Positions 1 to 64,000 of a stretch of 64,000 bases of DNA are shown here, in pieces. Numbering within the stretch: the stretch's first letter is position 1; the number at the start of each line of letters is the position of its first letter. This stretch comes from a virus. Where the stretch lies: IMG/VR virus record IMGVR_UViG_3300022752_000025, positions 68,274 through 132,273 of that record; one strand, written 5' to 3'. Position numbers and translations under genes: made by a program. The notes below the pieces were generated by a model. The model was not told the DNA's origin. It ran no database searches and saw only the letters and a list, made by a program, of their open reading frames with translations.

Positions 1-363
1 GATGCAACGAATACCATCAAGTTTAGGTTGGCTATAAACTGGATAAGCGATTTCGTGATCTTCATACTTTTGTGCAAGCATTGGCTCAAAATATTGTTTT
101 TTATTAATATCTTTGATATCTTCAAAATAACCAGATTCAAGTTTTTGCTTACGCTTTGCTTCTGCCTCTTTTAAGGCTTGTTCGCTTGCGGAAGTAGCAT
201 TTGCACGACCAGTATTTTTAGCCTTGCAATCTGTCCATTCATTAATAATTTTTTCACCATCTGTTTGACCAGAAATTGTGCGGTATTGATTTCCTTTGAC
301 TTCAATAGTCCATTCTTGGACTTTGCCAGTCTTTGTCTTTTTATAAATTGTAGGTAGCTTCAC
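1..363 (-). CDS. ATP-dependent DNA ligase, N-terminal part (runs off window start)
   Basis: Manual translation from GTG at 363: VKLPTIYKKTKTGKVQEW...FEPMLAQKY...YSQPKLDGIRCI, containing ligase motif I KxDGxR; absent from the ORF track because it is truncated. Confidence 0.9.
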   Translation of the reverse strand, partial: MKLPTIYKKTKTGKVQEWTIEVKGNQYRTISGQTDGEKIINEWTDCKAKNTGRANATSASEQALKEAEAKRKQKLESGYFEDIKDINKKQYFEPMLAQKYEDHEIAYPVYSQPKLDGIRCI

Positions 364-394
364 AATTCCAGTCTATACTGGATTAACCAACTTG

Positions 395-586
395 TCAAAT
401 TTTGTTTTTTTTTGATTTAGAAGGAGTTGCAACTTTAAGCAAACTCCAAGTTCCGTCTTTATTATCGTGCCAATCTATCGTATCACCAGTTTTCCAGCCC
501 ATTTTCTTCATCAAAGAATTAGGCAATTCAATATACAAATAACCATCTTTCTCTTTAACTTCAAGAGTATGAGAGTTTTTCTTCAT
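395..586 (-). CDS. AbrB/MazE/SpoVT-like small DNA-binding protein
   Basis: YIELPNSLMKKMGWKTGDTIDW matches the swapped-hairpin AbrB pattern. Confidence 0.65.
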   Translation of the reverse strand: MKKNSHTLEVKEKDGYLYIELPNSLMKKMGWKTGDTIDWHDNKDGTWSLLKVATPSKSKKNKI

Positions 587-1166
587 TGAATAAGTTTATC
601 TTTCTGGCTCTTTCTTGAGGAGTATCATTTAATACTGATATTTCTTCTAAACCTAATTCTCTTATCTTATCGTTATATGCTTGACCCGCATCATCTTCAT
701 TATCAAATGCTCCTAACCAAAATGTTTTACCATTTACCCTTAAAACTGAAATCCATTTATTTTTCTTTTTATTAAAATGAACACCTTTATATATTGATGT
801 CGTAGGTTTGCCACCATAAAAACTTCTTTTAGATGAGTTTAAAGCGTTGCCAGATTTATTTAAGTCTCTTAAATTTTCAATTTTATTATTTTGAGGATTA
901 TTGTCTTTATGATCTACTAACTTTGGAAGATAACCATAATGCCAATAGAAAAATAATCTATGTAATGCTAATTTATAGGCACGACCATTTTTTGTAAAAC
1001 ATATTCCTAAATGTCTTTTCTCTATTGGTCTGTTTCCTTCTATTAAGAATATAGAAGCGACCTTACCAGAAGCAACTCGAATTATCTGTTGTTTATCTAA
1101 ATCTATTGTAAGATATTTTCTAAGTTTTTCTGGCGTTGGAAATAATCTTTTTATTAAACATTTCAT
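561..1166 (-). CDS. HNH homing endonuclease with C-terminal AP2 domain
   Basis: LHRL...VDHKDNNPQNNKIENLR (HNH) followed by SIYKGVHF...KW...LGAFDNEDDAGQAYN (AP2). Confidence 0.9.
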   Translation of the reverse strand: MKCLIKRLFPTPEKLRKYLTIDLDKQQIIRVASGKVASIFLIEGNRPIEKRHLGICFTKNGRAYKLALHRLFFYWHYGYLPKLVDHKDNNPQNNKIENLRDLNKSGNALNSSKRSFYGGKPTTSIYKGVHFNKKKNKWISVLRVNGKTFWLGAFDNEDDAGQAYNDKIRELGLEEISVLNDTPQERARKINLFNEEKLSYS

Positions 1167-1168
1167 TT

Positions 1169-1816
1169 TTATCTAGGAGTTAAAACTTTAACAACAAATC
1201 TAATGCCCTTCCAATTCATCCACTCTAATCCTCTGATAAGTTTTGTAATAGACCTTTGAATCTTCCAGCTAATTCTTTCAACAGAACGAATATAATAATT
1301 AAAATAAATCCTATAAACTGGACAACGCATTTTCTTTTCGTGAAGATTGATCTCTGCTTCTAATTTTAATTGATGCTCAATTCTATCTTTACTAGGATAC
1401 TTTTGATATTCTGGAAGAATTGTAATTTCTTTTACCTCACCTTTAACTATAACAGCTTTCCAGTCTGGATAAAAGTCTAGCCCATCAATATTATCTCCAT
1501 ATACAACACAACCAAAGGTAAAAGTGCCAGTAAAATCACCTCTAAATATTTGCTCCTCAAAATCTTTAACCCATTTATTTTTATCAAAAAATTCCCTAAA
1601 CCTGCCATTACCTTCTACATAATTCGGATTATCTTCCCAATGACCGACCTCTTTTAATTCAAATAATTTGTTATCTCTTAAAATAAAAGTAGACAGAGCA
1701 TTTTCTTCTAATTCTTTTGTTTGAAATTCCTCATCACGCCAATTACGATTTAGCGTTCTTAATGTAGCGTCAAGAGGTAATTCTTGCTCTACTCTTACAT
1801 AATTAAATAATCCCAT
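1169..1816 (-). CDS. hypothetical phage protein
   Basis: 215-aa ORF packed in operon; MGLFNYV...FQTKEL start typical of phage hypotheticals. Confidence 0.7.
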   Translation of the reverse strand: MGLFNYVRVEQELPLDATLRTLNRNWRDEEFQTKELEENALSTFILRDNKLFELKEVGHWEDNPNYVEGNGRFREFFDKNKWVKDFEEQIFRGDFTGTFTFGCVVYGDNIDGLDFYPDWKAVIVKGEVKEITILPEYQKYPSKDRIEHQLKLEAEINLHEKKMRCPVYRIYFNYYIRSVERISWKIQRSITKLIRGLEWMNWKGIRFVVKVLTPR

Positions 1817-1831
1817 ATTGTTTATTATAGA

Positions 1832-2494
1832 CTATAATTTTATTAAGTCAATGTTATTTTTATTATCTATAATAACAAAAGAAGCTCTTTCTTCACAAAA
1901 ACTACCACTATTTATATACTTATCATTTATTTCTGCTATGTGAGAATGACCACAAATTACTTTATCATAACCATTAAAATCAATATATTTAAGGGCATTT
2001 TTCTTCATATCTCCGCTTTTTTCAATAAAATTATTTGTCTTATGCTTTAATAATTTAAAAAAATCATCTGCAAATTGGGTATGTTGTCTAACAAAATAAT
2101 ATAATTTAACTATTATATTGGTAATCCATTTAAATCTGGTGAAATAAATATCAAATATATCTCCGTGAACAATTAATATTTTTTCATTTTTTAATTCAAT
2201 TATATGTTCATTTTTACAATCAAATCCTAGAAGTATGCTCATAAATTCAGCTTTAAGAAAACAATGATTCCCGATCAAATAAATAATCTTACATTTTTTA
2301 GAAAGTTTGCGTAATTTTGAAAGAACCTTCCAATGACTTTTGCACAATCTGTTTAGATTATGATGGTCAAAAAGATCACCAGCAATAATAATTGTTTTTG
2401 CTTTGTGTTTTTTTAAAACTTTCAACAAAATATCTACCTTACAATTTTTATCTCCAAGATGAATGTCTGAAATTATCAGATATTTGTTAGTCAT
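1832..2494 (-). CDS. calcineurin-like metallophosphoesterase (LpxH/UDP-2,3-diacylglucosamine hydrolase-like)
   Basis: Motifs SDIHLG, GDLFD, GNH, HGD, GHSH, NSGSF. Confidence 0.85.
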   Translation of the reverse strand: MTNKYLIISDIHLGDKNCKVDILLKVLKKHKAKTIIIAGDLFDHHNLNRLCKSHWKVLSKLRKLSKKCKIIYLIGNHCFLKAEFMSILLGFDCKNEHIIELKNEKILIVHGDIFDIYFTRFKWITNIIVKLYYFVRQHTQFADDFFKLLKHKTNNFIEKSGDMKKNALKYIDFNGYDKVICGHSHIAEINDKYINSGSFCEERASFVIIDNKNNIDLIKL

Positions 2495-2640
2495 TTGGCA
2501 ATTTTTTTATGTATTTCAGCGAGAGTTATAAGAATAAAAGATAATAATATTGCTATTGATAATAGATATTCTTCACTAATTATTGAATATATTAGAGATA
2601 GTGTCCCAGCGAATGTAATTATATTTTGAATTATAGTCAT
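2491..2640 (-). CDS. small membrane protein (49 aa)
   Basis: Manual translation MTIIQNIITFAGTLSLIYSIISEEYLLSIAILLSFILITLAEIHKKIAK; ATGA overlaps with both neighbours. Confidence 0.6.
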   Translation of the reverse strand: MTIIQNIITFAGTLSLIYSIISEEYLLSIAILLSFILITLAEIHKKIAK

Positions 2641-3119
2641 AGTTTATCCATTTTGCTTAGAGGCACAATCCAATTATCGGGATTAAATCTACCATATCTT
2701 TTAGCGGTTTTATTTTCATCAAAATTCTTTCTTGAGATTTTACCTAATAATTCTACTGATGACAACTTCTTTTTGTCTACTCTTGCAAGAATATATGTTT
2801 CTGGATTTTTTGTTTGAAATTCTTTTTGCTTAATCTTTAACTCTGGCTCTCCTTCCCCAAAATATGTAATGGTTTTAACTTCTACTTTATTAAAGTCTTG
2901 CCCTTTATCTCTGATAGCATAAATCTCCTCATCAATCTTTTCGCCAGTAAATTTAGCATAAGCCATTTCGCCAATTAATCCTATCGTATGAGGGTCATAT
3001 ACAGAACCTTCTTTCATAAGAATACCACGATTTCTTATAAAAGTATTTTTAGCGTTATGTCTTTTTTTGGCTAATTTTTTAGCAAAAAAAACTTCTTCTT
3101 TGGTTAAATTAATAATCAT
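2637..3119 (-). CDS. hypothetical protein, possible PD-(D/E)xK nuclease fold
   Basis: GLIGEMAY...DKGQDF..VEVKT resembles the E...D...ExK nuclease pattern. Confidence 0.5.
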   Translation of the reverse strand: MIINLTKEEVFFAKKLAKKRHNAKNTFIRNRGILMKEGSVYDPHTIGLIGEMAYAKFTGEKIDEEIYAIRDKGQDFNKVEVKTITYFGEGEPELKIKQKEFQTKNPETYILARVDKKKLSSVELLGKISRKNFDENKTAKRYGRFNPDNWIVPLSKMDKL

Positions 3120-4015
3120 ATATTGGCAAAAGATTGTTCTTTCATTTTTAATTCAAAATCAATATCTACATTATGTCCGTATGTATCGGGCAAACAAGTA
3201 GCGTAGTCTGCGTGTTTGCGAGGATTTTTATGTCCAACAATACTTTCTGAATAATGGAATAATGGAATATGATTACCCCAAGTGATTCTTGCAAGATGAA
3301 ACGCTTGTTCTTCTGATAAATTATCTGGATGACATTTGTGATGAAGATAATCAAAAGTAATTGGAATATTGGAAACAGAATGAAAATATTTCATAAGTCT
3401 TTTAATAGACCAACAAGTATTTTTATCGTCATTCTCAATAACTAATCTAGACTTAACATCATTTGATAGTCTTTCAAAATTACTCATAAACTTCTTTACT
3501 ACATCATTAAGATTGCCTTTTGCATTATGTATGTGCATATTCATAGGTGCATCATAGTTTAGTGGGCAACCAATTTGCGTCATAAACCAACCATAGTGAT
3601 TTAATTCTTTGATTGTTTTATCTACTGCGTTGTCGTTATCACTAGCAAGGACATTAAACTCGCTAGGATGACAGGAAATGCGAACATTGGTAGATTGAAC
3701 TAGATTCTTGATATTATTAAATTGATCTACAATCCTATTATAGTCTGGCAAGTCTTGTAATGATACATTAGCTTTATCATAAGTAATAAGAGGAAATAAA
3801 TCAGAAGAAAGTCTATATGTATGATTATTGTCAGCACAATATTTGATATATTGGTATGTGGTAGTCATATTATTGAGTATTCTAGAAGAAAGAGCAGAAA
3901 GAGCCTCTTGCCTTGGTAGACTAGAAAATCTAGCGTAAGTCATAGTATTAAACTTGATTGGTTCATCTCTTTCTGCAAGAGATAAAACGATACAGCAAAC
4001 ACCTTTTCTACTCAT
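3116..4015 (-). CDS. uvsE: UV damage endonuclease UvsE/UVDE
   Basis: YRLSSDLFP, RISCHPSEFNVLAS, RLVIENDD, PITFDYLHH, PLFHYSES, KHADY, ELKMKE. Confidence 0.92.
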   Translation of the reverse strand: MSRKGVCCIVLSLAERDEPIKFNTMTYARFSSLPRQEALSALSSRILNNMTTTYQYIKYCADNNHTYRLSSDLFPLITYDKANVSLQDLPDYNRIVDQFNNIKNLVQSTNVRISCHPSEFNVLASDNDNAVDKTIKELNHYGWFMTQIGCPLNYDAPMNMHIHNAKGNLNDVVKKFMSNFERLSNDVKSRLVIENDDKNTCWSIKRLMKYFHSVSNIPITFDYLHHKCHPDNLSEEQAFHLARITWGNHIPLFHYSESIVGHKNPRKHADYATCLPDTYGHNVDIDFELKMKEQSFANI

Positions 4016-4061
4016 ACTACCATATTAATCTAAAACACAAGAATAGTCAAGCACAGATAAA

Positions 4062-4247
4062 TTATCTATAAATATATGTAGATGAACCATTTTGTTTTTT
4101 TAATTCTTTTTTAATCAACAATTTTTCTTTTTCCTCTAACCAGTTTATACTATCATAGTTTTGTTTAAACCTATTAGAAAAACAGCTCCTTGGCGAATCC
4201 CCTTTGCCAGCTCCTTTATTTGGCTTATTTTCGTTCATATTTGGCAT
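4062..4247 (-). CDS. small hypothetical phage protein
   Basis: GAGKGDSPR...FKQNYDSINW, a motif seen in small phage ORFs. Confidence 0.6.
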   Translation of the reverse strand: MPNMNENKPNKGAGKGDSPRSCFSNRFKQNYDSINWLEEKEKLLIKKELKKQNGSSTYIYR

Positions 4248-4327
4248 TTTTTTGTTAGCAAATAAGCATATTTGGCTATATCCTGTTAGTAAATAGGATA
4301 TATTTGGGATTTTTTTGTTAACAAATA

Positions 4328-4627
4328 TTACTTTTTAAAATCACCAAGATCGCGATCAAAAGAAAATTTTCCAGGTTTTTCTACAAGACCCTGATAAGTT
4401 TCTTCTGTGCATCCAGCCATTTCAGTAAATGGTGCTATTACTGCGAAAATTCCAAAAGCACCAATAGTCGCAGCAGATGAAATTGGACGAACAACCGCGA
4501 CATCTCCAGCAGCTAAAAATCCGTTTGATACATCGAAATCTTCGTCTATATTTGGTTGATTAACATCAGCAAATGATAATGACGCAATAATAATTGAGAC
4601 AGAAATAATAGTTTTAATTTTATTCAT
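4328..4627 (-). CDS. small exported/membrane protein
   Basis: Signal peptide, then GDVAVVRP...PFT...KPGKFSFDRDLGDF, resembling a conserved bacterial small membrane family. Confidence 0.65.
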   Translation of the reverse strand: MNKIKTIISVSIIIASLSFADVNQPNIDEDFDVSNGFLAAGDVAVVRPISSAATIGAFGIFAVIAPFTEMAGCTEETYQGLVEKPGKFSFDRDLGDFKK

Positions 4628-4682
4628 AATAATATTATATCTAAATATAATAAAAAGTCAAGTATTATTTGGCATTTTTTGG

Positions 4683-4904
4683 TTAGTAAATATCATTTTT
4701 TTTAGGTATAAAATTGACCAATGCCTCATCTCCATATACCTTAAAAGAATAAAGTTTATAATTTTTTCTTTCTAACATAGATCTTAATTCATTAACATAT
4801 TCACTTTTAAGATAAACAACTACGCTTTTTTCATTCTCCATATCTATACCATATTCATCTGAAAATTCAGAACAAATTGCAAGGGCTTCGGTTTGATTGC
4901 TCAT
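4683..4904 (-). CDS. hypothetical protein
   Basis: 73-aa ORF with GTGTAA motif upstream (4920-4925). Confidence 0.6.
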   Translation of the reverse strand: MSNQTEALAICSEFSDEYGIDMENEKSVVVYLKSEYVNELRSMLERKNYKLYSFKVYGDEALVNFIPKKNDIY

Positions 4905-5005
4905 ATATGTTATTTATTATTACACTTTATATATTTGGTGTTTTTTCGTTAGTAAATTTGGTTATATATATGATATGTAGTTAAATATTCTGTGTAATTT
5001 TATTA

Positions 5006-5200
5006 GTGAATCCTAAGTATAAAATTAATGATAAAGTAAAGTTTTTTTGTAAGTATAAAAATGAAAAAGTAATAGGCGAAATAATAAATATTAGACAAGC
5101 AAAATATAATTGGGATTATAGTATTAGATATCATATTTATATTGACTTACTTTATGTTCAATGGGTAAATCAACAAGATATCATTGAAAAAGTAAAATAA
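5006..5200 (+). CDS. small SH3/KOW-like hypothetical protein
   Basis: KYKINDKVKF...GEII; GTGTAA at 4992-4997 upstream. Confidence 0.55.
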   Translation: MNPKYKINDKVKFFCKYKNEKVIGEIINIRQAKYNWDYSIRYHIYIDLLYVQWVNQQDIIEKVK

Positions 5201-5221
5201 AATTTAAAATTATTAACTATA

Positions 5222-5309
5222 TGGAACGAGTAGGATTCGAACCTACGGATGATATTAAACCATCGGAAGTTTAGTAAACTTCTGCTTTAGACCACTCAGC
5301 CATCGTTCC
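5222..5309 (-). tRNA. tRNA-Ser with unusual ACT anticodon (long variable arm)
   Basis: GGAACGA/TCGTTCC acceptor stem, GCTGAGTGGTCTAAAGC D-arm, GAAGT-TTACTAA-ACTTC anticodon arm, long variable arm, GTAGG-TTCGAAT-CCTAC T-arm. Confidence 0.85.
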
Positions 5310-5318
5310 AAAATAACT

Positions 5319-5393
5319 TCGGGGTAGCAGGATTTGAACCTGCGACCTTCTGCTCCCAAAGCAGACGCACTAGCCAAGCTGTGCTACACCCCG
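5319..5393 (-). tRNA. tRNA-Pro(TGG)
   Basis: CGGGGTG acceptor, TCTGC-TTTGGGA-GCAGA anticodon arm, GCAGG-TTCAAAT-CCTGC T-arm. Confidence 0.95.
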
Positions 5394-5397
5394 AATT

Positions 5398-5469
5398 CTC
5401 CCAAACTAGGACTTGAACCTAGAACGGCCTCGTTAACAGCGAGGTGCTCTACCTTTGAGCTATTTGGGA
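5398..5469 (-). tRNA. tRNA-Asn(GTT)
   Basis: TCCCAAA/TTTGGGA acceptor, CCTCG-CTGTTAA-CGAGG anticodon arm, CTAGG-TTCAAGT-CCTAG T-arm. Confidence 0.95.
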
Positions 5470-5508
5470 ATATACTTTATTATATTTGATATTTATTAAT
5501 TAGTAAAT

Positions 5509-6090
5509 TTAATATTTACTATCTGGAGGATTTTTAATAACTACTGGTGGAATTGAATTAATTTTAATTTTTTCTGAAATTTTTTCCATGAAAAGAACTC
5601 CGTATTTTTTTATTCTTAACTGTCCGTGCGCTTTTAAAGTAAATCCCCATTCTTGTATACGGTCAATGAATTTATTTCTTATTTCTAAAGAATGATATTC
5701 AATTGCCATCTCATTTATACTTATAAAATCTTTGGGTTCAAAATTTTCTGCTATTAACAATTCAAATCCTTCTATATCACTTTTAAGTGCGGTGATATTA
5801 TTTATATTTATCAAATCTTTAATTTGCTCTGAATTAGATATATCAACATATTGAATAGATAAATTATTTTTATTTTTATATTTTTCTTTAAAAAAATTAA
5901 TCTCTCTTATATCTTTATCTATGCCTATTACTTTATTCGCACCATTTCTTAAAAAATATATAAAAGAAAATTCTTTCTCATTTTTGACTCCCCATCTTCC
6001 ACACCCTAAATCAAGCACGTTCTGGTCTTTGATATTGAAATATTTCCAATGTTCTGATGCGTTTTCTGTTTTTATATTAAAATTAATCAT
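5509..6090 (-). CDS. class I SAM-dependent methyltransferase (FkbM-like)
   Basis: VLDLGCG, VIGID, KSDIEGFE, IEYH. Confidence 0.8.
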   Translation of the reverse strand: MINFNIKTENASEHWKYFNIKDQNVLDLGCGRWGVKNEKEFSFIYFLRNGANKVIGIDKDIREINFFKEKYKNKNNLSIQYVDISNSEQIKDLININNITALKSDIEGFELLIAENFEPKDFISINEMAIEYHSLEIRNKFIDRIQEWGFTLKAHGQLRIKKYGVLFMEKISEKIKINSIPPVVIKNPPDSKY

Positions 6091-6096
6091 TTTTAT

Positions 6097-6501
6097 TTAG
6101 TAATTTTTAGATTTCCATTCAAAATTAAAAAAATCAAACGGCTTTCTATGCTCATCTTTAGGATCATAATCTACATTCGTGCAATTTAAAACCATAGCTT
6201 CCTCATTTCCTATCGCGGAAAATCCATGCCATATTTTAGGTGGTATGGTTAAAACTGATGAAAATGGAATTAGTACATGTTTTTCACTTTTATTATTAAT
6301 ATCGTCAAATAATCCAACCAAAAGTCTTCCTTGAAGTAATATAAATCTATCGGTTTGTTTCTCGTGCATATGCCATGCTTTTATAACCCCAGGAAGACAT
6401 GTAGTTACATATATATGTTTAATTTTTCCATCTTCTTTTTCTTTAACCAATTCGGCTAACCAGCCACGGTCATCTATAATTTTATTTATTCTTTTATTCA
6501 T
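6097..6501 (-). CDS. dTDP-4-dehydrorhamnose 3,5-epimerase-like cupin (RmlC family)
   Basis: DDRGWLAE, PGVIKAWHMH, IPPKIWHGF, YDPKDE. Confidence 0.85.
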   Translation of the reverse strand: MNKRINKIIDDRGWLAELVKEKEDGKIKHIYVTTCLPGVIKAWHMHEKQTDRFILLQGRLLVGLFDDINNKSEKHVLIPFSSVLTIPPKIWHGFSAIGNEEAMVLNCTNVDYDPKDEHRKPFDFFNFEWKSKNY

Positions 6502-6506
6502 TTTTA

Positions 6507-7370
6507 TTAATATTTTTTTGGTGGTGGGTTGGGGTAGTTTACAATTATACTAGAATTATAAGAGCAATTCTTATTTATTCCATTTAATTTTGTGGACCTT
6601 GGAATTCTTACCCTCTTTGGCCAAATCCAAGGTTGTCCATCTTTATATTCTTTTATAATTAAATCCGCTGTTAAATAATCTAAATCTGGTCCGTAATCAT
6701 AATATGCTCTGTATTTTGATTTATAGATTTCTCCTATTTTGGCGTTCTTGTACAAAGAGAGAATCCATCTCTCGGTTATATAATATAATGGGTATCCACG
6801 ATGATAACTTTTGCTTAAATCTTTTTCATGTTCTATGATATCTGGAAGATTTTTTAAATAAGAAGTTTTTGCCCACCAAAAATTTCCAGAGAAAAATAAT
6901 CTATGAACATATACATCTATGACGTATTTATTATGGTAACTCATGGTTAAATTTGATCCGATTACATCATATCCATCTTCTAATCCTTTTATAGAATATT
7001 CATATTTATTTATTAATATAAATTCTAACATTTTTCTCCAGGCCCATACGCCTTTCATTTTGTGTGGTCTAGAAACTCCTTTCGCGTGAATATATAATAC
7101 ATACGAGTCGTTTGCTTGTGACCATTTTTTTAATTCCCTTAAGCAGGCTCTTTCGTAATCTTTAAGATAATTTGAATAATAAATTAGATGTATTTTATTT
7201 GTCTTTTCTAATAAAAAATTAACATCTTCCTTTGACTCCCCTAGATATGTAATATAAATCTTATCAAGATCTTCGAATAATTTACTAGAATGTATCTCTT
7301 TAAATTGATCCTCTACAATTTCTTTCCAATGATTTAAACCGCATATATGCCAAAATATTACTTTTTTCAT
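6507..7370 (-). CDS. putative glycosyltransferase-like protein
   Basis: VLYIHAKG, FSGNFWWAK, ERW motifs of a sugar-modifying family common in large phage/virus genomes. Confidence 0.6.
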   Translation of the reverse strand: MKKVIFWHICGLNHWKEIVEDQFKEIHSSKLFEDLDKIYITYLGESKEDVNFLLEKTNKIHLIYYSNYLKDYERACLRELKKWSQANDSYVLYIHAKGVSRPHKMKGVWAWRKMLEFILINKYEYSIKGLEDGYDVIGSNLTMSYHNKYVIDVYVHRLFFSGNFWWAKTSYLKNLPDIIEHEKDLSKSYHRGYPLYYITERWILSLYKNAKIGEIYKSKYRAYYDYGPDLDYLTADLIIKEYKDGQPWIWPKRVRIPRSTKLNGINKNCSYNSSIIVNYPNPPPKKY

Positions 7371-7381
7371 TTAATTAGTTT

Positions 7382-7996
7382 TTATTTTAACCAAACAGAT
7401 GTAGGATTATACGCTTCTGTGTCAAGATAGTCCCAAACCTTCCAGTCTTTGTCGCCCTTAGAATATCCAATAATATTAGACAGAAATGCATGAAGGTCTT
7501 CAATATGCCAAACATCATCTAATAATTTTTTGCCAAGATATCTTGATTGATGAGCTACATGATCTGCGTAACTATACGCAAAAGCAGAAAATGGAGGAAG
7601 AACACATCCCATAGAGCAAAGAACTCCCTGCATACGAGAAGCAACTTCTTTTCCTCCAACAGAATGCATGGTTACGATGACTCCAGCTGGTTTGCCTAAA
7701 AGATGTTTTTTGCCCTCTATTTCTGTCATTTTCTCAAAAAGTTGTTGCATATTCGATCCCCAACTATCCCAATATGTTCCTGTGCAAAAAATTAAAGCAT
7801 CACTTTCTTTAATAATATGTCTAACTTTTGGCCAATAGAAATCTTTATGAAGGTGTAAGATTTTAATTGCTATATTTGGATCGATTTTATTAATTTTTTT
7901 TCTTATTTTTTTAATAAGAGATCCAGTATTTCCATTTTTTCCACCTATAGAGCCATTAATTATGGTAAGAGTTATTTTCTTTTCTAGCGAGTTCAT
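7382..7996 (-). CDS. NAD(P)H-dependent FMN reductase / WrbA-like flavodoxin
   Basis: IINGS..GNTG, SDALIFCTGTYW, LLGKPAGVIVT..SVGG. Confidence 0.8.
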   Translation of the reverse strand: MNSLEKKITLTIINGSIGGKNGNTGSLIKKIRKKINKIDPNIAIKILHLHKDFYWPKVRHIIKESDALIFCTGTYWDSWGSNMQQLFEKMTEIEGKKHLLGKPAGVIVTMHSVGGKEVASRMQGVLCSMGCVLPPFSAFAYSYADHVAHQSRYLGKKLLDDVWHIEDLHAFLSNIIGYSKGDKDWKVWDYLDTEAYNPTSVWLK

Positions 7997-8249
7997 TAAT
8001 ATAATCCTTTATAATATTATATAATCTTGTTTCTTCTGGGTTAGCTTCTCTTTCAATATCCTCAAAATTATAAAATATATATTCTTTTAATTGATGATGT
8101 TTGAATCTATGTATGCCTTTTTTATCATCTCCATAAACAAATATATATCTAAATGGTAACGATTCATTTTTTAATTTATATAAACTTCCATATTTTGGAA
8201 ATAGTTGTTTACTTTTATCTAAAAAGTTTAATATTTTTTTAAAAATCAT
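7956..8249 (-). CDS. hypothetical protein
   Basis: ORF in packed operon. Confidence 0.55.
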   Translation of the reverse strand: MIFKKILNFLDKSKQLFPKYGSLYKLKNESLPFRYIFVYGDDKKGIHRFKHHQLKEYIFYNFEDIEREANPEETRLYNIIKDYINELARKENNSYHN

Positions 8250-8449
8250 AAAATCCCAAATACTTTAAGTAGGACTATAGAAGATGCACTTGCTCCAACT
8301 AAACTACTAATTGTTCTAATAATTTCTAATTTATGATTATGATGATCTACCCATATTTCAAAAGGATCTCTTAACTTTCCTCTTGCTAAAAGTTTTTTTC
8401 TTTGTTTTTTACTTAATTTTAAGTTAGAAATATCTTTTAAAGTTATCAT
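8246..8449 (-). CDS. small membrane-anchored hypothetical protein
   Basis: C-terminal hydrophobic helix; ATGA overlap with neighbour. Confidence 0.55.
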   Translation of the reverse strand: MITLKDISNLKLSKKQRKKLLARGKLRDPFEIWVDHHNHKLEIIRTISSLVGASASSIVLLKVFGIL

Positions 8450-8654
8450 TTTTTCTTTCTTTTACTTTTTACTGGTTTCCATATTTTATTATTTGTGTCT
8501 AAATTAACGCTCATATGCATGACTTTACTGTATAAAGTATAGCCAAATCCATTTCCCCATTTCATGGTAGTAATACTTATTAAATCTCCAATTTTATATA
8601 GAATATAAGATAATAAAAACTTCATATATTATTATACAAGAAATTTCACAAATT

Positions 8655-9482
8655 TTATTTTTTATTTACTTTAAAAAGGTTGGATAAAAATGGACATTTA
8701 CTTTTATCTTCTTCTTTTATCGTAAATTTATAATCTAATTTATGGTGTCCTTCTCCAATTTTTTCTCCATCAGTATTTATACCATCTCTATAAAAGAATT
8801 GCCTTGTTGACATTTTTTCTCTTTTACTATCATTGAATTCCCTTCTAGATTTTGACCAAGTAGTATGTTCCTTTTGTAGCTTCTTATTACTTTTTATATC
8901 TAAAAATTCTATATTAGTTTTTTCATTTAAATTTAATGGATAAGGTATAATTCTACATATAGGATCATTTTCATTAAATTTAATTAATTTATTTTTTTCT
9001 GTTATTTTAAAATTCATAGTAAAAGTAAATGGAGACCAATTTGTTTCTACTAAAGCTTCTAATGCCTGTAAGCCATTCACTGGAGTATTTGAAGGTCCAG
9101 ATACTAAAAGACCCCATCCTGGAGGAGTTTTAAAAATTACAGGAAAACTAAAAGTAATAATTCCTTTTACGAAATGAGACATGCAACTGCTAAAATATTC
9201 ATTTTGTTTTTTATGAATTATTTTTACATCTGACATACTCGGTCCTCCATTCCAAAATATCTCGGTTTCGTTTTGGTATAATATATTATATCCCAATTGA
9301 TTTGATGCTACTAATGGAGCGCAATAATAGGCATAATATTGTTCTTTGTCGTCCATCCAAGTCCTTTTTGGAGATGCAGGAACTATATATTTTTTACATT
9401 TTTCTATTATACCGTCATGTAAAGCGTAGCATTGTATTAATACATCATTTTTTATAATTAAATTATTTGCGTTTAAATTCAT
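8655..9482 (-). CDS. DUF6065-like protein
   Basis: RTWMD...AYYCAPLVASNQLG, SHF..GIITF, GPSN, VETNWSPFTFTMN. Confidence 0.75.
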   Translation of the reverse strand: MNLNANNLIIKNDVLIQCYALHDGIIEKCKKYIVPASPKRTWMDDKEQYYAYYCAPLVASNQLGYNILYQNETEIFWNGGPSMSDVKIIHKKQNEYFSSCMSHFVKGIITFSFPVIFKTPPGWGLLVSGPSNTPVNGLQALEALVETNWSPFTFTMNFKITEKNKLIKFNENDPICRIIPYPLNLNEKTNIEFLDIKSNKKLQKEHTTWSKSRREFNDSKREKMSTRQFFYRDGINTDGEKIGEGHHKLDYKFTIKEEDKSKCPFLSNLFKVNKK

Positions 9483-10366
9483 ATATTAAATTTCTTTTTA
9501 AAAGCATAATTGTTTATTCTATTAAATAAATCGATTGATCCTTTTGTTAAATTGCCATCCTCTATGGCTGGAATTTCTATAAATTCCCATGGTTTATATG
9601 ATCTCTTGTCAAATATCATTTTTTTTGTTTTTTCATCTTTTATTCCATAACAATAATGATAAAATAAAGCATTTCTTTCTGAAATATCAAATGGTGGCAT
9701 ATCAAGTACATCTATAATTTCTGGAATAATTTTATTTTCTGCAAGAGCAATATTAAATCCATACATATCACATATCCAATTCATATATAGTGGATTATTT
9801 TTAACATCAGTAGTTCTAAATAAAACTGTTAATTCTATCCATCTATTTATTATTTTCCTTAAAATATTCTCTTTAACAAGAAATGGCCAACCTACTGGTT
9901 TATAATAAGATAAAAAGTCTGTAAAACTAGGATTTACATCTTCCATATAAAATTTTACTACTTTTTTCGTAAACTCGTTGTGGTCTGCATTCATATAATT
10001 ATATTTTTGTCCCATGATACTTTGAGTATTCGAATCAAATTTATCTATAAATATAAAATCTGCTTCAACAAATAAATATAATCTATCTAATTCTACTTCT
10101 TTTGTCTCTAAATATTCTTTAATTGAAAATGCCCTATCATAAATAACATAATCATCATCTTTTTTAAAATTTCTATAGCTCTTATTTTTACATAAAAAAT
10201 ACGGATAGTTTTTATTTAATTTTTCCTGATCAGTTATTATAACTGATAAAAAATCTACGCTAGGTTCATTTTTATAAAATTTTAAAAATGAATCATACAT
10301 CATCTCCATTTGCCAATCAATATATTTATTGGTTGTTTCTGTTACTAAAACTGTAAATTTATTCAT
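9479..10366 (-). CDS. hydroxyproline O-arabinosyltransferase (HPAT)/peptidyl-serine galactosyltransferase-like glycosyltransferase
   Basis: YIDWQ..MY, DDYVIYDR, FVEADFIF, WICDMYGFNIA, HYCYG, FDKRSY parallel the plant HPAT motif series. Confidence 0.65.
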   Translation of the reverse strand: MNKFTVLVTETTNKYIDWQMEMMYDSFLKFYKNEPSVDFLSVIITDQEKLNKNYPYFLCKNKSYRNFKKDDDYVIYDRAFSIKEYLETKEVELDRLYLFVEADFIFIDKFDSNTQSIMGQKYNYMNADHNEFTKKVVKFYMEDVNPSFTDFLSYYKPVGWPFLVKENILRKIINRWIELTVLFRTTDVKNNPLYMNWICDMYGFNIALAENKIIPEIIDVLDMPPFDISERNALFYHYCYGIKDEKTKKMIFDKRSYKPWEFIEIPAIEDGNLTKGSIDLFNRINNYAFKKKFNI

Positions 10367-10522
10367 TTAAATTTTTTTAATATAAAAAAGACTAGATTTT
10401 GTAGATATTTTTTTGATATATTCTTCGGCTTTAGATTTACCATCCTTAGATAAAGGAAAAGCTCCATATAGAAATTTATCTTTTTTTGAAAAAATTGCGT
10501 AATATTTATTTTTATTTTTCAT
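10367..10522 (-). CDS. small basic hypothetical protein (51 aa)
   Basis: Manual translation MKNKNKYYAIFSKKDKFLYGAFP...; fills the gap between neighbours. Confidence 0.5.
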   Translation of the reverse strand: MKNKNKYYAIFSKKDKFLYGAFPLSKDGKSKAEEYIKKISTKSSLFYIKKI

Positions 10523-10727
10523 TTGATATAATTAAATTTTTTAAAAGTTTTAAATGATAAACATTCCAGTTTTCTCCATCGTATTGTTTATTTTTTAAAT
10601 CTTGATATATATTGTATTGAATAATCTGCTCTAATAAATCTAAAATTTGTTGGTTATTTTTCATTAATATTATATTATATATTAATGGTGTAATTATTTC
10701 TAGAATATATGTTTTATCTCGATACAA
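10512..10727 (-). CDS. small hypothetical protein (true start probably the internal MKNNQQ)
   Basis: ORF track; the annotated 5' end overlaps the divergent gene. Confidence 0.4.
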   Translation of the reverse strand: MYRDKTYILEIITPLIYNIILMKNNQQILDLLEQIIQYNIYQDLKNKQYDGENWNVYHLKLLKNLIISNEK

Positions 10728-11887
10728 CTAATAAATTTTTAGCTATCACTGTAACAAATTCTGGTGGATTTACTGATTATTCTACAAGAGCAAGATCTGG
10801 TCATTTATATTATAAAAATGATGTATCAGATCCGTGGGGAAATAATGGAGTTCATATTGGCTCATTTGATTTAAAAACCGCTGGAACTAAAACATTTGTT
10901 TTTGGTAATAGCGGTATATTAACTGGATCTTTATCTAATTCTGCTGTTTCAAATAAAGATAAATACGTAAGCATGTGTAATATGTTTTCTGCTGGAAATT
11001 TAGATTATCATTTTTTAACAATAGTTGTTGATAGAGATAAGCCTGGAGATTATGTTTATATTGGATGTCCATGTAGTCAAACAAATCCTGGCGGATTAAA
11101 TAATACTACATATTGCGCTCCAAATGCTTTTAATTTTTTAGGCGGTTACAATTATCTTGGAGCAAAAATCTCAATCACACCTTATTATATAAATAGTAAT
11201 AAATCTTTAATTCAAGGTACAACTTTAACATCAGCAAGTATGTCATTTTGGGATCAATTAGAATTTGGTACATTAACAACTTGTCAAAATTTAAGAGCAA
11301 ATAGTGCTACTTCTGGAAGATTTCCAGATACTGCTAATAATATAAATAATATTTCGTGGACTAACGGAGATGTAATAATTCCAACACATGACTGTGCTCC
11401 AGATGGACCAGGAGCGACTGTTTGGTATGGAGCATATCGATATTATAGACAGGGAACAGCTAATCCTGCTCAATGCGTCTCTACAATAGCGTCTTATTCA
11501 TTAAAAAATGGTCAACATACTTTTGGTCAAGTATTTCAAAATCCTCTTGGAACTTTTAATAGTAGAATAATTACAACGCCTACTAGTACAAGTAGTATTC
11601 TTAATAGTGAAAGCTACTCGGTAGGATATACTGCTTATGATCAAATATTTGGTTCAACTAATGGGGCGCAAGGAACTGGAACAGTTCAATGCCCAATAAC
11701 AACAGGAACACCGCGCGGAAATGTTTTAGGCCCAAGATATATGTTAGACATTTCTCTAAGATGTAACCCTGGCGCAAGAACAAATACTATGGGACCATAT
11801 TATAATGGCAATACGTATCCAACTTATGGAGGATATGGATTTTATTTTAAATTTATTTGGGATGCTTTATGCTATCCCTGCGTTTAA
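10709..11887 (+). CDS. Gly/Thr/Asn/Cys-rich putative virion surface protein
   Basis: 392-aa beta-rich composition; lone plus-strand gene with GTGTAA at 10688-10693. Confidence 0.6.
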   Translation: MFYLDTTNKFLAITVTNSGGFTDYSTRARSGHLYYKNDVSDPWGNNGVHIGSFDLKTAGTKTFVFGNSGILTGSLSNSAVSNKDKYVSMCNMFSAGNLDYHFLTIVVDRDKPGDYVYIGCPCSQTNPGGLNNTTYCAPNAFNFLGGYNYLGAKISITPYYINSNKSLIQGTTLTSASMSFWDQLEFGTLTTCQNLRANSATSGRFPDTANNINNISWTNGDVIIPTHDCAPDGPGATVWYGAYRYYRQGTANPAQCVSTIASYSLKNGQHTFGQVFQNPLGTFNSRIITTPTSTSSILNSESYSVGYTAYDQIFGSTNGAQGTGTVQCPITTGTPRGNVLGPRYMLDISLRCNPGARTNTMGPYYNGNTYPTYGGYGFYFKFIWDALCYPCV

Positions 11888-11890
11888 TTT

Positions 11891-12346
11891 TTATAGAAAA
11901 TAAACTTTAATATATTCTTCTTTTTCTGAAACAGAAAAAGACCTATAAGCAGCCCTGTCTTCTATTATTTTCTTCCAAAAATTTGCCCAATCTTCGTCTG
12001 TTTTCCCTACAACAAAAATTTTCCCTCTGTAATCTGTCATTTCTTGTGGTATTTGTCCTGAGTTAGGGGTTGATAACTCTCTTCTAACTTGTCTTGGTTT
12101 AGTAATTTCTTTAATTTTTTCTTGAACTTTTTCATTTTTAAACATTTCATCAAGAAAATTTGCGTCTTCTGTATTGTATACTTTATTGAAATATTCATGA
12201 ACTCTTTGTCCACAACTACAACTTGGATTTTCTCTCCAACTTAATAAGTCTACTTCTATATCTTTATATTTCTCTTTTAAGATATTAAAAGTTTCATCAA
12301 GCTCTATGGCTGCTCTTAGATTTAAAAAATTAATTTCTTTAGTCAT
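11891..12346 (-). CDS. hypothetical protein with CxC motif
   Basis: NPSCSCG; similar GGCSCS in 19144-19437. Confidence 0.6.
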   Translation of the reverse strand: MTKEINFLNLRAAIELDETFNILKEKYKDIEVDLLSWRENPSCSCGQRVHEYFNKVYNTEDANFLDEMFKNEKVQEKIKEITKPRQVRRELSTPNSGQIPQEMTDYRGKIFVVGKTDEDWANFWKKIIEDRAAYRSFSVSEKEEYIKVYFL

Positions 12347-12396
12347 ATCTAATATTTTATAAATTAGGATATAAAAAATCTAATTTATTTTTTATA

Positions 12397-13203
12397 TTAT
12401 TCTGGCAACGGTTCTCCTGGAATTCCTGGAGTTACTCCCTCATGATTTCCTCCTCCGACGCAATTTGTTGGAGGTGGAGGTGGTAAAGGTGGAGGTGAAG
12501 GTGGAGGAGGTGGTGGAGGAGGAGGTGAACACCACTCAGGTCTTGGGCTTGGTGGTTGCCAATTCGGATCAGGTTTTACAGAAAAATCGATGTATCTATA
12601 AAAAATATCACTGGTACAAAAAAATCCATCACATGGCGGAGTTCCATTAACATCTACTGGTCTTGCACCTGGAATTGGGTCAGACCCTATAACTGCCCAA
12701 GGTCTTTTACACCCTAGAAGAATGTCTATATCTTCTGCATTTTTATCTGCTGCTTCTTTCTCTAAAAGCTCATAACATCCTTCTGGCCTTATTTTTTCTT
12801 CATATCTATTTTTTAAATCTAATTCATTTGCTTTAATTTCTTCTATAAGTCTTTTTCCAAATGCTTGTTTATCTGATGTGCAATTTCCAAAATAAAGGCT
12901 AGACTTTGTAATACTTGAACTAATAGGTCCACATCTATATTCTAATTCAAAAGGAAATCTAGATCCCTTTTTATAAAAGTCACAAGGATCTGCATTTTTA
13001 TCATAATTATAAATAGATATACCGTTTGGACACTGAATGCTTGGCGTAGGGAAAGGCCATCCTCTATGAAATTCTGCTTCGTAAAAACTTTTATAGCAAC
13101 TAGAATTAGCGCAACAATCTAACTGTCTTATACAGTTTTGCAATTGCGCATTGTAATCAACTGGGTCGTGAGGAAAAACATAAGAGCACATATGATTTTC
13201 CAA
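12397..13203 (-). CDS. Cys-rich protein with extensin-like Ser-Pro(n) C-terminal tract
   Basis: ...WCSPPPPPPPPSPPPLPPPPPTNC...; many Cys; GTGTAA upstream at 13212-13217. Confidence 0.7.
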   Translation of the reverse strand: MENHMCSYVFPHDPVDYNAQLQNCIRQLDCCANSSCYKSFYEAEFHRGWPFPTPSIQCPNGISIYNYDKNADPCDFYKKGSRFPFELEYRCGPISSSITKSSLYFGNCTSDKQAFGKRLIEEIKANELDLKNRYEEKIRPEGCYELLEKEAADKNAEDIDILLGCKRPWAVIGSDPIPGARPVDVNGTPPCDGFFCTSDIFYRYIDFSVKPDPNWQPPSPRPEWCSPPPPPPPPPSPPPLPPPPPTNCVGGGNHEGVTPGIPGEPLPE

Positions 13204-13211
13204 TTCCTATA

Positions 13212-15983
13212 TTACACTCTTGGGATATTTCCTGTATTTTGAACTAAATTATATTTAATAGAAATATCCTCTTTAGAATCATCGCTTGTTTTAAATGATA
13301 TTAAACCTGTGCAAATTGGGACATTATATTCTTTAAATTTATTTAAATTTTGAGGTGAATATGGACTAATTTTATTTATTTTATTTCCTGCATAGGCTGA
13401 ATATTTGTCTCCATAATATAAATTATCTGGTATATGAGCCGCAGAGATCTTGAATGTTTTAACGCTTGCCGATGTATATCCTGTAATTTCAAAAGTTTCT
13501 GGATTTACTAATACTCCACTTTTTAAAGTTTCACTAATAGCCGAACCTAGATATGGATTTCTTCCAGAGCCGTATATATTATTTCCTGTATAAAAATAAA
13601 ATCCAGTATATGAAATTGGTAAAAGTAAATCATAAGTTTTATCTGTTTCTAAATATAATTCTGGATATCTTTGATTTTGGAATCTATAGTAAACTTTTGC
13701 TCCACTTCTTTCTTGTGGAATATCAAATTGGCTAAAAACTTTAGTTCTTAATACTAAATTTAAACTTTGTTCTCTTAAATTATCTCCACTGATCATCATT
13801 TTGCCTGTGATTGAATTTGGCGAAACGGAAAAATATTCTATACTTGGATCAATATTATTTTCCTTCACACTAAATTGAATTAATCTATAATTCCCGTTGA
13901 TTTTATTATAATTTGGTTCAATAACTTTTAATCCACTTACATCACCTTTAATAGCTAAAGGCCTATGATGCGATAAGTTTGTTTGCAAGAAATTATATTT
14001 AAGGCCTTTTTTTAATATTATTTCATCTAATTTTTTATATTTATTTGAAACTGTATCGTAGAATCTATATCCAGATCCACTTAAAAAGTTAACTGAAACA
14101 TATTCTTGCTTTGAGTCTTCTGTGTTAAAAGTTGGTAAATTATTTCTTTGTAATTTAAAAAGTAAATCTAATTGTACTGCTCCAGTTATTGGATTAAAAT
14201 TATTTTTCTGATAAACAAGTTGACCATTTTGATTTTTAAATAAACCAGAATAACCTTCTCTATATTTAAAATATTGTCTCTCAGTATTTAAATTTGAAAC
14301 ATAGGTATCTGGTTCTACATTAACAGTAATGTTTGCTTGACCTTGATAAGAAGGTAATGCTTTAGTTTTTGATGCAAATTTTGCTTTTAATGTAGAAGTT
14401 TCTGAAATTATATTTAAACCTGTTGCATAAGCTGTAAGCCCAAATACTGGACTAGATGTAGGTAGATTACCATTATTATCATATTTTAACAATGATCCTT
14501 CTAAATTATACTCTAGATTATCTCCAGTGCCTTGAATTACGCCTAATTGATTTTCTCTAAAAGATGAAAAATAGTAATCATCAAAAAATATTTTAGTATT
14601 ATTTCCCAAAGCCTTTGTAGAAGCTGAAATTAATTTAGATTTTACTAAAAAGCTTAATTTACCATCTTCTAGCATTGTGCCTGTAACTTCATTTAAAATT
14701 AAACCGCCAGTATTTGTATAGATTTTTGTTCCATTAGCTAAAGTAGAGGAATGAGTTCCAGTCTTTAGATAATTAATTCTAAAATTAATATCCACGCTAC
14801 TATTTTTACCTATTGTATAATATTTTACAAGTTGGCCAGATAAAGGATGATTATTTGGATAAACAAATTGAGTTATTTTAAATTTATCATCAATTACTTC
14901 AAGATTTGAAGAAGCAGAAGAGATATAAAAATTCTTTGGTAAATCTCCAGTATTAAATACAGAAAATGAATAAACTTCTCTATCGTTTAAAGTGCCAGAT
15001 TGATTTATAGTATAATTATTATTATATAACTTGTATAATCCAGTATTATTTGGTTGAAAATATGGTCCATATCCTAAATCAAAAGAATTTGGAGAAGTTC
15101 CTGTTGGAATCCAGGAAACAGTTCCGCTAAATACAAATATTCTACGAATTGTTTCGTCTGATGATTTAACTTTTATAGGATCATCATATTGTAAATTTCT
15201 TTCGCCCCTCATTTCTGTATAAACAAAAGAACATCTATTCGTTACACACCATTCAATATTTGGAATATTATCTTGAAAATATATTTTATTATAAGAAATT
15301 AATTGCCCAGTTTTTGTGCCAGAGATAATACCGCTAGTTTGTGCGTCCGCATAGTATTCTGATAATCCAAAATTTAATAATTCTTTTTTCGTCCAATAAT
15401 TTCTTCCTACGCTTCCTAATTGATATCCACTATGATCAACTAATTCGAAAATATTTTTATATGGAGATATAAATGGTGCCCATGGAAGATCATTTCTAAC
15501 GAATCCGCAAATTTTAAATCTTTGGCCAGAGGAAATTCCTTCTGGATATCCAAAACCATCTTCTTTTCCATAAGGAAATCCTGCGTCAGGTTCAAAATTA
15601 GCTCTTATAGTCCTATCCAAGCAATAAGCTTGACCATTTACTGTAGTATATGGATCTTTATCTAAAGGATAATATGTCTTGGCAAATTTAATTTTTAATC
15701 CAGATGCTCTATAAGTTTTTAACCATCCAGATTCATACCATAATGAATTATAATTATCTTTTCTGTAAGTTTTTAAATCATTTAAATAATTTTGATTATC
15801 TCTTTTAGATATTTCGCTACCTAAAATTACTTTAGAATTGTTTAACAAATCTTTAAATTTTGGTGTTAAATATTCTTTATCTGCATATTCATAATAAGTA
15901 TTATTAATAGCAGATGCTAAATCTAAGTCTTTAGCTTTTGTTTGACCGCTAAATCCTTTTCTATATCCAGTAATTTTATTCAT
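13212..15983 (-). CDS. large (923 aa) putative virion structural protein
   Basis: Long beta-rich ORF with recurrent SG/TG dipeptides; ATG lies 8 nt after the predicted splice site of the upstream ribozyme. Confidence 0.7.
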   Translation of the reverse strand: MNKITGYRKGFSGQTKAKDLDLASAINNTYYEYADKEYLTPKFKDLLNNSKVILGSEISKRDNQNYLNDLKTYRKDNYNSLWYESGWLKTYRASGLKIKFAKTYYPLDKDPYTTVNGQAYCLDRTIRANFEPDAGFPYGKEDGFGYPEGISSGQRFKICGFVRNDLPWAPFISPYKNIFELVDHSGYQLGSVGRNYWTKKELLNFGLSEYYADAQTSGIISGTKTGQLISYNKIYFQDNIPNIEWCVTNRCSFVYTEMRGERNLQYDDPIKVKSSDETIRRIFVFSGTVSWIPTGTSPNSFDLGYGPYFQPNNTGLYKLYNNNYTINQSGTLNDREVYSFSVFNTGDLPKNFYISSASSNLEVIDDKFKITQFVYPNNHPLSGQLVKYYTIGKNSSVDINFRINYLKTGTHSSTLANGTKIYTNTGGLILNEVTGTMLEDGKLSFLVKSKLISASTKALGNNTKIFFDDYYFSSFRENQLGVIQGTGDNLEYNLEGSLLKYDNNGNLPTSSPVFGLTAYATGLNIISETSTLKAKFASKTKALPSYQGQANITVNVEPDTYVSNLNTERQYFKYREGYSGLFKNQNGQLVYQKNNFNPITGAVQLDLLFKLQRNNLPTFNTEDSKQEYVSVNFLSGSGYRFYDTVSNKYKKLDEIILKKGLKYNFLQTNLSHHRPLAIKGDVSGLKVIEPNYNKINGNYRLIQFSVKENNIDPSIEYFSVSPNSITGKMMISGDNLREQSLNLVLRTKVFSQFDIPQERSGAKVYYRFQNQRYPELYLETDKTYDLLLPISYTGFYFYTGNNIYGSGRNPYLGSAISETLKSGVLVNPETFEITGYTSASVKTFKISAAHIPDNLYYGDKYSAYAGNKINKISPYSPQNLNKFKEYNVPICTGLISFKTSDDSKEDISIKYNLVQNTGNIPRV

Positions 15984-15990
15984 GATTTTT

Positions 15991-16115
15991 AGGCCTAGCT
16001 TTGTCTAGACTTCTTGTTGCTCTTTTTTGCCTCATTTCTGAACCCTGATGTTCTCAATGAAAAAGCCGGTTATCTAGATGTTAAAACCTTTCTGGTGGTT
16101 TCTTCTTGCTCTTCT
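15991..16115 (-). ncRNA. predicted 125-nt exon released as circular RNA by permuted group I splicing
   Basis: Lies between the intron terminal G (16116) and GCCU|AAAAAUCAU (15991), which pairs with the IGS; folds as a long hairpin; inference. Confidence 0.55.
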
Positions 16116-16349
16116 CATGTATGTTATTTTTCATTTTTTAAAATGAAAACTCGATGTCTCCATCGAGATCGGACTATATCTTGCTTACTGACTTTCGTTA
16201 GTAAGACTGGGTGCTCGTGTCTCTGTTATTGTTACGGTAACTCAAGAGTTAGTCTCTACACCTTCATGCTTCGTTTTTACCGTGAAGCAGGCTTGGCTCG
16301 GTATAATCCACTTGGGACTTCCACCGAATTCACCCAGTATGCCCATCAT
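16116..16349 (-). ncRNA. group I intron ribozyme core (P3-P9, with P7.1 insertion), free-standing and apparently circularly permuted
   Basis: P3 ACTGGGTG(16338-31)/CACCCAGT(16213-06); P GAATTCGGTGGAA; Q ATACCGAGCCAAG; R GAAGGTGTAGAGACTA; S AAGATATAGTCC(16182-71); P8 with GAAA loop; P9 CTCGATG-GAGA-CATCGAG; ends AATAACATACATG. Confidence 0.9.
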
Positions 16350-16354
16350 CTTTT

Positions 16355-16376
16355 AAAGAACTATAACCTATTACAC
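16355..16376 (-). promoter_or_regulatory. GTGTAA phage promoter motif followed by boxA-like AGTTCTTT
   Basis: GTGTAA-N8-AGTTCTTT, identical in spacing to the tmRNA leader (28859-28880). Confidence 0.6.
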
Positions 16377-16401
16377 TAAATAATATAATGTGAAATTATT
16401 T

Positions 16402-17394
16402 TTATATTTTTTCTTTATCACCAGAAAACATTATTTGTAGTTCTTCTTTTATGGAGTTATTTATTTCTGATTTTATGAAAGATTTCATTTCGTCTAACTC
16501 ATCAAATGAATAAAGAATATTATCTTGATATAGCCTATATAGATTTATTTTTTCAAGAATATCACACTTATTAAAAATTAACTTATTGACCCCAGAAATT
16601 CTAATTGCACGAATTAATTTTGTTAAATTCAACCAATTAACTAATCTTTTTCTACCAGTTGTAGAACCAAACTCCTGCCCAATATCAATAATCATATTCA
16701 ATTCTGGATCATTCCAGAGATATTCTGGAAATAATGGATCTACTCCACTTTTTGTATCGTAAATTTTTGCAACGCCAATTATATCTCTAATTTTTTTTGG
16801 AGAAAAACCTAAAGAGCAAGCAGAGTATGGAAGAGTTTCGCTACTAGTAACATAAGGATAATTTCCATAATTTATATCTAACCAAAAGCTTTGAGCTCCT
16901 TCACAAAGGATTTTGCCATAAAGATTTCCATCCCAAATATATTTTTTATCAATATAATCTTTTGCTAATTTTCCAGTTCTTAGCATTTTATCTGCATAAG
17001 CTGGGGCGATACCTTGTCCAGTGGTCCCAAGCTTTGGCTTTAAAAATTTAAGATCATATTGAATATGTCTTTCTGTGATGATATTTGCGTTTGAACTTAC
17101 TTTAATTAAAGAAGTATCAAATCCATTTTTTTCAAGGTATTCTATTTCGTCAAAAAATTTATCTACATTAATAACGCAATTTGGTCCAATAACACTAATT
17201 TTATTTTGAAATATACCGCATGGTATTATATGCGTTTTATATTTTTTATTATTTAAATAAATAGTGTGCCCAGCATTTGGCCCGCCATTCCAACGACAGA
17301 CCATATCGTAATCTTTAGATATAGTATTAGTAATTTTACCTTTTCCTTCATCTCCCCAACATAATCCAAAAATAATATCAACTAGTTTTATCAT
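16402..17394 (-). CDS. purA: adenylosuccinate synthetase (short form)
   Basis: WGDEGKGK, GGPNAGHT, GTTGQGIAPAY, EGAQ, YPYVTSS, GSTTGRKR, NKCD. Confidence 0.95.
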   Translation of the reverse strand: MIKLVDIIFGLCWGDEGKGKITNTISKDYDMVCRWNGGPNAGHTIYLNNKKYKTHIIPCGIFQNKISVIGPNCVINVDKFFDEIEYLEKNGFDTSLIKVSSNANIITERHIQYDLKFLKPKLGTTGQGIAPAYADKMLRTGKLAKDYIDKKYIWDGNLYGKILCEGAQSFWLDINYGNYPYVTSSETLPYSACSLGFSPKKIRDIIGVAKIYDTKSGVDPLFPEYLWNDPELNMIIDIGQEFGSTTGRKRLVNWLNLTKLIRAIRISGVNKLIFNKCDILEKINLYRLYQDNILYSFDELDEMKSFIKSEINNSIKEELQIMFSGDKEKI

Positions 17395-17629
17395 TATTAT
17401 TTGATTTTAATTCATTTAAATAATTTTCTAAATTTTCTTTAGCTTTTGTACAATAATCTTGTCCTGATTTGCCACAACAATTTTTAAATTTTGTTAAAGT
17501 GAGTGGACACCAAGTATTCCTAGGGACTTTATTTAAAACTCTAACTATTGGAGAAAATGGGGTAGCTCTGGCGTAAGGATTATCTGGTAGTTTTATATTT
17601 TTTACATTCTCGTTTACATTTTCATTCAT
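17378..17629 (-). CDS. SEC-C-like motif protein
   Basis: KVPRNTWCP...KFKNCCG. Confidence 0.6.
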   Translation of the reverse strand: MNENVNENVKNIKLPDNPYARATPFSPIVRVLNKVPRNTWCPLTLTKFKNCCGKSGQDYCTKAKENLENYLNELKSNNNDKTS

Positions 17630-17630
17630 A

Positions 17631-18017
17631 TTATCGGGTGCTTTCGAGTTTTGGCCTTAGTCTTTGGAAAGCCGCATTAACCTCGGCAACATTTTCAATT
17701 TTATTAGCATCCATAATAAGAAATGCTTTTTGTCCAAGTCTAAAATTTTCATCAGTTTTCGCGGATACAACAGCTTGAATTCTTGATCTCATTTGAGATT
17801 CGTTTTTTAATGAAAGATTTCTTTTTTGTTCTTGAAGAAGCTCTATATATTTTTTATTTGATTCAATTTGAGATTTTGCCAAATGATATTCCGCTCCTCT
17901 CGTAACATCATCATATTTTTGATATGTTGATTGACCTTTGCTGCTGCTAATAGCTATTAATAATGCAATTATTGCAATTGCTAGATATTTTATATTATTA
18001 TAATTTTCCATGTGCAA
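17631..18017 (-). CDS. exported coiled-coil hypothetical protein
   Basis: N-terminal hydrophobic segment, helical remainder. Confidence 0.6.
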   Translation of the reverse strand: MHMENYNNIKYLAIAIIALLIAISSSKGQSTYQKYDDVTRGAEYHLAKSQIESNKKYIELLQEQKRNLSLKNESQMRSRIQAVVSAKTDENFRLGQKAFLIMDANKIENVAEVNAAFQRLRPKLESTR

Positions 18018-19101
18018 ATCCTTCGTACAAGTTGTTTGCTGTAACTTTTACAGCTTTTATTTTATTTGTCCAAATGCCTCCGCGCATTTCTTCTATTGAT
18101 CTAAATCCCAAATAACTCATTGCACTTCTTAAGCCATTGGCAAAATCATATACAATGTCTTCTATGGATTTATTTTCAATCAAGGGAATTAACGTGGCAT
18201 CTCCTTCTACAAATAAATTCTTTTTTGTACCATCATATAAATCATAATCTTCTACGACATCTTTGCTTGCCATTCCTCTATATTTTGCATATCTTTTACC
18301 GTCTTTTTCTATTATATTTTCTTCATCTACGGAATCTGCAAGTCCAGCAAATATTCTTCCACATATTACGGCATCCGCACCACTCGCGATAGCTTTAACT
18401 AAATCTTTAGGATATCTAATCCCTCCATCTGCTAAAATACTTGGACGATTTTCTTCTTTTGGATTTTCGTGTCTAAAATAATCTAGATTTGCTAACTGAA
18501 AATTTCTAACTGCTTTCCAAGCATAATATAAACCTGTGACACTTGGACATCCTATTCCAGTTTTTATTTGGGTCAAACACATTGATCCAGGTCCAATAAG
18601 ATGCCTAAAACCATCTGATTTTAAATTAGCTAATCTATAAACACTTTCTTTTGTTAAAGTATTTCCAACGATTATATCTTGTTTATAGGATGATTGTTTA
18701 TACCATATAAGAAAGTCTTCGACATTTTGAGATAAACCATTAGCAGTATCTAAAAAGAATATATCCGTATATTCCGAAATCATTTCAATTCTTTCTTTAA
18801 AGTCTTTAAGACCTATTGCATTTATGCAAAAATTACTTTCGTCTTTTATGTGCTTAGCTTTTTTAGCTTGATCGTCTGGAGACATAAATCTATGTAAAAC
18901 TCCTGCACCACCAACTCTATTAATCTTTATACAAGATTTAACAGATGAAACTGTATCCATCGGAGAAAGTATAATTGGTATATCTATATATTTTGATTTG
19001 CTAATTTTTGTTATTGTATTAACTTCTTTTCTAGAAATAATATCTGAAAAATTTGGAAGTAAGGAGATATCATCGTATCCTAAAGCTTCTATAAATTCCA
19101 T
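17998..19101 (-). CDS. IMP dehydrogenase/GMP reductase family protein (no CBS domains)
   Basis: SPMDTV, IGPGSMCLT (catalytic Cys), ADGGIRYPKDLVKA, YRGMAS, VEG, GLRSAMSYLG. Confidence 0.9.
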   Translation of the reverse strand: MEFIEALGYDDISLLPNFSDIISRKEVNTITKISKSKYIDIPIILSPMDTVSSVKSCIKINRVGGAGVLHRFMSPDDQAKKAKHIKDESNFCINAIGLKDFKERIEMISEYTDIFFLDTANGLSQNVEDFLIWYKQSSYKQDIIVGNTLTKESVYRLANLKSDGFRHLIGPGSMCLTQIKTGIGCPSVTGLYYAWKAVRNFQLANLDYFRHENPKEENRPSILADGGIRYPKDLVKAIASGADAVICGRIFAGLADSVDEENIIEKDGKRYAKYRGMASKDVVEDYDLYDGTKKNLFVEGDATLIPLIENKSIEDIVYDFANGLRSAMSYLGFRSIEEMRGGIWTNKIKAVKVTANNLYEGFAHGKL

Positions 19102-19143
19102 TCTTTGATTATAGAATTGATTTTAAAAAAAGTCAATAGTAAA

Positions 19144-19437
19144 TCAAATTTTTCGTATCAAAGATCCGTCTTTTTTTATAAAATTTATAACGTCTTCAGA
19201 GCTAAATCCTAAATTATTTTTTAAATTAATTAAAATTTCTTGAGGCAAAGTATTTATTTTTTGAATAAATTTATCTTCAGCGTAATTTTCTCTAGTTTTT
19301 CTGCTACAACTACATCCTCCTAGAGACATATCATAGTAAGAAATATTCTCATTGAAATAAGCTAGAGTTTGTTCGTCTTTTATTTTATTTCTAACTTCTG
19401 TCACGAACTGTTGTAGATTAAGATTCTTCTCTGTCAT
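19144..19437 (-). CDS. hypothetical protein with CxC motif
   Basis: GGCSCSR. Confidence 0.6.
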   Translation of the reverse strand: MTEKNLNLQQFVTEVRNKIKDEQTLAYFNENISYYDMSLGGCSCSRKTRENYAEDKFIQKINTLPQEILINLKNNLGFSSEDVINFIKKDGSLIRKI

Positions 19438-19783
19438 GGTATTTCATTAAAATTACACTTATATAATATAATATCAAAGAACTAAAAAATATCAAAAATA
19501 TTCTATATATATTACTAAATAATAGATAGTCCCCTATACATAGCCAAGTATTAAGACAAATAGGACAACTTATTAATCTTGTGAAAAATGAATTATATTC
19601 CATATTTAAAAATATAGGATAATTAATATTGGGATACTTCATTTTTAGTTCCAAATATTCTTTAAATTTAAATATTTTATTTAATAATGGTATCTTATTA
19701 AAGTATTCAAAAAATGCGTCAGTTTTAAACCAGACTAAAAGTATAAAAGAGTTTAATGTAAATAAGAATATATTTTCTATCAT
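19418..19783 (-). CDS. membrane protein with CxxC (DUF1360-like)
   Basis: Hydrophobic helices flanking LISCPICLNTW. Confidence 0.6.
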   Translation of the reverse strand: MIENIFLFTLNSFILLVWFKTDAFFEYFNKIPLLNKIFKFKEYLELKMKYPNINYPIFLNMEYNSFFTRLISCPICLNTWLCIGDYLLFSNIYRIFLIFFSSLILYYISVILMKYHDREES

Positions 19784-20199
19784 TAAATATTATATTTAAA
19801 AATCTCTATATTATAAAATTTAAATATATCAAATGATTTTTGTTCTTTGTCGTATTCTTCTATATAAAGAATTTTTTTTATGCCATGAGATACAATATTT
19901 ATCGCGCAAGATGAACAAGGGAGTAATGTAGTCGCCATTAAATATGGATCATCATATCTAGATATACATGCTAAAGCGTTTGTTTCTGCGTGAATCATAT
20001 ATAATCTTCTTTCATCCCTATTATCCCAAAAATTATTTTCTATATTCTTTTTGCTTGTTAAGCCGTTGTAACCTATACTAAGTAATCTACCTTCTTTGTT
20101 CAAAATTGAGCAGCCAACTTTTTTGTATGGATCTTCTGATCTTTCTGAAGCAGAAATCGCAAATTTTATAGCCATATCTTCGAAAGATATTCTTTCCAT
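19783..20199 (-). CDS. dCMP deaminase
   Basis: RSEDP..KVGC, SIGYNG, HAETNA, PCSSCA. Confidence 0.92.
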   Translation of the reverse strand: MERISFEDMAIKFAISASERSEDPYKKVGCSILNKEGRLLSIGYNGLTSKKNIENNFWDNRDERRLYMIHAETNALACISRYDDPYLMATTLLPCSSCAINIVSHGIKKILYIEEYDKEQKSFDIFKFYNIEIFKYNI

Positions 20200-20228
20200 A
20201 ATTAAATGTTAAATATATTTTATAATAA

Positions 20229-20275
20229 AGTCAAGTTTAGAAGCTTGACTTTACTAAAAAATTTTAGTAGAATAA
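20229..20275. promoter_or_regulatory. divergent sigma70-type promoters at the strand switch
   Basis: Back-to-back TTGACT hexamers, with -10 TAGAAT on the plus strand and a TACTAAAA-AA-TTTTAGTA palindrome in its spacer. Confidence 0.55.
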
Positions 20276-20280
20276 TAAAG

Positions 20281-20865
20281 ATGATTGGTATAACTGGAGT
20301 AGCTAGATCTGGAAAAGATACGCTTTACAAATTAATAGAAAAAAAATTAGCTAAAGAATCAATATCTACAAAAAGATTTGCTTTAGCTGATAATCTAAAA
20401 AAAGATTTAAAAGAATTTATTTTAAATAAATTTAACATTAATCTTGATTCTTGTACTCCAGAAGAAAAGGAAATTGTTAGACCTATAATGGTAGCGTATG
20501 GTAAATCTAAAAGAAAACAGACTGAAGGAAGATATTGGATAAATTTATTAGATTCAGAGTTATCTATATCAAACATAATTCCAGTAGTTACTGATATTAG
20601 ATATGATGAATACCCTAGGGATGAATATTTTTGGCTCTCTAAAGAAAAAAATGGATTTTTAATACATATATCGAGAGTACACGATGGAAAAATTATCCCT
20701 CCAGCAAACGAAGAAGAGTATAAAAATGATAAGATTTTATCAGAAAAGTCTAACTATAAAATGATATGGTGTACAGAGTCAAATTCTGAAGTTTTATATT
20801 CGACTTATGAAAAAAATATTATAGAAATATATGAACAATATAGAAGACATATTTTTAATAAATAA
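20281..20865 (+). CDS. deoxynucleoside monophosphate kinase
   Basis: MIGITGVARSGKDT P-loop, FALADNLK, VVTDIRY; start moved to ATG 20281. Confidence 0.85.
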   Translation: MIGITGVARSGKDTLYKLIEKKLAKESISTKRFALADNLKKDLKEFILNKFNINLDSCTPEEKEIVRPIMVAYGKSKRKQTEGRYWINLLDSELSISNIIPVVTDIRYDEYPRDEYFWLSKEKNGFLIHISRVHDGKIIPPANEEEYKNDKILSEKSNYKMIWCTESNSEVLYSTYEKNIIEIYEQYRRHIFNK

Positions 20866-21430
20866 AGTAAAAACAAATTCTGATAATCAAGCTTTATTAG
20901 AATTATCAAATCGCCATAGTGGTATTTATAATGAAATGATAAAAAAATATTATCGCCATTTAGTTAATGTAGGACTTAATCCAGATGATATAATATCTGA
21001 TAAGTTATATATTCTATATAAATCTGCGATGAGTTTTGATCCATCGAAAAATGTAAAATTTTCAACTTGGGTTGGCAACCAAGCCAGATATTATTGTTTA
21101 AATTGTATGAATAAAAATAATAATTCTATTGCCATGGAAGAAAAAGACATCAGATTAATTTTAGAGAAAAAACAATTAGCTGTTAATAATGATCAAAATT
21201 TATTAAAAGAAAAATCAGATTTAATATTTTCTATCTTAGATAGAGTTAAGGATAGTAGGTTATCTAAAATATATAAATTAAGATATTTCTCTGGCAAGAA
21301 ACTCACTCCATGGAGTAAAATAAGTAAAAAATTAAAAATTAGCACTCAAACTGCTATTAACTTGCATAATAAGGGAAAAAAACTTTTAAAAAATAAGTTG
21401 ACAACCGGATATAATATAGATATAATTTAA
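20831..21430 (+). CDS. phage sigma-70-family transcription factor
   Basis: FDPSKNVKFSTWV (region 2) and C-terminal HTH WSKISKKLKISTQTA. Confidence 0.75.
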   Translation: MNNIEDIFLINKVKTNSDNQALLELSNRHSGIYNEMIKKYYRHLVNVGLNPDDIISDKLYILYKSAMSFDPSKNVKFSTWVGNQARYYCLNCMNKNNNSIAMEEKDIRLILEKKQLAVNNDQNLLKEKSDLIFSILDRVKDSRLSKIYKLRYFSGKKLTPWSKISKKLKISTQTAINLHNKGKKLLKNKLTTGYNIDII

Positions 21431-21435
21431 TTATT

Positions 21436-21744
21436 ATGAATAAAAAAACAACTAATACAAATAAAAACGAAACACAAAAATCAGATTGGGCAAAAAGAGA
21501 TGTAGGCGCTCTCTGGAAAAGAGAAAGTGCTACTCAAAAATATCTTTCTGGTTATGTAAAGGTAGATGAACTTGGTGTTGAAACAGAGGTAAAAATTGTA
21601 GTATTCTCCAACAAAAACAAGAAGGATAATGCAAAAGCTCCAGATTATAGAATTTATCTATCTAAGCCAGCTCAACAAGCTCCAGCTTCAGTATCAAAAG
21701 TTGAGCAAGAGGATTCTTCAGAATCAACTGATGATGTTCTATAA
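21436..21744 (+). CDS. DUF736-like putative ssDNA-binding protein
   Basis: VGALWKRE..YLSG...KAPDYRIY with acidic C-terminal tail. Confidence 0.6.
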   Translation: MNKKTTNTNKNETQKSDWAKRDVGALWKRESATQKYLSGYVKVDELGVETEVKIVVFSNKNKKDNAKAPDYRIYLSKPAQQAPASVSKVEQEDSSESTDDVL

Positions 21745-22829
21745 TGGAATTTAGCTTAAATTTACCGATAAATTCGGTATCTTTTGGACAGGTATCTACC
21801 TTATTATTAAGAGAATTATTCTTAAAAAATAAGGTAGTTCCTATTTTCCCAATAGGTCAACCAGATTTATCTTCTCAAAATATTGAAAAAGATTTTGGAG
21901 AATGGCTACAGTCAAATATAAATTTAAGTTTATCTAAACATTCTAGAAAAAATAAAATTTTTAAACTTTGGCATATTAATGGAAGTTTAGAAAGTTTTTC
22001 AGAAAAGCAAATCCTTTTTTCATTTTATGAATTAGATTCACCAACAGAAGTAGAGCTTAATATTATTAAGAATAATGATAAAGTATTATTTTCTTCCAAA
22101 TATTCTATTGATATATTTAAAAAATATGGATGTAATAATATTGATTATTTACCTCTTGCTTTCGATAAATATAACTTCAAAAAATTAGAAAAAGATTTTT
22201 TCTCAGATAGAATAGTTTTCAATCTTTTAGGCAAACTAGAAAAAAGAAAACATCATAAAAAAATAATACAAACTTGGCTTAAAAAATTTGGTAATGATAA
22301 AAGATATCACCTTCAATGTGCTATATTTAATCCATTTTTAAAACCAGAAGATCAACAGAATTTAATTCAACACTCTATATTAGAAAATAAAAATTTCTTT
22401 AATATTTCATTTTTAAATTTTATACAAAAGAATTCAGATTATAATGATTTAATTAATAGCGCAGATATAGTATTAGGAATGAGCGGAGCAGAAGGCTGGG
22501 GATTGCCAGAATTTCATTCTACTGCTATAGGAAAACATGCTGTAATATTAAATGCTCATGCTTATAAAGAATGGGCTAATAATGAAAATTCAATTCTAGT
22601 TAATCCTTCTTCTAAAATTGAAGCTTATGATAATATGTTTTTTCACAAAGGACAAATATTCAATCAAGGCAATATTTATGATTTCAATGAAGATGAATTC
22701 ATTAGCGCATGTGAAAAAGCTATAGAAAAAGTTTCAATATCAAAAGTAAATAAATCTGGATTAAAATTACAAGAAGAATTTAGTTCTGAAAAATTTGCAG
22801 ATAATGTATTGAATATAATTCAAAAATGA
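21744..22829 (+). CDS. GT-B (GT4-like) glycosyltransferase
   Basis: GKLEKRK, SGAEGWGLPEF. Confidence 0.8.
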   Translation: MEFSLNLPINSVSFGQVSTLLLRELFLKNKVVPIFPIGQPDLSSQNIEKDFGEWLQSNINLSLSKHSRKNKIFKLWHINGSLESFSEKQILFSFYELDSPTEVELNIIKNNDKVLFSSKYSIDIFKKYGCNNIDYLPLAFDKYNFKKLEKDFFSDRIVFNLLGKLEKRKHHKKIIQTWLKKFGNDKRYHLQCAIFNPFLKPEDQQNLIQHSILENKNFFNISFLNFIQKNSDYNDLINSADIVLGMSGAEGWGLPEFHSTAIGKHAVILNAHAYKEWANNENSILVNPSSKIEAYDNMFFHKGQIFNQGNIYDFNEDEFISACEKAIEKVSISKVNKSGLKLQEEFSSEKFADNVLNIIQK

Positions 22830-22830
22830 T

Positions 22831-23181
22831 ATGCCTCAATATTTATATCAAAATCCAAAAACAAAAGAAATCATAGAACTTATACAAAGTATTCATGATA
22901 AACATGAATATATTGATGAAAATGGATTAAAATGGAATAGAATTTTTACTGTACCAGAAATAAATACTCAAGATAGATTAACAGAAAAATCCACAGAAAA
23001 AGATTTTGCTAGAATTACATCTTCACAAAAAGGTACTGTAGGTGACCTATGGGATAGAAGTCAAGAGCTTTCTCAAAAAAGAGAAAAAGTTTATGGAGAA
23101 GATAAAGTCAAGAAAAAATATTTTGAAAACTGGTCTAAAAAACGCAAAGGAAAGATACACCCAAAAAGTAATTTAGATTAA
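22831..23181 (+). CDS. FmdB-like regulatory protein lacking Zn-ribbon cysteines
   Basis: MPQYLY...E..QSIHD...WNRIF. Confidence 0.5.
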   Translation: MPQYLYQNPKTKEIIELIQSIHDKHEYIDENGLKWNRIFTVPEINTQDRLTEKSTEKDFARITSSQKGTVGDLWDRSQELSQKREKVYGEDKVKKKYFENWSKKRKGKIHPKSNLD

Positions 23182-23256
23182 AATTGTTTATAACTTTCTA
23201 GTTTTTTCTTTTTTAATATCTAAAATTAATGTAATATAAGATTCACACGTAGTCTT

Positions 23257-25512
23257 ATGAACATTAAAGTAAAAAAAAGAAATGGTTCTTCAGAAAAATT
23301 TAATATTGAAAAAATACATAGAGTTATAAATTGGGCAATAAAAGACCTTAATGGAGTTAGTTTAACTGATATTGAAATCAATGCTAAAATAAATATTCAT
23401 GAAGGAATATTTACAAAAGAGATTCATAAATTACTAATTGAATCTGCGGCAAATTTAATTTCTGCAGAAAAACCAAATTATCAATTTGTTGCTGGAAGAC
23501 TTTTAAATTATCAATTAAGAAAAGATGTATGGAAAGGTAAACACGCACCAAGACTTTTAGAGTTTTTACAACAGGGATTAAAATATAAAATATACGATTC
23601 TATCGTTTTAGAAAAATATACTGAAGATGAAATTAATAAAATGGGCGAATTCATTGATCATGAAAGAGATTATAATTTTACTTATGCAGGCATAAAACAA
23701 TTGTGCGATAAATATCTTATTAAAGATAGAGTGTCTGGAAGAATTTATGAAACACCACAATTCGCATATATTTTAATCGCTGCTTATGCATTTATTAATT
23801 ATCCAATAGAGACAAGATTAAATTATATACGAAAATTTTACGATGCAATAAGTAAACATAAAATTAATCTACCAACTCCAGTTATGGCTGGAGTAAGAAC
23901 TCCAAGTAAAAATTATGCAAGTTGCTGTTTAATTGGAGTTGATGATACAAAAGATAGTATAACTGCTAGTGCTACAGCAGTCAGTATGGCTACCGCCAGC
24001 AGATGCGGAATAGGAATTGATGTTTCTAAAATTAGAGCAATAGGTTCTCCGATTAAGAATGGTGAAGTTGTACATACTGGACTAATTCCATTTTTAAAAA
24101 TATACGAAAGTAGCGTTAAAGCTTGGCAGCAAAATGGATTAAGAGGTGGTAGTGCTACTTGTAATATTCAATGGTGGCATTATGAGATAGAAGATATTAT
24201 AGTATTAAAAAATAACGCAGGGACTGACGATAATCGTGTCCGTAAGTTAGATTATACAATTGGTATGAGCAAATTATTTTATGATAGAGTTCTTAAAGAT
24301 GAAGATGTAACTTTATTTAATACTGCTGAAGTTCCAGAGTTATATGAAGCTTGGGGAACAAAAGAATTTGATAAAATATACAAAGAATGTGAATCTAAAA
24401 AATTAAAAATTAAAAAGAAAATATCTGCGCGTAAATTATTTTCTTTAATAATTAAAGAAAGAGTAGAAACTGGCAGAATTTATATTTTAAATGTTGATCA
24501 TGCAAATAATCATAGCGCGTGGTTAGACAAAGTTACAATGAGTAATCTTTGTACAGAGGTTATTCAACCTACAATTCCTCTTAATGATTATCACGATAAA
24601 GAAGGGGAAATTGGAATGTGTATTCTTTCGGCTATTAATATGTTAGAAATTAAAAATTGGCAGGACCTAGAAAAGACTTGTGATCTAATTGTTAGATTTT
24701 TAGATGAAATTATTGAAATTCAAGATTATTTTAATATTGCTGCCGAAAATTTTGCAAAAAAACGTCGTAGCCTTGGAATAGGAATAACTAATTTAGCAGC
24801 TTATCTTGCTAAAAATGAATTAAAGTATACTTCCGATAAAACCTTACCAATAATTGATGAATGGATGGAGCATTTTCAATATTATCTTCTAAAATCAAGT
24901 ATTGAATTAGCTAAAGAAAAAGGTAAATGTGAAAAATTTAATCATACTAAATATTCAAAAGGTATTCTTCCTATTGATACTTATAAAGATAAATTAGATG
25001 AACTTTGTAAAAGAAAATTATCCTTAAATTGGGAAGATTTAAGAAAAGAAATTAAAGAATATGGATTAAGACATTCTACATTATCGTCATGTATGCCATG
25101 CGAAAGTAGCTCAGTTATTCAATCATCAACTAATGGAGTAGAACCAATTCGCAGTCTAATAACTTATAAAATGAGTAAGATGGGTAAATTACCTGTTCTC
25201 GTTCCAGGGATTGGTAAATATGATAAAAATTATGAACTAGCTTACGATTTAAAAGATAATTCTGGTTTACTTAGAATTAATGCTATTATTCAAAAATATA
25301 TTGACATGGCTATATCAACTAATGTATACTATAATTATTCTCACTATGAAAACAATGTTCTTCCAGACGCTAAAGTAATGAAAGAAATTATGTTAGCTTA
25401 TTCTCTTGGTCTAATAAGTCTATATTATAATAATACAGATGATGGAGATAAAGAACAACTTATGAATCAAAAAGAAGACCGCGATTGTTCATCTGGTGCG
25501 TGTAAATTGTAG
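23257..25512 (+). CDS. nrdA: class Ia ribonucleotide reductase alpha subunit with ATP cone
   Basis: VKKRNG ATP cone, LPTPVMAG, ASCC, SNLCTE, SLYY, C-terminal CSSGACKL. Confidence 0.97.
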   Translation: MNIKVKKRNGSSEKFNIEKIHRVINWAIKDLNGVSLTDIEINAKINIHEGIFTKEIHKLLIESAANLISAEKPNYQFVAGRLLNYQLRKDVWKGKHAPRLLEFLQQGLKYKIYDSIVLEKYTEDEINKMGEFIDHERDYNFTYAGIKQLCDKYLIKDRVSGRIYETPQFAYILIAAYAFINYPIETRLNYIRKFYDAISKHKINLPTPVMAGVRTPSKNYASCCLIGVDDTKDSITASATAVSMATASRCGIGIDVSKIRAIGSPIKNGEVVHTGLIPFLKIYESSVKAWQQNGLRGGSATCNIQWWHYEIEDIIVLKNNAGTDDNRVRKLDYTIGMSKLFYDRVLKDEDVTLFNTAEVPELYEAWGTKEFDKIYKECESKKLKIKKKISARKLFSLIIKERVETGRIYILNVDHANNHSAWLDKVTMSNLCTEVIQPTIPLNDYHDKEGEIGMCILSAINMLEIKNWQDLEKTCDLIVRFLDEIIEIQDYFNIAAENFAKKRRSLGIGITNLAAYLAKNELKYTSDKTLPIIDEWMEHFQYYLLKSSIELAKEKGKCEKFNHTKYSKGILPIDTYKDKLDELCKRKLSLNWEDLRKEIKEYGLRHSTLSSCMPCESSSVIQSSTNGVEPIRSLITYKMSKMGKLPVLVPGIGKYDKNYELAYDLKDNSGLLRINAIIQKYIDMAISTNVYYNYSHYENNVLPDAKVMKEIMLAYSLGLISLYYNNTDDGDKEQLMNQKEDRDCSSGACKL

Positions 25513-25515
25513 CCA

Positions 25516-26580
25516 ATGAAAAGCGTTTTAAATATAAAAAATATAGATCACACAAAACAACCATTATTTTTTGGAGAGGATCTTAATTTACAAAGATATG
25601 ATCGTTTTAAATATCCTATTTTTTTTGAATTATTTAAAAAACAAGAAGAATTTTTCTGGTGGCCTCATGAAATAGCATTAAATAAAGACCGTAGCGATTA
25701 TAAAGACCTAGCTGGGCAAGAAAGATTTGTATTTGATACTAATTTAAAATTTCAAACTCTCGGTGATAGCATGCTTTCTAGAAGTATACATTCTCTTAAA
25801 GATTATGTAAGTAATCCAGAATTAGAAATATGCATGAATACTTGGCAAAGATTTGAAGGGATTCATAGTTATTCTTATTCATATCTACTTAATAATGTTC
25901 ATCCAGACGCAAGTAAATTTTTTGATAGCATTATGGAAGATAAAGAAATTGTATCTCGCGCAGAGTTAATTAGGAATAATTTTGATAAAATTCTTGGTAA
26001 TGACGATAAAAAAGATTTAAAACAAAAAATATTCGACTGCATTCTTTCAGTTAATGTAATGGAAGGCCTTGTGTTTTATGTTTCATTTGCGTGCTCTTTT
26101 TATTTTGGATATCGTGGTAAAATGGAAGGTAACGCTAAAATTATTAAATTTATTCAAAGAGATGAATCTTTGCATTTTGCTACTACTCAAAATTTAATTA
26201 AAATTTTAAAAGAAGAAGATAAAGAAGGCTTTACTTCAATAGTAAAAAAGAACGAAGATAAAATATATGCATTTTATGAACAGGCAGCTAAAAATGAAAT
26301 TGAATGGGCAGAATATTTATTTAGTAAAGGCTCTTTATTAGGTTTAAATGCAGAAGTTTTAGGAGGTTATTCTAAATGGCTTTGCGATGCTCGTTTACGT
26401 TCATTAGGATATAAGAAAATTTTTAATCAAAAAGACAATCCTATCGCAGGATGGCTAGACAGTTATCTAGATAGCAGTAAAGTACAAGTGGCTCCTCAGG
26501 AGACAGAAATATCAACCTATAAAATAGGTGCCAGAAAAACAGATATATCCGATGATGATTTTAATAATTTAAGTTTATGA
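25516..26580 (+). CDS. nrdB: class Ia ribonucleotide reductase beta subunit
   Basis: FFWWPHE, EGIHSYSY, MEGLVFYVSFA, RDESLH, VAPQETE. Confidence 0.97.
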   Translation: MKSVLNIKNIDHTKQPLFFGEDLNLQRYDRFKYPIFFELFKKQEEFFWWPHEIALNKDRSDYKDLAGQERFVFDTNLKFQTLGDSMLSRSIHSLKDYVSNPELEICMNTWQRFEGIHSYSYSYLLNNVHPDASKFFDSIMEDKEIVSRAELIRNNFDKILGNDDKKDLKQKIFDCILSVNVMEGLVFYVSFACSFYFGYRGKMEGNAKIIKFIQRDESLHFATTQNLIKILKEEDKEGFTSIVKKNEDKIYAFYEQAAKNEIEWAEYLFSKGSLLGLNAEVLGGYSKWLCDARLRSLGYKKIFNQKDNPIAGWLDSYLDSSKVQVAPQETEISTYKIGARKTDISDDDFNNLSL

Positions 26581-26582
26581 CT

Positions 26583-27365
26583 TTATTCACATCTACCATT
26601 TGGATTTTTAGGTCCATAGGGTCCGAATAGAGTTGTACCTAAAACGATAGGTATTCCTAAATTTTGTGCAAAAAGTTCACAACTATATTTTTGATAGTGG
26701 TTTTTACCTCGATGTCCACATAAAATGTTAAGCGGTGCGTAGAAATAATATGTTTCAAAATCACATGGCGTCAGTATATTATATACTAGAAAAGGCTTTG
26801 GAGGTATATAATAACCATCAAGACTTACGGTAATAAATCTAACGTATTTTGCTCCGCTTGTATCTGGATCTTTCCAGACATCTGGAAAGTAGCCTAGACT
26901 ATGAAATAATACAAATACATCTAACTCTAAATTTTCAGTATTATTGATCTCGAATGGTTTTGATAATGTTCCAGAAATTTGATTTTTCATAAAACTATCT
27001 AATGATCCTTGCTCTAAATATATAAATACTCTTTTGCCATATGTATAAACTTTTGAGCCATCAACCCATACTTTTTTATCTTCAATTTTATCTATTAGAT
27101 TCAAATAAATGTTATTTTCATCTTCTTTTTCTACATAGAAAGCTTGTTTATAAGTTTTAGTTAATTTTTCAGATATTTTTTTATTTTTAATAATAGGTAA
27201 AGCTTTATTAAATCCAGGAAATTTATGCCAAGCCGCAATCATATTTTGACCAAGAAAATCATTATTGTTATATTTTTCTGTAGAATTATATTTTTTACTA
27301 TTATATAGTATATATGCTTTTTCATCCCCAAAAACAGTATTTTTAATAAAAAAAGATTTTTCCAT
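26583..27365 (-). CDS. hypothetical protein (possible virion accessory protein)
   Basis: 260-aa ORF convergent with nrdB; GTGTAT upstream. Confidence 0.6.
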   Translation of the reverse strand: MEKSFFIKNTVFGDEKAYILYNSKKYNSTEKYNNNDFLGQNMIAAWHKFPGFNKALPIIKNKKISEKLTKTYKQAFYVEKEDENNIYLNLIDKIEDKKVWVDGSKVYTYGKRVFIYLEQGSLDSFMKNQISGTLSKPFEINNTENLELDVFVLFHSLGYFPDVWKDPDTSGAKYVRFITVSLDGYYIPPKPFLVYNILTPCDFETYYFYAPLNILCGHRGKNHYQKYSCELFAQNLGIPIVLGTTLFGPYGPKNPNGRCE

Positions 27366-27401
27366 ATATAAATATATACACTATTAAGTGTAATTATTAT
27401 T

Positions 27402-27740
27402 ATGAATTTGGATTTAAATCAATTATTTAACATAATTTTAGGAGCTTTAACATTTCTAGGTGGATGGCTTTTTACTAGAGTATTCTCTTTATTTGATAGA
27501 CAAGAGAATTTAATGAAAGAGATAAATGATAAAACATTTACTGATTTTATAACTTTAAGAAAAGAAGTAGAAGCAGAGGGTAGGAAGCATCAACAAGAAA
27601 TTGCAGACTTAGCGCTTAAAATATCAACTACATATGTCACAAAAGAATCATTTGAAGCGTATTTTGATAGAATTGAAGCTAAACTCGATAGAAATTTTGA
27701 GATAATACAGCAATATTTAATGAACAAAAATAAAAATTAA
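27402..27740 (+). CDS. single-pass membrane coiled-coil protein (holin-like)
   Basis: N-terminal TM helix ending GGW, then coiled coil with YVTKESF..RIEAKLD. Confidence 0.6.
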   Translation: MNLDLNQLFNIILGALTFLGGWLFTRVFSLFDRQENLMKEINDKTFTDFITLRKEVEAEGRKHQQEIADLALKISTTYVTKESFEAYFDRIEAKLDRNFEIIQQYLMNKNKN

Positions 27741-27754
27741 CTGTAATAGTTAAT

Positions 27755-28270
27755 GTGACGGTTTCAGAAAGAGATTTAGATTTTTTTGCCAAAAAATTAA
27801 GTTTATCTCCAGAGAAAACTTTTCTGTTATTACAAGACCCAGATTGTTTGCCAGAAATTATTAATAAAGTTACTGAAGACGATATAAATGGAATTGTAGA
27901 CATTAGTTTTCCAGTCTTTGTAGAACTAACTATTATAAAATATAGTAAAGATTTAAATTATTCATTTGAAGAAAAAGAATATATATCAGAAGCTGTTGGA
28001 ACAAAATTCTATGATTTAATAGAATATCCACTTCAAAATAAATATTTTTTTACATTAGAACAAAATGAAGATACGGCAAAATCTATATTAGTATTTCTTG
28101 GATTTTTTTATAAAAGTTTAGAGAAATTAAGAAGATCCTATCCATCTGAAAATATATATTACAATATAGCTAAAAATGGATTTGAAAATTCAGATAAAGA
28201 AGAAATATCTGATCATCTTAAAGATTGGATTAAAGTTTTAAGAAGAATTCAGAATGAAGTGTGGTACTAA
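27755..28270 (+). CDS. hypothetical protein
   Basis: 171-aa ORF. Confidence 0.6.
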   Translation: MTVSERDLDFFAKKLSLSPEKTFLLLQDPDCLPEIINKVTEDDINGIVDISFPVFVELTIIKYSKDLNYSFEEKEYISEAVGTKFYDLIEYPLQNKYFFTLEQNEDTAKSILVFLGFFYKSLEKLRRSYPSENIYYNIAKNGFENSDKEEISDHLKDWIKVLRRIQNEVWY

Positions 28271-28592
28271 ATCCTTAATTATTTAACTTTTCTTTGATAT
28301 CCAAAAGGGCTTTACCTCCAGATGTAATATATCTGAAGTTAAGTATTATCAATCCAACTTTTCTTTTGACTCCAAATTTATCACAATTTCAGCGATAAAC
28401 GGGCCATCGCACTTACGGATCAGAGGTAGCTTCGATCACTACATTCTGCGATGCCTACAGCTACATTCCCTTCTTTAGCCATATAATGTACAAATGAAGG
28501 TTTTAATAGTCGTCAGCCCTTGGGACGTTGCTATCTCAAGGATTGATAGTTGATTATTTGACATCAACAAACTGCTCTAATTGGGAACTATG
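28271..28592 (-). ncRNA. candidate structured non-coding RNA of unknown class
   Basis: ORF-free, GC-enriched, at least six hairpins; TTGACA-17-TATTAT promoter at ~28600-28628 points into it; strand uncertain. Confidence 0.45.
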
Positions 28593-28647
28593 TTGAATTA
28601 TAATATATTAATTTTATTTTTTTGTCAAAGTTTTTTATAATATAAAT

Positions 28648-28857
28648 ATGGAAATAATAAAAAATAAAGCCAGATGGTCCGTTTATTCTAAAAAATGCAT
28701 AAATCATTACAATCTTGATACTTGTATCATTTCTGATCGCCCAAATGAATATCCTTGTATTGCTATACCACAATTAATATCAGACGCAAATGGAACCAGA
28801 ATTAAATTTAATTTTATTTATAAAAAAGATTGCCAAAAACTTTTAAAAGCTTTATAA
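28648..28857 (+). CDS. small hypothetical protein
   Basis: 69-aa ORF with ATG just before the tmRNA promoter. Confidence 0.5.
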   Translation: MEIIKNKARWSVYSKKCINHYNLDTCIISDRPNEYPCIAIPQLISDANGTRIKFNFIYKKDCQKLLKAL

Positions 28858-28886
28858 TGTGTAAATATTAAAAGTTCTTTCTAATT

Positions 28887-29274
28887 GGGCGCGTACTGGT
28901 TTCGATTTTAGGAATCGAAATTAAAATGCAAGTAGAGGTTTAGGTGGGTCTCTTTAAAAAACCTTAAAAGTATTAACTGCCAAAACAGCTAAATACAAAG
29001 GTCATATCTCTGCTAGAGTTTCTCTAGTTGAGGAGACCGCTTCTGTAGCCTAAGTTCTACAGCGTGATTACCATGACACATCTAATGGATAATTGCGTAT
29101 TTAGATGTCTTTATTTATAAAGTTTTTTTATTCTTTATAAGTTTAGTATTCAAAATAAAATCGCCAATTATATTTGTTTTTCTTGTATAAAAGGTTAAAA
29201 ATAAGAAAAACTAAACTTGTAGTATTTTAATTTAAATTCTCTAAAAGACGAGAGTTCGAATCTCTCCGCGTCCA
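28887..29274 (+). ncRNA. ssrA: tmRNA
   Basis: GGGCGCG/CGCGTCC acceptor stem with G3-U70, GGTTTCGA, T-arm GAGAG-TTCGAAT-CTCTC; tag ORF 28979-29053 after TAACT: AKTAKYKGHISARVSLVEETASVA*. Confidence 0.93.
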
Positions 29275-29337
29275 AGGCAAAAAAAATAATCAATTTATAA
29301 AATTTTAGTGTAATAAAAAAATAAGAGGTAATATAAT

Positions 29338-29841
29338 ATGTCAACATCAGCAACTACAGATAGAAATGACCCAAATAGATGGCAAAATATTTCTAGGGTC
29401 CTTGTCAATGATACCGATTCATCTTTAACTGGAATTCCATTTGATGTAAGTCAAATTAATGATCTAGAAGGTCTAGCAAGAGATATAAGAGGTATGTTAA
29501 CTGGAATAGTTAATGGTTCAATTAATGTAAATCAATTTGATCTTAATCCTGTAACAGATGGAGTTACCTCTCATTCCCCAAAGAGCGCGTCTCCTTCAAA
29601 TTTTACTCCAGCATCTGCACATGGTACAATTTTAAATGCAAATGAAAGTAGAAAACAATTTTACATTCAAAATCTAGGAACACAAGGAGTTTATATTAAA
29701 CTCGGAACATCTCCAAGTTTAACTTCTTTTAACGTATTACTAACAGGAAATAATACAGCATATTCAGACCAAAGCTATACTGGCGTTGTTACAACAACTG
29801 GCGCAGCAAATAATCCATCTTTCATTGCTTGGGAAAGATAA
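29338..29841 (+). CDS. putative virion protein, paralog of the next gene
   Basis: NESRKQFYIQNL...YIKLG...SFN...YTGVV...WER shared with 29868-30263. Confidence 0.65.
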   Translation: MSTSATTDRNDPNRWQNISRVLVNDTDSSLTGIPFDVSQINDLEGLARDIRGMLTGIVNGSINVNQFDLNPVTDGVTSHSPKSASPSNFTPASAHGTILNANESRKQFYIQNLGTQGVYIKLGTSPSLTSFNVLLTGNNTAYSDQSYTGVVTTTGAANNPSFIAWER

Positions 29842-29867
29842 GTTTATTAGTTTAAAATATTTGCTTT

Positions 29868-30263
29868 ATGCCAAATATTGAATCTACAGATGTAACTGAG
29901 AAAAGAATATCATTAGTATATGATTCTGCAACAGATTCATATAAAGCTCAAAATTTATTAAGCGTAGACGAATTAACCTCTAAAGGATCAGTAATTTCAA
30001 ATTTTAGCGCTAGCGGTACTAATGGCTCTGCGCTTATTGGGAATGAAAATAGAGAAGAATTATATATCCAAAATCTATCTACAGGAATTTTGTATATTAA
30101 ATATGGATTGAATGCTTCTAATAATAGTTTTAATTTTATTTTAGCAGCCAATACAAGTAATAACGCAGGAGATGGTGGTAGTTTAAGCGATTTAAATTAT
30201 ACAGGATTAGTTAGTGTTAGCGGAATTGGAACCCCAAACTATATTAGTTGGGAACGTTCATAA
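29868..30263 (+). CDS. putative virion protein, paralog of the previous gene
   Basis: NENREELYIQNL...YIKYG...SFN...YTGLV...WERS. Confidence 0.65.
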   Translation: MPNIESTDVTEKRISLVYDSATDSYKAQNLLSVDELTSKGSVISNFSASGTNGSALIGNENREELYIQNLSTGILYIKYGLNASNNSFNFILAANTSNNAGDGGSLSDLNYTGLVSVSGIGTPNYISWERS

Positions 30264-30264
30264 A

Positions 30265-31305
30265 ATGAAAAAAGAATTAGAGTTTGATTTAAACTCTTTT
30301 TCCGCTGATAAAAAAAAGAAAAAAGCCCCATTAAATAAGCCTTTTAGACTTCCATCTGGAAGCAAAAAAAAATTTGGTGTTTATGTAAAAAATGATAAAG
30401 GTAATACTGTAATGGTTAAGTTTGGTGATCCAAATATGTCTATTAAAAGAGATAATCCAGAAAGGCGTAAAGCTTATAGAGCTAGGCATGGATGTTCTAG
30501 TCCTGGACCAAAATGGAAAGCTAATTATTGGAGTTGCAAAATGTGGAGCGCAAAACCAGTAAGTAAAATTACTGGAAGTGAAGAAGAAATTATTTTAGAA
30601 GCAGATATTCAAGCTAAAAATAAAGGTCTTTGGTATAATATTCAGCAAAAGAAAAAAAGAATGGGTAAGAATTATCGTCCAGCAAAGCCAGGTTCTCCAG
30701 ATCGCCCAACAGAAGAAGCAATTAAAAAAGCTCAAGCCTCAGAATATTTTAATGAAGAATATGAATGGGATGGCGAAACAGAATTTGATCAAATTATATT
30801 TCTAGAAGATAAATCGTTAGGTCAAGTCGAAGAGATAGAAGATGTCGAGAATGAATTTGAAGATTATAAAGAAGATTTTTACGAGATGATAGTTGGTTCA
30901 ATTAATTCTATATATCAACATTCAAAAAATGTAATAGAAAAACTAGATGATCCAATGGTTAAAGAAAATCTAACAGAGCCATTTTTACAACAAATGGCTG
31001 CTCTTGCAGAAGATTATATGATTACAATTCATAATTTTGTGATGTTCAATAAAGAAAATGAAGACATGCAAGAAAGTGAAGCATCTACAATATTTAGAAT
31101 CGGTGACAAAGTAAAAAATATTAATGCTGCTTGCAAACATTATGGAAGCGAAGGGATTGTCAAACAAATTAAAGAACTTCCAGAAGATATTGGATATGCA
31201 GTAGTTTACGAATGCACAAATGACGGCTCAACATGGAAAAGGGGCGACCTTTTAGGCAAAACTGAAATTCAACTTAAAAAGATTGAAAATAAAAAAGAAA
31301 TTTAA
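30265..31305 (+). CDS. multi-module phage protein (DUF6321-like N-terminus)
   Basis: LNKPFR..KKFGVYVK..VKFGDPNM..RARHGC..ANYWSC, then GLWYNI and HYGSEG modules; start moved to ATG 30265. Confidence 0.7.
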   Translation: MKKELEFDLNSFSADKKKKKAPLNKPFRLPSGSKKKFGVYVKNDKGNTVMVKFGDPNMSIKRDNPERRKAYRARHGCSSPGPKWKANYWSCKMWSAKPVSKITGSEEEIILEADIQAKNKGLWYNIQQKKKRMGKNYRPAKPGSPDRPTEEAIKKAQASEYFNEEYEWDGETEFDQIIFLEDKSLGQVEEIEDVENEFEDYKEDFYEMIVGSINSIYQHSKNVIEKLDDPMVKENLTEPFLQQMAALAEDYMITIHNFVMFNKENEDMQESEASTIFRIGDKVKNINAACKHYGSEGIVKQIKELPEDIGYAVVYECTNDGSTWKRGDLLGKTEIQLKKIENKKEI

Positions 31306-31816
31306 AAAACTGTTTGGTAGATCAAAACTAATATTAGTTGGACTTGCGGTAATAATATCTTGGTGGTTTTTCTTTAAATGGGGTTTTAATTTTAAATATT
31401 ATACATCAGTAACAAATATACCTAATTCATGTTTTGTTGATTCTTTAATTTGGGCTTCTAAATGTAATTTTTATCTTAAAACTCATACAGATGTTTGGAA
31501 TACGATATATTGTTTTGTTTATTTTTATAAAGATGATCCAGATATGATAATCGGTCATGCGGTAACAATATTCGAATACGCTAATTCATTATGGATGTAT
31601 GATCCTAATTGGGGAACAATGCCAATTGGTTCTGCTGGAAATAAAGAAGAATATCAAGAAAAAATTAAATTATATATTTCTAAAACTTACGGTATAATAA
31701 TTAAAGAAGGATTTTTTGCAGATGATTGGGTATATGTGCAAAGATTAAAAGAAAAAAAAATGAACGAAATTAAACCAGAGGTGTCTATTCATTTAGATGA
31801 ACTCAAAAAGGAGTAA
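31283..31816 (+). CDS. membrane-anchored papain/transglutaminase-like protein
   Basis: TM helix, then NSC...GHAV...YDPN Cys-His-Asp arrangement. Confidence 0.55.
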   Translation: MKIKKKFKKLFGRSKLILVGLAVIISWWFFFKWGFNFKYYTSVTNIPNSCFVDSLIWASKCNFYLKTHTDVWNTIYCFVYFYKDDPDMIIGHAVTIFEYANSLWMYDPNWGTMPIGSAGNKEEYQEKIKLYISKTYGIIIKEGFFADDWVYVQRLKEKKMNEIKPEVSIHLDELKKE

Positions 31817-31822
31817 GGAAAT

Positions 31823-33784
31823 ATGAAAATGAACCTATTTAAAAGGTTACTAAAAAATACAGCCGCAAGTTTAATTGCGGTTTTTTTATGCTCAAATGCC
31901 AAAGCCGCAACATTATATTGGGATGTTAATGGTGCGACTTCTGGAGTTGGCGGCTCTGGAAATTGGACAACCACAGGAACAACATGGTCCACCGACCCCA
32001 ATGGAACAACTACAACTGTATCTGGAGGTTGGACAAGCGCGGGAACGGGACCAACTAATGCGGCTATATTTCAAGGAACATCTGGTCAAGTTACTTTAAG
32101 TAGTAGTACTGTATACGCAAATAATGTTCAAGTAAATTCTTCTGGTTATACTTTTTGGAATAGTGGCACTACATCTTCACAAAATAGGTATATTAGAAGT
32201 ACGAATGGTATAACACTTGGAGTTGGAGTAAATTTAAATTGGGGATCATCTGGTGCAGTTTTGGGAGTAACTGGTCCTATAAATGGTGGCGCAGGTTCAC
32301 TATTAACTATTGTGGGTGGTACGGATGCTTCTACTGGTGTTAATTCAAGAATCGGACTTTCTTCTAACGCTATAGCAACAGCCATCAATGTTCCCATGAC
32401 TGTAGCTACTACAGGTACAGGATATGCAGTAGTATCCGTAACCGATTCTTCTACTACAAATAGAATTAACGGAAATATTACCATAAATAATGGATCTAAA
32501 CTTATTCTTGGGACAGGATCATCTACAAGTAGAGCATTAATTGTAACTGGCACTATTACTTCTTCTGCAGATGGAGCTTTATCTATTAATGAAAGTGGAA
32601 ATACTGGGCTAGTAGAATTAAGGGGTAATAATATTTTAAGTGGAGATATTAATGTATATGGTCAATTAGGATATGCAAATAAAAATGCATTTGGTACAGC
32701 GAGATTAGTTCTTAACCAAGGCGCAACTTTAGGCCAAAGTCAAACTATTGGTGATAATAGTGACGCAGCAAGAATAATTAATAATAATATTCTACTAAAT
32801 GGAGATGTTACTATTGGCGGATTAAGTTGGGCAAATATTCTTGGTGGTAATATAGATTTAAATAATGCTACTAGATCTATTAAAGTAGACAACTCTACTA
32901 CCATTTATGGAGGATTTGTTAATAGCACTACAGGTTTAATATTTACAAATAGTTCAAGTTCTGTAGGAGGTAGAACAATGGCATTTAATGGCGCTAGTAC
33001 ATATTCTGGTAATACATATTTTAATTCTAGTGGAACAGGCTGGAATATTAGTGTGAATAATACTAATGGATCTGCTTTTGGAAGTGGAAATGTTTATGTA
33101 TATAAAGGAACTTCTTTAAGTGCAAATAATACAGGCACAACATTAAGTGGAAATGGAATTATCGCTGGAACAATTGGTGGAGATGCTATTGTAAGTCCAG
33201 GAAATAGTCCAGGATTATTAACTGTAGGAGCAGTAGACCCAAGCGCAGGAATGAGTTTTGCATTTGAGATTACTAGCGACTTATTGCATAATGGTACATC
33301 TTATAATAATGATATATTGAAAATAACAAATACTCCACCATTTACTGTAGCATTGACATCTGCAAATATTGTTAATCTATATTTAAATTCAAATGCATAT
33401 AATTTAATGTATAATAATTTATTATCTGGGATAAGTTCATCTTTTCAAACTGGATTTTTTAATGCTAATGATTTTAATACTGATATAGCAAATGCAACTT
33501 ATAATATGTATTTTCAAAGTGGATTTGGAACAGCTGTATTTAATGGATTAACATACGAAACATATAATGAATTCTTAACTAGAACTTCATTATCTGATGC
33601 TTCTTACTTTGTCAATACCAGCTCCACAACGCTTGTTGATTCTAATTTTGGATTTATATCTACAGTAAATGTTATTCCCGAACCTTCTGTTTCTGATCTT
33701 ATAAATATACCTATTAAAACTCTAAAGTATGTAATTAAATTACATGCTTCTTTAGGGCCCACATATAATGAAAGGGGTTATTGA
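31823..33784 (+). CDS. exported autotransporter-associated beta-strand repeat protein with degenerate PEP-CTERM tail
   Basis: Signal peptide, LYWD..GGSGNW, TYSGNT repeats, SPGNSPGLL, VIPEPS not followed by a clean TM/basic tail. Confidence 0.8.
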   Translation: MKMNLFKRLLKNTAASLIAVFLCSNAKAATLYWDVNGATSGVGGSGNWTTTGTTWSTDPNGTTTTVSGGWTSAGTGPTNAAIFQGTSGQVTLSSSTVYANNVQVNSSGYTFWNSGTTSSQNRYIRSTNGITLGVGVNLNWGSSGAVLGVTGPINGGAGSLLTIVGGTDASTGVNSRIGLSSNAIATAINVPMTVATTGTGYAVVSVTDSSTTNRINGNITINNGSKLILGTGSSTSRALIVTGTITSSADGALSINESGNTGLVELRGNNILSGDINVYGQLGYANKNAFGTARLVLNQGATLGQSQTIGDNSDAARIINNNILLNGDVTIGGLSWANILGGNIDLNNATRSIKVDNSTTIYGGFVNSTTGLIFTNSSSSVGGRTMAFNGASTYSGNTYFNSSGTGWNISVNNTNGSAFGSGNVYVYKGTSLSANNTGTTLSGNGIIAGTIGGDAIVSPGNSPGLLTVGAVDPSAGMSFAFEITSDLLHNGTSYNNDILKITNTPPFTVALTSANIVNLYLNSNAYNLMYNNLLSGISSSFQTGFFNANDFNTDIANATYNMYFQSGFGTAVFNGLTYETYNEFLTRTSLSDASYFVNTSSTTLVDSNFGFISTVNVIPEPSVSDLINIPIKTLKYVIKLHASLGPTYNERGY

Positions 33785-33787
33785 TTT

Positions 33788-34630
33788 ATGAAAAAACTAA
33801 TAACAACAATACTAACAGCGCTTTTAATTACAACAATAGTTATTCAAGCGCAAATAATTACATCTTGGAACGCTTACAATGATTTCTATTTAGCTCCTAT
33901 TACAAGTGGATGGACAGGAGCAGTAGATCCAAGTCAAGCAGGTAATGCTTGGGGTTATTACGCAGGTAATGTTAATGGTTTTGGATATCCAACACAGATT
34001 GGTTCTTATTTTACAACAAGTTTTTCTGGTATTGGTAGTCAAAGTCTTTATCAATTTTCTGATATATCTCCTTTAGGACCAGGATATGTATTTGCAAATA
34101 CTTTATGGGATGCTACTGGAGGTATGGGATTTGCTCGTTATCAAGATAACTTGGGATGGGGAGTTAGCTTAGGTCGTTATGATAATCCATGGTTTTCGGG
34201 AGCCCCAGGTTTATCTAGAGGACTAAGCAATCTTATTTGGATGCAATCTGGTTGGCTAGGAGGAACTGGGTCAGAGGGTATTGCTTCTGTGCTATCTTTT
34301 ACAATACCAGAAACAGGAACATATACTTTTACTGGTAAATTTATTGCAGGCGCTCAAGGCGCTAACGGAGCATCAGTTGCTATTGTTGATAGTCTTAATA
34401 CTCCTCTATTATCTAGAACTACAATGATAAGCGATGAACTGACTAATTTTAATTTTACTAAAACTTATAATACTGGAGATGTCGTGGAGTTTCAAGTAGG
34501 AAGCAATTTTACCACAGGTAATGCAGTAGGTTTAGATTTATATGTTATACCAGAACCTTCTTCATTTTCATTGTTAATAATTGGTGGAACAATGTTATAT
34601 GGCTTAAGGAAACTAAGAAAAAATGGATAA
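33788..34630 (+). CDS. PEP-CTERM sorting domain protein
   Basis: Signal peptide; C-terminus VIPEPSSFSLLIIGGTMLYGLRKLRK. Confidence 0.88.
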   Translation: MKKLITTILTALLITTIVIQAQIITSWNAYNDFYLAPITSGWTGAVDPSQAGNAWGYYAGNVNGFGYPTQIGSYFTTSFSGIGSQSLYQFSDISPLGPGYVFANTLWDATGGMGFARYQDNLGWGVSLGRYDNPWFSGAPGLSRGLSNLIWMQSGWLGGTGSEGIASVLSFTIPETGTYTFTGKFIAGAQGANGASVAIVDSLNTPLLSRTTMISDELTNFNFTKTYNTGDVVEFQVGSNFTTGNAVGLDLYVIPEPSSFSLLIIGGTMLYGLRKLRKNG

Positions 34631-34862
34631 TAAGTTGAAAACTTTGTTAAAAGAAAATTATTATACTCCAACTTCTGAACAAACAGAAAAGTTTATACAT
34701 AATTTCCATCAATATAGAGCTAAAAAGAAAGCAGAAGAAAAAACATATTATTCTTTAGCACTAGTAGTTTTATTAATCGTTACTCTATTAGGATCAATAG
34801 TCATAAAAGAAACAACAAATAGACTAGATATACAAACCGCAGCAGGAGAAGTCCAAAAATGA
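34623..34862 (+). CDS. single-pass membrane protein (anti-sigma-like topology)
   Basis: Short helical N-terminus, basic patch, one TM helix. Confidence 0.55.
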   Translation: MDNKLKTLLKENYYTPTSEQTEKFIHNFHQYRAKKKAEEKTYYSLALVVLLIVTLLGSIVIKETTNRLDIQTAAGEVQK

Positions 34863-35185
34863 AAAAAATATTATTAATTATATTAGCGGCAATAGCTTTA
34901 ACCACTTATTGTCATACAGAAAATCAAATTAAAATATCTTTAAAAAGAAATAACAAAGGCGAAATTCTTTTAAATATAACAGGTCATTCTAATCCAATCA
35001 TAATTGAAATGAACAATAAAACTACAACATTTGATGTAAATGATAAAGAGATAAATCTTGATGCAGTTTTAGACGCAGAAATAGAACCAGTAGATACAGC
35101 AAGCGGTACAGAGCAGTCTAATATAGATAATCAAATTCCTCCAGTTATGAGTAATTTTAATCCTCCATTAGCTACCCCATATTAG
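34859..35185 (+). CDS. small exported hypothetical protein
   Basis: Signal peptide, acidic/Pro-rich C-terminus. Confidence 0.55.
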   Translation: MKKILLIILAAIALTTYCHTENQIKISLKRNNKGEILLNITGHSNPIIIEMNNKTTTFDVNDKEINLDAVLDAEIEPVDTASGTEQSNIDNQIPPVMSNFNPPLATPY

Positions 35186-35200
35186 TGTAAGACTTATGTT

Positions 35201-35467
35201 ATGTTTAATAAAATTATAAAATGGTGGAATGATTTAGAATTATATAATAAAGTATTTTTTATTTTATTTACTCCAGCAATGCTTTTTACTCTTTGGGGGA
35301 TGAGTGATCTTTATATTAATTACTTTGATGAATTAACAAGAGAGGATCACTTGCAGTTTTTCTTGAGAATATTCTTTCCTGTTAGTTTGGCTACATTTAT
35401 AACAGTACTAGAAAGAAGAAAAAGAAAACAATTAATAAAAGACATTAAAGATTATCTTGATAAATAA
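35201..35467 (+). CDS. two-TM small membrane protein
   Basis: Two hydrophobic helices, basic tail; GTGTAA upstream. Confidence 0.6.
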   Translation: MFNKIIKWWNDLELYNKVFFILFTPAMLFTLWGMSDLYINYFDELTREDHLQFFLRIFFPVSLATFITVLERRKRKQLIKDIKDYLDK

Positions 35468-35483
35468 GGTGTAATTTATCTAA

Positions 35484-35873
35484 ATGATAGTAAAAGGCAC
35501 AAAACAATTAGGGTCTTTTAAAAGAGGAATAAATTTATATATTCCTAAAAAAAATCAATCCGTATTATTAGAACAAGTTATTTGGAGAGTTTTATTGTCT
35601 GGCGCTGGAAGCCCTGAGTTTGATTTGGAATATTCTTGGAATGGCACAAATACATTAAATGGTAAACCAGTTTATACGCAAACAGTTTATGGGAGCACTC
35701 CAGTTTATATAGTATGGAACTCTGGAGTTAGTTCTTGGTTTTTAACATTTAATTCAACAGACTCAGACCGAGCAGAGCGTGTTTATGCAAGTGTTGATTT
35801 AATCGTATGGACAAGACCTAATGCTGGCGGGGATGATCCTCCTCCAGCTGGGCAATTGTTTTATACTCCATAA
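35484..35873 (+). CDS. hypothetical protein
   Basis: 129-aa ORF; GTGTAA upstream. Confidence 0.6.
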   Translation: MIVKGTKQLGSFKRGINLYIPKKNQSVLLEQVIWRVLLSGAGSPEFDLEYSWNGTNTLNGKPVYTQTVYGSTPVYIVWNSGVSSWFLTFNSTDSDRAERVYASVDLIVWTRPNAGGDDPPPAGQLFYTP

Positions 35874-35892
35874 AACGGTTTTTTATAAATAA

Positions 35893-35967
35893 TTATTTAA
35901 TTCTAGCTTCTAAATAAAATATATAAACAAAAACAGCAATACAAATTAATATAGAAGAAATAGTCAT
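35893..35967 (-). CDS. 24-aa hydrophobic micropeptide
   Basis: MTISSILICIAVFVYIFYLEARIK; own GTGTAA motif at 35977-35982. Confidence 0.45.
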   Translation of the reverse strand: MTISSILICIAVFVYIFYLEARIK

Positions 35968-36008
35968 TATATTTACTTACACATTTTTATATAGTGTAAT
36001 TTTATTAT

Positions 36009-36824
36009 ATGTATAACTTGAGAAATGGAGAGAAAAATTTTATGATATATAATAATAGTCAATTTAATATTTATAAAGATCCAAAAGATTTTTTATTAAT
36101 TAATGATATAAGAAAAGACCAAATATCCACAATAGGAGAACTACATTACGACACAGTAGGACAAAGCATAAAAACAGTGTTTATAGCCGAAGAAAATGAT
36201 AAATTTGTAAGAAATGAATTTTTAAATACAAAAAATAGAATAAATTATAATTTAAGTTATACACCATCAACTTTTACAGCAACATTTGATTATAAGGCTA
36301 GAGGAGGAGATGGCGCAGACGGAGGATATTTCTATTTTTACGCAAAAGGCACTCAAAATCCTAATACTGGAGAACTATGCCAAATAGAAGATAGAGAACA
36401 AGATCAAATTTCATACTATAGATGCGATAGTTTTCCAAATGGAAAATATTCAAATTCACCAGATTTTGATGCATATAGAATTCATTTTGATGAGTATGTA
36501 TATAATCAACAATTAGCTATATCTTGGGGAGGATATCAAGGTGAAAATGTAGATGAAGAAAATATTATTAGTACAATTGGTACAGTTGAGGACTATCCCG
36601 CAGGATTTGATTTTGGAGATGGCACATGGAGAAATATTAAAATTAATTTTGATAAAGGATTTTTTAGAATTTCCGTAGATGGAAATATTTTAATAGAATC
36701 TACGGACTCATTATATTCCTCAAGAGATCTTAGCGGAAATAATTTTGGATTAGGAGGATATGTGGGTGGATTAAATAATTATCATTATTTTAAAAATTTT
36801 AAATTTTATAATTTAATTTTTTAG
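36009..36824 (+). CDS. L-type (legume/ConA-fold) lectin-like protein
   Basis: GADG.YFYF, FDEY, DGTWRNIKI, FG..GYVGGLNNYH. Confidence 0.65.
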   Translation: MYNLRNGEKNFMIYNNSQFNIYKDPKDFLLINDIRKDQISTIGELHYDTVGQSIKTVFIAEENDKFVRNEFLNTKNRINYNLSYTPSTFTATFDYKARGGDGADGGYFYFYAKGTQNPNTGELCQIEDREQDQISYYRCDSFPNGKYSNSPDFDAYRIHFDEYVYNQQLAISWGGYQGENVDEENIISTIGTVEDYPAGFDFGDGTWRNIKINFDKGFFRISVDGNILIESTDSLYSSRDLSGNNFGLGGYVGGLNNYHYFKNFKFYNLIF

Positions 36825-36849
36825 CGTCAAGGATAGAACTTGACGCTAA
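36821..36849. terminator. bidirectional hairpin terminator between convergent genes
   Basis: TTAGCGTCAAG-GATAGAA-CTTGACGCTAA perfect 11-bp stem. Confidence 0.7.
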
Positions 36850-36857
36850 GATTATTA

Positions 36858-37214
36858 TTAGTCTATTTTGATTTTATTTTGTAATTTTTTGTTCTCTTTT
36901 CCAAAAGTAATTAACAATAAACCATCTTCATGTTTTGCTTTTACTTCTGAAAGATCTACTTTTCTTGGTAAGTAAAAAGTTTTTTCATATTTTACTCTAC
37001 CTTCTTTTCTTGTACCTTTAATAGTTAAATATTCTTGATTTGTAATAATATCAATATTTTCTTTTTTAAATCCCGCAAGAGGGACTTCAAGAGAATATTG
37101 ATCATTTTCTAACACAAAGTCAGAATATCCTTTATCATGATTAAATATAGAATCATTAAATATATTCTCAAATATATCTAATGGTCTATGTCCATTTCTT
37201 AATGTTAATAGCAT
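36858..37214 (-). CDS. Hsp20/alpha-crystallin small heat shock protein
   Basis: LAGFKKENIDI, LTIKG, FYLP..VD..VKAKHEDGLLLI; strong AAGGAGG Shine-Dalgarno. Confidence 0.92.
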   Translation of the reverse strand: MLLTLRNGHRPLDIFENIFNDSIFNHDKGYSDFVLENDQYSLEVPLAGFKKENIDIITNQEYLTIKGTRKEGRVKYEKTFYLPRKVDLSEVKAKHEDGLLLITFGKENKKLQNKIKID

Positions 37215-37243
37215 AATTTTATGCCTCCTTTATATTATTTATA

Positions 37244-37337
37244 TGCAAGATATATGCCAACTTTCTACAGAGATAATCATGATAAAAAGAGACAAAATGG
37301 CATTAAATATAATTAATAATATAGACAAAATGTCGCA
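37244..37337 (-). promoter_or_regulatory. sigma-54 (-24/-12) promoter of hsp20 with two upstream activator-like boxes
   Basis: TGGCATATATCTTGCA (37259-37244), GG-N10-GC; repeats GACAAAATGGCA (37291) and GACAAAATGTCGCA (37324). Confidence 0.7.
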
Positions 37338-37375
37338 TTTCTAGTTGTATTAATTTTATGTGTATATATTTATAT

Positions 37376-38050
37376 ATGCCAATACCTCAACCAAAAAATA
37401 AAGAAAAACAAAATGATTATATGGGTCGCTGCATGCACAAATTAGCAGAAGATAAAATGCCAAATAAACAAAAGGTAGCAATCTGTTTAAATACTTATAA
37501 TAATCCCAAAAAGAAAAGTAAAGCAGAAATTGAAATAGATTTTTCAGAAGATATTAAAAATATGAATAAAAAAGAAGAAATTAAAATAGAAGAGGCACCA
37601 AAAGTTGAAGCTAAAATTGAAGCCCCAACAAATACGGCAGTAACGGCTCCAGCTGCAGAAGTTAAAGCAGAAGTAGATGGTAAAGGCGAAATGATTCAAA
37701 CCATGATGCTTCAAATGCAAAATCAATATAAAATTTTTCATTGGCAGACCACATCATTTTCTCAACATAAAAGTTTTGACGATGCAGTAGGAAGTTTAAT
37801 TGAAAATATTGATGAATTCATTGAAACATATATGGGCAAATATGGCAGAGTAATTGCTTCTAATACATTTAATCTTACCATAGGAAATTATGCTAGCACA
37901 GATTTCGTTGCAGTCACAGATGTATATATTAATTTTCTTATTGGCTTAAGTAGTCAATTAGACTCTGCTAAAGATACAGATTTATTAAATATCAGAGACG
38001 AAATTCTTGGTAGTTTAAATAAATTAAAATACTTATTAACATTAACATAA
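37376..38050 (+). CDS. ferritin/Dps-like (DUF5856-like) protein with N-terminal MPIP module
   Basis: KIFHWQT.SFSQHK.FD...IDEFIETYMGKYG...LLNIRDEILGSLNKLKYLLTL; start moved to ATG 37376. Confidence 0.75.
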   Translation: MPIPQPKNKEKQNDYMGRCMHKLAEDKMPNKQKVAICLNTYNNPKKKSKAEIEIDFSEDIKNMNKKEEIKIEEAPKVEAKIEAPTNTAVTAPAAEVKAEVDGKGEMIQTMMLQMQNQYKIFHWQTTSFSQHKSFDDAVGSLIENIDEFIETYMGKYGRVIASNTFNLTIGNYASTDFVAVTDVYINFLIGLSSQLDSAKDTDLLNIRDEILGSLNKLKYLLTLT

Positions 38051-38054
38051 ATAT

Positions 38055-38357
38055 ATGGGATATAAAGCTAAATATATCGAAGTAGATATTACAGAAACAG
38101 AAGCTTATCAAAAAACATATAAAGGCAAAAAGAGAAGCGAATTAAAAGATAGTGATTTTCTTTTTCCAGAAACTCGTAGTTTTCCGATTGTTAGTCCACA
38201 AGATGTTCGCGATGCAATTAACAATTTTGGGCGCATGAAAAGCAATATGACTTATGATGCCTTTATTAAAAAATTATATAATAAAGCTAAAAGTAAAGGT
38301 CCAGAATTTGTAGCGGCTATCCCAGAATCAACTAAAAAAGAACATAATTTATCTTAA
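38055..38357 (+). CDS. DUF6582-like phage protein
   Basis: KRSELKDSDFLFPETRSFPI....VRDAI..F. Confidence 0.65.
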   Translation: MGYKAKYIEVDITETEAYQKTYKGKKRSELKDSDFLFPETRSFPIVSPQDVRDAINNFGRMKSNMTYDAFIKKLYNKAKSKGPEFVAAIPESTKKEHNLS

Positions 38358-38400
38358 TTTTCTTGACTTATATTAATATATTTAATATTATTATTATAAG

Positions 38401-39393
38401 TTGAATTTTGTACTTTTAAATACTCATAAAATATTTCCATCTCCTATATCTGGAGGAATAGAAAAGCGTATAGAAGCTTTTATTAAGTTTTGTATTAATG
38501 AAAATATATCATTAAAGATTATATCATCTGAAAAGATTTCAAACCCAGAATATATTTATATTCCAGCAAATAGTCAAGAAGAATTTGTTTCAAAAGCTTT
38601 ACAATATATAAATAAAAATGATAAAATTATAAGTTATAATCTTACAAATGAAAGTTGTCAAATCATAAATAATAAAGAAATAAAAACAATAAACGCAAAT
38701 TGTGGCGGAATGGCTAAAGGCTCAAGACCATCTTTATTTATATTTAGCTCTAATATTATTACAAACAGATTCTTATCTTTAAATCAAAAATTATCTTATA
38801 ATGGTTTTTATAATGAAAATGAGACATGCATAATACCACATGGGCTAAATGAAGATGAATTTTATTTTAATCAGGATGAGCAGAATAATAGATATTTTGT
38901 TTGGTGTGGTAGCCTAGGCTGGGGATTACAAGCCAAAGGTCTTGATCTATTTATTAAACTAGCAGAATTAAATCCAAAGGATCAATTTAAAATCTATGGA
39001 GCCAGTTGGAATAGTGAACACCTAGAGAACTACTTAAAACGATTAAATATACCTAACTTACAATTTTATTTAGGATTAGAAGATCAAGATAAAAATGCTG
39101 TAATGTCAAACGCTATAGCTTTATGTCAATTTACAAGGCTCATAGAGTCTTGCAATATAACAACTTTGGAAGCATATTCTAGAGGAACCCCAGTTATTAC
39201 ATTAGATGAAGATCAAGGCGGAGTAACAAATAATGCTAAATTTTTTGATCTAACTTTAAAAAATTTCGATGATTTTATTAATATAAAAAATAAAGCAATG
39301 AATTTTAATAGAAAAGATATATATGATTTTTATAAAAACAAATTTCATTGCAAAAATGAATACGAGCTTTTAATCAAGGAATTCAATAAATGA
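38401..39393 (+). CDS. GT4-like glycosyltransferase
   Basis: GGIE, IPHG, KGLD, ESCNITTLEAYSRGTPVI. Confidence 0.8.
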   Translation: MNFVLLNTHKIFPSPISGGIEKRIEAFIKFCINENISLKIISSEKISNPEYIYIPANSQEEFVSKALQYINKNDKIISYNLTNESCQIINNKEIKTINANCGGMAKGSRPSLFIFSSNIITNRFLSLNQKLSYNGFYNENETCIIPHGLNEDEFYFNQDEQNNRYFVWCGSLGWGLQAKGLDLFIKLAELNPKDQFKIYGASWNSEHLENYLKRLNIPNLQFYLGLEDQDKNAVMSNAIALCQFTRLIESCNITTLEAYSRGTPVITLDEDQGGVTNNAKFFDLTLKNFDDFINIKNKAMNFNRKDIYDFYKNKFHCKNEYELLIKEFNK

Positions 39394-40229
39394 AAATATA
39401 TTTCTGTGGTATAACTCAAAATAAAAAAGATGAAATCAATGATCTTACCAAAGATATTTATCAACATTTTGATGGTTTAATTTTTGTAGATGGTGGCTCT
39501 ACAGACGGAACACTAGAACTACTAGAATCAAGAAAAGGTAAAGGATCGATAATAAAAAGAAAATGGACAAATGATCACGATTTTCAGATGAATGAAATTT
39601 TGAGACAAGGGCCAATGATTAATGGCGATTGGTTTATTATTCGAGATACAGAAGAACGGCTAAATCCAAAATTTACATTAGAAATAAAATCATTTATTAA
39701 TAATTTAGAAAACTCCAGAATATCGTCCTGCTGGTGGGAAGGAAAGGGATTTCTTTTTAAATATTATGACGATATGTTTTTTCAAGGAAGCCCACACTGG
39801 GGATTAATGAATACAAGACCTCAAGGAATTGATTTAGCTAAATATTTTAATCACAACAATGAGACAAGAGAAATAACTTGGAATAACAGAACAGATACTA
39901 GATCTAGAAAAGATTGGTTCAAACATCATCTTAAATATTATTGGGTTTATGGAAGGTCCAATCATCTTCTCCTTGGGAGAGAAAATAAAATTAAAGAATA
40001 TCAAGAACTTGAAGCAAACAGAATAAACTTCAGAGAATATTCCAGAATTAAATATAATGTAAATTTCACAATAGAAAGCTTACACGAATTGCTTTCTTCA
40101 AATAAATGGGAGAATGATAATATATTTTTAGAAATGTTTAACAAAGAGCCAATCTTACAAAGATATTATTTATCTCATATAAAAAATGAAACAATAGAAT
40201 CAATTGTTAAAACTTGGGGAGAAGGTTAA
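39390..40229 (+). CDS. GT2-like glycosyltransferase
   Basis: FVDGGSTDGTLE, WFIIRDTEE. Confidence 0.8.
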   Translation: MKIYFCGITQNKKDEINDLTKDIYQHFDGLIFVDGGSTDGTLELLESRKGKGSIIKRKWTNDHDFQMNEILRQGPMINGDWFIIRDTEERLNPKFTLEIKSFINNLENSRISSCWWEGKGFLFKYYDDMFFQGSPHWGLMNTRPQGIDLAKYFNHNNETREITWNNRTDTRSRKDWFKHHLKYYWVYGRSNHLLLGRENKIKEYQELEANRINFREYSRIKYNVNFTIESLHELLSSNKWENDNIFLEMFNKEPILQRYYLSHIKNETIESIVKTWGEG

Positions 40230-40230
40230 T

Positions 40231-40995
40231 ATGTTTAGCATTTATTCTTCAGCTTTTAATTTAATAAAAAATAATTTTGACTACAGGGCAACGATTAATA
40301 ATTTTTCATCTTTTGCCGAAGAAGTTGTAATTGCAATAAATAAATCAGAAGATGAAACGCTTGAAAAAATCAAAGATTTAAAAATATCAAATTTAAAAAT
40401 TGTAGAAGCAAATATAAGTTATGAAGATCCACTTCTAGATGGAAAAATAAAAAATTTAGCTCTTCAAAATACCACGTTGCCATTGAAAATTGGATTAGAT
40501 ATGGATGAATATATCCCACTTTGGCAAAAAAGTATGTGGATAAATTTAGGAAGTCAACTTCTCGAAGATAATGAAGCAGATTGTTATATGATACCTTCTT
40601 TAAATCTCTATAGAAATGAAGATGAATATGCGTCAATTAATCCTAAATGGTATTTACATAAATCAGGCTTAATAAGAGGCCCAGTATTTTTTGGGTTAAA
40701 ACAAGGTAATTTTCTAGATATAGAAAAAAGCGATGGATGTGAATTAATTTATCCCGATAAAACTTTAGCAAGATCTAGAATTGCTCCGACAGATATTGAT
40801 ATACTTAGATCAAATCAAGCCCCATTTGTTGTACATACAGGTTATCTTTCTATTAAAAATAGAATTTTAAGACAAGAAAATTTTTGGAATAAACATTGGG
40901 AAAGAGCTTCTGGAGGATTACAAAAAAGTACTAATCCAACAAAAGAAGAAGATTTCATCAGCAAAACACAAAAACATTTATTAAGAATAAAATGA
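40231..40995 (+). CDS. GT2-like glycosyltransferase
   Basis: SEDETLE, KNLAL, LDMDE, VHTGY; start moved to ATG 40231. Confidence 0.78.
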   Translation: MFSIYSSAFNLIKNNFDYRATINNFSSFAEEVVIAINKSEDETLEKIKDLKISNLKIVEANISYEDPLLDGKIKNLALQNTTLPLKIGLDMDEYIPLWQKSMWINLGSQLLEDNEADCYMIPSLNLYRNEDEYASINPKWYLHKSGLIRGPVFFGLKQGNFLDIEKSDGCELIYPDKTLARSRIAPTDIDILRSNQAPFVVHTGYLSIKNRILRQENFWNKHWERASGGLQKSTNPTKEEDFISKTQKHLLRIK

Positions 40996-41831
40996 ATCAA
41001 AACCAACAAGATTTTAAAAATTTAATAACAACATATAAAGTTGGGATAGGAATTGAAGGGGTAGGTATAGGAGATAAAATCCAATATACTCATCTGCCAG
41101 AAAATATATATAAAAACTTTGGAGTAAAATTATATGATCCATTTAAATATTGGGTTTTTGATAAAAATCCATACATAATAAGAGATTCAAATCCAGATAT
41201 TTTAATTATATTAGATAAAGTATTTGATTTACCAAAAGAAAAACATGAAACAATATATGGTACACAAGATTTTTCTAGAGCTTCTAAGCATTGCAGCATC
41301 TTAGGAATCAAATGTTATCTTAGGCATTATAATTTATATGACCAAAACGAACAAATCATAGACTATAAAAAAATATCAATACATGTTGGGCCAGGTAAAT
41401 CAACCGCTGGAGAAATACCAGATCAAATCATTGATGTAATAAAAGAAAAATATAAAAATTTCGAATTAATTCAAGTTGGAGCCATTCAAGATAAAAATAT
41501 TAATGTTAAAGATAAAAGAGGCTCTTCTTTAGAAGAAATGGTTAATATAATTAAAAATTCATTTTTGTTTATAGGCGTAAATTCTGGGCCAATGAATATA
41601 GCAAATTGTTATCCAAATATTTTTAAAAAAATTATATTAACTGAGGGAAATAATGATTATCCTAAATTTAGAACTAATTATGAAGATTTTTTAACAAAAG
41701 AATTTATTCCGCAGAAACACTATGGGAAATTACCACATGTTTCGCATGAAAATTGGCTTGATTTTGGATGTATATATTATAATATATCTAATGATGATAT
41801 GGGCGTAACATATTCATATACAAAAATATGA
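40992..41831 (+). CDS. GT9 (heptosyltransferase-like) protein
   Basis: GIGD, LIQVG, FIGVNSGPMNIA. Confidence 0.75.
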   Translation: MNQNQQDFKNLITTYKVGIGIEGVGIGDKIQYTHLPENIYKNFGVKLYDPFKYWVFDKNPYIIRDSNPDILIILDKVFDLPKEKHETIYGTQDFSRASKHCSILGIKCYLRHYNLYDQNEQIIDYKKISIHVGPGKSTAGEIPDQIIDVIKEKYKNFELIQVGAIQDKNINVKDKRGSSLEEMVNIIKNSFLFIGVNSGPMNIANCYPNIFKKIILTEGNNDYPKFRTNYEDFLTKEFIPQKHYGKLPHVSHENWLDFGCIYYNISNDDMGVTYSYTKI

Positions 41832-42178
41832 TTAATTTATTAGTTGATGAAGCGTATGCTTTTGACTTTTTAAGTATTTTTTATATAAAAAGAAATAATA
41901 GTATTTTTAATAAAAAAGCTTGGAAAGAATGTGAGGCTTCTATAAAAAATCAAATACCAGATAAATTTAATATTATCATAAAATCAAAAGAATATAAAGC
42001 GTTATTAGAAGCAAATAAAAAAACATTTAATGCAGTAGATAAAGCAAAAAAAGATCTAGTAAAAGCTAGTTATGTTGATCAATGTAACTATGAAAGATAT
42101 CTAGCTAAAAAATCTTTACAAAACAAATTCTTTACTACTTCTTTAAAAGAAACTAAAATAGGTTATAAACAAAAATAA
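41828..42178 (+). CDS. hypothetical protein of sugar-cluster type
   Basis: VDEAYAFD.LSI..IK...N.ERY..K. Confidence 0.6.
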   Translation: MINLLVDEAYAFDFLSIFYIKRNNSIFNKKAWKECEASIKNQIPDKFNIIIKSKEYKALLEANKKTFNAVDKAKKDLVKASYVDQCNYERYLAKKSLQNKFFTTSLKETKIGYKQK

Positions 42179-42188
42179 GGAATAAAAT

Positions 42189-42788
42189 ATGAAAGAATTT
42201 ATTAAAATGGATGAAAATAATATGATGTTTTCTTACAAAGAAATCAGATTAGAACAAAGAGTTGAAGTCGTTGATGCTTTGGAAAAACTATATCTAGAAC
42301 TCAAAAAGACTAATGATATGCCAAAAACTATTATCGAGATAGGAATGAATCATGGAGGATTTTCTTTAGTTTTAAACGATTCAATAATTTCTCGACAATC
42401 AGAAATATATTGCTTTGATATCGTTGATAGAAATTTTGAAAATAATTTAAAGAATACAAAAATAAGATGGTTTATAAATGATATATTTAAAATTGAATCT
42501 TTTGTTAAAAGCTTAATAGAAAGAGAAGGTAAAACTTTACTATTTTGTGATGGAGGTAATAAAGCTAAAGAATTTAATACTTTCGCAAAATATTTAAAAC
42601 CTGGAGATTTAATATTTTCTCATGACTATCATCAAGACCAAGAATCTTATGACAAAAATAAAGATAGATGGCCTTGGTGGGAAAGCAGATTTGCAGATTT
42701 AAAAGATACATGCAAAATATATAATTTACAACCATTCATGCAAGAAGAGTTTGAAAAATGCGTTTGGGCGTGTAGAATTAAAGTTTAA
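42189..42788 (+). CDS. SAM-dependent (CmcI-like) O-methyltransferase
   Basis: IIEIG..HGG, FCDGG, LKPGDLIFSHDY. Confidence 0.78.
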   Translation: MKEFIKMDENNMMFSYKEIRLEQRVEVVDALEKLYLELKKTNDMPKTIIEIGMNHGGFSLVLNDSIISRQSEIYCFDIVDRNFENNLKNTKIRWFINDIFKIESFVKSLIEREGKTLLFCDGGNKAKEFNTFAKYLKPGDLIFSHDYHQDQESYDKNKDRWPWWESRFADLKDTCKIYNLQPFMQEEFEKCVWACRIKV

Positions 42789-42853
42789 ATTTGATGAATC
42801 TTTGCGATCCAAATTCATATCATAAATATGATTCTTTAAAAGAAATTTAAAAA

Positions 42854-43621
42854 ATGAAGATAGGAATATTATGTAATTTTTATGGTTTTCCACAGTATTT
42901 AGGCCAGGTCTTAGACTCATGGAAAAAATTTAATGATATATGTATTTTTGCCGCATCCTCATGTAAGTTTGATCAATATTTAAATATAAATTATATAAAA
43001 GAAGATAATGAAACAGCTTTTAGATTAAAAACTCAATATAAAGATATTATTTCATATGTATATGACTCTAAAGTATCTAATGATTCTATAGTAAGGAATC
43101 ATCCTCTTGAATATTTATTAAATCAAAATGTAGACTATATTTGGCTTTTAGATGAAGATGAATTCTATACAGAGGAACAAATTAATAATATTATATCATT
43201 CATACAATCAGAACCATTTATTGGATGGTTTAAAATAAATTTTAAAAATTATGTAAATGATGAAAATCATTGGATAGATGGCTTTTGTCCTCCAAGAATA
43301 TTTAAAGCAAAATTTAATGATCTTAAGTTAAATAAATTTTATTTTGAAAATGACGTTAATTACATCAATAAAGAAAATAAAGAAATAGATTATAAAAGTT
43401 TATCTAATATAGAAATCCCAAGGTCAATAGCCCATATTAGACATTATTCATGGTGTGGAGATAAGATATTTTTGAAAAATAAAGTCAAATATCAATTATT
43501 AAGATATAATGGAATATGTTCATATATATGGAATGAAAAAGATGAAAAACTTGAATTAAATATAGATGATTTTTATAATAAATATAATATAAAAGCCCCC
43601 ACAATAAATAAAGATAAGTGA
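42854..43621 (+). CDS. GT2-like glycosyltransferase
   Basis: DYIWLLDEDEFY, HYSW. Confidence 0.75.
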   Translation: MKIGILCNFYGFPQYLGQVLDSWKKFNDICIFAASSCKFDQYLNINYIKEDNETAFRLKTQYKDIISYVYDSKVSNDSIVRNHPLEYLLNQNVDYIWLLDEDEFYTEEQINNIISFIQSEPFIGWFKINFKNYVNDENHWIDGFCPPRIFKAKFNDLKLNKFYFENDVNYINKENKEIDYKSLSNIEIPRSIAHIRHYSWCGDKIFLKNKVKYQLLRYNGICSYIWNEKDEKLELNIDDFYNKYNIKAPTINKDK

Positions 43622-44328
43622 AAACTATACTAGTATCAACGATTATAAGAGACCGCGAGCAATTTCTTGATAATTGGATTAAACAATTAAAAGAATTAGT
43701 TCAAATTGATGAAAATAATGAGTATTATTTATCTGTTTATGAAAATGATTCTAAAGATGGAACGAAAGATAAATTAAAGTCTTTTGATTTTTCATTTTTA
43801 AAAGGGTTCAAAATTCAAACAGAAGACTTAAATACCAAAAAATTTGGAAGTATTATCAGTGACGAAAGAGTAAAACTTCTTGCAGAGGCTAGAAATAAAT
43901 CTATATTTAATAATAATTTTTTAAGCAAAGCTTCTCACGTTTTTGTTGTAGAACCAGATGTAAAATATGTCCCAAATATCATTGCTAAAAATATAATTAA
44001 TCTTGGAGAATATGATATTATCTCACCAAGAAGTACAAATTATGGATCAAAATTATATGATGATTGGGCCACTAGAAAAAATTCGAGTGAAAGAAGATGG
44101 ACAAATACTTTTGATATTCCAGATTCGTTAGTCGAAGTATGGTCAACTTTTAATTGCCTATGCCTTTATAATGCCGAACCAATTAAAAATAATATTACAT
44201 TCGATAGTTTTAATGAAAGATTTAATGCTTCTGATTGTGATACAACTGTTATCTGTGAAAATTTTAGAAAAAATGGGTATAATAAAATTTTTATGAATGG
44301 AAGCGTAGAAGTATTTCATGAAGAATAA
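43618..44328 (+). CDS. GT-A fold glycosyltransferase
   Basis: YENDSKDGT, LAEARN, VEPD, YDDWA, STFNCLCLY. Confidence 0.75.
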   Translation: MKTILVSTIIRDREQFLDNWIKQLKELVQIDENNEYYLSVYENDSKDGTKDKLKSFDFSFLKGFKIQTEDLNTKKFGSIISDERVKLLAEARNKSIFNNNFLSKASHVFVVEPDVKYVPNIIAKNIINLGEYDIISPRSTNYGSKLYDDWATRKNSSERRWTNTFDIPDSLVEVWSTFNCLCLYNAEPIKNNITFDSFNERFNASDCDTTVICENFRKNGYNKIFMNGSVEVFHEE

Positions 44329-45505
44329 AATGAATTGGCCACTAAATATAAATAATTTTTCTATTTTAGATAGAATTAGCATATCTTTATTTATACTTAA
44401 TTTTAATAATAGATGGACACAAGATAAAGAAGTTAAAAAATTTGAGCAAAAAATGGCTGATTTTATTGGAACAAAATATGCGATATTTGTTTCTAGTGGT
44501 TCAACAGCAAATACATTATTAGCTCAGTACATTAAAGATCATACGAATAATTTTAGCGAAAGAAACCAAGTCATTTTTCCATCATTAACATGGCAAACTT
44601 CATGCTCTCCTTGGATAAGGGAAGGATTTGATCCAGTTTTTATTGATATATCTATGGAAGATTTTTCTATAGATAAAAATAAATTGTTAAATTATATTGA
44701 AAAAAATAATAAAAAGGTTGCCTGCGTATTCCCTACTTCTTTAATTGGATATACTCAAGATATTGAAATTTTAAATATTATAAAACATAAATATAAAATT
44801 CCAGTTTTTATGGATAATTGCGAAAATACATTTGGAAGATATAAAAATAAAAATATATCTTCATATTTTACTTCTTCGACATCAACCTATTTTGGGCATC
44901 AACTTCAATCTATAGAAGGTGGATTTATTTTTACAAATGATATTAATGAGTATGAATATTTTTTAATGAATAGAAATCATGGCATGTCTAGAAGTTTGGA
45001 TGGATATAATCTAAATAAAACTAAATATTTAAATACATCCGTAGATCCATTATTTGATTTCTTTTCTTTAGGTAATAATTTTAGAAATACGGATTTAAAT
45101 GCATTTATAGGCCAACTAGATTTAAAAAGAGCAGATCTTTATATAAAAGAAAGAATTAAAAAATATAAAATATATTACAATTTATTAGATAAAGATAAAT
45201 TCTTTCTTCCAGAATATAGACATGATAATCTAGACGTTCCATTTTGTTTGCCTGTTATAGTTAAAAATTCGAATAAATCTATCTATAAAGAAGCTAAAAA
45301 TATTTGCAAAAAATATAATATAGAATATAGACCAATTATATCTGGATTTTTAGGCTATCAAACTTGCTATAAAAAATATTTTAAAGATATAACACAATAT
45401 GAAAATGCCATTTATTTACATGAATATGGTTTTTATGTTGGACTTTATTCTAATTTAGATATAAGATATATTAAAGATTTTGTAAAGGAATTAAATAATT
45501 TATGA
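44318..45505 (+). CDS. DegT/DnrJ-family PLP enzyme with His in place of the catalytic Lys (ColD/E1-type 3-dehydratase)
   Basis: VSSGSTAN, DNCE, STYFGHQLQSIEGG, RNHG, GNNFR. Confidence 0.85.
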   Translation: MKNKMNWPLNINNFSILDRISISLFILNFNNRWTQDKEVKKFEQKMADFIGTKYAIFVSSGSTANTLLAQYIKDHTNNFSERNQVIFPSLTWQTSCSPWIREGFDPVFIDISMEDFSIDKNKLLNYIEKNNKKVACVFPTSLIGYTQDIEILNIIKHKYKIPVFMDNCENTFGRYKNKNISSYFTSSTSTYFGHQLQSIEGGFIFTNDINEYEYFLMNRNHGMSRSLDGYNLNKTKYLNTSVDPLFDFFSLGNNFRNTDLNAFIGQLDLKRADLYIKERIKKYKIYYNLLDKDKFFLPEYRHDNLDVPFCLPVIVKNSNKSIYKEAKNICKKYNIEYRPIISGFLGYQTCYKKYFKDITQYENAIYLHEYGFYVGLYSNLDIRYIKDFVKELNNL

Positions 45506-46542
45506 AAAAAGCTGTTATTACTGGAGTTACTGGTCAAGATGGTTCTTACATGGTAGATTATTTGCTTGAAAATACAGATCTTTTTATATATGGAATTAGA
45601 CGTAGAAGCTCAAATCCAAATTTAAAAAATATTGAACATAATTTAAATAATCCAAGATTTAAAATCTTAATAGGAGATTTATCAGATAGCAATTCGATAG
45701 ATGAAATAGTTAAAGAAACAAAGCCAGATTATTTTATTAATTTTGCCGCACAATCTTTTGTTGGAAGTAGTTGGCAGATTCCACTTCAAACATTTGATGC
45801 TACCGCACTTGGAGTACTAAGATGTTTAGAAGCAATAAGGAAATATGCTCCAAATTGTCATTTTTATTCAGCAGGTTCAAGCGAAGAAATGGGTGATGTT
45901 TTATATGCTCCACAAAATTTAAACCATCCAATTAGGCCAAGAAGTCCATATGGCGCAGCAAAGGCTTCTGCAAGACATATTACTAAAGTTTATAGAGAAT
46001 CTTATAATTTATACGCTATACATTCTATATTATATAATCATGAAAGTGAAAGAAGAGGCGAAGAATTTGTTACAAGAAAAATTACACAAAATGTAGGAAG
46101 AATTTATAAAGCTATAAAAAATAACTCTTCATTTGAACCTTTAGAATTAGGGAATCTTGATTCTAAAAGAGATTGGAGTCATGCAGAAGATTTTATTAAA
46201 GGAATATGGCTTATGTTAAATCAAGAAAAACCAAAAGAATATATCCTTTCTTCAAATGAAACGCATTCCGTAAGAGAGTTTGTGGAAAAAGCCTTTAGAT
46301 TTGCTGGCATAAATAATTTTAATTGGACGGGTAAAAATGAAGAAGAGCGTTTAATTTTAAATGACTCTAATATTAAATCAAATATTTTAGTAAAAATTAA
46401 TCCAAAATTTTATCGTCCAGCAGAAGTAGATTTACTATTAGGAGATTCGGCTGAAGCTAGAAATGAATTAGATTGGAAGCCAGAGAATTCTTTCGACAAT
46501 TTAATTAAAAGAATGGTCGAAAATGACATTAAAAACACTTAA
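45502..46542 (+). CDS. gmd: GDP-mannose 4,6-dehydratase
   Basis: ITGVTGQDGSY, AAQSFV, SPYGAAK, NHESERRGEEFVTRKI, LGNLDSKRDW, YRPAEVDLLLGD. Confidence 0.96.
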   Translation: MKKAVITGVTGQDGSYMVDYLLENTDLFIYGIRRRSSNPNLKNIEHNLNNPRFKILIGDLSDSNSIDEIVKETKPDYFINFAAQSFVGSSWQIPLQTFDATALGVLRCLEAIRKYAPNCHFYSAGSSEEMGDVLYAPQNLNHPIRPRSPYGAAKASARHITKVYRESYNLYAIHSILYNHESERRGEEFVTRKITQNVGRIYKAIKNNSSFEPLELGNLDSKRDWSHAEDFIKGIWLMLNQEKPKEYILSSNETHSVREFVEKAFRFAGINNFNWTGKNEEERLILNDSNIKSNILVKINPKFYRPAEVDLLLGDSAEARNELDWKPENSFDNLIKRMVENDIKNT

Positions 46543-46843
46543 ATTAAAATTTAATATATATAAAATTAATTTTATATTTTATATTAAAAATTTATTTAAA
46601 TACAAGCATGGATACGCCAAAAACTGCCCAAGCAAAAAATGTCCAGTTTGTAATACTCCTTGGCCAAAATTAGAAAAGACACCTATTCAAAAATATTTAG
46701 ACTCAATAGGGTATTACGATAAATATAGCGATATATTTCGCGATGATGGCAAAATTTTAAAAATGCCCAAGGGAATGAAAGGGCAAGAAATTCTTGATAT
46801 TGCAAAATCTATAAATATAAGTTATACTATAAATAATAAATAA
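46523..46843 (+). CDS. hypothetical protein with CxxC
   Basis: CPVCNTPW; start uncertain. Confidence 0.45.
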   Translation: MTLKTLKLKFNIYKINFIFYIKNLFKYKHGYAKNCPSKKCPVCNTPWPKLEKTPIQKYLDSIGYYDKYSDIFRDDGKILKMPKGMKGQEILDIAKSINISYTINNK

Positions 46844-46845
46844 AA

Positions 46846-47184
46846 ATGAATAATCATAAATTATGCCAAATGATTGTTAAGAAGTATGTTTCTGGTAAAA
46901 TTAATTGGCCAAGAGAAATAAAAATTGCTCAAAAATTAATTAAAAAATTCAAATCATTTGAATTTTGGGATAATTTAATAAATCTAAAAAATCCTCCGCC
47001 ATCCTTAGCTTGGTTTTTAAAGAATGAAGGTAAAGCGTTTTTATTAAAAGAGTACGAGTCTTTTAATCTTAATTTAAATTTAAATAAAATTGAATTAGAA
47101 GAGTATAAATTTTATGAAGATAAAAAGATTTGCAAAAAACCTAAAACCTTGCTAGAATTTATAAGATATGGGAAGAAAACCTAA
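46846..47184 (+). CDS. hypothetical protein
   Basis: Overlaps the start of the recombinase gene. Confidence 0.6.
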   Translation: MNNHKLCQMIVKKYVSGKINWPREIKIAQKLIKKFKSFEFWDNLINLKNPPPSLAWFLKNEGKAFLLKEYESFNLNLNLNKIELEEYKFYEDKKICKKPKTLLEFIRYGKKT

Positions 47185-48313
47185 AGAAGAAGTAAAAGAG
47201 ATTCAAACTGGTCCTTCAGCAAAAAGCAGATTATTATCTTTTTTAAAAGAAAATAAAGAAGATCATTTTAATTTTGAAGAAGAAATTTATTATAAAGTTT
47301 CAACAGGAAGTTTAAATCTTGACATAGCTACTGGAGGAGGATTATCTCCAGGTCTACATAGATTTCTTGGAATGAATGAAGGAGGAAAAACATCAGAAGC
47401 GCTAGAGGTAGCAAAAAATTTTCTTAATTCAGTAAAAGATTCAAGAGCTTTGCTTTTTAAAGCAGAAGGAAGGTTAAGTAAAGAAATACAAGAAAGATCG
47501 GGAGTTAAATTTGTAACAAATCCAGAAGAATGGGAAGATGGCACATGCTTTGTTTTTGAATCAAACATTTTTGAGACAGTATCAGAATTAATGAAAGATT
47601 TAATACAAAATAATGATGAAAATAAAAGATATATTTTCATATTAGATTCGGTAGACGGATTAATGACAAAAAGTGATAGTCAAAAAAGCTTAACAGAAGC
47701 GACAAAAGTAGCTGGTGGAGCGGTAATATCATCAATGTTAATGAAAAAAATATCTTTGGCTTTATCAAAAAGAGGACATATGGCAATTTTTATTAGTCAA
47801 GTCCGTTCTGATATTAAACTTGATCCATATGCAGCTAATAAAGACATTAGGCAAACCACTGCGACAGGAGGAAATGCTCTTTTACATTTTGCTAATTGGA
47901 TTCTTGAATTTGAGCCAAGATTCAACAAAGATCTTATATTAGAAAAACCTAATGAAAAATATGATGCAATTAAAAATAAAATTATTGGACACAATGTTAA
48001 GATTACAATTAAAAAATCAACAAATGAATCCACAAATTCTAAAGTTCAATATCCTATAAAATATGGCAGAAAATCTGGAGCATCTGTATGGAAAGAATAT
48101 GAAGTAATAGATCAAATTCTTGCTTGGGAATTTGCCACAGCAAAAGGAGCTTGGGTTACTTTTTCAGATGAAATTATAGAAGAATTAAAAAAAGAAAATT
48201 TAGATTTAAAAAAGCAACACCAAGGGATTGATAATCTTAGGCTTTATCTAGAAGAAAATAAACCAATAGTAGATTATTTTTATAATAAATTCATAAATAC
48301 TTTGGCATCATGA
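47168..48313 (+). CDS. RecA/UvsX-like recombinase
   Basis: STGSLNLDIATGGG, Walker A GMNEGGKT, ILDSVDGL, FISQVR, TGGNALLHFA, GAW. Confidence 0.88.
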   Translation: MGRKPKEEVKEIQTGPSAKSRLLSFLKENKEDHFNFEEEIYYKVSTGSLNLDIATGGGLSPGLHRFLGMNEGGKTSEALEVAKNFLNSVKDSRALLFKAEGRLSKEIQERSGVKFVTNPEEWEDGTCFVFESNIFETVSELMKDLIQNNDENKRYIFILDSVDGLMTKSDSQKSLTEATKVAGGAVISSMLMKKISLALSKRGHMAIFISQVRSDIKLDPYAANKDIRQTTATGGNALLHFANWILEFEPRFNKDLILEKPNEKYDAIKNKIIGHNVKITIKKSTNESTNSKVQYPIKYGRKSGASVWKEYEVIDQILAWEFATAKGAWVTFSDEIIEELKKENLDLKKQHQGIDNLRLYLEENKPIVDYFYNKFINTLAS

Positions 48314-48729
48314 GATTATTAAATATTAACGGAAAACTCGTTAATAAAAATGTAAGAAATTATGAGATAAGTTGGGAAGGCAAAAGCAGGAGCAAATTAC
48401 AATTTAAATTTAAACAATTTTTTTATCCATATTGGAAAAATCATATTGTTTATGAAGAATTCCCAGTTTATGGAACAATGCTTAAAGTTGACATATTAAA
48501 TGCAACAAAAAAAATAGCAGTTGAAATACAAGGCAATCAGCACGAATCCTTTAATGAGTTTTTCCATGATCACTCTAGATTAAAATATTTACAGAGCATT
48601 AAAAGAGATGTAAAAAAAGAAAAATGGCTAGAAATGAACGGATTTAAATTTTTAGAACTTTATGAGAATGATTTAAAAAATCTATCACCACAATATATAG
48701 AAGAAAAATGTGGAATTTTAATTATTTAA
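48310..48729 (+). CDS. Vsr/DUF559-like endonuclease
   Basis: VDI...IAVEIQGNQH...RDVKKEKW. Confidence 0.75.
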   Translation: MRLLNINGKLVNKNVRNYEISWEGKSRSKLQFKFKQFFYPYWKNHIVYEEFPVYGTMLKVDILNATKKIAVEIQGNQHESFNEFFHDHSRLKYLQSIKRDVKKEKWLEMNGFKFLELYENDLKNLSPQYIEEKCGILII

Positions 48730-48741
48730 GTGTAAAATTAT

Positions 48742-49029
48742 TTGGTGACAAATAAGAAAAAAAGTTTTAAAATACCAGATTCTTTATTAAAGCAAATTGA
48801 TGAATGTAGCTTTGGAGGATATATACTTTTTAATTTTTCAAGCAAAGGTGAACCACAAGTATTTACAAAATTTGACAACCAAATAAATGCTATGGCACTT
48901 TTATATTATGTTAATAATTGGAGTCAAAGCGTTGATCAATTAAATTTAGAAGCTACAACTAATCAGATAGCTAAAATAAATGAAAAAGAAGATTTTGACG
49001 AAGACCAAGACGGCGATAAAGACGAATAA
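48742..49029 (+). CDS. hypothetical protein with acidic tail
   Basis: GTGTAA upstream at 48730-48735. Confidence 0.6.
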   Translation: MVTNKKKSFKIPDSLLKQIDECSFGGYILFNFSSKGEPQVFTKFDNQINAMALLYYVNNWSQSVDQLNLEATTNQIAKINEKEDFDEDQDGDKDE

Positions 49030-49080
49030 ATATTATAAAACTTGACTTTTTATTCTTAAAATGGTAGTATAGACTACTAA

Positions 49081-50565
49081 ATGATATTCTCTTTGCAAGT
49101 AGAAAGACATGTTTTAAGTGGTTTATTAAAACATCAAGATTTATTCGCTGATATTGATATATTTTTATCAGAAAATGATTTTTATAATGATGTACATTCT
49201 ACAATATATACAGTATTTAAAAATATTAAACATAAAGGCGGATCAGTAGATAAAGTTTTATTGGCAGAAAAAATTAAAAATCTAGGAATATCTTTTAAAG
49301 ATGAAATAAATATATTTGATTATATTGATAATTTAACATTCTCTCAAATAACAGAACAAGCCACAATGGAAGCTTGCAAAGAATTAATTAGACTAAGAGT
49401 AAGAAGAGAAATATCTCAAACAGCAGATAAATTAAAAGATTATGTAAATAAAAACTCAGAAGATTCTTTAGATGAAATCATTGGTAAGATAGATCAAATT
49501 TATAATAAAAAAATATCATCATATTCAGAAAATGATGTACCAATCAATATTTTTGATCAAGTAGAAGATTTAATTGAAGAGATAGGAAATTCGCCAAAAG
49601 ATGAAACAGGTTTAATTACTCCATATAACGAATTTAATAGAATGTATGGCGGTTTAAAAAATGGAAATATATACGCAATAGCGAGTAGACCTGGACAAGG
49701 AAAATCAACATGGTTAAATGATATATGCTTCAAAACTTCTATAAATCCCAAAAATAAAACAAAAACTTTGATATTAGACACTGAAATGCAAACAATAGAT
49801 ATTCAATTAAGAATGGTAGCATCTTTAACGGATGTACCAGTATGGTATCTTGAAACTGGAAATTGGCGAAAAAATGAAGAAATGACTCGAAAAGTAAGAG
49901 AAGCTTGGGCAAAAGTAAAAAATTATGAATATTTTCATTATCATGTAGGAAATAAAAATATAGATCAGATTTGCTCTATTATAAGAAGATGGTATCTTTC
50001 AAAGGTTGGAAGAGGTAATCAAGCGATGATTGCTTATGATTACATTAAATTAACTGGAGAAAAAGTAGGTCAAAATTGGGCAGAACATCAAGCGATTGGA
50101 GAAAAAATAGATAAATTAAAAAGAATCTCAGAAGAAATTCATTGCCCAATTGTAACGGCGATGCAATTAAATAGAACTGGAGAAAATTTTAATAGAAACT
50201 CTTCAAATGTTGTAGATGATAGTTCGGTTATATCATTATCAGATAGATTACAATGGTTTGCGTCATTTGTAGCTATTTTTAGAAGAAAAACTGTTGATGA
50301 AATATCTTTAGATGGACAAGCATTTGGCACTCATAAGTTAATACCAACAAAAACTAGATTTCAAGGTAAAGACGCAGCAGGACATCAAGATTTAATTAGA
50401 AGATTAGATTCTGGTGGTAAAGAAATTTGGGCACAAAATTATCTCAATTATCAAGTTACAAATTTTAATATAGAAGAAAGAGGATCATTGAGAGATGTGG
50501 CCCAACACCAAAGAGAGCAGTATCAATTAAATGATACAAACCCAAATGATGGAGAATTATTATGA
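49081..50565 (+). CDS. dnaB: replicative DnaB-like helicase
   Basis: ASRPGQGKST, DTEM, YDYIKL, AMQLNR, KTRF. Confidence 0.92.
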   Translation: MIFSLQVERHVLSGLLKHQDLFADIDIFLSENDFYNDVHSTIYTVFKNIKHKGGSVDKVLLAEKIKNLGISFKDEINIFDYIDNLTFSQITEQATMEACKELIRLRVRREISQTADKLKDYVNKNSEDSLDEIIGKIDQIYNKKISSYSENDVPINIFDQVEDLIEEIGNSPKDETGLITPYNEFNRMYGGLKNGNIYAIASRPGQGKSTWLNDICFKTSINPKNKTKTLILDTEMQTIDIQLRMVASLTDVPVWYLETGNWRKNEEMTRKVREAWAKVKNYEYFHYHVGNKNIDQICSIIRRWYLSKVGRGNQAMIAYDYIKLTGEKVGQNWAEHQAIGEKIDKLKRISEEIHCPIVTAMQLNRTGENFNRNSSNVVDDSSVISLSDRLQWFASFVAIFRRKTVDEISLDGQAFGTHKLIPTKTRFQGKDAAGHQDLIRRLDSGGKEIWAQNYLNYQVTNFNIEERGSLRDVAQHQREQYQLNDTNPNDGELL

Positions 50566-51218
50566 ATGTAGAATTAATTTCAATTACAAGACCTAAAATA
50601 AAAAATATTGAAAAAGCAGAAGATCTTGTTGCATATTGCGCCAGAGTTAGTAATCCATCTAATCAAATGAATATTGAAACAGCTCCAAAATTATTAAAAT
50701 TTCTTATCAAACATAAACATTGGTCGCCATTTGAAATGGTTGATATGACTGTGGAAATTAAAACAAGCAGAGCGGTTGCGGCTCAAATCTTAAGGCATAG
50801 ATCATTTAGTTTTCAAGAATTTAGCCAAAGATATAGCGTTGCAAATGAATTTGAAGATATAGAACTTAGACTACAAGGCGATAAAAACAGACAAGTTGGA
50901 GAGAAACTACTCCCAACTGGGACAGATGCCTATGATAAAATAAGTCAACTTTTAGTAGAATCTTTATCATTATCACAACATTGCTATGATACAATGATTG
51001 AAAATGGAATTGCGAAAGAAATAGCAAGAATGGTTTTACCATTAACTACTCAAACTACAATGTACATGAAAGGATCGTTGAGAAGCTGGATTCATTACCT
51101 TGAATTAAGGACAGAGCAAAACACTCAAAAAGAGCACAGAATAATTGCAGAAAAATGTAAAAAAATTTTTATAAAAGAATTCCCAATAATTAGTGAGGCT
51201 TTAGAATGGACGAACTAA
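50562..51218 (+). CDS. thyX: FAD-dependent thymidylate synthase
   Basis: HWSPFE, QILRHRSFSFQEFSQRY, ARMVLP, LR...TQKEH. Confidence 0.96.
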   Translation: MNVELISITRPKIKNIEKAEDLVAYCARVSNPSNQMNIETAPKLLKFLIKHKHWSPFEMVDMTVEIKTSRAVAAQILRHRSFSFQEFSQRYSVANEFEDIELRLQGDKNRQVGEKLLPTGTDAYDKISQLLVESLSLSQHCYDTMIENGIAKEIARMVLPLTTQTTMYMKGSLRSWIHYLELRTEQNTQKEHRIIAEKCKKIFIKEFPIISEALEWTN

Positions 51219-52111
51219 ATGTTTATCAAATCCTAACAGATTTAGGATATAAGTTAAAAGATTATGGCAAAGAATACAGAGCTAAACCTCTTTATAGAGA
51301 AAGTGATAATGATACAGTTTTAAAAATATACAAAGATTCTGGACATTGGTTTGATTTTAAAGAAAATATTAGCGGAGACTTTACTTCGTTAATAAACATG
51401 ACTTTAAAATTAGAAGATCAAGAAAAAGCTAAAGAATGGTTAAAAAATAAAAACTTTACTTTTTATAAACCAATAGAAAACGAAAAACCAAAACTAAAAT
51501 CTACAAAAAAATTTGATATTGAAATTTTATCAAAACTAGAAAATGATCAGACATATTGGATTAATAGAGGAATAAAAGATGATACCCTAAAAATGTTTGA
51601 AGGTGGCGTAGCAAAAAATGGAAAAATGAAAAATAGGTATGTTTTTCCAATTTTTAATTATAAAAAAGATTTAATTGGATTCTCTGGTAGAGATGTAACT
51701 AATTTATCTAAAATAAAATGGAAACATTTAGGAGAAAAGAATGACTTTTTATATCCATTATTTTTGAATTCATCTGAAATACAAAATCAGAAAGAAATTA
51801 TACTTATTGAAAGCATTGGCGATATGTTAAGTTTATATCAAGCTGGAGTTAAAAATGTTTTAGTTACATTTGGGACAAATTTAAGTTTATCTATATTAAA
51901 TTATTGTTTAAAAATAGATATCAAAAAAATTTATATAAGTTTAAATAATGATTCAAATAAAAATAATGCTGGAAATATTGCTGCAGAAAAAACTTATGCA
52001 AGATTAAAAAGATATTTTGATGATAAACAACTTAAAATATCTTTACCAATAAAAAAAGATTTTGGAGAAATGACAAAAGAAGAAATTTTACAATGGAAAA
52101 CAAATCTTTAA
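51206..52111 (+). CDS. DnaG-like primase (Toprim), zinc-finger cysteines lost
   Basis: RYVFPI..GFSGR, LIESIGD, FGT, NND..GN, KDFGE. Confidence 0.85.
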   Translation: MDELNVYQILTDLGYKLKDYGKEYRAKPLYRESDNDTVLKIYKDSGHWFDFKENISGDFTSLINMTLKLEDQEKAKEWLKNKNFTFYKPIENEKPKLKSTKKFDIEILSKLENDQTYWINRGIKDDTLKMFEGGVAKNGKMKNRYVFPIFNYKKDLIGFSGRDVTNLSKIKWKHLGEKNDFLYPLFLNSSEIQNQKEIILIESIGDMLSLYQAGVKNVLVTFGTNLSLSILNYCLKIDIKKIYISLNNDSNKNNAGNIAAEKTYARLKRYFDDKQLKISLPIKKDFGEMTKEEILQWKTNL

Positions 52112-53076
52112 AAATTTTATCTGCCTCTAGAATAAAAACTCTTGAAACTTGTTCTTGGGTTTATTGGAATAATTATCACGCTAAAATTCCACAAACTCAA
52201 AATGATGGCGCACTCAGAGGAACAATTTGCCATACAATTTTTGAACTTTTATTAAATCCAAAGCATAAATCTCATTATAATAAAATTATAAAAAATAATT
52301 CAATTAAAGGAAGTAAGCCAATAACAAGATTGGTCAAAAAATTAAAAGCAAAAGTTGGATTAGACGAATCAAATTTTGAAATTTTAGATCAAATGATTAT
52401 GGTTGGATTAAAACATGATTTTTTTGGAGAAAAAGATGGCAAAATAGTATCTCCAGAATATGCATTTGAAATTAAGAACGATATCCCAAAATATCATATT
52501 AAGGGTTTTATTGATAAGCCAATTAAATCAAAAAATAAAATGGTTATAATTGACTATAAAAGCTCTAAAGCTAAATTCAAGGGAGATGACCTTGAGGCAA
52601 ATATTCAAGCCATGATGTATAGTCTTGCTAGTTTAAAATTATGGCCTAAACTTAAACCAATAGTAAGATTTTTATTTTTAAGATTTCCAAAACAACCAAT
52701 ACAGGAATTACAATTCACCGAAGAACAAATAAAAGGTTTTGAGCATTATTTAGAACACATAAATAATTACATAAATGAATTTGACGAAAAAGCTGCTCAA
52801 GCAAATTTCGCAGCAGATAATGATAAAAATAAATGGATGTGTGGTATCGGCAACTGGAAATGTCCATATAAAGATTCTTATGAATATTATGTTAAATTAA
52901 ATAAAAATGGCGAAATAATTGAAACAAGCTTAAATAATGATTTTAAAAATTCAGAAGGATTCTCAATAGAGAAGAGGGTATACGATGGATGCCCAAGGTT
53001 TAAAAAATCAGAAATAAAAGATGATTTTCTTGATATTCAAAATAATAATAAAATTAAAGATGATTTTCTGGATTGA
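52093..53076 (+). CDS. PD-(D/E)xK (RecB/Cas4-like) exonuclease
   Basis: LSASRI...C, GTICH, GFIDK..IIDYKS, Q..MY, C-terminal Cys cluster. Confidence 0.85.
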   Translation: MENKSLKILSASRIKTLETCSWVYWNNYHAKIPQTQNDGALRGTICHTIFELLLNPKHKSHYNKIIKNNSIKGSKPITRLVKKLKAKVGLDESNFEILDQMIMVGLKHDFFGEKDGKIVSPEYAFEIKNDIPKYHIKGFIDKPIKSKNKMVIIDYKSSKAKFKGDDLEANIQAMMYSLASLKLWPKLKPIVRFLFLRFPKQPIQELQFTEEQIKGFEHYLEHINNYINEFDEKAAQANFAADNDKNKWMCGIGNWKCPYKDSYEYYVKLNKNGEIIETSLNNDFKNSEGFSIEKRVYDGCPRFKKSEIKDDFLDIQNNNKIKDDFLD

Positions 53077-53108
53077 TTTTTGTTTAAATTCATGGTAAAT
53101 TAATTAGA

Positions 53109-53855
53109 ATGATACCATTATTCAAGTCGCATTATTCTCTTGGAAGATCTATTTTAACTTTAGAGGATAAAAAAGAAGAGGATGACTATCCAGATTCAAT
53201 TATTCAAATCTGTAATAAAAATAAATTCAAAGAACTATTCTTGGTTGAAGATAATATGTCTTCATTTTTGGAGGCATATTCTAATTGTAAATCTAATAAT
53301 ATTAAATTAACTTATGGGGTTAGAATATCTATTACAGAATCTTTATCTGAAAAAACAGAAGAATCTAGAATGAAAACCTCAAAAATTATTATTTTTGCTA
53401 AAAATAAAAATGGACATGAATTATTAACTAAATTATATAGTATTGCTGCAAAATCAGGTTTTTATTATGAGCCAAGGCTTGACTATGATACTTTAAAATC
53501 TAATTGGACTGATGATTTAGTATTGGCTATTCCATTTTACGATTCATTTATATTTAATAATACGCTTAAAAATTATATATGCGTCCCACAATTTAGCTTT
53601 ACAAAACCAGTTGTATTTATTGAGGATAATGACTTACCTTTTGATCAAATTATAAAAGAAAAAATGAAGATATTTTGTGAAGAAAACGATTTGGATATTT
53701 TTAATACTAAAAGTATTTATTATAACAAAAAGTCTGATTTTAAAACTTATTTGACTTTCAGATGCATTAACAATAGAAGTACCCTAAATAAGCCAGAATT
53801 AGAGCATATGAGCAGTAACGAATTTTCATTTGAAAGTTTCTTGGAGAAAAAATAA
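53109..53855 (+). CDS. stand-alone PHP domain of DNA polymerase III alpha
   Basis: KSHYSLGRSI, IIFAKNKNG..L.KL.S, FYYEPRLD, matching the DnaE N-terminus. Confidence 0.85.
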   Translation: MIPLFKSHYSLGRSILTLEDKKEEDDYPDSIIQICNKNKFKELFLVEDNMSSFLEAYSNCKSNNIKLTYGVRISITESLSEKTEESRMKTSKIIIFAKNKNGHELLTKLYSIAAKSGFYYEPRLDYDTLKSNWTDDLVLAIPFYDSFIFNNTLKNYICVPQFSFTKPVVFIEDNDLPFDQIIKEKMKIFCEENDLDIFNTKSIYYNKKSDFKTYLTFRCINNRSTLNKPELEHMSSNEFSFESFLEKK

Positions 53856-53856
53856 A

Positions 53857-54495
53857 ATGGACGAGCATTTATTAAGATATAACAATTCAAAAAATTTAGT
53901 TTTTATTGATTGCGAAACTTTTAATTTGTGTTTAAATTATTGCCATAATATTCCTTGGCAAATAGCCATGATTAAAGTAAAAGGTGATAAGAAAATAGAT
54001 GAAAAAAACTTTTATTTAAAATGGAAAACCGAATTAAAAATAAGTCAAGACGCGGCTAAGATAACAAGATATGACCATAAAAAAGTCCAAAAAGAAGGAG
54101 AGGACCCAAAAGAAATTTTTCCTACAATAAAAGATTGGCTTGATAATGCTGATTATATTATTGGACATAATATATTAGGATTTGATCTTTATTTAATAAA
54201 AGAATATTATAAATTAATGGGGTGCAAATGGCAACATCTTATTAATAAATTTATTGATACAAACGCATTAGCCAGAGGAATAAAATATGGCATACCTTAT
54301 AATTCAAAAGAAAATTTAATAGAATATCAATATAAAATTTATCATACAAAAAAGAAAAATATAAGAAGTTCGCTTACGGTTTTAGGTAAAGAAAATGGGA
54401 TTGAACACGATTATGATAAACTGCATGACGCTATAAATGATCTTGACTTAAATTTAAAAGTATGGAATAAATTAAAATGGCAAATCGAGGTATAA
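53857..54495 (+). CDS. DEDDh 3'-5' exonuclease (DnaQ-like)
   Basis: FIDCET, GHNILGFD, IDT, LHDAINDL; start moved to ATG 53857. Confidence 0.88.
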   Translation: MDEHLLRYNNSKNLVFIDCETFNLCLNYCHNIPWQIAMIKVKGDKKIDEKNFYLKWKTELKISQDAAKITRYDHKKVQKEGEDPKEIFPTIKDWLDNADYIIGHNILGFDLYLIKEYYKLMGCKWQHLINKFIDTNALARGIKYGIPYNSKENLIEYQYKIYHTKKKNIRSSLTVLGKENGIEHDYDKLHDAINDLDLNLKVWNKLKWQIEV

Positions 54496-54496
54496 T

Positions 54497-54712
54497 ATGG
54501 CTTCACTAGATGATATATATGATATGGTCCAAAAATTAGACGATTCTAATATAGAATATCTTTTAATCACTGTTCAAAAAGGTAAAAAAAATGGCAAGGC
54601 AGATATTTTTTATTCCTTAAAAGATAAAAACTCAATGAGAATATTAACTCATGGATTAAATCAATTTAGTAAAGAGATAGATAAATTAGATGATGAAGGA
54701 AAATTTGAATAA
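54497..54712 (+). CDS. small hypothetical protein
   Basis: 71-aa ORF between the exonuclease and DnaE. Confidence 0.6.
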   Translation: MASLDDIYDMVQKLDDSNIEYLLITVQKGKKNGKADIFYSLKDKNSMRILTHGLNQFSKEIDKLDDEGKFE

Positions 54713-57290
54713 AATTAAATCTTATAAAGATTTTTCTTCTAAATTTGAAGAAATAGATCTAGGTCTTCATGGCGTAAGATTACCAGAATTTAATATAGAT
54801 AAATCCTATAAAAGGCATTTAAATTTAAGTGAAGACGCTTCTAATTATGAATTTCTTAGAGCATTAGCTTTAAATGGATTTAAAAATCTAAATATAGATA
54901 AAAATTCATCAGATTATAAAAAATATGTAGATCGCGCCAAGCATGAATTAGATACGTTAAAAGAACTAGGATTTATTGATTATATTTTGTTAGTATGGGA
55001 CGTAATTAATTACTGCAAAGAAAATAACATACCAATTGGTTTAGGTAGAGGCTCTGCGGCAGGATCACTAATACTTTATCTAGTTGGAGTTACAAGAATT
55101 GATCCAGTTAAATATGATCTTTATTTTGAAAGATTTATATCCAAGATTAGGGCTAAAAAGCAAGTAATTGATGGAATAACATATTTAGATGGCAGTTTAA
55201 TGTGCGACGTAGACCTTGATATTTGTTATTATAATCGTCATAAAGTTCTAGAATATTTAGAAAATAAATTTAAAGGTAAAACTAGCAAGATTTTAACTTT
55301 AAATACTCTTAGTGGAAAACTTCTTATAAAAGAATGCGGCAAAATTGTCGCAGAAAAAACAGAAGAAGAGATGACAACCATATCATCATTAATACCTAAA
55401 ATATACGGACAAGTTAAAGATATCACTACTGCTTATGAAGAAATACAAAAATTTAAAGAATGGTGCGATGAAAATAAAGAAGCATACCAAATAGCTTTAA
55501 AATTAAGAGATTTAATTAAAAATAAAGGAGTGCATCCATCAGGAGTACTTCTTTCTTATGATGATTTAGAGAAAATTTGTCCTACAGAATTTTCTGGCGA
55601 CAAAGAAGCAGTATCTAGTTTTGATATGAATTGGGTAAGTTTATTTAATATAAAACTTGATATTCTTGGTTTAAGAAGCGTTTCAGTTGTGGATGATGTA
55701 TGTAAAAATATTTCAATTAAAATAGAAGAAATTGATCTTAATAATGAATCTATTTATAGAAATCTACAAGACTTACGTTCTCCCCATGGATTATTCCAAA
55801 TTGAAGCTGATACAAATTTTAGAGTATGCCAAAAAGTAAAACCTAAAAATCTAGAAGAGTTAAGTGCAGTTTTAGCTTTGGCTAGACCTGGAGCATTGCA
55901 ATTTGTAGAAAAATATGCAAAATATACTAATTACGGCGAATACGAATCGATACATCCATTTTTTGATGATATTTTAAAACAAACAGGTGGGGTCGCATTA
56001 TACCAAGAGCAATTAATGCAAATGGCTCATAAAATTGGTTTTTCTTTAGATGAGGCAGAAATTTTAAGAAGAATTGTAGGAAAAAAGAAAGTAGAAGAGA
56101 TTAAATCTTGGCAAAAAAAGATTCATCAAAAATGTAAAGAAAATAAATTACCAAAAGAAGTTGGAGAAATTCTATGGAAAATCATGGAAGATTCAGCAAA
56201 TTACTCATTTAATAAATCTCACTCTCTTGCTTACGCTGCCCTAGCCGCAGTAACTATATATCTTAAGTTTAATTATCCAAAAGAATTCTTTTTATCATTA
56301 TTAAAAATGAGTAGAAATGAGCCAGATCCAATTGGAGAAATTTCTAAAATACAAAAAGAAATGCATAATTTTGATATACAATTATTACCACCACATATTA
56401 TAAAATCTGAGATGGACTTCTCTATTGAAGATAAAAATATTAGATTTGGACTTTTGTCAATAAAAGGAATTAGCGATAAGTCAATAGAAAAACTTAATAG
56501 TTTTAGAAATAAATATTCAAATAAATTCGAGATATTTCAAGCCGCAGAAGAAGCGGATTTAAACATCGGTGTTTTATCAGCGTTAATTCAAGCTGGCGCA
56601 TTAAGCGGATTTAATCAATCTAGATCAAAGATTGTTCTAGAAGCTCAACTTTGGAATATTCTAAACTCAAAAGAAAAAAAATACTCTATATCTTTTGCTG
56701 ATAAATTCGACTACGATTTAATTAAAATAATTAAACATTTAAATAAATTTACAGACGAAAAAAATAACCCTATTATTAAAGATACTAGATTAAATACTAT
56801 TAAAAATAGATATGAACCATATCTTCAAATATATAATCAAAATAGTAAAAGCGAAGGTTTCGCTAATTGGTATTACGAGAAAAAGCTATTAGGATATACA
56901 TATAATAAATCTCTAAAAGATATTTTTAGTGAAAAAAGAGAAAATTTGGAATATATTTTAGATATTAAAGAAGAACCAATTAATACTAAAATAGCTTTCG
57001 TTGGTCAAATAGAAGAGATTTTTTCTGGAATTTCAAAAAGTGAAAAAAAGACAAGATATTTAAGATTAAAAATATCAGACGAAACATCTACAATATCATC
57101 ATTATTATTTAACGATAATATTGAAAATAATAAATTATTAAATAATTCTAAAAATTTCGAAGAAGGCAATATAGTAATAATAAAAGGTATTAAAAAAGAC
57201 GATTGCATATTTGCTGATTTAGTAGCTATACAAGATCAACATATTTATATGAAATTAAATGATCTTAAAAAGATAGAGAAAAATACTTGA
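54690..57290 (+). CDS. dnaE: DNA polymerase III alpha catalytic subunit lacking PHP domain
   Basis: GRGSAAGS, FERF, DVDLD, HPSG, KLDILGL, YQEQLM, YSFNKSHS, IRFGL, C-terminal OB fold. Confidence 0.95.
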   Translation: MMKENLNKIKSYKDFSSKFEEIDLGLHGVRLPEFNIDKSYKRHLNLSEDASNYEFLRALALNGFKNLNIDKNSSDYKKYVDRAKHELDTLKELGFIDYILLVWDVINYCKENNIPIGLGRGSAAGSLILYLVGVTRIDPVKYDLYFERFISKIRAKKQVIDGITYLDGSLMCDVDLDICYYNRHKVLEYLENKFKGKTSKILTLNTLSGKLLIKECGKIVAEKTEEEMTTISSLIPKIYGQVKDITTAYEEIQKFKEWCDENKEAYQIALKLRDLIKNKGVHPSGVLLSYDDLEKICPTEFSGDKEAVSSFDMNWVSLFNIKLDILGLRSVSVVDDVCKNISIKIEEIDLNNESIYRNLQDLRSPHGLFQIEADTNFRVCQKVKPKNLEELSAVLALARPGALQFVEKYAKYTNYGEYESIHPFFDDILKQTGGVALYQEQLMQMAHKIGFSLDEAEILRRIVGKKKVEEIKSWQKKIHQKCKENKLPKEVGEILWKIMEDSANYSFNKSHSLAYAALAAVTIYLKFNYPKEFFLSLLKMSRNEPDPIGEISKIQKEMHNFDIQLLPPHIIKSEMDFSIEDKNIRFGLLSIKGISDKSIEKLNSFRNKYSNKFEIFQAAEEADLNIGVLSALIQAGALSGFNQSRSKIVLEAQLWNILNSKEKKYSISFADKFDYDLIKIIKHLNKFTDEKNNPIIKDTRLNTIKNRYEPYLQIYNQNSKSEGFANWYYEKKLLGYTYNKSLKDIFSEKRENLEYILDIKEEPINTKIAFVGQIEEIFSGISKSEKKTRYLRLKISDETSTISSLLFNDNIENNKLLNNSKNFEEGNIVIIKGIKKDDCIFADLVAIQDQHIYMKLNDLKKIEKNT

Positions 57291-57322
57291 CATTATATTA
57301 AATAATATATATTATATAAAAT

Positions 57323-57868
57323 ATGATATCATTTTATAAACCTAATAGTAAAAATACTGGAACAGCTTGCAGTTTTAGCGTAAATCCAAAAGATGGCTCT
57401 GTATGGAGTTCATTAATTAAGCAAAGTGCATGGAATGAAAAAACAAAAACTGGATCATTTTCAGATAATAAAGACAACCCACAAAAAAGTGCTAGGATCA
57501 AATATTCATTAGCAGAAACAGCTGGTCTTTTAGAATGCTTGGATAAAAATACCGAATTCTCTGCTTATCATTCCTCAGATAAACAAGTAACTAAAATTAA
57601 ATTATCACCATATATAAAAGATGGAAAACAAGTTGGATTTTCTTATTCAGTCCTTAAAGAAAATAAGGATAATATAGAAAACAAACAATCCTATTTAATT
57701 GGATTTTATGCTAATGAAGCTAGACTTTTGAGAGAATTTTTGTCTTATTCATTAAGCACTGTCTTTGAGTCACAAAGAATTGAAAATATTAAAAAAATAA
57801 AAAACACAAAAGTTGCACAAAATACTAATTCATCTGAAGATAATTCAGATGATGGCGAGCTTTGGTAA
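57323..57868 (+). CDS. Whirly/PC4-like ssDNA-binding protein with acidic tail
   Basis: FYK...ACSF, KYSLAETAGLL, EF.AYH, GFSYSV, IGF..NEARLL; tail EDNSDDGELW; directly after dnaE. Confidence 0.5.
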   Translation: MISFYKPNSKNTGTACSFSVNPKDGSVWSSLIKQSAWNEKTKTGSFSDNKDNPQKSARIKYSLAETAGLLECLDKNTEFSAYHSSDKQVTKIKLSPYIKDGKQVGFSYSVLKENKDNIENKQSYLIGFYANEARLLREFLSYSLSTVFESQRIENIKKIKNTKVAQNTNSSEDNSDDGELW

Positions 57869-59787
57869 TCGTGTCTAGAAAAAAGAAATTAGTTTATCAA
57901 TCGGACTATAGCTTGGCCAAAACTGGCTTTGGTAGGGCTACAAGAGCTTTATTAACTTATTTATATAAAACTGGTAAATATGAAATAGTAAATTATGCGT
58001 GTGGCATGCAATATTCAAATCCAGAACTTAAAAAAACTCCATGGAAATCTATTGGAGCTCTACCAGATGATCCAAGAGAAATTGAGCAATTAAATAGAGA
58101 CCCAAATCTTGCTAGGTTAGCTAGTTATGGAGCGCATAATTTAGATAAAATAATTAAAGAAGAAAAACCAGATGTTTATATTGCAGTTCAAGATATTTGG
58201 GGTATAGATTTTGCAATAGAAAAAAATTGGTTTAATAAAATAAATTCTGTATTATGGACCACTTTAGATTCGTTGCCAATATTACCTAGCGCAGTAGAAA
58301 AAGCGCCAAAAATAAAAAACTATTGGATATGGAGCGATTTTGCCACAAGAGAACTTCATAGACTGGGGCATGAGCATGTAAAAACTGTTCATGGGCCGTT
58401 AGATACTTCGAATTTTTATAGACTACCAGAAGAAGATAGATTAAAATTAAGGCATTCTTTTAATATTCCACAAGATGCATTTATAATTGGATTTGTATTC
58501 AGAAATCAACTTAGAAAAAGTGTTCCTAATCTATTAGAAGGATATGCCCTATGGAAAAGGTCTAATCCACAAATAAAAAATACATTTTTACTTCTACATA
58601 CTCATTGGGGAGAAGGTTGGAATATACATAAATTAGCTTTAGAATATGAAATAGATTTAAGAGAAATATTGACGACATATATTTGTAAAAATTGTAATAA
58701 TTATGAAATAAAACCATTCCATGGACAAGATGTAGCTTGTAGATTTTGTGGAGCCGAAAAAACTCAAATTACAACTAATGTTGGTTTAGGGGTATCAGAA
58801 GCTCAATTAAATCAAGTTTATAATTTAATGGATGTTTATTGTCACCCATTTACTAGTGGTGGGCAAGAAATACCAATTCAAGAAGCGAAACTAACCGAAC
58901 TAATAACGCTTGTCACAGATTATAGCTGTGGAGAAGAAATGTGCAAGGAAGAAGCTTGCAGTTTTCCGCTAGAATGGAGCGAATATAGAGAGCATGGGAC
59001 TGAATTCATAAAAGCTTCAACAAAACCAAATTCAATAGCTAAACAATTAAATAAAGTATACAATATGACTCTTCAAAAAAGAAGAGATATGGGCAGAAAA
59101 GCTAGAGAATGGACTATAGAAAATTTTTCAGTTGAAAATATAGGCAAAAGAATAGAAGAATTTATAGATAATTGTGAATTTGTAAATTATGATTTTCCCA
59201 TAGATGGAGAGGAGAAAGATCCATTTATACAAATTCCAGATATTAAAGATAATTCAGAATGGTTAATTTTTCTTTATCATAACATACTTAAAATGAAACA
59301 AATAGATGAAAAAGATGATGGTCATAAATATTGGATGCAAGAATTAAATAAAGGCGCAAAAAGACAAGATATAGAAAATTATTTTAGAAACGTAGCAGCT
59401 CAAGAAAATCAAAAAAATAAAAAAATAGATTTCGCAGACCTCTTAGACAAAGATGATAATGGTAGAAGAATATTATATGTTATGCCAGAGTCAATAGGAG
59501 ATATATATTTATCTACATCTTTATTTGAGAATATTAAAAAACAATATCCAAATTATAACTTATATGTAGCCGTGAAATCAGAATATATTGATATTCTTAA
59601 AGGAAATCCAATGATACATAAAACCATTCAATACATTCCTCAAATGGATCAATTACTTTGGCTTGAAGGAATGGGAGACCATAAAGGTTATTTTGAATTA
59701 GCATTTTTACCATTCATTGGTACTCAAAGAATACTAGATTATATACATAACGGTAAAACTAATATTCAATTTGATATAAAAGGATAA
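57862..59787 (+). CDS. GT4-like glycosyltransferase with Zn ribbon and C-terminal GT9-like segment
   Basis: KTGFGR, FRNQLRK, CKNC...CRFC, SGGQEIPIQEA, ESIGDI. Confidence 0.8.
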   Translation: MVIVSRKKKLVYQSDYSLAKTGFGRATRALLTYLYKTGKYEIVNYACGMQYSNPELKKTPWKSIGALPDDPREIEQLNRDPNLARLASYGAHNLDKIIKEEKPDVYIAVQDIWGIDFAIEKNWFNKINSVLWTTLDSLPILPSAVEKAPKIKNYWIWSDFATRELHRLGHEHVKTVHGPLDTSNFYRLPEEDRLKLRHSFNIPQDAFIIGFVFRNQLRKSVPNLLEGYALWKRSNPQIKNTFLLLHTHWGEGWNIHKLALEYEIDLREILTTYICKNCNNYEIKPFHGQDVACRFCGAEKTQITTNVGLGVSEAQLNQVYNLMDVYCHPFTSGGQEIPIQEAKLTELITLVTDYSCGEEMCKEEACSFPLEWSEYREHGTEFIKASTKPNSIAKQLNKVYNMTLQKRRDMGRKAREWTIENFSVENIGKRIEEFIDNCEFVNYDFPIDGEEKDPFIQIPDIKDNSEWLIFLYHNILKMKQIDEKDDGHKYWMQELNKGAKRQDIENYFRNVAAQENQKNKKIDFADLLDKDDNGRRILYVMPESIGDIYLSTSLFENIKKQYPNYNLYVAVKSEYIDILKGNPMIHKTIQYIPQMDQLLWLEGMGDHKGYFELAFLPFIGTQRILDYIHNGKTNIQFDIKG

Positions 59788-59790
59788 TTT

Positions 59791-60936
59791 ATGCATTTAA
59801 TAGAAAGATATGCTTCTTCATGCGGAGTAAAAATTGGTAAACCATATATTTACGATTCGTATTTTCCCATTTCTTCTGAGAAATTTATTACTTTCCAGCC
59901 CTACAGCAAGCCAGCAAAAAATTATGATTATTGGCAAGAAGTTATAGATTTGATACATCCATATCTAAAAGAAAATAATATAGATATACTTCAAATTGGA
60001 GCAAAAGATGACAGAAGATTAAATCATACGATTTATTTAGCTGGTCAAACTACAATATCTCAAGCTGCGTTTTTGATTAAAAGATCGATCTTGCATTTTG
60101 GAGCAGATAGCTTTGCTGTTCATATAGCTTCTGGATTTAATAAAAAAATAGTTGCATTATATAGCAATAATAATATTGAAAATGTAAAACCATATTGGTC
60201 TGATCCAAAAGACATTAAATTAATTTCAGCTATAAGCAAAACAAGCAAACCATCATATTCTTTAGGAGAAAATCCAAAAAATATTAATAATATTAAACCA
60301 GAAGAAATAGCTAAATCAATATTAGATCTTTTAAAAATTAAAAATAATATTAAACAAGAAACATTATATTTTGGCCAAGACTATCAAAATAAAACTTTAG
60401 AAATTATTCCAGATAAACCAATAAATCCGCAATCTATACCAATAGATAATCCAATAATAAGGATGGACTATTTCTTTAATGAAGAAGTTTTAGCTTTTTA
60501 TTTACAATTTAAAAAATGTATTATATTTACTAACCGCGAGCTTAACCCAAACTTAATATTAAAATTTAAACAAAATATTGGACAAATCATATATTTTGTA
60601 GAAGAAAATAATAATCCAGATTTTATTAAATTTCTTAAAAATAATGGCGTTCCTTACGCGCTTGTATCTTATCTAGGTGAAGTGCAATTAAATCAATATA
60701 AATTAGAATATATGGATTATGGTTTAATTTTAAATAAAAAAATATCAAATAAAGATATGGTTAAAAATTTAGATTTGAGTGGAAATTTATTCTACTTTTC
60801 TTCAAGGATGATTTTCTCTTCTGAAGGACAATTTTTATCTAAATTTGATTGGATAAATAAAAATAAAAATAAAGTGATAGATAATCCAGAATTTTGGAAA
60901 GAGATTGATAATTTCTATATTTATAGATTGACATAG
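59791..60936 (+). CDS. GT9-like glycosyltransferase
   Basis: AKNYDYW, ILQIG, HFGADSFAVHIAS. Confidence 0.78.
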   Translation: MHLIERYASSCGVKIGKPYIYDSYFPISSEKFITFQPYSKPAKNYDYWQEVIDLIHPYLKENNIDILQIGAKDDRRLNHTIYLAGQTTISQAAFLIKRSILHFGADSFAVHIASGFNKKIVALYSNNNIENVKPYWSDPKDIKLISAISKTSKPSYSLGENPKNINNIKPEEIAKSILDLLKIKNNIKQETLYFGQDYQNKTLEIIPDKPINPQSIPIDNPIIRMDYFFNEEVLAFYLQFKKCIIFTNRELNPNLILKFKQNIGQIIYFVEENNNPDFIKFLKNNGVPYALVSYLGEVQLNQYKLEYMDYGLILNKKISNKDMVKNLDLSGNLFYFSSRMIFSSEGQFLSKFDWINKNKNKVIDNPEFWKEIDNFYIYRLT

Positions 60937-60963
60937 AATATAACTTAATGTATCATTGAACTA

Positions 60964-61767
60964 ATGAGTTTAAAAATTAAAGAAGACAATACAGTTTCAA
61001 TTGGAAGCTCAGAACTATTTAATATTCCAATAACTAATTCATCAATAATTGAAGAGAATATTATTAATATGCCACCAATTCTTATAACAAGAAATAAATA
61101 TGGACTTATTGAAAATAAAAATGTAAATTATGTCTTCCATGAAGATGGAACAATTAATTGGCGTAAAATGGTTAAAACAGAATATCTTGTTCCCAATCGT
61201 CAAAAGACTCAAGAAATAGATGTTTCTAAATTAGAAGATAAAGATTTATTAATTCTTCTTGGTGGAATTAAAGAGTTAGCTCAAATTAGAGGATATTCTA
61301 AAGTAGAATATAAAGTAGTGGCTGCGAATGAATCTTATTATTCAACTTCATGCAGAATAACATGGATTCCAAATTATGAAACTGGTGATAAAGAGATTAT
61401 TTTTGAATCATTAGCTGACGCAAGCCTAAATAATACCAAAAGTTTCGCAAGATTCTTTTTAGCTGCAATTGCAGAAAATAGAGCTTTTGTTAGATGCGTC
61501 AGAAACTTCTTAAAAATTAATATCGTAGGCCAAGAAGAGCTTGGGGATGTTAAATTAATTGATGACTCTAGCGCTCAAGAGAGCCCAACTTCGCCTCAGG
61601 CTTTATTAGCTAAAGTAATGAAAGATAAAAGTATTTCTTTTGATCAATTAAAGAAAAAATTAGTTAAAGAAAAATTTGAAAATTCTGAAAATTTCAATAG
61701 TATATTAGATATACCAAAAAGTAAAATATTTGAATTAATAGAAAGGATAAAAGCAAAAAATGAATGA
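60964..61767 (+). CDS. conserved hypothetical protein, possible ssDNA-annealing protein
   Basis: ILLGGIKELAQIRG...AIAENRAFVRCVRNFL..V.QEE. Confidence 0.5.
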   Translation: MSLKIKEDNTVSIGSSELFNIPITNSSIIEENIINMPPILITRNKYGLIENKNVNYVFHEDGTINWRKMVKTEYLVPNRQKTQEIDVSKLEDKDLLILLGGIKELAQIRGYSKVEYKVVAANESYYSTSCRITWIPNYETGDKEIIFESLADASLNNTKSFARFFLAAIAENRAFVRCVRNFLKINIVGQEELGDVKLIDDSSAQESPTSPQALLAKVMKDKSISFDQLKKKLVKEKFENSENFNSILDIPKSKIFELIERIKAKNE

Positions 61768-61954
61768 AGAAAACAATAACCAGCAACCATCTCTAAATAT
61801 ATCAGAGGATAAATTCAGAGTTGATATATCAAGGGATGATCTTAATACTTTTTTTAAATTTATATCTAGAGTTGATTTAAAAGGTCAAGAAGTACCAGAA
61901 TTTAATAAATTGCTCAGTATATTTATGCCTCAAAATTTGAAGAAAGCTAATTAA
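61760..61954 (+). CDS. small hypothetical protein
   Basis: 64-aa ORF overlapping the previous stop. Confidence 0.55.
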   Translation: MNEENNNQQPSLNISEDKFRVDISRDDLNTFFKFISRVDLKGQEVPEFNKLLSIFMPQNLKKAN

Positions 61955-64000
61955 GTATAAAAATCACTAGCTAAAATTAAACATTTTTTAGTTTCTCCAT
62001 TTACGCAAATGGAGAATTCTCGTAATTTAATTATAGCACTAGTTGGAGTAATATCGGCTATTGATAAACTAATGCTTTTACTTGCTGGGCCAGTTCCACC
62101 ATAAGCAATATTTTCTAATGTCAAAGCAGAATTACTATCAGTTTTTAAACGTATATGATTAGTGCTACTTGTAGTATAAAAATCACTATAAGTTGAAGTT
62201 GCGCCCATTCTAGATTTTATCGTTGAGGAATATTCAGCGGTAATAGCAGTTGAAGATGAATCTGAATAAAAAGAAGATTTTATTGGAGAACTACCACCAT
62301 AAGCTGTTATGGAAGTATAATTACTAGCTGTTGTTAAATTATTTTCAAATACATTTGTCGTTGCACCATATTTTGTAGTTAATTCTGCGTAAGTAGGTAA
62401 TACCCTGCCTATAACATTAAAAGAATTTGCGGCGCCATAATTTGTCGTCACTCCAATCGTACATTGATCAGCATAAGTATCTATCCATCCCTGATAATTA
62501 CCATACATGGTTTCTAGAGATGTATAAGAATAATTTTTAGCAGTAAAAAGTCTACTATAAATTGTGTCACTATATTTTGTTTCAACTTTTGTATAGTTTG
62601 TATCTACAAGAACTATTTCTGAACTTGTATTTTGTTTTGTAAGATATATCCCATCTGAAGCATTTTCTGCTCCAAGCATTTGTAATGTTGCTACTGGACA
62701 ATTGGTTGTTCCAATTGATACTCGATCAGATGCTTCATCATAACTTGCCCAACATGCTGCGCCAGTAACAAGATCAAGATTAACTGAATCTGTTGATAGA
62801 ATCCAAAGACCATTTGCGGTATTTGGTCTCCAATTTCTGAAAATTGCATCTCCAGCACCTAATGAAAGAGTGTTAGGATTAATAAGCACATGCTTGGTTC
62901 CAGCATATGCTTCAAAGTATCCTCCGTTTGAATTTGCTACATTTAGAGCATAACTTGTAGAATTAAATTGTGCACCAACTCCAGCAGCAGATGAAGTTAC
63001 CTCTGCATAAGATTTTGCACTAGAGCTTGTATAAACTTGAAATCTTGGACTTGCTGAATCATAAACAGATATCTGACTATAGGTAGATTTTTTCTCTAGA
63101 AAAACCCCATTTGCTCCACCATTTCCTATTACTGCAAGGTCTGTTACAGGACAATTGGCATTTCCTATAGTAAGATAACTTGAAGCAGAATTATAACTTG
63201 CCCAGCATACTCCAGTAACAAGATCAAGATTAACTGAATCTGTTGATAGAATCCAAAGACCATTTGCGGTATTTGGTCTCCAATTTCTGAAAATTGCATC
63301 TCCAGCACCTAATGAAAGAGTGTTAGGATTAATAAGCACATGCTTGGTTCCAGCATATGCTTCAAAGTATCCTCCGTTTGAATTTGCTACATTTAGAGCA
63401 TAACTTGTAGAATTAAATTGTGCACCAACTCCAGCAGCAGATGAAGTTACCTCTGCATAAGATTTTGCACTAGAGCTTGTATAAACTTGAAATCTTGGAC
63501 TTGCTGAATCATAAACAGATATCTGACTATAGGTAGATTTTTTCTCTAGAAAAACCCCATTTGCTCCACCATTTCCTATTACTGCAAGGTCTGTTACAGG
63601 ACAATTGGCATTTCCTATAGTAAGATAACTTGAAGCAGAATTATAACTTGCCCAGCATACTCCAGTAACAAGATCAAGATTAACTGAATCTGTTGATAGA
63701 ATCCAAAGACCATTTGCGGTATTTGGTCTCCAATTTCTGAAAATTGCATCTCCAGCACCTAATGAAAGAGTGTTAGGATTAATAAGCACATGCTTGGTTC
63801 CAGCATATGCTTCAAAGTATCCTCCGTTTGAATTTGCTACATTTAGAGCATAACTTGTAGAATTAAATTGTGCACCAACTCCAGCAGCAGATGAAGTTAC
63901 CTCTGCATAAGATTTTGCACTAGAGCTTGTATAAACTTGAAATCTTGGACTTGCTGAATCATAAACAGATATCTGACTATAGGTAGATTTTTTCTCTAGA
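61951..64000 (-). CDS. Ser/Thr-rich tail fibre/adhesin-like protein, C-terminal part (frame stays open beyond window end)
   Basis: Beta-rich repeats and C-terminal LREFSICVNG..KKCLILAS; the 150-aa repeat keeps the frame open to 64000. Confidence 0.7.
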   Translation of the reverse strand, partial: LEKKSTYSQISVYDSASPRFQVYTSSSAKSYAEVTSSAAGVGAQFNSTSYALNVANSNGGYFEAYAGTKHVLINPNTLSLGAGDAIFRNWRPNTANGLWILSTDSVNLDLVTGVCWASYNSASSYLTIGNANCPVTDLAVIGNGGANGVFLEKKSTYSQISVYDSASPRFQVYTSSSAKSYAEVTSSAAGVGAQFNSTSYALNVANSNGGYFEAYAGTKHVLINPNTLSLGAGDAIFRNWRPNTANGLWILSTDSVNLDLVTGVCWASYNSASSYLTIGNANCPVTDLAVIGNGGANGVFLEKKSTYSQISVYDSASPRFQVYTSSSAKSYAEVTSSAAGVGAQFNSTSYALNVANSNGGYFEAYAGTKHVLINPNTLSLGAGDAIFRNWRPNTANGLWILSTDSVNLDLVTGAACWASYDEASDRVSIGTTNCPVATLQMLGAENASDGIYLTKQNTSSEIVLVDTNYTKVETKYSDTIYSRLFTAKNYSYTSLETMYGNYQGWIDTYADQCTIGVTTNYGAANSFNVIGRVLPTYAELTTKYGATTNVFENNLTTASNYTSITAYGGSSPIKSSFYSDSSSTAITAEYSSTIKSRMGATSTYSDFYTTSSTNHIRLKTDSNSALTLENIAYGGTGPASKSISLSIADITPTSAIIKLREFSICVNGETKKCLILASDFYT
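62762..64000. repeat. perfect 450-bp tandem repeat (at least 2.75 copies)
   Basis: CCAGTAACAAGATCAAGATT begins at 62762, 63212 and 63662; no mismatches seen. Confidence 0.95.

What the first reader, a model, noticed from the sequence alone, without database searches (positions are those of the whole stretch)
15982..16376. Apparent natural permuted intron-exon group I ribozyme that should make a 125-nt circular RNA
Seen in sequence (minus strand): a complete group I core (P3-P9; R and S elements GTAGAGACTA and AAGATATAGTCC) sits between purA and a 923-aa gene and interrupts no gene. Only ~25 nt separate its promoter/leader from P3, with no convincing P1 or 5' exon upstream. The segment just before P3, 5'-AUGAU-GGGC (16349-16341), is complementary to a site DOWNSTREAM of the intron end, 5'-GCCU|AAAA-AUCAU (15994-15982): three G-C pairs, the canonical U.G wobble at the cut, an A-rich start typical of group I introns, and a 5-bp P1 extension. 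The first exon bases GAAGAGC can also pair with the leader GUUCUUU (P10-like). Established: the order 3'-intron half, exon, 5' splice site is the engineered PIE design that circularises exons. Natural permuted group II introns are described; I do not know of a well-characterised natural group I equivalent in phage. Inference: splicing joins 15991 to 16115, giving a 125-nt circle with junction ...CUAGGCCU|AGAAGAGC (palindromic CUAGGCCUAG). The exact terminal G (16116) is my best reading.
Basis: partly seen in the sequence, partly recalled or inferred. Interest (0 to 1): 0.95.

Follow-up and report, generated by a model that had tools for sequence, protein, structure and literature searches.

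The report
Permuted group I ribozyme in phage
A self-splicing-type RNA enzyme in this uncultured phage sits in front of a gene instead of inside one, with its cutting site moved behind it, so it should trim that gene's message to a very short leader and probably close a 125-base RNA ring, a layout otherwise known mainly from engineered RNAs.

Summary
Window 16150-16338 (minus strand) is an intact group I core (Rfam RF00028, 69 bits against a cut-off of 50). It interrupts no gene: purA is full length in 80 of 80 related loci. The guide sequence GGGC (16344-16341) lies 2 nt before P3, about 18 nt after a phage promoter-like motif. It pairs with GCCU (15994-15991), behind the core and 7 nt before the AUG of a 923-aa gene.

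Among 33 relatives I classed as the same type, the guide takes 8 forms, and the matching site follows it downstream (28 of 33 against 165 of 780 mismatched controls). It does not occur upstream more than by chance (2 of 31). The 3' splice-site element, ending in G16116, is conserved. The spacer between the two splice sites folds so that its ends pair.

Best reading: a natural ribozyme-first permuted group I element. Guanosine attack frees the mRNA; back-splicing probably closes a 125-nt circle. There is no RNA evidence: the one run I could lay did not cover the element. The proposed P10-like pairing is not conserved.

Unchecked AI notes from this scan describe the same layout on other phage DNA. 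I found no natural phage example in print.

The parts
16371..16376 (-). GTGTAA promoter-like motif. With AGTTCTTT at 16362-16355 it forms GTGTAA-N8-AGTTCTTT. Inferred transcript start is near 16362.
   Evidence: The full motif occurs 3 times in the 132-kb genome: before both ribozymes and 7 nt before the tmRNA. Of 52 GTGTAA in the genome, 17 lie 6-15 nt before the ATG of an ORF of 60 aa or more (18 rows; one site is listed twice). No sigma-70 consensus match lies here. The start site is inferred.
16341..16345 (-). Internal guide sequence U-GGGC (3' strand of P1). G16344 makes the wobble pair with U15991.
   Evidence: Read. In the unfitted MAFFT alignment A5, columns 20-25 pair with 424-429: U-A in 9 of 9, G.U in 8 of 9 (G-C in 1), and the third pair as C-G 6, U-A 2, G-C 1.
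16150..16338 (-). Group I catalytic core. P3 16338-16331/16213-16206; P4-P6 16327-16261; P7 16254-16250/16176-16172; P7.1/7.2 insert 16249-16214; P8 16205-16184; P9 16167-16150 with a GAGA loop.
   Evidence: RF00028 at 69 bits, E 2.5e-17. On A5, 91.8% of cells pair, against 33-42% when partners are slid; 23 of 66 pairs have compensatory changes.
16116..16149 (-). P9.1 hairpin (16149-16128) and the 3' splice-site element AUAACAUACAUG, ending in the terminal G at 16116.
   Evidence: An AUAAC-like word followed by 2-9 nt and UG, after P9.1, was found by regex in 27 of 33 permuted-type relatives; two of those regex picks (L098, L166) were replaced by hand. In five conventional relatives (L124, L134, L139, L167, L179) homologous coding sequence resumes right after the same element (read by eye).
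15991..16115 (-). 125-nt spacer ('exon') between the 3' and 5' splice sites; the predicted circular product.
   Evidence: Consensus fold of 4 relatives: 14 of 24 pairs have compensatory change, including a stem joining the two ends. The paralogue group gives 11 of 30. The single-sequence fold is not exceptional (z -1.2).
15991..15994 (-). 5' strand of P1 (GCCU). Predicted cut between U15991 and A15990.
15984..15990 (-). 7-nt A-rich leader left on the downstream mRNA after the cut. A15990 can pair with U16345.
   Evidence: The distance from site to ATG is 2-11 nt in 15 of the 23 relatives with a hit.
13212..15983 (-). 923-aa gene of unknown function. Homologues and paralogues carry the same kind of ribozyme in front.
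   Evidence: tblastn found relatives in 10 of 83 loci; 9 of the 10 have the ribozyme directly upstream. No Pfam, PHROG, Atlas or GenBank-phage match.
16402..17394 (-). purA (330 aa), the upstream neighbour; complete and not interrupted.
   Evidence: Pfam PF00709. Residues about 1-330 are matched in all 80 loci kept.

Best explanation
This is a natural 'ribozyme-first' permuted group I element.

Inferred: transcription starts near 16362, from a phage GTGTAA-type promoter.

Shown by sequence and covariation: the RNA begins with a short leader and the guide sequence (16344-16341). The complete core follows (to 16150), then P9.1 and the terminal G (16116), then a 125-nt folded spacer. Last comes the target GCCU (15994-15991), 7 nt before the AUG of the 923-aa gene. 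The guide pairs with this downstream target to form P1.

Inferred from group I chemistry:
- Step 1: a free guanosine nucleotide bound in P7 attacks after U15991. This releases the 923-aa mRNA with an added G and a 7-nt leader. That leader resembles the near-leaderless messages this phage appears to make directly from GTGTAA promoters.
- Step 2: the new 3'-OH of U15991 attacks after G16116. This closes 16115-15991 into a 125-nt circle and frees the roughly 247-nt ribozyme.

Which product is the selected one is open: the trimmed mRNA, the circle or the free ribozyme.
For: (1) The core is intact: RF00028 at 69 bits. On MAFFT alignment A5, 91.8% of cells pair against 33-42% in slid controls, and 23 of 66 pairs have compensatory change.

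(2) No host gene is interrupted. purA is complete in 80 of 80 loci. In all 30 permuted-type relatives with 400 nt or more of upstream DNA, every frame is closed at or before 15 nt ahead of the GGGTG anchor inside P3.

(3) P1 lies downstream and covaries. There are 8 guide types: GGCC, GGGC, GGTC, GCCC, GCCT, GACC, GTCC and GCGT.
- The cognate site followed by [AGT]A is found downstream in 28 of 33, against 165 of 780 non-cognate pairings.
- It lies within 60 nt before the automatically called start codon in 23 of 33, against 122 of 780 (Fisher p 2.4e-11, not corrected for relatedness).
- It lies in the 100 nt upstream in 2 of 31, against 92 of 735.

(4) The 3' splice-site element is conserved and marks the exon boundary in conventional relatives.

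(5) The spacer's ends pair, with compensatory changes.

(6) A promoter motif lies directly before the guide. It is 8-12 nt before it in L042, L081, L097, L098, L106 and L116, which leaves no room for a 5' exon. The same motif sits 6-15 nt before 17 ATGs of this genome.

(7) The second copy in this genome sits before a paralogue of the same gene (25% identity).

(8) Engineered constructs of this order circularise with P1 alone, without P10 (PMC10457212, passages read).
Against: - There is no RNA evidence of any kind.
- P1 has only 4-5 pairs, and the minimum-energy fold does not predict it.
- No conserved P10.
- Spacers differ between subfamilies and range from 18 to 145 nt, so the circle may be a by-product.
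- L044 has C in place of the wobble U.
- L010 keeps promoter, spacer-like leader and gene but has lost the core, so the ribozyme is dispensable in at least one relative.
- P9 followed by a U-run scores as terminator-like.
- I picked the 33 'permuted-type' relatives by eye out of 89 unique ribozymes. L188 and L225 are doubtful members.
Confidence: 0.7

Rival explanations
1. A leader-processing ribozyme only. The selected reaction is the first step, which gives the downstream mRNA a defined short 5' end. The second step is slow, absent or a harmless by-product.
For: In 15 of the 23 relatives with a hit, the site lies 2-11 nt before the start codon. The phage seems to favour near-leaderless messages. 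Spacers are not conserved between subfamilies and can be 18-20 nt.
Against: The 3' splice-site element and terminal G are conserved, although the first step does not need them. The spacer ends pair next to both splice sites. In L044 and L231 the site is followed by a terminator-like hairpin, and in L044, L097, L098 and L106 by a separate GTGTAA promoter. There is then no mRNA to mature (read by eye).
Confidence: 0.2
2. An inactive relic of a former intron, kept by chance.
For: L010 lost the core and kept the gene. L044 lost the wobble U.
Against: Compensatory changes occur in P1, the core and the spacer across many phages. This genome has two copies above the Rfam cut-off.
Confidence: 0.05
3. 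An ordinary cis-splicing intron whose 5' exon lies upstream and was overlooked, for example at the end of purA.
For: Rfam's alignment lays its P1/P2 positions on 16460-16400, inside the end of purA.
Against: That stretch aligns with flagged non-standard pairs and a C opposite the model's wobble position (read by eye). purA ends at the same residue in 80 of 80 relatives, with or without the ribozyme. The cognate target is not enriched upstream (2 of 31 against 92 of 735). Upstream genes differ between relatives while the downstream gene family is kept.
Confidence: 0.02

Closest known systems
[quoted passage not shown]
   Same: The same order: guide sequence, ribozyme, terminal G, insert, NNNNNU target. 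P1 alone was enough for circularisation in vitro, without P10.
   Different: Man-made, with a different group I subclass. The target sits at the very 3' end of the RNA, with no gene behind it.
Permuted intron-exon (PIE) constructs from the Anabaena or T4 td introns (as described in PMC10457212 and listed in the search)
   Same: The splice sites are in reversed order around an 'exon' that is circularised by normal group I chemistry.
   Different: PIE splits the intron inside a loop, so each half carries part of the core. Here the whole core is on the 5' side and only the 5' strand of P1 is moved.
ND5-717 group I intron of corallimorpharian mitochondria (PMC6545197; passages read)
   Same: A natural group I back-splicing reaction from a permuted precursor, with a circular exon RNA detected.
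   Different: That permutation arises from transcription round a circular mitochondrial genome and restores a protein-coding gene. The intron is broken in P8. It is not a phage element and not a non-coding spacer.
Natural circularly permuted group II ribozymes (PMC8637638; passages read)
   Same: A natural permuted self-splicing ribozyme that interrupts no gene and makes small, poorly conserved circles (15-86 nt there). The biological role is unknown.
   Different: A different ribozyme class and chemistry (branching), found in bacterial chromosomes and plasmids. No RF00029-type match here.
Conventional phage group I introns of the same sequence subfamily (for example loci L121, L124, L139)
   Same: They share the P3-P4 and P6 words, the R and S elements and the P9 / P9.1 / AUAAC...G end.
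   Different: They have a P1 hairpin and a P2 hairpin upstream of P3, and coding sequence resumes right after the terminal G. The element here has no P2, and its P1 partner is downstream.
Lariat-capping (GIR1) ribozyme and the c-di-GMP-dependent group I ribozyme in a Clostridioides difficile leader (both recalled; GIR1 is also mentioned in PMC8637638)
   Same: Group I-derived RNAs that sit in front of an ORF and shape the 5' end or ribosome access of its mRNA.
   Different: GIR1 lacks P1 and makes a 3-nt lariat. The C. difficile ribozyme has a riboswitch aptamer and ordinary splice-site order. Neither family nor an aptamer scored here.

Membership tests
Group I ribozyme (Rfam RF00028) | Conserved core P3-P9 with the P7 guanosine site and the R/S elements | tested here: met
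   69 bits against a gathering score of 50, E 2.5e-17. Core helices pair in 86-100% of cells, with compensatory changes.
Group I ribozyme (Rfam RF00028) | P1 helix with a U.G wobble at the cleavage site, formed with an internal guide sequence | tested here: met
   G16344.U15991 plus 3 G-C pairs. G.U in 8 of 9 rows of A5. 8 covarying guide types. The substrate strand is 3' of the core, not 5'.
Group I ribozyme (Rfam RF00028) | Terminal guanosine at the 3' splice site | tested here: inconclusive
   G16116 ends a conserved AUAAC...UG element (regex match in 27 of 33). The same element borders the exon in 5 conventional relatives. It is assigned by homology and not shown to react.
Group I intron (in the sense of an intervening sequence) | Interrupts a host gene, which is restored by exon ligation | tested here: not met
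   purA is complete. The 923-aa ORF starts after the site. No open frame enters the core in 30 of 30 relatives.
Group I ribozyme | Guanosine-dependent self-cleavage or splicing activity | not testable with these tools
   Needs in vitro transcription or RNA data. The only run offered did not cover the element.
Permuted / ribozyme-first circularising design (PIE, STS) | 3' splice site lies upstream of the 5' splice site on one transcript | tested here: met
   G16116 lies 125 nt 5' of the GCCU|A site on the minus strand. The same order holds in the relatives.
Permuted / ribozyme-first circularising design (PIE, STS) | Covalently closed circular product | not testable with these tools
   No joints were reported, but there was also no cover of the region.
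Lariat-capping ribozyme (GIR1) | No P1; a distinct junction and lariat fold; its own Rfam family | tested here: not met
   P1 with G.U is present. The only family above E 1 in the region scan of all 4227 Rfam families was RF00028.
Riboswitch-controlled group I ribozyme | Ligand aptamer next to the ribozyme | tested here: not met
   No riboswitch family was listed among the 6 matches up to E 10. Only about 18 nt precede the guide.

The most novel reading that the evidence does not exclude
Uncultured aquatic phages carry a whole family of ribozyme-first group I elements that back-splice in infected cells. Each firing would give a small, folded circular RNA, a freed trans-capable ribozyme, and a guanosine-tagged, nearly leaderless mRNA for a large late gene. 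That would make these the first natural circle-making group I ribozymes of viruses. They could also couple late-gene translation to ribozyme folding and guanosine-nucleotide supply.
Probability: 0.5. Interest if true: 0.9.

Novelty: new variant of a known kind. Interest (0 to 1): 0.85.

Why it matters
Group I ribozymes are textbook introns. A natural class that interrupts no gene, carries its own promoter and has reversed splice sites would show that evolution reached the 'permuted' design RNA engineers use to make circular RNA.

It would add a viral source of small circular RNAs. It would also give a ribozyme-based way of making short-leader mRNAs, and a set of compact, P2-less, P10-independent scaffolds that could be tested for circular RNA production.

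The element is easy to test: one 400-nt transcript, GTP and Mg2+.

Tried and rejected
- Whole-window Rfam scan at gathering thresholds: it missed the ribozyme. Only the regional scan found it.
- Rfam's placement of P1/P2 inside the end of purA: rejected as an alignment artefact.
- purA split by an intron: rejected.
- GenBank phage collection: no DNA match to 15900-16480 and no tblastn match to the 923-aa protein.
- RNA evidence: one freshwater metatranscriptome, X1, held 0.07 of the sampled words. When laid, its contigs covered none of 15308-16721, and no joints were listed. No conclusion either way.
- Inverted repeats around AGTTCTTTAAAA in L002, L003, L044 and L064: these looked like a 5' hairpin, but the inferred start site would exclude its 5' arm. 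Unresolved.
- Spacer as a permuted tRNA or tmRNA: ARAGORN with circular topology found 0 genes in 32 spacers.
- A coding circle: the 28-codon junction-spanning ORF here is matched or exceeded in 36 of 200 shuffles. Eighteen of 32 relatives have no such ORF.
- Naming the 923-aa protein: no hit in Pfam, PHROGs, the protein Atlas or tblastn.
- L010 leader against Rfam: only a chance-level hit.
- Minimum-energy folding: does not recover P1.
- MAFFT alignments A3 and A4: they misplace the site in several rows, so only A5 was counted.
- Automatic start-codon calls: wrong for L100, L111, L166 and L202. Together with the uncoupled loci, these count as misses in the 23 of 33.
- Supplementary files of papers were not seen.
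Full report
**What is there.** On the minus strand, between purA (16402-17394, 330 aa, Pfam PF00709 E 3.1e-79) and a 923-aa ORF (13212-15983, no Pfam family), lies a G+C-rich island. It reaches 44-48% G+C, against 19-33% just upstream. A scan of 15800-16600 against all Rfam families gives RF00028 (group I) at 69.0 bits, with a gathering score of 50 and E 2.5e-17. The whole-window scan at gathering thresholds had missed it.

Read base by base, the elements are:
- P3: 16338-16331 with 16213-16206
- P7: 16254-16250 with 16176-16172
- P8: 16205-16184
- P9: 16167-16150, with a GAGA loop
- P9.1: 16149-16128
- then AUAACAUACAUG, ending at G16116

The window is part of a 132-kb IMG/VR virus record. 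That record holds a second copy above the Rfam cut-off at C1:21798-22062, 66.6 bits.

**It interrupts nothing.** purA relatives were found in 127 viral stretches. In all 80 loci kept, the match covers residues about 1-330. Only 7 of those 80 loci (5 different contigs) have a ribozyme next to purA (nhmmer, 10 hits in 83 loci including the two own-genome loci). So purA ends where it ends, with or without the ribozyme.

tblastn with the 923-aa protein found relatives in 10 of 83 loci. In 9 of these the ribozyme lies directly upstream, including the own-genome paralogue at 25% identity. The tenth, L010, has the gene without the core. The element therefore travels with the gene behind it, not the gene before it.

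**P1 is formed with a downstream site.** These hold 89 different ribozymes carrying the same P3-P4...P6 words.

I classed 33 of the 89 by eye as the same type. The criteria were a G-initial guide 9-10 nt before the GGGTG anchor inside P3, no P2 hairpin between them, and an A+T-rich or promoter-like flank. L188 and L225 are doubtful members. The remaining 56 include typical introns with a P1 hairpin and a P2 hairpin upstream.

The 33 use 8 guide types: GGCC, GGGC, GGTC, GCCC, GCCT, GACC, GTCC and GCGT.
- The exactly complementary word ending in U and followed by [AGT]A is present downstream in 28 of 33. For guides paired with other sequences' downstream regions it is 165 of 780.
- It lies within 60 nt before the automatically called start codon in 23 of 33, against 122 of 780. 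Fisher p is 2.4e-11, not corrected for relatedness.
- The ten misses are four wrong start calls plus loci where another promoter or a terminator intervenes.
- In the 100 nt upstream of the guide the cognate word occurs in 2 of 31, against 92 of 735 for non-cognate words.

On a MAFFT alignment not fitted to any structure (A5, 9 sequences), the P1 columns read U-A 9, G.U 8 with G-C 1, G-C 9, then C-G 6 / U-A 2 / G-C 1, then C-G 9. The whole model pairs in 91.8% of cells, against 33-42% with slid partners, and 23 of 66 pairs carry compensatory changes.

**The 3' splice site and the spacer.** After P9.1, an AUAAC-like word followed by a few bases and UG was found by regex in 27 of 33; two of those regex picks were later replaced by hand. 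Most of the rest have a recognisable variant. In five conventional relatives interrupting one gene (L124, L134, L139, L167, L179), homologous coding sequence resumes immediately after the same element (read by eye). This supports G16116 as the terminal G. That assignment rests on homology only.

The spacer between G16116 and the site folds so that its two ends pair:
- 14 of 24 predicted pairs have compensatory changes in the four closest relatives;
- 11 of 30 do so in the paralogue group.

Spacers range from 18 to 145 nt. The shortest are a single hairpin. This is the geometry engineers create with pairing arms. In the published ribozyme-first design, P1 alone sufficed for circularisation and adding P10 lowered the yield (PMC10457212).

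**The transcript start.** GTGTAA-N8-AGTTCTTT occurs three times in the genome: before each ribozyme and 7 nt before the tmRNA. Of 52 GTGTAA, 17 lie 6-15 nt before the ATG of an ORF of at least 60 aa. I read this as a phage promoter that gives near-leaderless messages, which puts the start here near 16362. In several relatives the motif is only 8-12 nt from the guide. No sigma-70 consensus lies here. The start site is inferred.

**Mechanism.** The shown parts are the order of elements, the covariation of P1, the core and the spacer, and the conservation of the 3' element. The inferred parts come from group I chemistry. A guanosine nucleotide attacks after U15991 and frees the mRNA with a 7-nt leader. 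U15991 then attacks after G16116 and closes the 125-nt circle.

In relatives, leaders after the predicted cut are 2-11 nt in 15 of the 23 with a hit. This fits a role in exposing the start codon.

Several observations complicate that role:
- In L044 and L231 a terminator-like hairpin follows the site. In L044, L097, L098 and L106 a separate promoter drives the gene. The module can therefore stand alone.
- L010 has lost the core but keeps a strongly folded leader (z -4.9) and a TATAAATA word before the ATG.

These facts keep the selected product open.

**What counts against the reading.** There is no RNA evidence. P1 is short and energy folding does not predict it. There is no conserved P10. 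Spacers are poorly conserved. L044 has no wobble U. I classed the relatives by eye.

**Literature.** Four full-text searches found no natural permuted group I ribozyme of phages or bacteria. The nearest natural cases are the coral mitochondrial ND5-717 back-splicing intron (PMC6545197, passages) and permuted group II ribozymes (PMC8637638, passages).

Earlier unchecked notes from this scan describe the same layout in other phage genomes and in the second copy of this genome. One note proposes a junction-spanning ORF on this circle. I tested it and found it not conserved.

Noticed in passing
window 28859-29275 (+): The tmRNA gene (Rfam 107.5 bits, 28887-29275) is preceded, 7 nt upstream, by the same GTGTAA-N8-AGTTCTTT word that precedes both ribozymes. 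These are the only three full copies in the 132-kb genome.
   Followed up: partly
own genome C1:21798-22062 (-), locus L002 (outside the window): A second permuted-type ribozyme (66.6 bits): guide GGCC, site GGCU 6 nt before the ATG of a 25%-identical paralogue of the 923-aa gene, and a 138-nt spacer.
   Followed up: yes
L010:4985-5190: A relative with purA followed by the 923-aa gene homologue but no catalytic core. It keeps the promoter word, a guide-like GGCCC, a spacer-like folded leader (z -4.9) and a GGGCCU word. A TATAAATA word lies before the ATG. It looks like a core-deletion derivative.
   Followed up: partly
loci L042/L107, L081, L103, L106, L116 (P5 loop); window 16362-16351: [quoted passage not shown] In another subgroup it sits inside the P5 loop. 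This suggests an RNA-level role such as a protein site or tertiary contact; no partner was found.
   Followed up: partly
L002, L003/L037, L044, L064, just upstream of the guide: Different 5-7-bp inverted repeats flank AGTTCTTTAAAA in each locus. If transcribed they would form a hairpin with a conserved loop, but the inferred start site would cut off the 5' arm.
   Followed up: no
whole genome; for example window-side sites listed: 17 GTGTAA words lie 6-15 nt before the ATG of ORFs of 60 aa or more. This suggests the phage makes many leaderless or near-leaderless mRNAs.
   Followed up: partly
L044 and L231, after the P1 site: Stand-alone modules: the site is followed by a terminator-like hairpin with a U-run. 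In L044 a fresh GTGTAA promoter then drives the gene. L044 also has C instead of the wobble U.
   Followed up: partly
L159, L172, L225: Miniature versions without P9.1. Their spacer is one 18-20-nt hairpin, with compensatory changes between L159 and L172. In L225 the upstream ORF's stop codon abuts the guide, so the ribozyme is probably co-transcribed with that gene.
   Followed up: partly
window 16167-16141 (-): P9 followed by UUUUCAUUUU scores as an intrinsic-terminator-like site. If it terminates some transcripts, they would lack the spacer and the target.
   Followed up: no
window 16402-19101 (-): The phage carries purine-nucleotide genes side by side: purA and an IMP dehydrogenase / GMP reductase-domain protein (17998-19101, PF00478 E 1.4e-67). 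Three tRNA genes lie at 5222-5469.
   Followed up: no
window 15991-16115 (-): The predicted junction would create a 28-codon Arg-rich ORF. An ORF at least as long appears in 36 of 200 shuffles, and 18 of 32 relatives have none, so I treat it as chance.
   Followed up: yes

What the first reader, a model, noticed from the sequence alone, without database searches (positions are those of the whole stretch)
15991..16115. Back-splice junction creates an in-frame Arg-rich 28-aa ORF on the predicted circle
Seen: ATG at 16035 runs exactly 15 codons to the predicted splice site (15991), and the exon start (16115) runs 13 codons to TAG (16076-16074). The junction falls on a codon boundary and gives MRQKRATRSLDKARP|RRARRNHQKGFNI*, with both halves Arg/Lys-rich. 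A weak AGGG lies upstream of the ATG. Unspliced RNA would give MRQKRATRSLDKARPKNHE*, which overlaps the next gene's start. The exon also folds as a long hairpin (TCTAGA, GCTTTT/AAGAGC, TCATT/AATGA, GAAC/GTTC). Inference: the circle may be a stable circular mRNA for a protamine-like or ribosome-binding peptide, or a structural RNA with a chance ORF (frame match alone has 1-in-3 odds).
Basis: inference. Interest (0 to 1): 0.75.

Follow-up and report, generated by a model that had tools for sequence, protein, structure and literature searches.

The report
Chance ORF on predicted ribozyme-made RNA ring
The 28-codon reading frame is really there but looks like a chance by-product: the 125-base piece it lies on is a conserved folded RNA that a rewired self-splicing (group I) ribozyme of a freshwater phage should cut out as a ring, and related phages keep the fold and the cut site but not the reading frame.

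Summary
Observation confirmed. ATG 16035 runs 15 codons to 15991, and 16115 runs 13 codons to TAG 16076-16074.

The junction is well founded. An Rfam group I ribozyme (RF00028, 69 bits against a cut-off of 50) ends at G16116. Its guide sequence (16344-16341) pairs with GCCU at 15994-15991, which lies downstream of the ribozyme. In 24 of 25 unique family units from lake phages the guide and this downstream site change together; 0 of 5000 permutations match that.

The coding reading fails.
- Of 5 unique orthologous cargos, only 2 keep a junction-crossing ATG frame. L070 and L034 stop after 8 codons, and L138 has none.
- Between those two, 15 of 17 changed codons are non-synonymous, with no third-position bias.
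- 9 of 26 cargos have such a frame against 8.4 expected, and 32% of shuffles of this cargo make one.
- All five cargos fold alike with compensatory changes, and the ATG sits in a stem.

Best reading: a structured non-coding cargo of a natural "self-targeting" ribozyme. Ring formation is inferred, not shown; the RNA data were uninformative. This scan has noted similar stand-alone or permuted phage group I ribozymes on other DNA.

The parts
16370..16376 (-). GTGTAAT, promoter-like motif just upstream of the ribozyme
   Evidence: Every family unit that keeps its 5' flank has GTGTAA (GTGTAT in L124) 23-45 nt before P3. In the window, 10 of 16 GTGTAAW sites have the ATG of an ORF of 50 or more codons 0-23 nt downstream, and two more precede the tmRNA and this ribozyme. 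The 7-mer itself is not enriched (16 found against 14.5 expected). Promoter function is inferred.
16345..16369 (-). 5' leader with a small hairpin whose loop carries AGTTCTTTAAAA
   Evidence: The loop motif is conserved in groups A and B before the guide sequence, and sits in the P5 loop in groups C and D. Its function is unknown.
16341..16344 (-). Internal guide sequence GGGC. The first G is invariant and lies 9 nt before P3.
   Evidence: It pairs with GCCU at 15994-15991. Across the family, 24 of 25 unique units have at least 4 contiguous pairs with a downstream T|AA site, and 0 of 5000 permutations reach the observed sum.
16116..16344 (-). Contiguous group I ribozyme core (P3 to P9.1), ending in the terminal G (omega-G) at 16116
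   Evidence: RF00028 scores 69 bits against a cut-off of 50. In the RNAalifold consensus of 24 unique ribozymes, 24 of 47 pairs show compensatory change. A terminal UG is present in all 24, and conservation stops after it.
15991..16115 (-). 125-nt cargo ('exon'), predicted to be released as a ring by joining U15991 to A16115
   Evidence: Bounded by omega-G and the P1 target. Five orthologs share the same fold. Ring formation is not shown.
16083..16102 (-). Cargo hairpin 1: stem GAAACC/GGUUUU with the conserved CAGAA in its loop
   Evidence: The stem sequence differs in all five orthologs but always pairs: UAUUUUC/GAAAAUA, GUUGAC/GUCGAC, GUCGA/UCGGC and GAUC-UUUGU/GCGAA-GAUC.
16004..16078 (-). 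Cargo hairpin 2, a long arm with four stacked stems
   Evidence: Outer stem: UCUAGAU/GUCUAGA here, UCUGGU/ACCAGA in L132, UCUAUCU/AGAUAGA in L070 and L034. Inner stem: UCAUU/AAUGA here, UCUUUG/CAAAGA in L132, UUCAUC/GAUGAG in L070 and L034.
16033..16035 (-). ATG of the 28-codon frame, lying in the 3' strand of the inner stem of hairpin 2
   Evidence: Paired in the minimum-energy fold. The same column reads CAAAGA in L132 and AAAGA in L138, so there is no ATG there.
16074..16076 (-). TAG that ends the junction-crossing frame
15991..15994 (-). P1 target GCCU. The predicted cut lies between 15991 and 15990, followed by AAAAAUC and then AUG.
   Evidence: In 23 of 24 units the matching site is followed by AA.
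13212..15983 (-). 923-aa ORF of no known family, starting 7 nt after the predicted cut
   Evidence: No PHROG match and only a sub-threshold Pfam match. A paralog follows the second ribozyme copy in the same genome.

Best explanation
The 28-codon frame is an accidental by-product of a purine-rich, structured non-coding RNA.

What is really there is a self-contained phage RNA gene with four parts in order:
- a promoter-like GTGTAAT;
- a complete group I ribozyme that starts with its guide sequence;
- a 125-nt folded cargo;
- the guide's target, GCCU, 7 nt before the start codon of a large gene of unknown function.

The strand of P1 that normally sits upstream has moved downstream of the ribozyme. 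Ordinary group I chemistry should therefore run as follows.
1. A free guanosine or GTP cuts after U15991. This releases the downstream mRNA with a short leader.
2. U15991 attacks the bond after G16116. This closes the cargo into a 125-nt ring and frees the linear ribozyme.

Shown here: the ribozyme fold, the guide/target covariation, the conserved cargo fold, and the lack of conservation of the reading frame.

Inferred: transcription start, cleavage, ring closure, and any function of the ring.
For: Ribozyme.
- RF00028 scores 69 and 66.6 bits on the two copies in this genome, against a cut-off of 50.
- In the consensus of 24 unique ribozymes, 24 of 47 pairs show compensatory change.

Downstream P1.
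- The invariant guide G lies 9 nt before P3.
- There are 10 different guide/target pairs, each matched to its own partner: GGGC/GCCU, GGCC/GGCU, GGUCC/GGACU, GGCCUUAU/GUAAGGCU, GGCCUU/AAGGCU, GCCUU/AAGGU, GCCCU/AGGGU, GCCC/GGGU, GCCA/UGGU and GCCU/AGGU.
- 24 of 25 unique units have at least 4 contiguous pairs. Own pairing averages 4.64 pairs against 2.43 for cross pairing, and 0 of 5000 permutations reach the observed sum.
- A matching site lies downstream in 24 of 24 units, but upstream in only 10 of 24, and there without a common place.

Cargo as a structured RNA.
- Five orthologs fold independently into the same closing stem, hairpin 1 and four-stem hairpin 2, with different sequences in the stems.
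- 13 of 19 consensus pairs show compensatory change.

ORF not conserved.
- A junction-crossing ATG frame is present in 2 of 5 unique orthologous cargos.
- Between WIN and L132, 2 changed codons are synonymous and 15 are not; differences by codon position are 12, 11 and 11.
- 9 of 26 unique cargos have such a frame, against 8.4 expected.
- The second copy in the same genome has no ATG frame.

Autonomy. In L132 and L138 a terminator-like hairpin and a fresh GTGTAA motif separate the unit from the structural gene.

Feasibility. [quoted passage not shown]
Against: - No RNA evidence for the cut or the ring. The four lake metatranscriptome runs I laid cover only the ribozyme core of a relative and show no joints.
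- The fold energy of this cargo alone is not significant (z = -1.21).
- P1 here is only 4 bp, and I saw no P10 pairing by eye.
- L132, the closest ortholog by cargo sequence, has C instead of U at the cut site. That unit may be impaired, or the chemistry may differ.
- The frame in register with the joint is stop-free for 34-58 codons in all five orthologs. Taken one at a time this is within shuffle expectation (P = 0.03-0.30), but it is a pattern I cannot fully dismiss.
- Most genes of this phage lack a Shine-Dalgarno sequence (15 of 56 have an SD-like 4-mer), so a weak ribosome-binding site is no argument against translation.
- The cmscan tool reported no Rfam hit on the same DNA, unlike.
Confidence: 0.7

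Rival explanations
1. The ring is a small circular mRNA. Ribosomes start at AUG 16035, read across the joint and make the basic 28-aa peptide.
For: - The frame exists and lands on a codon boundary.
- L132 keeps a 38/41-codon basic frame in the same register and shares KRAT..DK..|RR.
- The junction frame is stop-free for at least 34 codons in all five orthologs.
- The phage mostly does without Shine-Dalgarno sequences.
- From recall, not checked here: E. coli ribosomes can translate engineered RNA rings.
Against: - L070, L128 and L034 stop after 8 codons, before the joint. L138 has no start in that frame.
- Between WIN and L132, 15 of 17 changed codons are non-synonymous, with no third-position bias.
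- The ATG is base-paired, and its stem partner co-varies. The same column has no ATG in L132 or L138.
- Family-wide, 9 of 26 cargos have such a frame against 8.4 expected.
- The peptide has no Pfam match.
- L132 has C at the cut site.
Confidence: 0.05
2. The ribozyme's real job is to process or gate the downstream structural-gene mRNA. P1 forms over the purine-rich stretch just before the start codon, and the cut leaves a message with an 8-nt leader. The cargo is only a scaffold that brings the target to the guide, and any ring is a by-product.
For: - In 16 of 25 unique units the target lies 4-12 nt before the start codon of a large ORF. Both copies in this genome precede paralogous ORFs.
- GTGTAAW sites in this phage sit 0-23 nt before start codons, so short leaders look normal here.
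- The closing stems of cargos A and B bring the two cargo ends together.
- A first-reader note on this window proposed the same idea (e1-6146822).
Against: - In group D (7 unique units), L122, L132 and L138 the target is not next to a start codon. A new GTGTAA motif, and in L132 and L138 a terminator-like hairpin, lie between them. The unit is kept without an mRNA to process.
- The conserved terminal G and the conserved cargo loops (CAGAA, GGYUUUUUC) are not needed for cleavage alone.
Confidence: 0.2
3. It is a conventional intron. The 5' splice site lies upstream in the purA-like gene, after ATGTTT at about 16423, so splicing would replace the last 7 codons by RRARRNHQKGFNI*.
For: - GGGCAT can pair with AUGUUU, 79 nt upstream of the guide, and the join would be in frame.
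- The RF00028 match as placed by the search runs from 16460.
Against: - That pairing has three consecutive G.U pairs.
- The homologous upstream site in L070, L034 and L132 does not match their guides.
- Only 10 of 24 units have any upstream match.
- The purA-like ORF is complete, with its own stop and a full-length Pfam match.
- A promoter-like motif lies between the gene and the ribozyme.
Confidence: 0.03

Closest known systems
[quoted passage not shown] PMC10415121 and PMC13542726 seen as search listings and abstracts only.)
   Same: Same order of parts: an intact ribozyme that starts with its guide sequence, then the cargo, then the guide's target at the 3' end of the cargo. Two transesterifications join the cargo ends. 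P1 alone is reported to suffice, with no P10 needed.
   Different: Those constructs are man-made, use the Tetrahymena IC1 ribozyme, and carry long coding cargos with an IRES. This one is natural and phage-encoded, with a different ribozyme (resembling Azoarcus/Anabaena tRNA introns by my recall only), a 4-8 bp P1, and an 86-150 nt non-coding structured cargo. Activity has not been tested.
Canonical phage and bacterial group I introns (Rfam RF00028)
   Same: The core fold P3-P9, the terminal G, and a G.U pair at the cut site.
   Different: This one interrupts no gene. The 5' strand of P1 lies downstream of the 3' splice site, so splicing should circularise the flanked piece instead of joining two exons.
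[quoted passage not shown]
   Same: A natural group I ribozyme whose splicing passes through a circular exon-containing RNA.
   Different: There the intron is split by permutation around mitochondrial genes, and the product restores the ND5 coding sequence. Here the core is contiguous, only P1 is rewired, the cargo is a small non-coding RNA, and the setting is a phage.
[quoted passage not shown]
   Same: Stand-alone self-splicing ribozymes in bacteria that interrupt no ORF and release a small ring of unknown function.
   Different: A different ribozyme class and chemistry (branching). In those, the domains themselves are permuted.
Lariat-capping ribozyme GIR1 (RF01807)
   Same: A group I-derived ribozyme that sits in front of an mRNA and creates its 5' end.
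   Different: No RF01807 match at either ribozyme copy. The best match in the genome is 9.6 bits, elsewhere, against a cut-off of 100. This ribozyme keeps a standard guide, P1 and omega-G.

Membership tests
Group I intron ribozyme (RF00028) | Conserved catalytic core P3-P9 | tested here: met
   69 and 66.6 bits against a cut-off of 50. 24 of 47 consensus pairs show compensatory change in 24 unique sequences. The cmscan tool showed no hit; I cannot explain that discrepancy.
Group I intron ribozyme (RF00028) | Guide sequence forming P1 with a G.U pair at the cleavage site | tested here: met
   24 of 25 unique units have at least 4 contiguous pairs starting from the invariant G.U, and 0 of 5000 permutations reach the observed sum. 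The partner strand lies downstream, not upstream. L132 has C at -1.
Group I intron ribozyme (RF00028) | Terminal guanosine (omega-G) at the 3' splice site | tested here: met
   UG lies 54-58 nt after P7' in all 24 aligned ribozymes, and conservation ends there. This is positional evidence only; it has not been mapped.
Group I intron (as an intron) | Interrupts a host gene whose two exons are joined by splicing | tested here: not met
   The upstream ORFs are complete (purA-like here, phoH-like at copy 2) with their own stops. There is no conserved upstream P1 partner.
Permuted intron-exon (PIE) / circularly permuted group I | The ribozyme core is split into a 3' half and a 5' half that flank the exon in swapped order | tested here: not met
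   The core is contiguous from the guide to omega-G (229 nt). Only the substrate strand of P1 is relocated.
STS-type self-circularising ribozyme (engineered) | Order: guide-first ribozyme, then cargo, then target. A covalently closed product. | tested here: inconclusive
   The order of parts is met. A closed product was not shown, since the RNA contigs had no joints.
Protein-coding small ORF / circular mRNA | Start, frame and stop are kept in orthologs, with synonymous-biased change | tested here: not met
   2 of 5 orthologs keep a junction-crossing ATG frame. 2 changed codons are synonymous against 15 non-synonymous, and differences by codon position are 12, 11 and 11. 9 of 26 cargos have such a frame against 8.4 expected.
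Lariat-capping ribozyme (RF01807) | Match to the GIR1 model | tested here: not met
   No match at either copy. The best match in the genome is 9.6 bits, at another place.

The most novel reading that the evidence does not exclude
In at least some members of this phage family the ribozyme-made ring is read by ribosomes. Candidates are the basic peptide of this window and of L132, the MKISKLIGHWSA... frame kept across the joint in 4 of 6 group D cargos, and the stop-free 126-nt ring of L137. That would make these natural circular mRNAs in a bacterial virus.
Probability: 0.07. Interest if true: 0.85.

Novelty: new variant of a known kind. Interest (0 to 1): 0.5.

Why it matters
The ORF itself does not matter: it behaves like noise.

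The unit it sits on does matter. It is a natural group I ribozyme wired like the constructs RNA engineers invented to make circular RNA. It is present twice in this phage genome and in at least 30 unique units from lake viromes, and the guide/target covariation shows that the rewired P1 is under selection.

If the ring is confirmed, three things follow.
- Phages would be shown to make small structured circular RNAs on purpose.
- The rings would be compact natural cargos whose function could be tested.
- The field would gain short, P1-only self-circularising ribozymes.

My five literature searches found the engineered version, the coral mitochondrial case and the permuted group II case, but no natural phage or bacterial group I example. 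Earlier agents of this scan reported the same gap on other genomes. That is not independent evidence.

Tried and rejected
**Rfam cmscan.** The window, the 14500-17500 stretch and loci L003/L004 gave no group I hit. The same family scored 69 bits through the genome search. I therefore do not treat the cmscan blanks as evidence.

**Cultured-phage records.** blastn of 15900-16450 found no match.

**Genome contigs.** The family pattern had 0 matches, so there is no host clue.

**RNA data.**
- The look-up of sequencing runs listed 6 RNA runs, each holding about 5-6% of the sampled words.
- I laid 4 of them (X15, X16, X17, X19) at a likeness of 85.
- Their contigs cover only 16147-16346, the ribozyme core, with 12 differences. 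Their loose ends match an L152-like relative.
- There were no joints and no cover of this cargo.
- The contigs stop 57, 63 and 72 nt past 16147 in three runs. That is 24-39 nt into that relative's cargo, and not at one place. This says nothing for or against a ring, and DNA carry-over is not excluded.

**First covariation test.** It used a poor site rule: the first T before AA in the 22 nt upstream of the first long-ORF ATG. Only 5 of 19 combinations reached 4 pairs, because the rule picks other TAA sites in AT-rich leaders or an earlier in-frame ATG. I replaced it with the any-T|AA-site test, giving permuted guides the same freedom.

**L122.** My first target, a 9-bp pairing in a different register, was replaced by the site in the invariant-G register. 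It remains ambiguous.

**More group A orthologs.**
- A protein-based scan found only the contig of L034.
- A junction-specific DNA pattern found only known loci.
- The ORF test therefore rests on 5 unique cargos from 3 lineages.

**Rows dropped.**
- Of the 30 unique units, five are cut by contig ends (L135, L138, L142, L145, L149) and were left out, leaving 25.
- One search also needed 205 nt upstream, which left 24.
- One search used the 24 unique ribozymes that have both ends.

**Other checks.**
- P10 pairing, and a P1 extension over AUCAU suggested in note e1-6146822: looked at by eye only. Neither is convincing or conserved.
- Pfam on the 28-aa peptide: nothing.
- The 923-aa ORF: no PHROG match, and only a sub-threshold Pfam match.
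- Supplementary files of papers were not opened. None bears on a claim here.
I sent it again with the field in place.

Full report
**What is in the sequence**

The window is the last 64 kb of a 132-kb, AT-rich virus record with a CheckV completeness estimate of 86%. It carries three tRNAs and a tmRNA.

On the minus strand the order of parts is:
- a complete purA-like ORF (17394..16402; Pfam PF00709, E = 3e-79);
- GTGTAAT at 16376-16370;
- a stretch richer in G+C;
- the 125 nt of the finding (16115..15991);
- AAAAATC;
- the ATG (15983) of a 923-aa ORF of no known family.

ATG 16035 plus 15 codons ends at T15991, and without splicing it reads on to ...KNHE*. 16115 onwards reads RRARRNHQKGFNI*. 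On a ring of 16115..15991 the only ATG frame of 10 or more codons is the 28-aa one, and it crosses the joint.

**Is the junction credible?**

The G+C-richer stretch is a group I ribozyme. RF00028 scores 69 bits here and 66.6 bits on a second copy, 90% identical, elsewhere in the same genome; the cut-off is 50. The cmscan tool showed nothing on the same DNA, which I cannot explain.

A core pattern retrieved 17 IMG/VR loci and 24 metagenome stretches. Together with the two own copies these give 43 loci and 30 unique units, all from freshwater or lake material as far as the run labels go. None was found in 185,579 prokaryote genomes or in cultured-phage records.

An RNAalifold consensus of 24 unique ribozymes recovers P3, P4, P5, P6, P8 and P9, with compensatory change in 24 of 47 pairs. 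Conservation ends at a terminal UG.

In every unit that keeps its 5' flank, GTGTAA (GTGTAT in L124) lies 23-45 nt before P3, and an invariant G lies 9 nt before P3. Starting from that G, the guide pairs with a site 140-200 nt after P7' that is followed by AA. The guide/target pairs found were:
- GGGC/GCCU (here);
- GGCC/GGCU;
- GGUCC/GGACU;
- GGCCUUAU/GUAAGGCU;
- GGCCUU/AAGGCU;
- GCCUU/AAGGU;
- GCCCU/AGGGU;
- GCCC/GGGU;
- GCCA/UGGU;
- GCCU/AGGU.

I tested this with candidate sites defined without reference to the guide: any T followed by AA, 100-260 nt after P7'.
- 24 of 25 unique units reach at least 4 contiguous pairs.
- Over 11 distinct guide 6-mers, own pairing averages 4.64 pairs against 2.43 for cross pairing.
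- 0 of 5000 permutations reach the observed sum.
- The exception is L132, whose homologous site has C instead of U at -1.

An earlier, badly designed site rule gave only 5 of 19.

Upstream, only 10 of 24 units have any match of 4 or more bp, and these share no common position. For this window the upstream match (AUGUUU in the purA-like ORF, with three G.U pairs) would even splice in frame. However, the homologous sites in L070, L034 and L132 do not fit their guides.

The substrate strand of P1 has moved downstream of the 3' splice site. [quoted passage not shown] It is not a split-core permutation, because the core is contiguous.

**Is the reading frame real?**

The units fall into groups by cargo. 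Group A consists of this window, L132 (=L146), L138, L070 (=L128, L143) and L034, giving 5 unique cargos. Two further scans found no more.

*Conservation in orthologs.*
- WIN keeps a junction-crossing ATG frame of 28 aa.
- L132 keeps one of 38/41 aa in the same register.
- In L070, L128 and L034 the ATG frame stops after 8 codons, before the joint.
- L138 has no start in that frame.

*Codon-level signal.* WIN and L132 were compared over 26 codons around the joint.
- 11 residues are identical.
- 2 changed codons are synonymous and 15 are non-synonymous.
- Differences by codon position are 12, 11 and 11, the same as in the two other frames.

*Chance.*
- The frame in register with the joint is stop-free for 34-58 codons in all five cargos. 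Each value is reached by 3-30% of shuffles of the same cargo; for this window the figure is 30%.
- These cargos contain only 18-24% T.
- Across all 26 unique cargos, 9 have a junction-crossing ATG frame of 20 or more codons. Shuffles predict 8.4, and 32% of shuffles of this cargo have one.

*Other points.*
- The second unit in the same genome has no ATG frame at all.
- AGGG before the ATG means little either way. Only 15 of 56 long ORFs in the window have an SD-like 4-mer, against a background of 9%.
- The peptide has no Pfam match.

**What the 125 nt are instead**

Folded one by one, the five group A cargos give the same architecture at the same positions:
- a short closing stem between the two ends;
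- hairpin 1 (positions 14-33), whose loop carries the conserved CAGAA;
- a long hairpin 2 (positions 38-112) made of four stems.

The stem sequences differ but stay complementary:

| Stem | This window | L132 | L138 | L070 | L034 |
|---|---|---|---|---|---|
| Hairpin 1 | GAAACC/GGUUUU | GAUC-UUUGU/GCGAA-GAUC | UAUUUUC/GAAAAUA | GUUGAC/GUCGAC | GUCGA/UCGGC |
| Hairpin 2, outer | UCUAGAU/GUCUAGA | UCUGGU/ACCAGA | not in the minimum-energy fold | UCUAUCU/AGAUAGA | UCUAUCU/AGAUAGA |
| Hairpin 2, inner | UCAUU/AAUGA | UCUUUG/CAAAGA | UCUUU/AAAGA | UUCAUC/GAUGAG | UUCAUC/GAUGAG |

RNAalifold on a plain MAFFT alignment finds compensatory change in 13 of 19 pairs.

L132 and L138 have no ATG in that column.

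Fold energies alone are modest: z = -1.21 here, and -0.94 to -2.95 in the others.

Group B cargos, including the second copy in this genome, have an unrelated sequence. They fold as a rod that pairs their two ends, with compensatory change in 13 of 30 pairs.

**Mechanism, and what is inferred**

Shown:
- the ribozyme fold;
- the rewired, co-varying P1;
- the conserved cargo fold;
- the non-conserved frame.

Inferred:
- transcription from the GTGTAAT motif. 10 of 16 such sites in the window sit 0-23 nt before the ATG of an ORF of 50 or more codons, and two more precede the tmRNA and this ribozyme, but the 7-mer is not enriched;
- guanosine attack after U15991;
- closure of the ring at G16116|A16115.

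The cut would leave the 923-aa message with an 8-nt leader.

In L132, L138, L122 and group D the target is separated from the next gene by a new GTGTAA motif, and in L132 and L138 also by a terminator-like hairpin. The unit is therefore kept for its own sake there. That is why I rank 'cargo ring is the product' above 'mRNA processing only'.

RNA contigs from four lake metatranscriptomes hold the ribozyme core of an L152-like relative but show no joints and no cover of this cargo. That is uninformative.

**Comparison and novelty**

Membership as a group I ribozyme is met. Membership as an intron is not, because no gene is interrupted. It is not GIR1.

The closest things in print that I found:
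- the engineered STS constructs;
- the coral mitochondrial back-spliced ND5-717 intron (PMC6545197; abstract read);
- the natural permuted group II ring-makers (PMC8637638; passages read).

Five searches returned no natural phage or bacterial group I example.

This scan has already noted stand-alone or permuted phage group I ribozymes on other genomes, and a sibling note covers this very stretch. Those are unchecked AI notes and add no support.

**Verdict**

The finding as a coding claim is of low interest. The element underneath it is a new variant of a known kind and is worth a bench test.

Noticed in passing
window 16348-16359 (-), window 28866-28886 (+); P5 loops of L047, L084, L127 and others: The motif AGTTCTTT(A/G)AAA turns up in three settings: in the loop of the hairpin before the guide (groups A and B), in the P5 loop (groups C and D), and between a GTGTAAA motif and the 5' end of the tmRNA gene. 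It may be a shared protein-binding or tertiary-contact motif.
   Followed up: no
L137:11617-11868 and the 126 nt downstream of it: This cargo is 126 nt long, with no stop in the junction frame and an in-frame ATG, so the frame on the ring would be endless. Its sister L127 (129 nt) does have a stop.
   Followed up: partly
Group D cargos (L089, L134, L126, L136, L084, L125): 4 of 6 unique cargos keep a junction-crossing frame, MKISKLIGHWSA...GRLLPKLFEI, although their lengths differ by 12 and 15 nt. L084 (+8 nt) has a stop and L125 has lost the ATG.
   Followed up: partly
L132 and L138, about 30 nt after the cut site: A GC-rich hairpin plus a T run (terminator-like), then a new GTGTAA motif before the structural gene. 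L132 also has C instead of U at the cleavage position.
   Followed up: partly
window 16402-17394 (-): The best PHROG for the purA-like ORF is phrog_1211, named '2-aminooxy adenylosuccinate synthetase' (E = 8e-65). Whether it is a PurA or a PurZ-type enzyme was not examined.
   Followed up: no
G000:C1:21795-22026 (-) = L002:1468-1698: A second copy of the ribozyme (90% identical) lies in the same genome, outside the window, between a phoH-like ORF and a paralog of the 923-aa ORF. Its guide/target pair is different (GGCC/GGCU), and its 138-nt rod-like cargo is unrelated.
   Followed up: yes
window 14500-17500; L003, L004: search_rna_families (cmscan) lists no RF00028 match, while genome search scores 69 and 66.6 bits on the same DNA.
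   Followed up: partly
window, GTGTAAW sites: 10 of 16 sites lie 0-23 nt before the ATG of an ORF of 50 or more codons. This suggests a phage promoter that gives very short or no leaders. Only 15 of 56 long ORFs have an SD-like 4-mer.
   Followed up: partly
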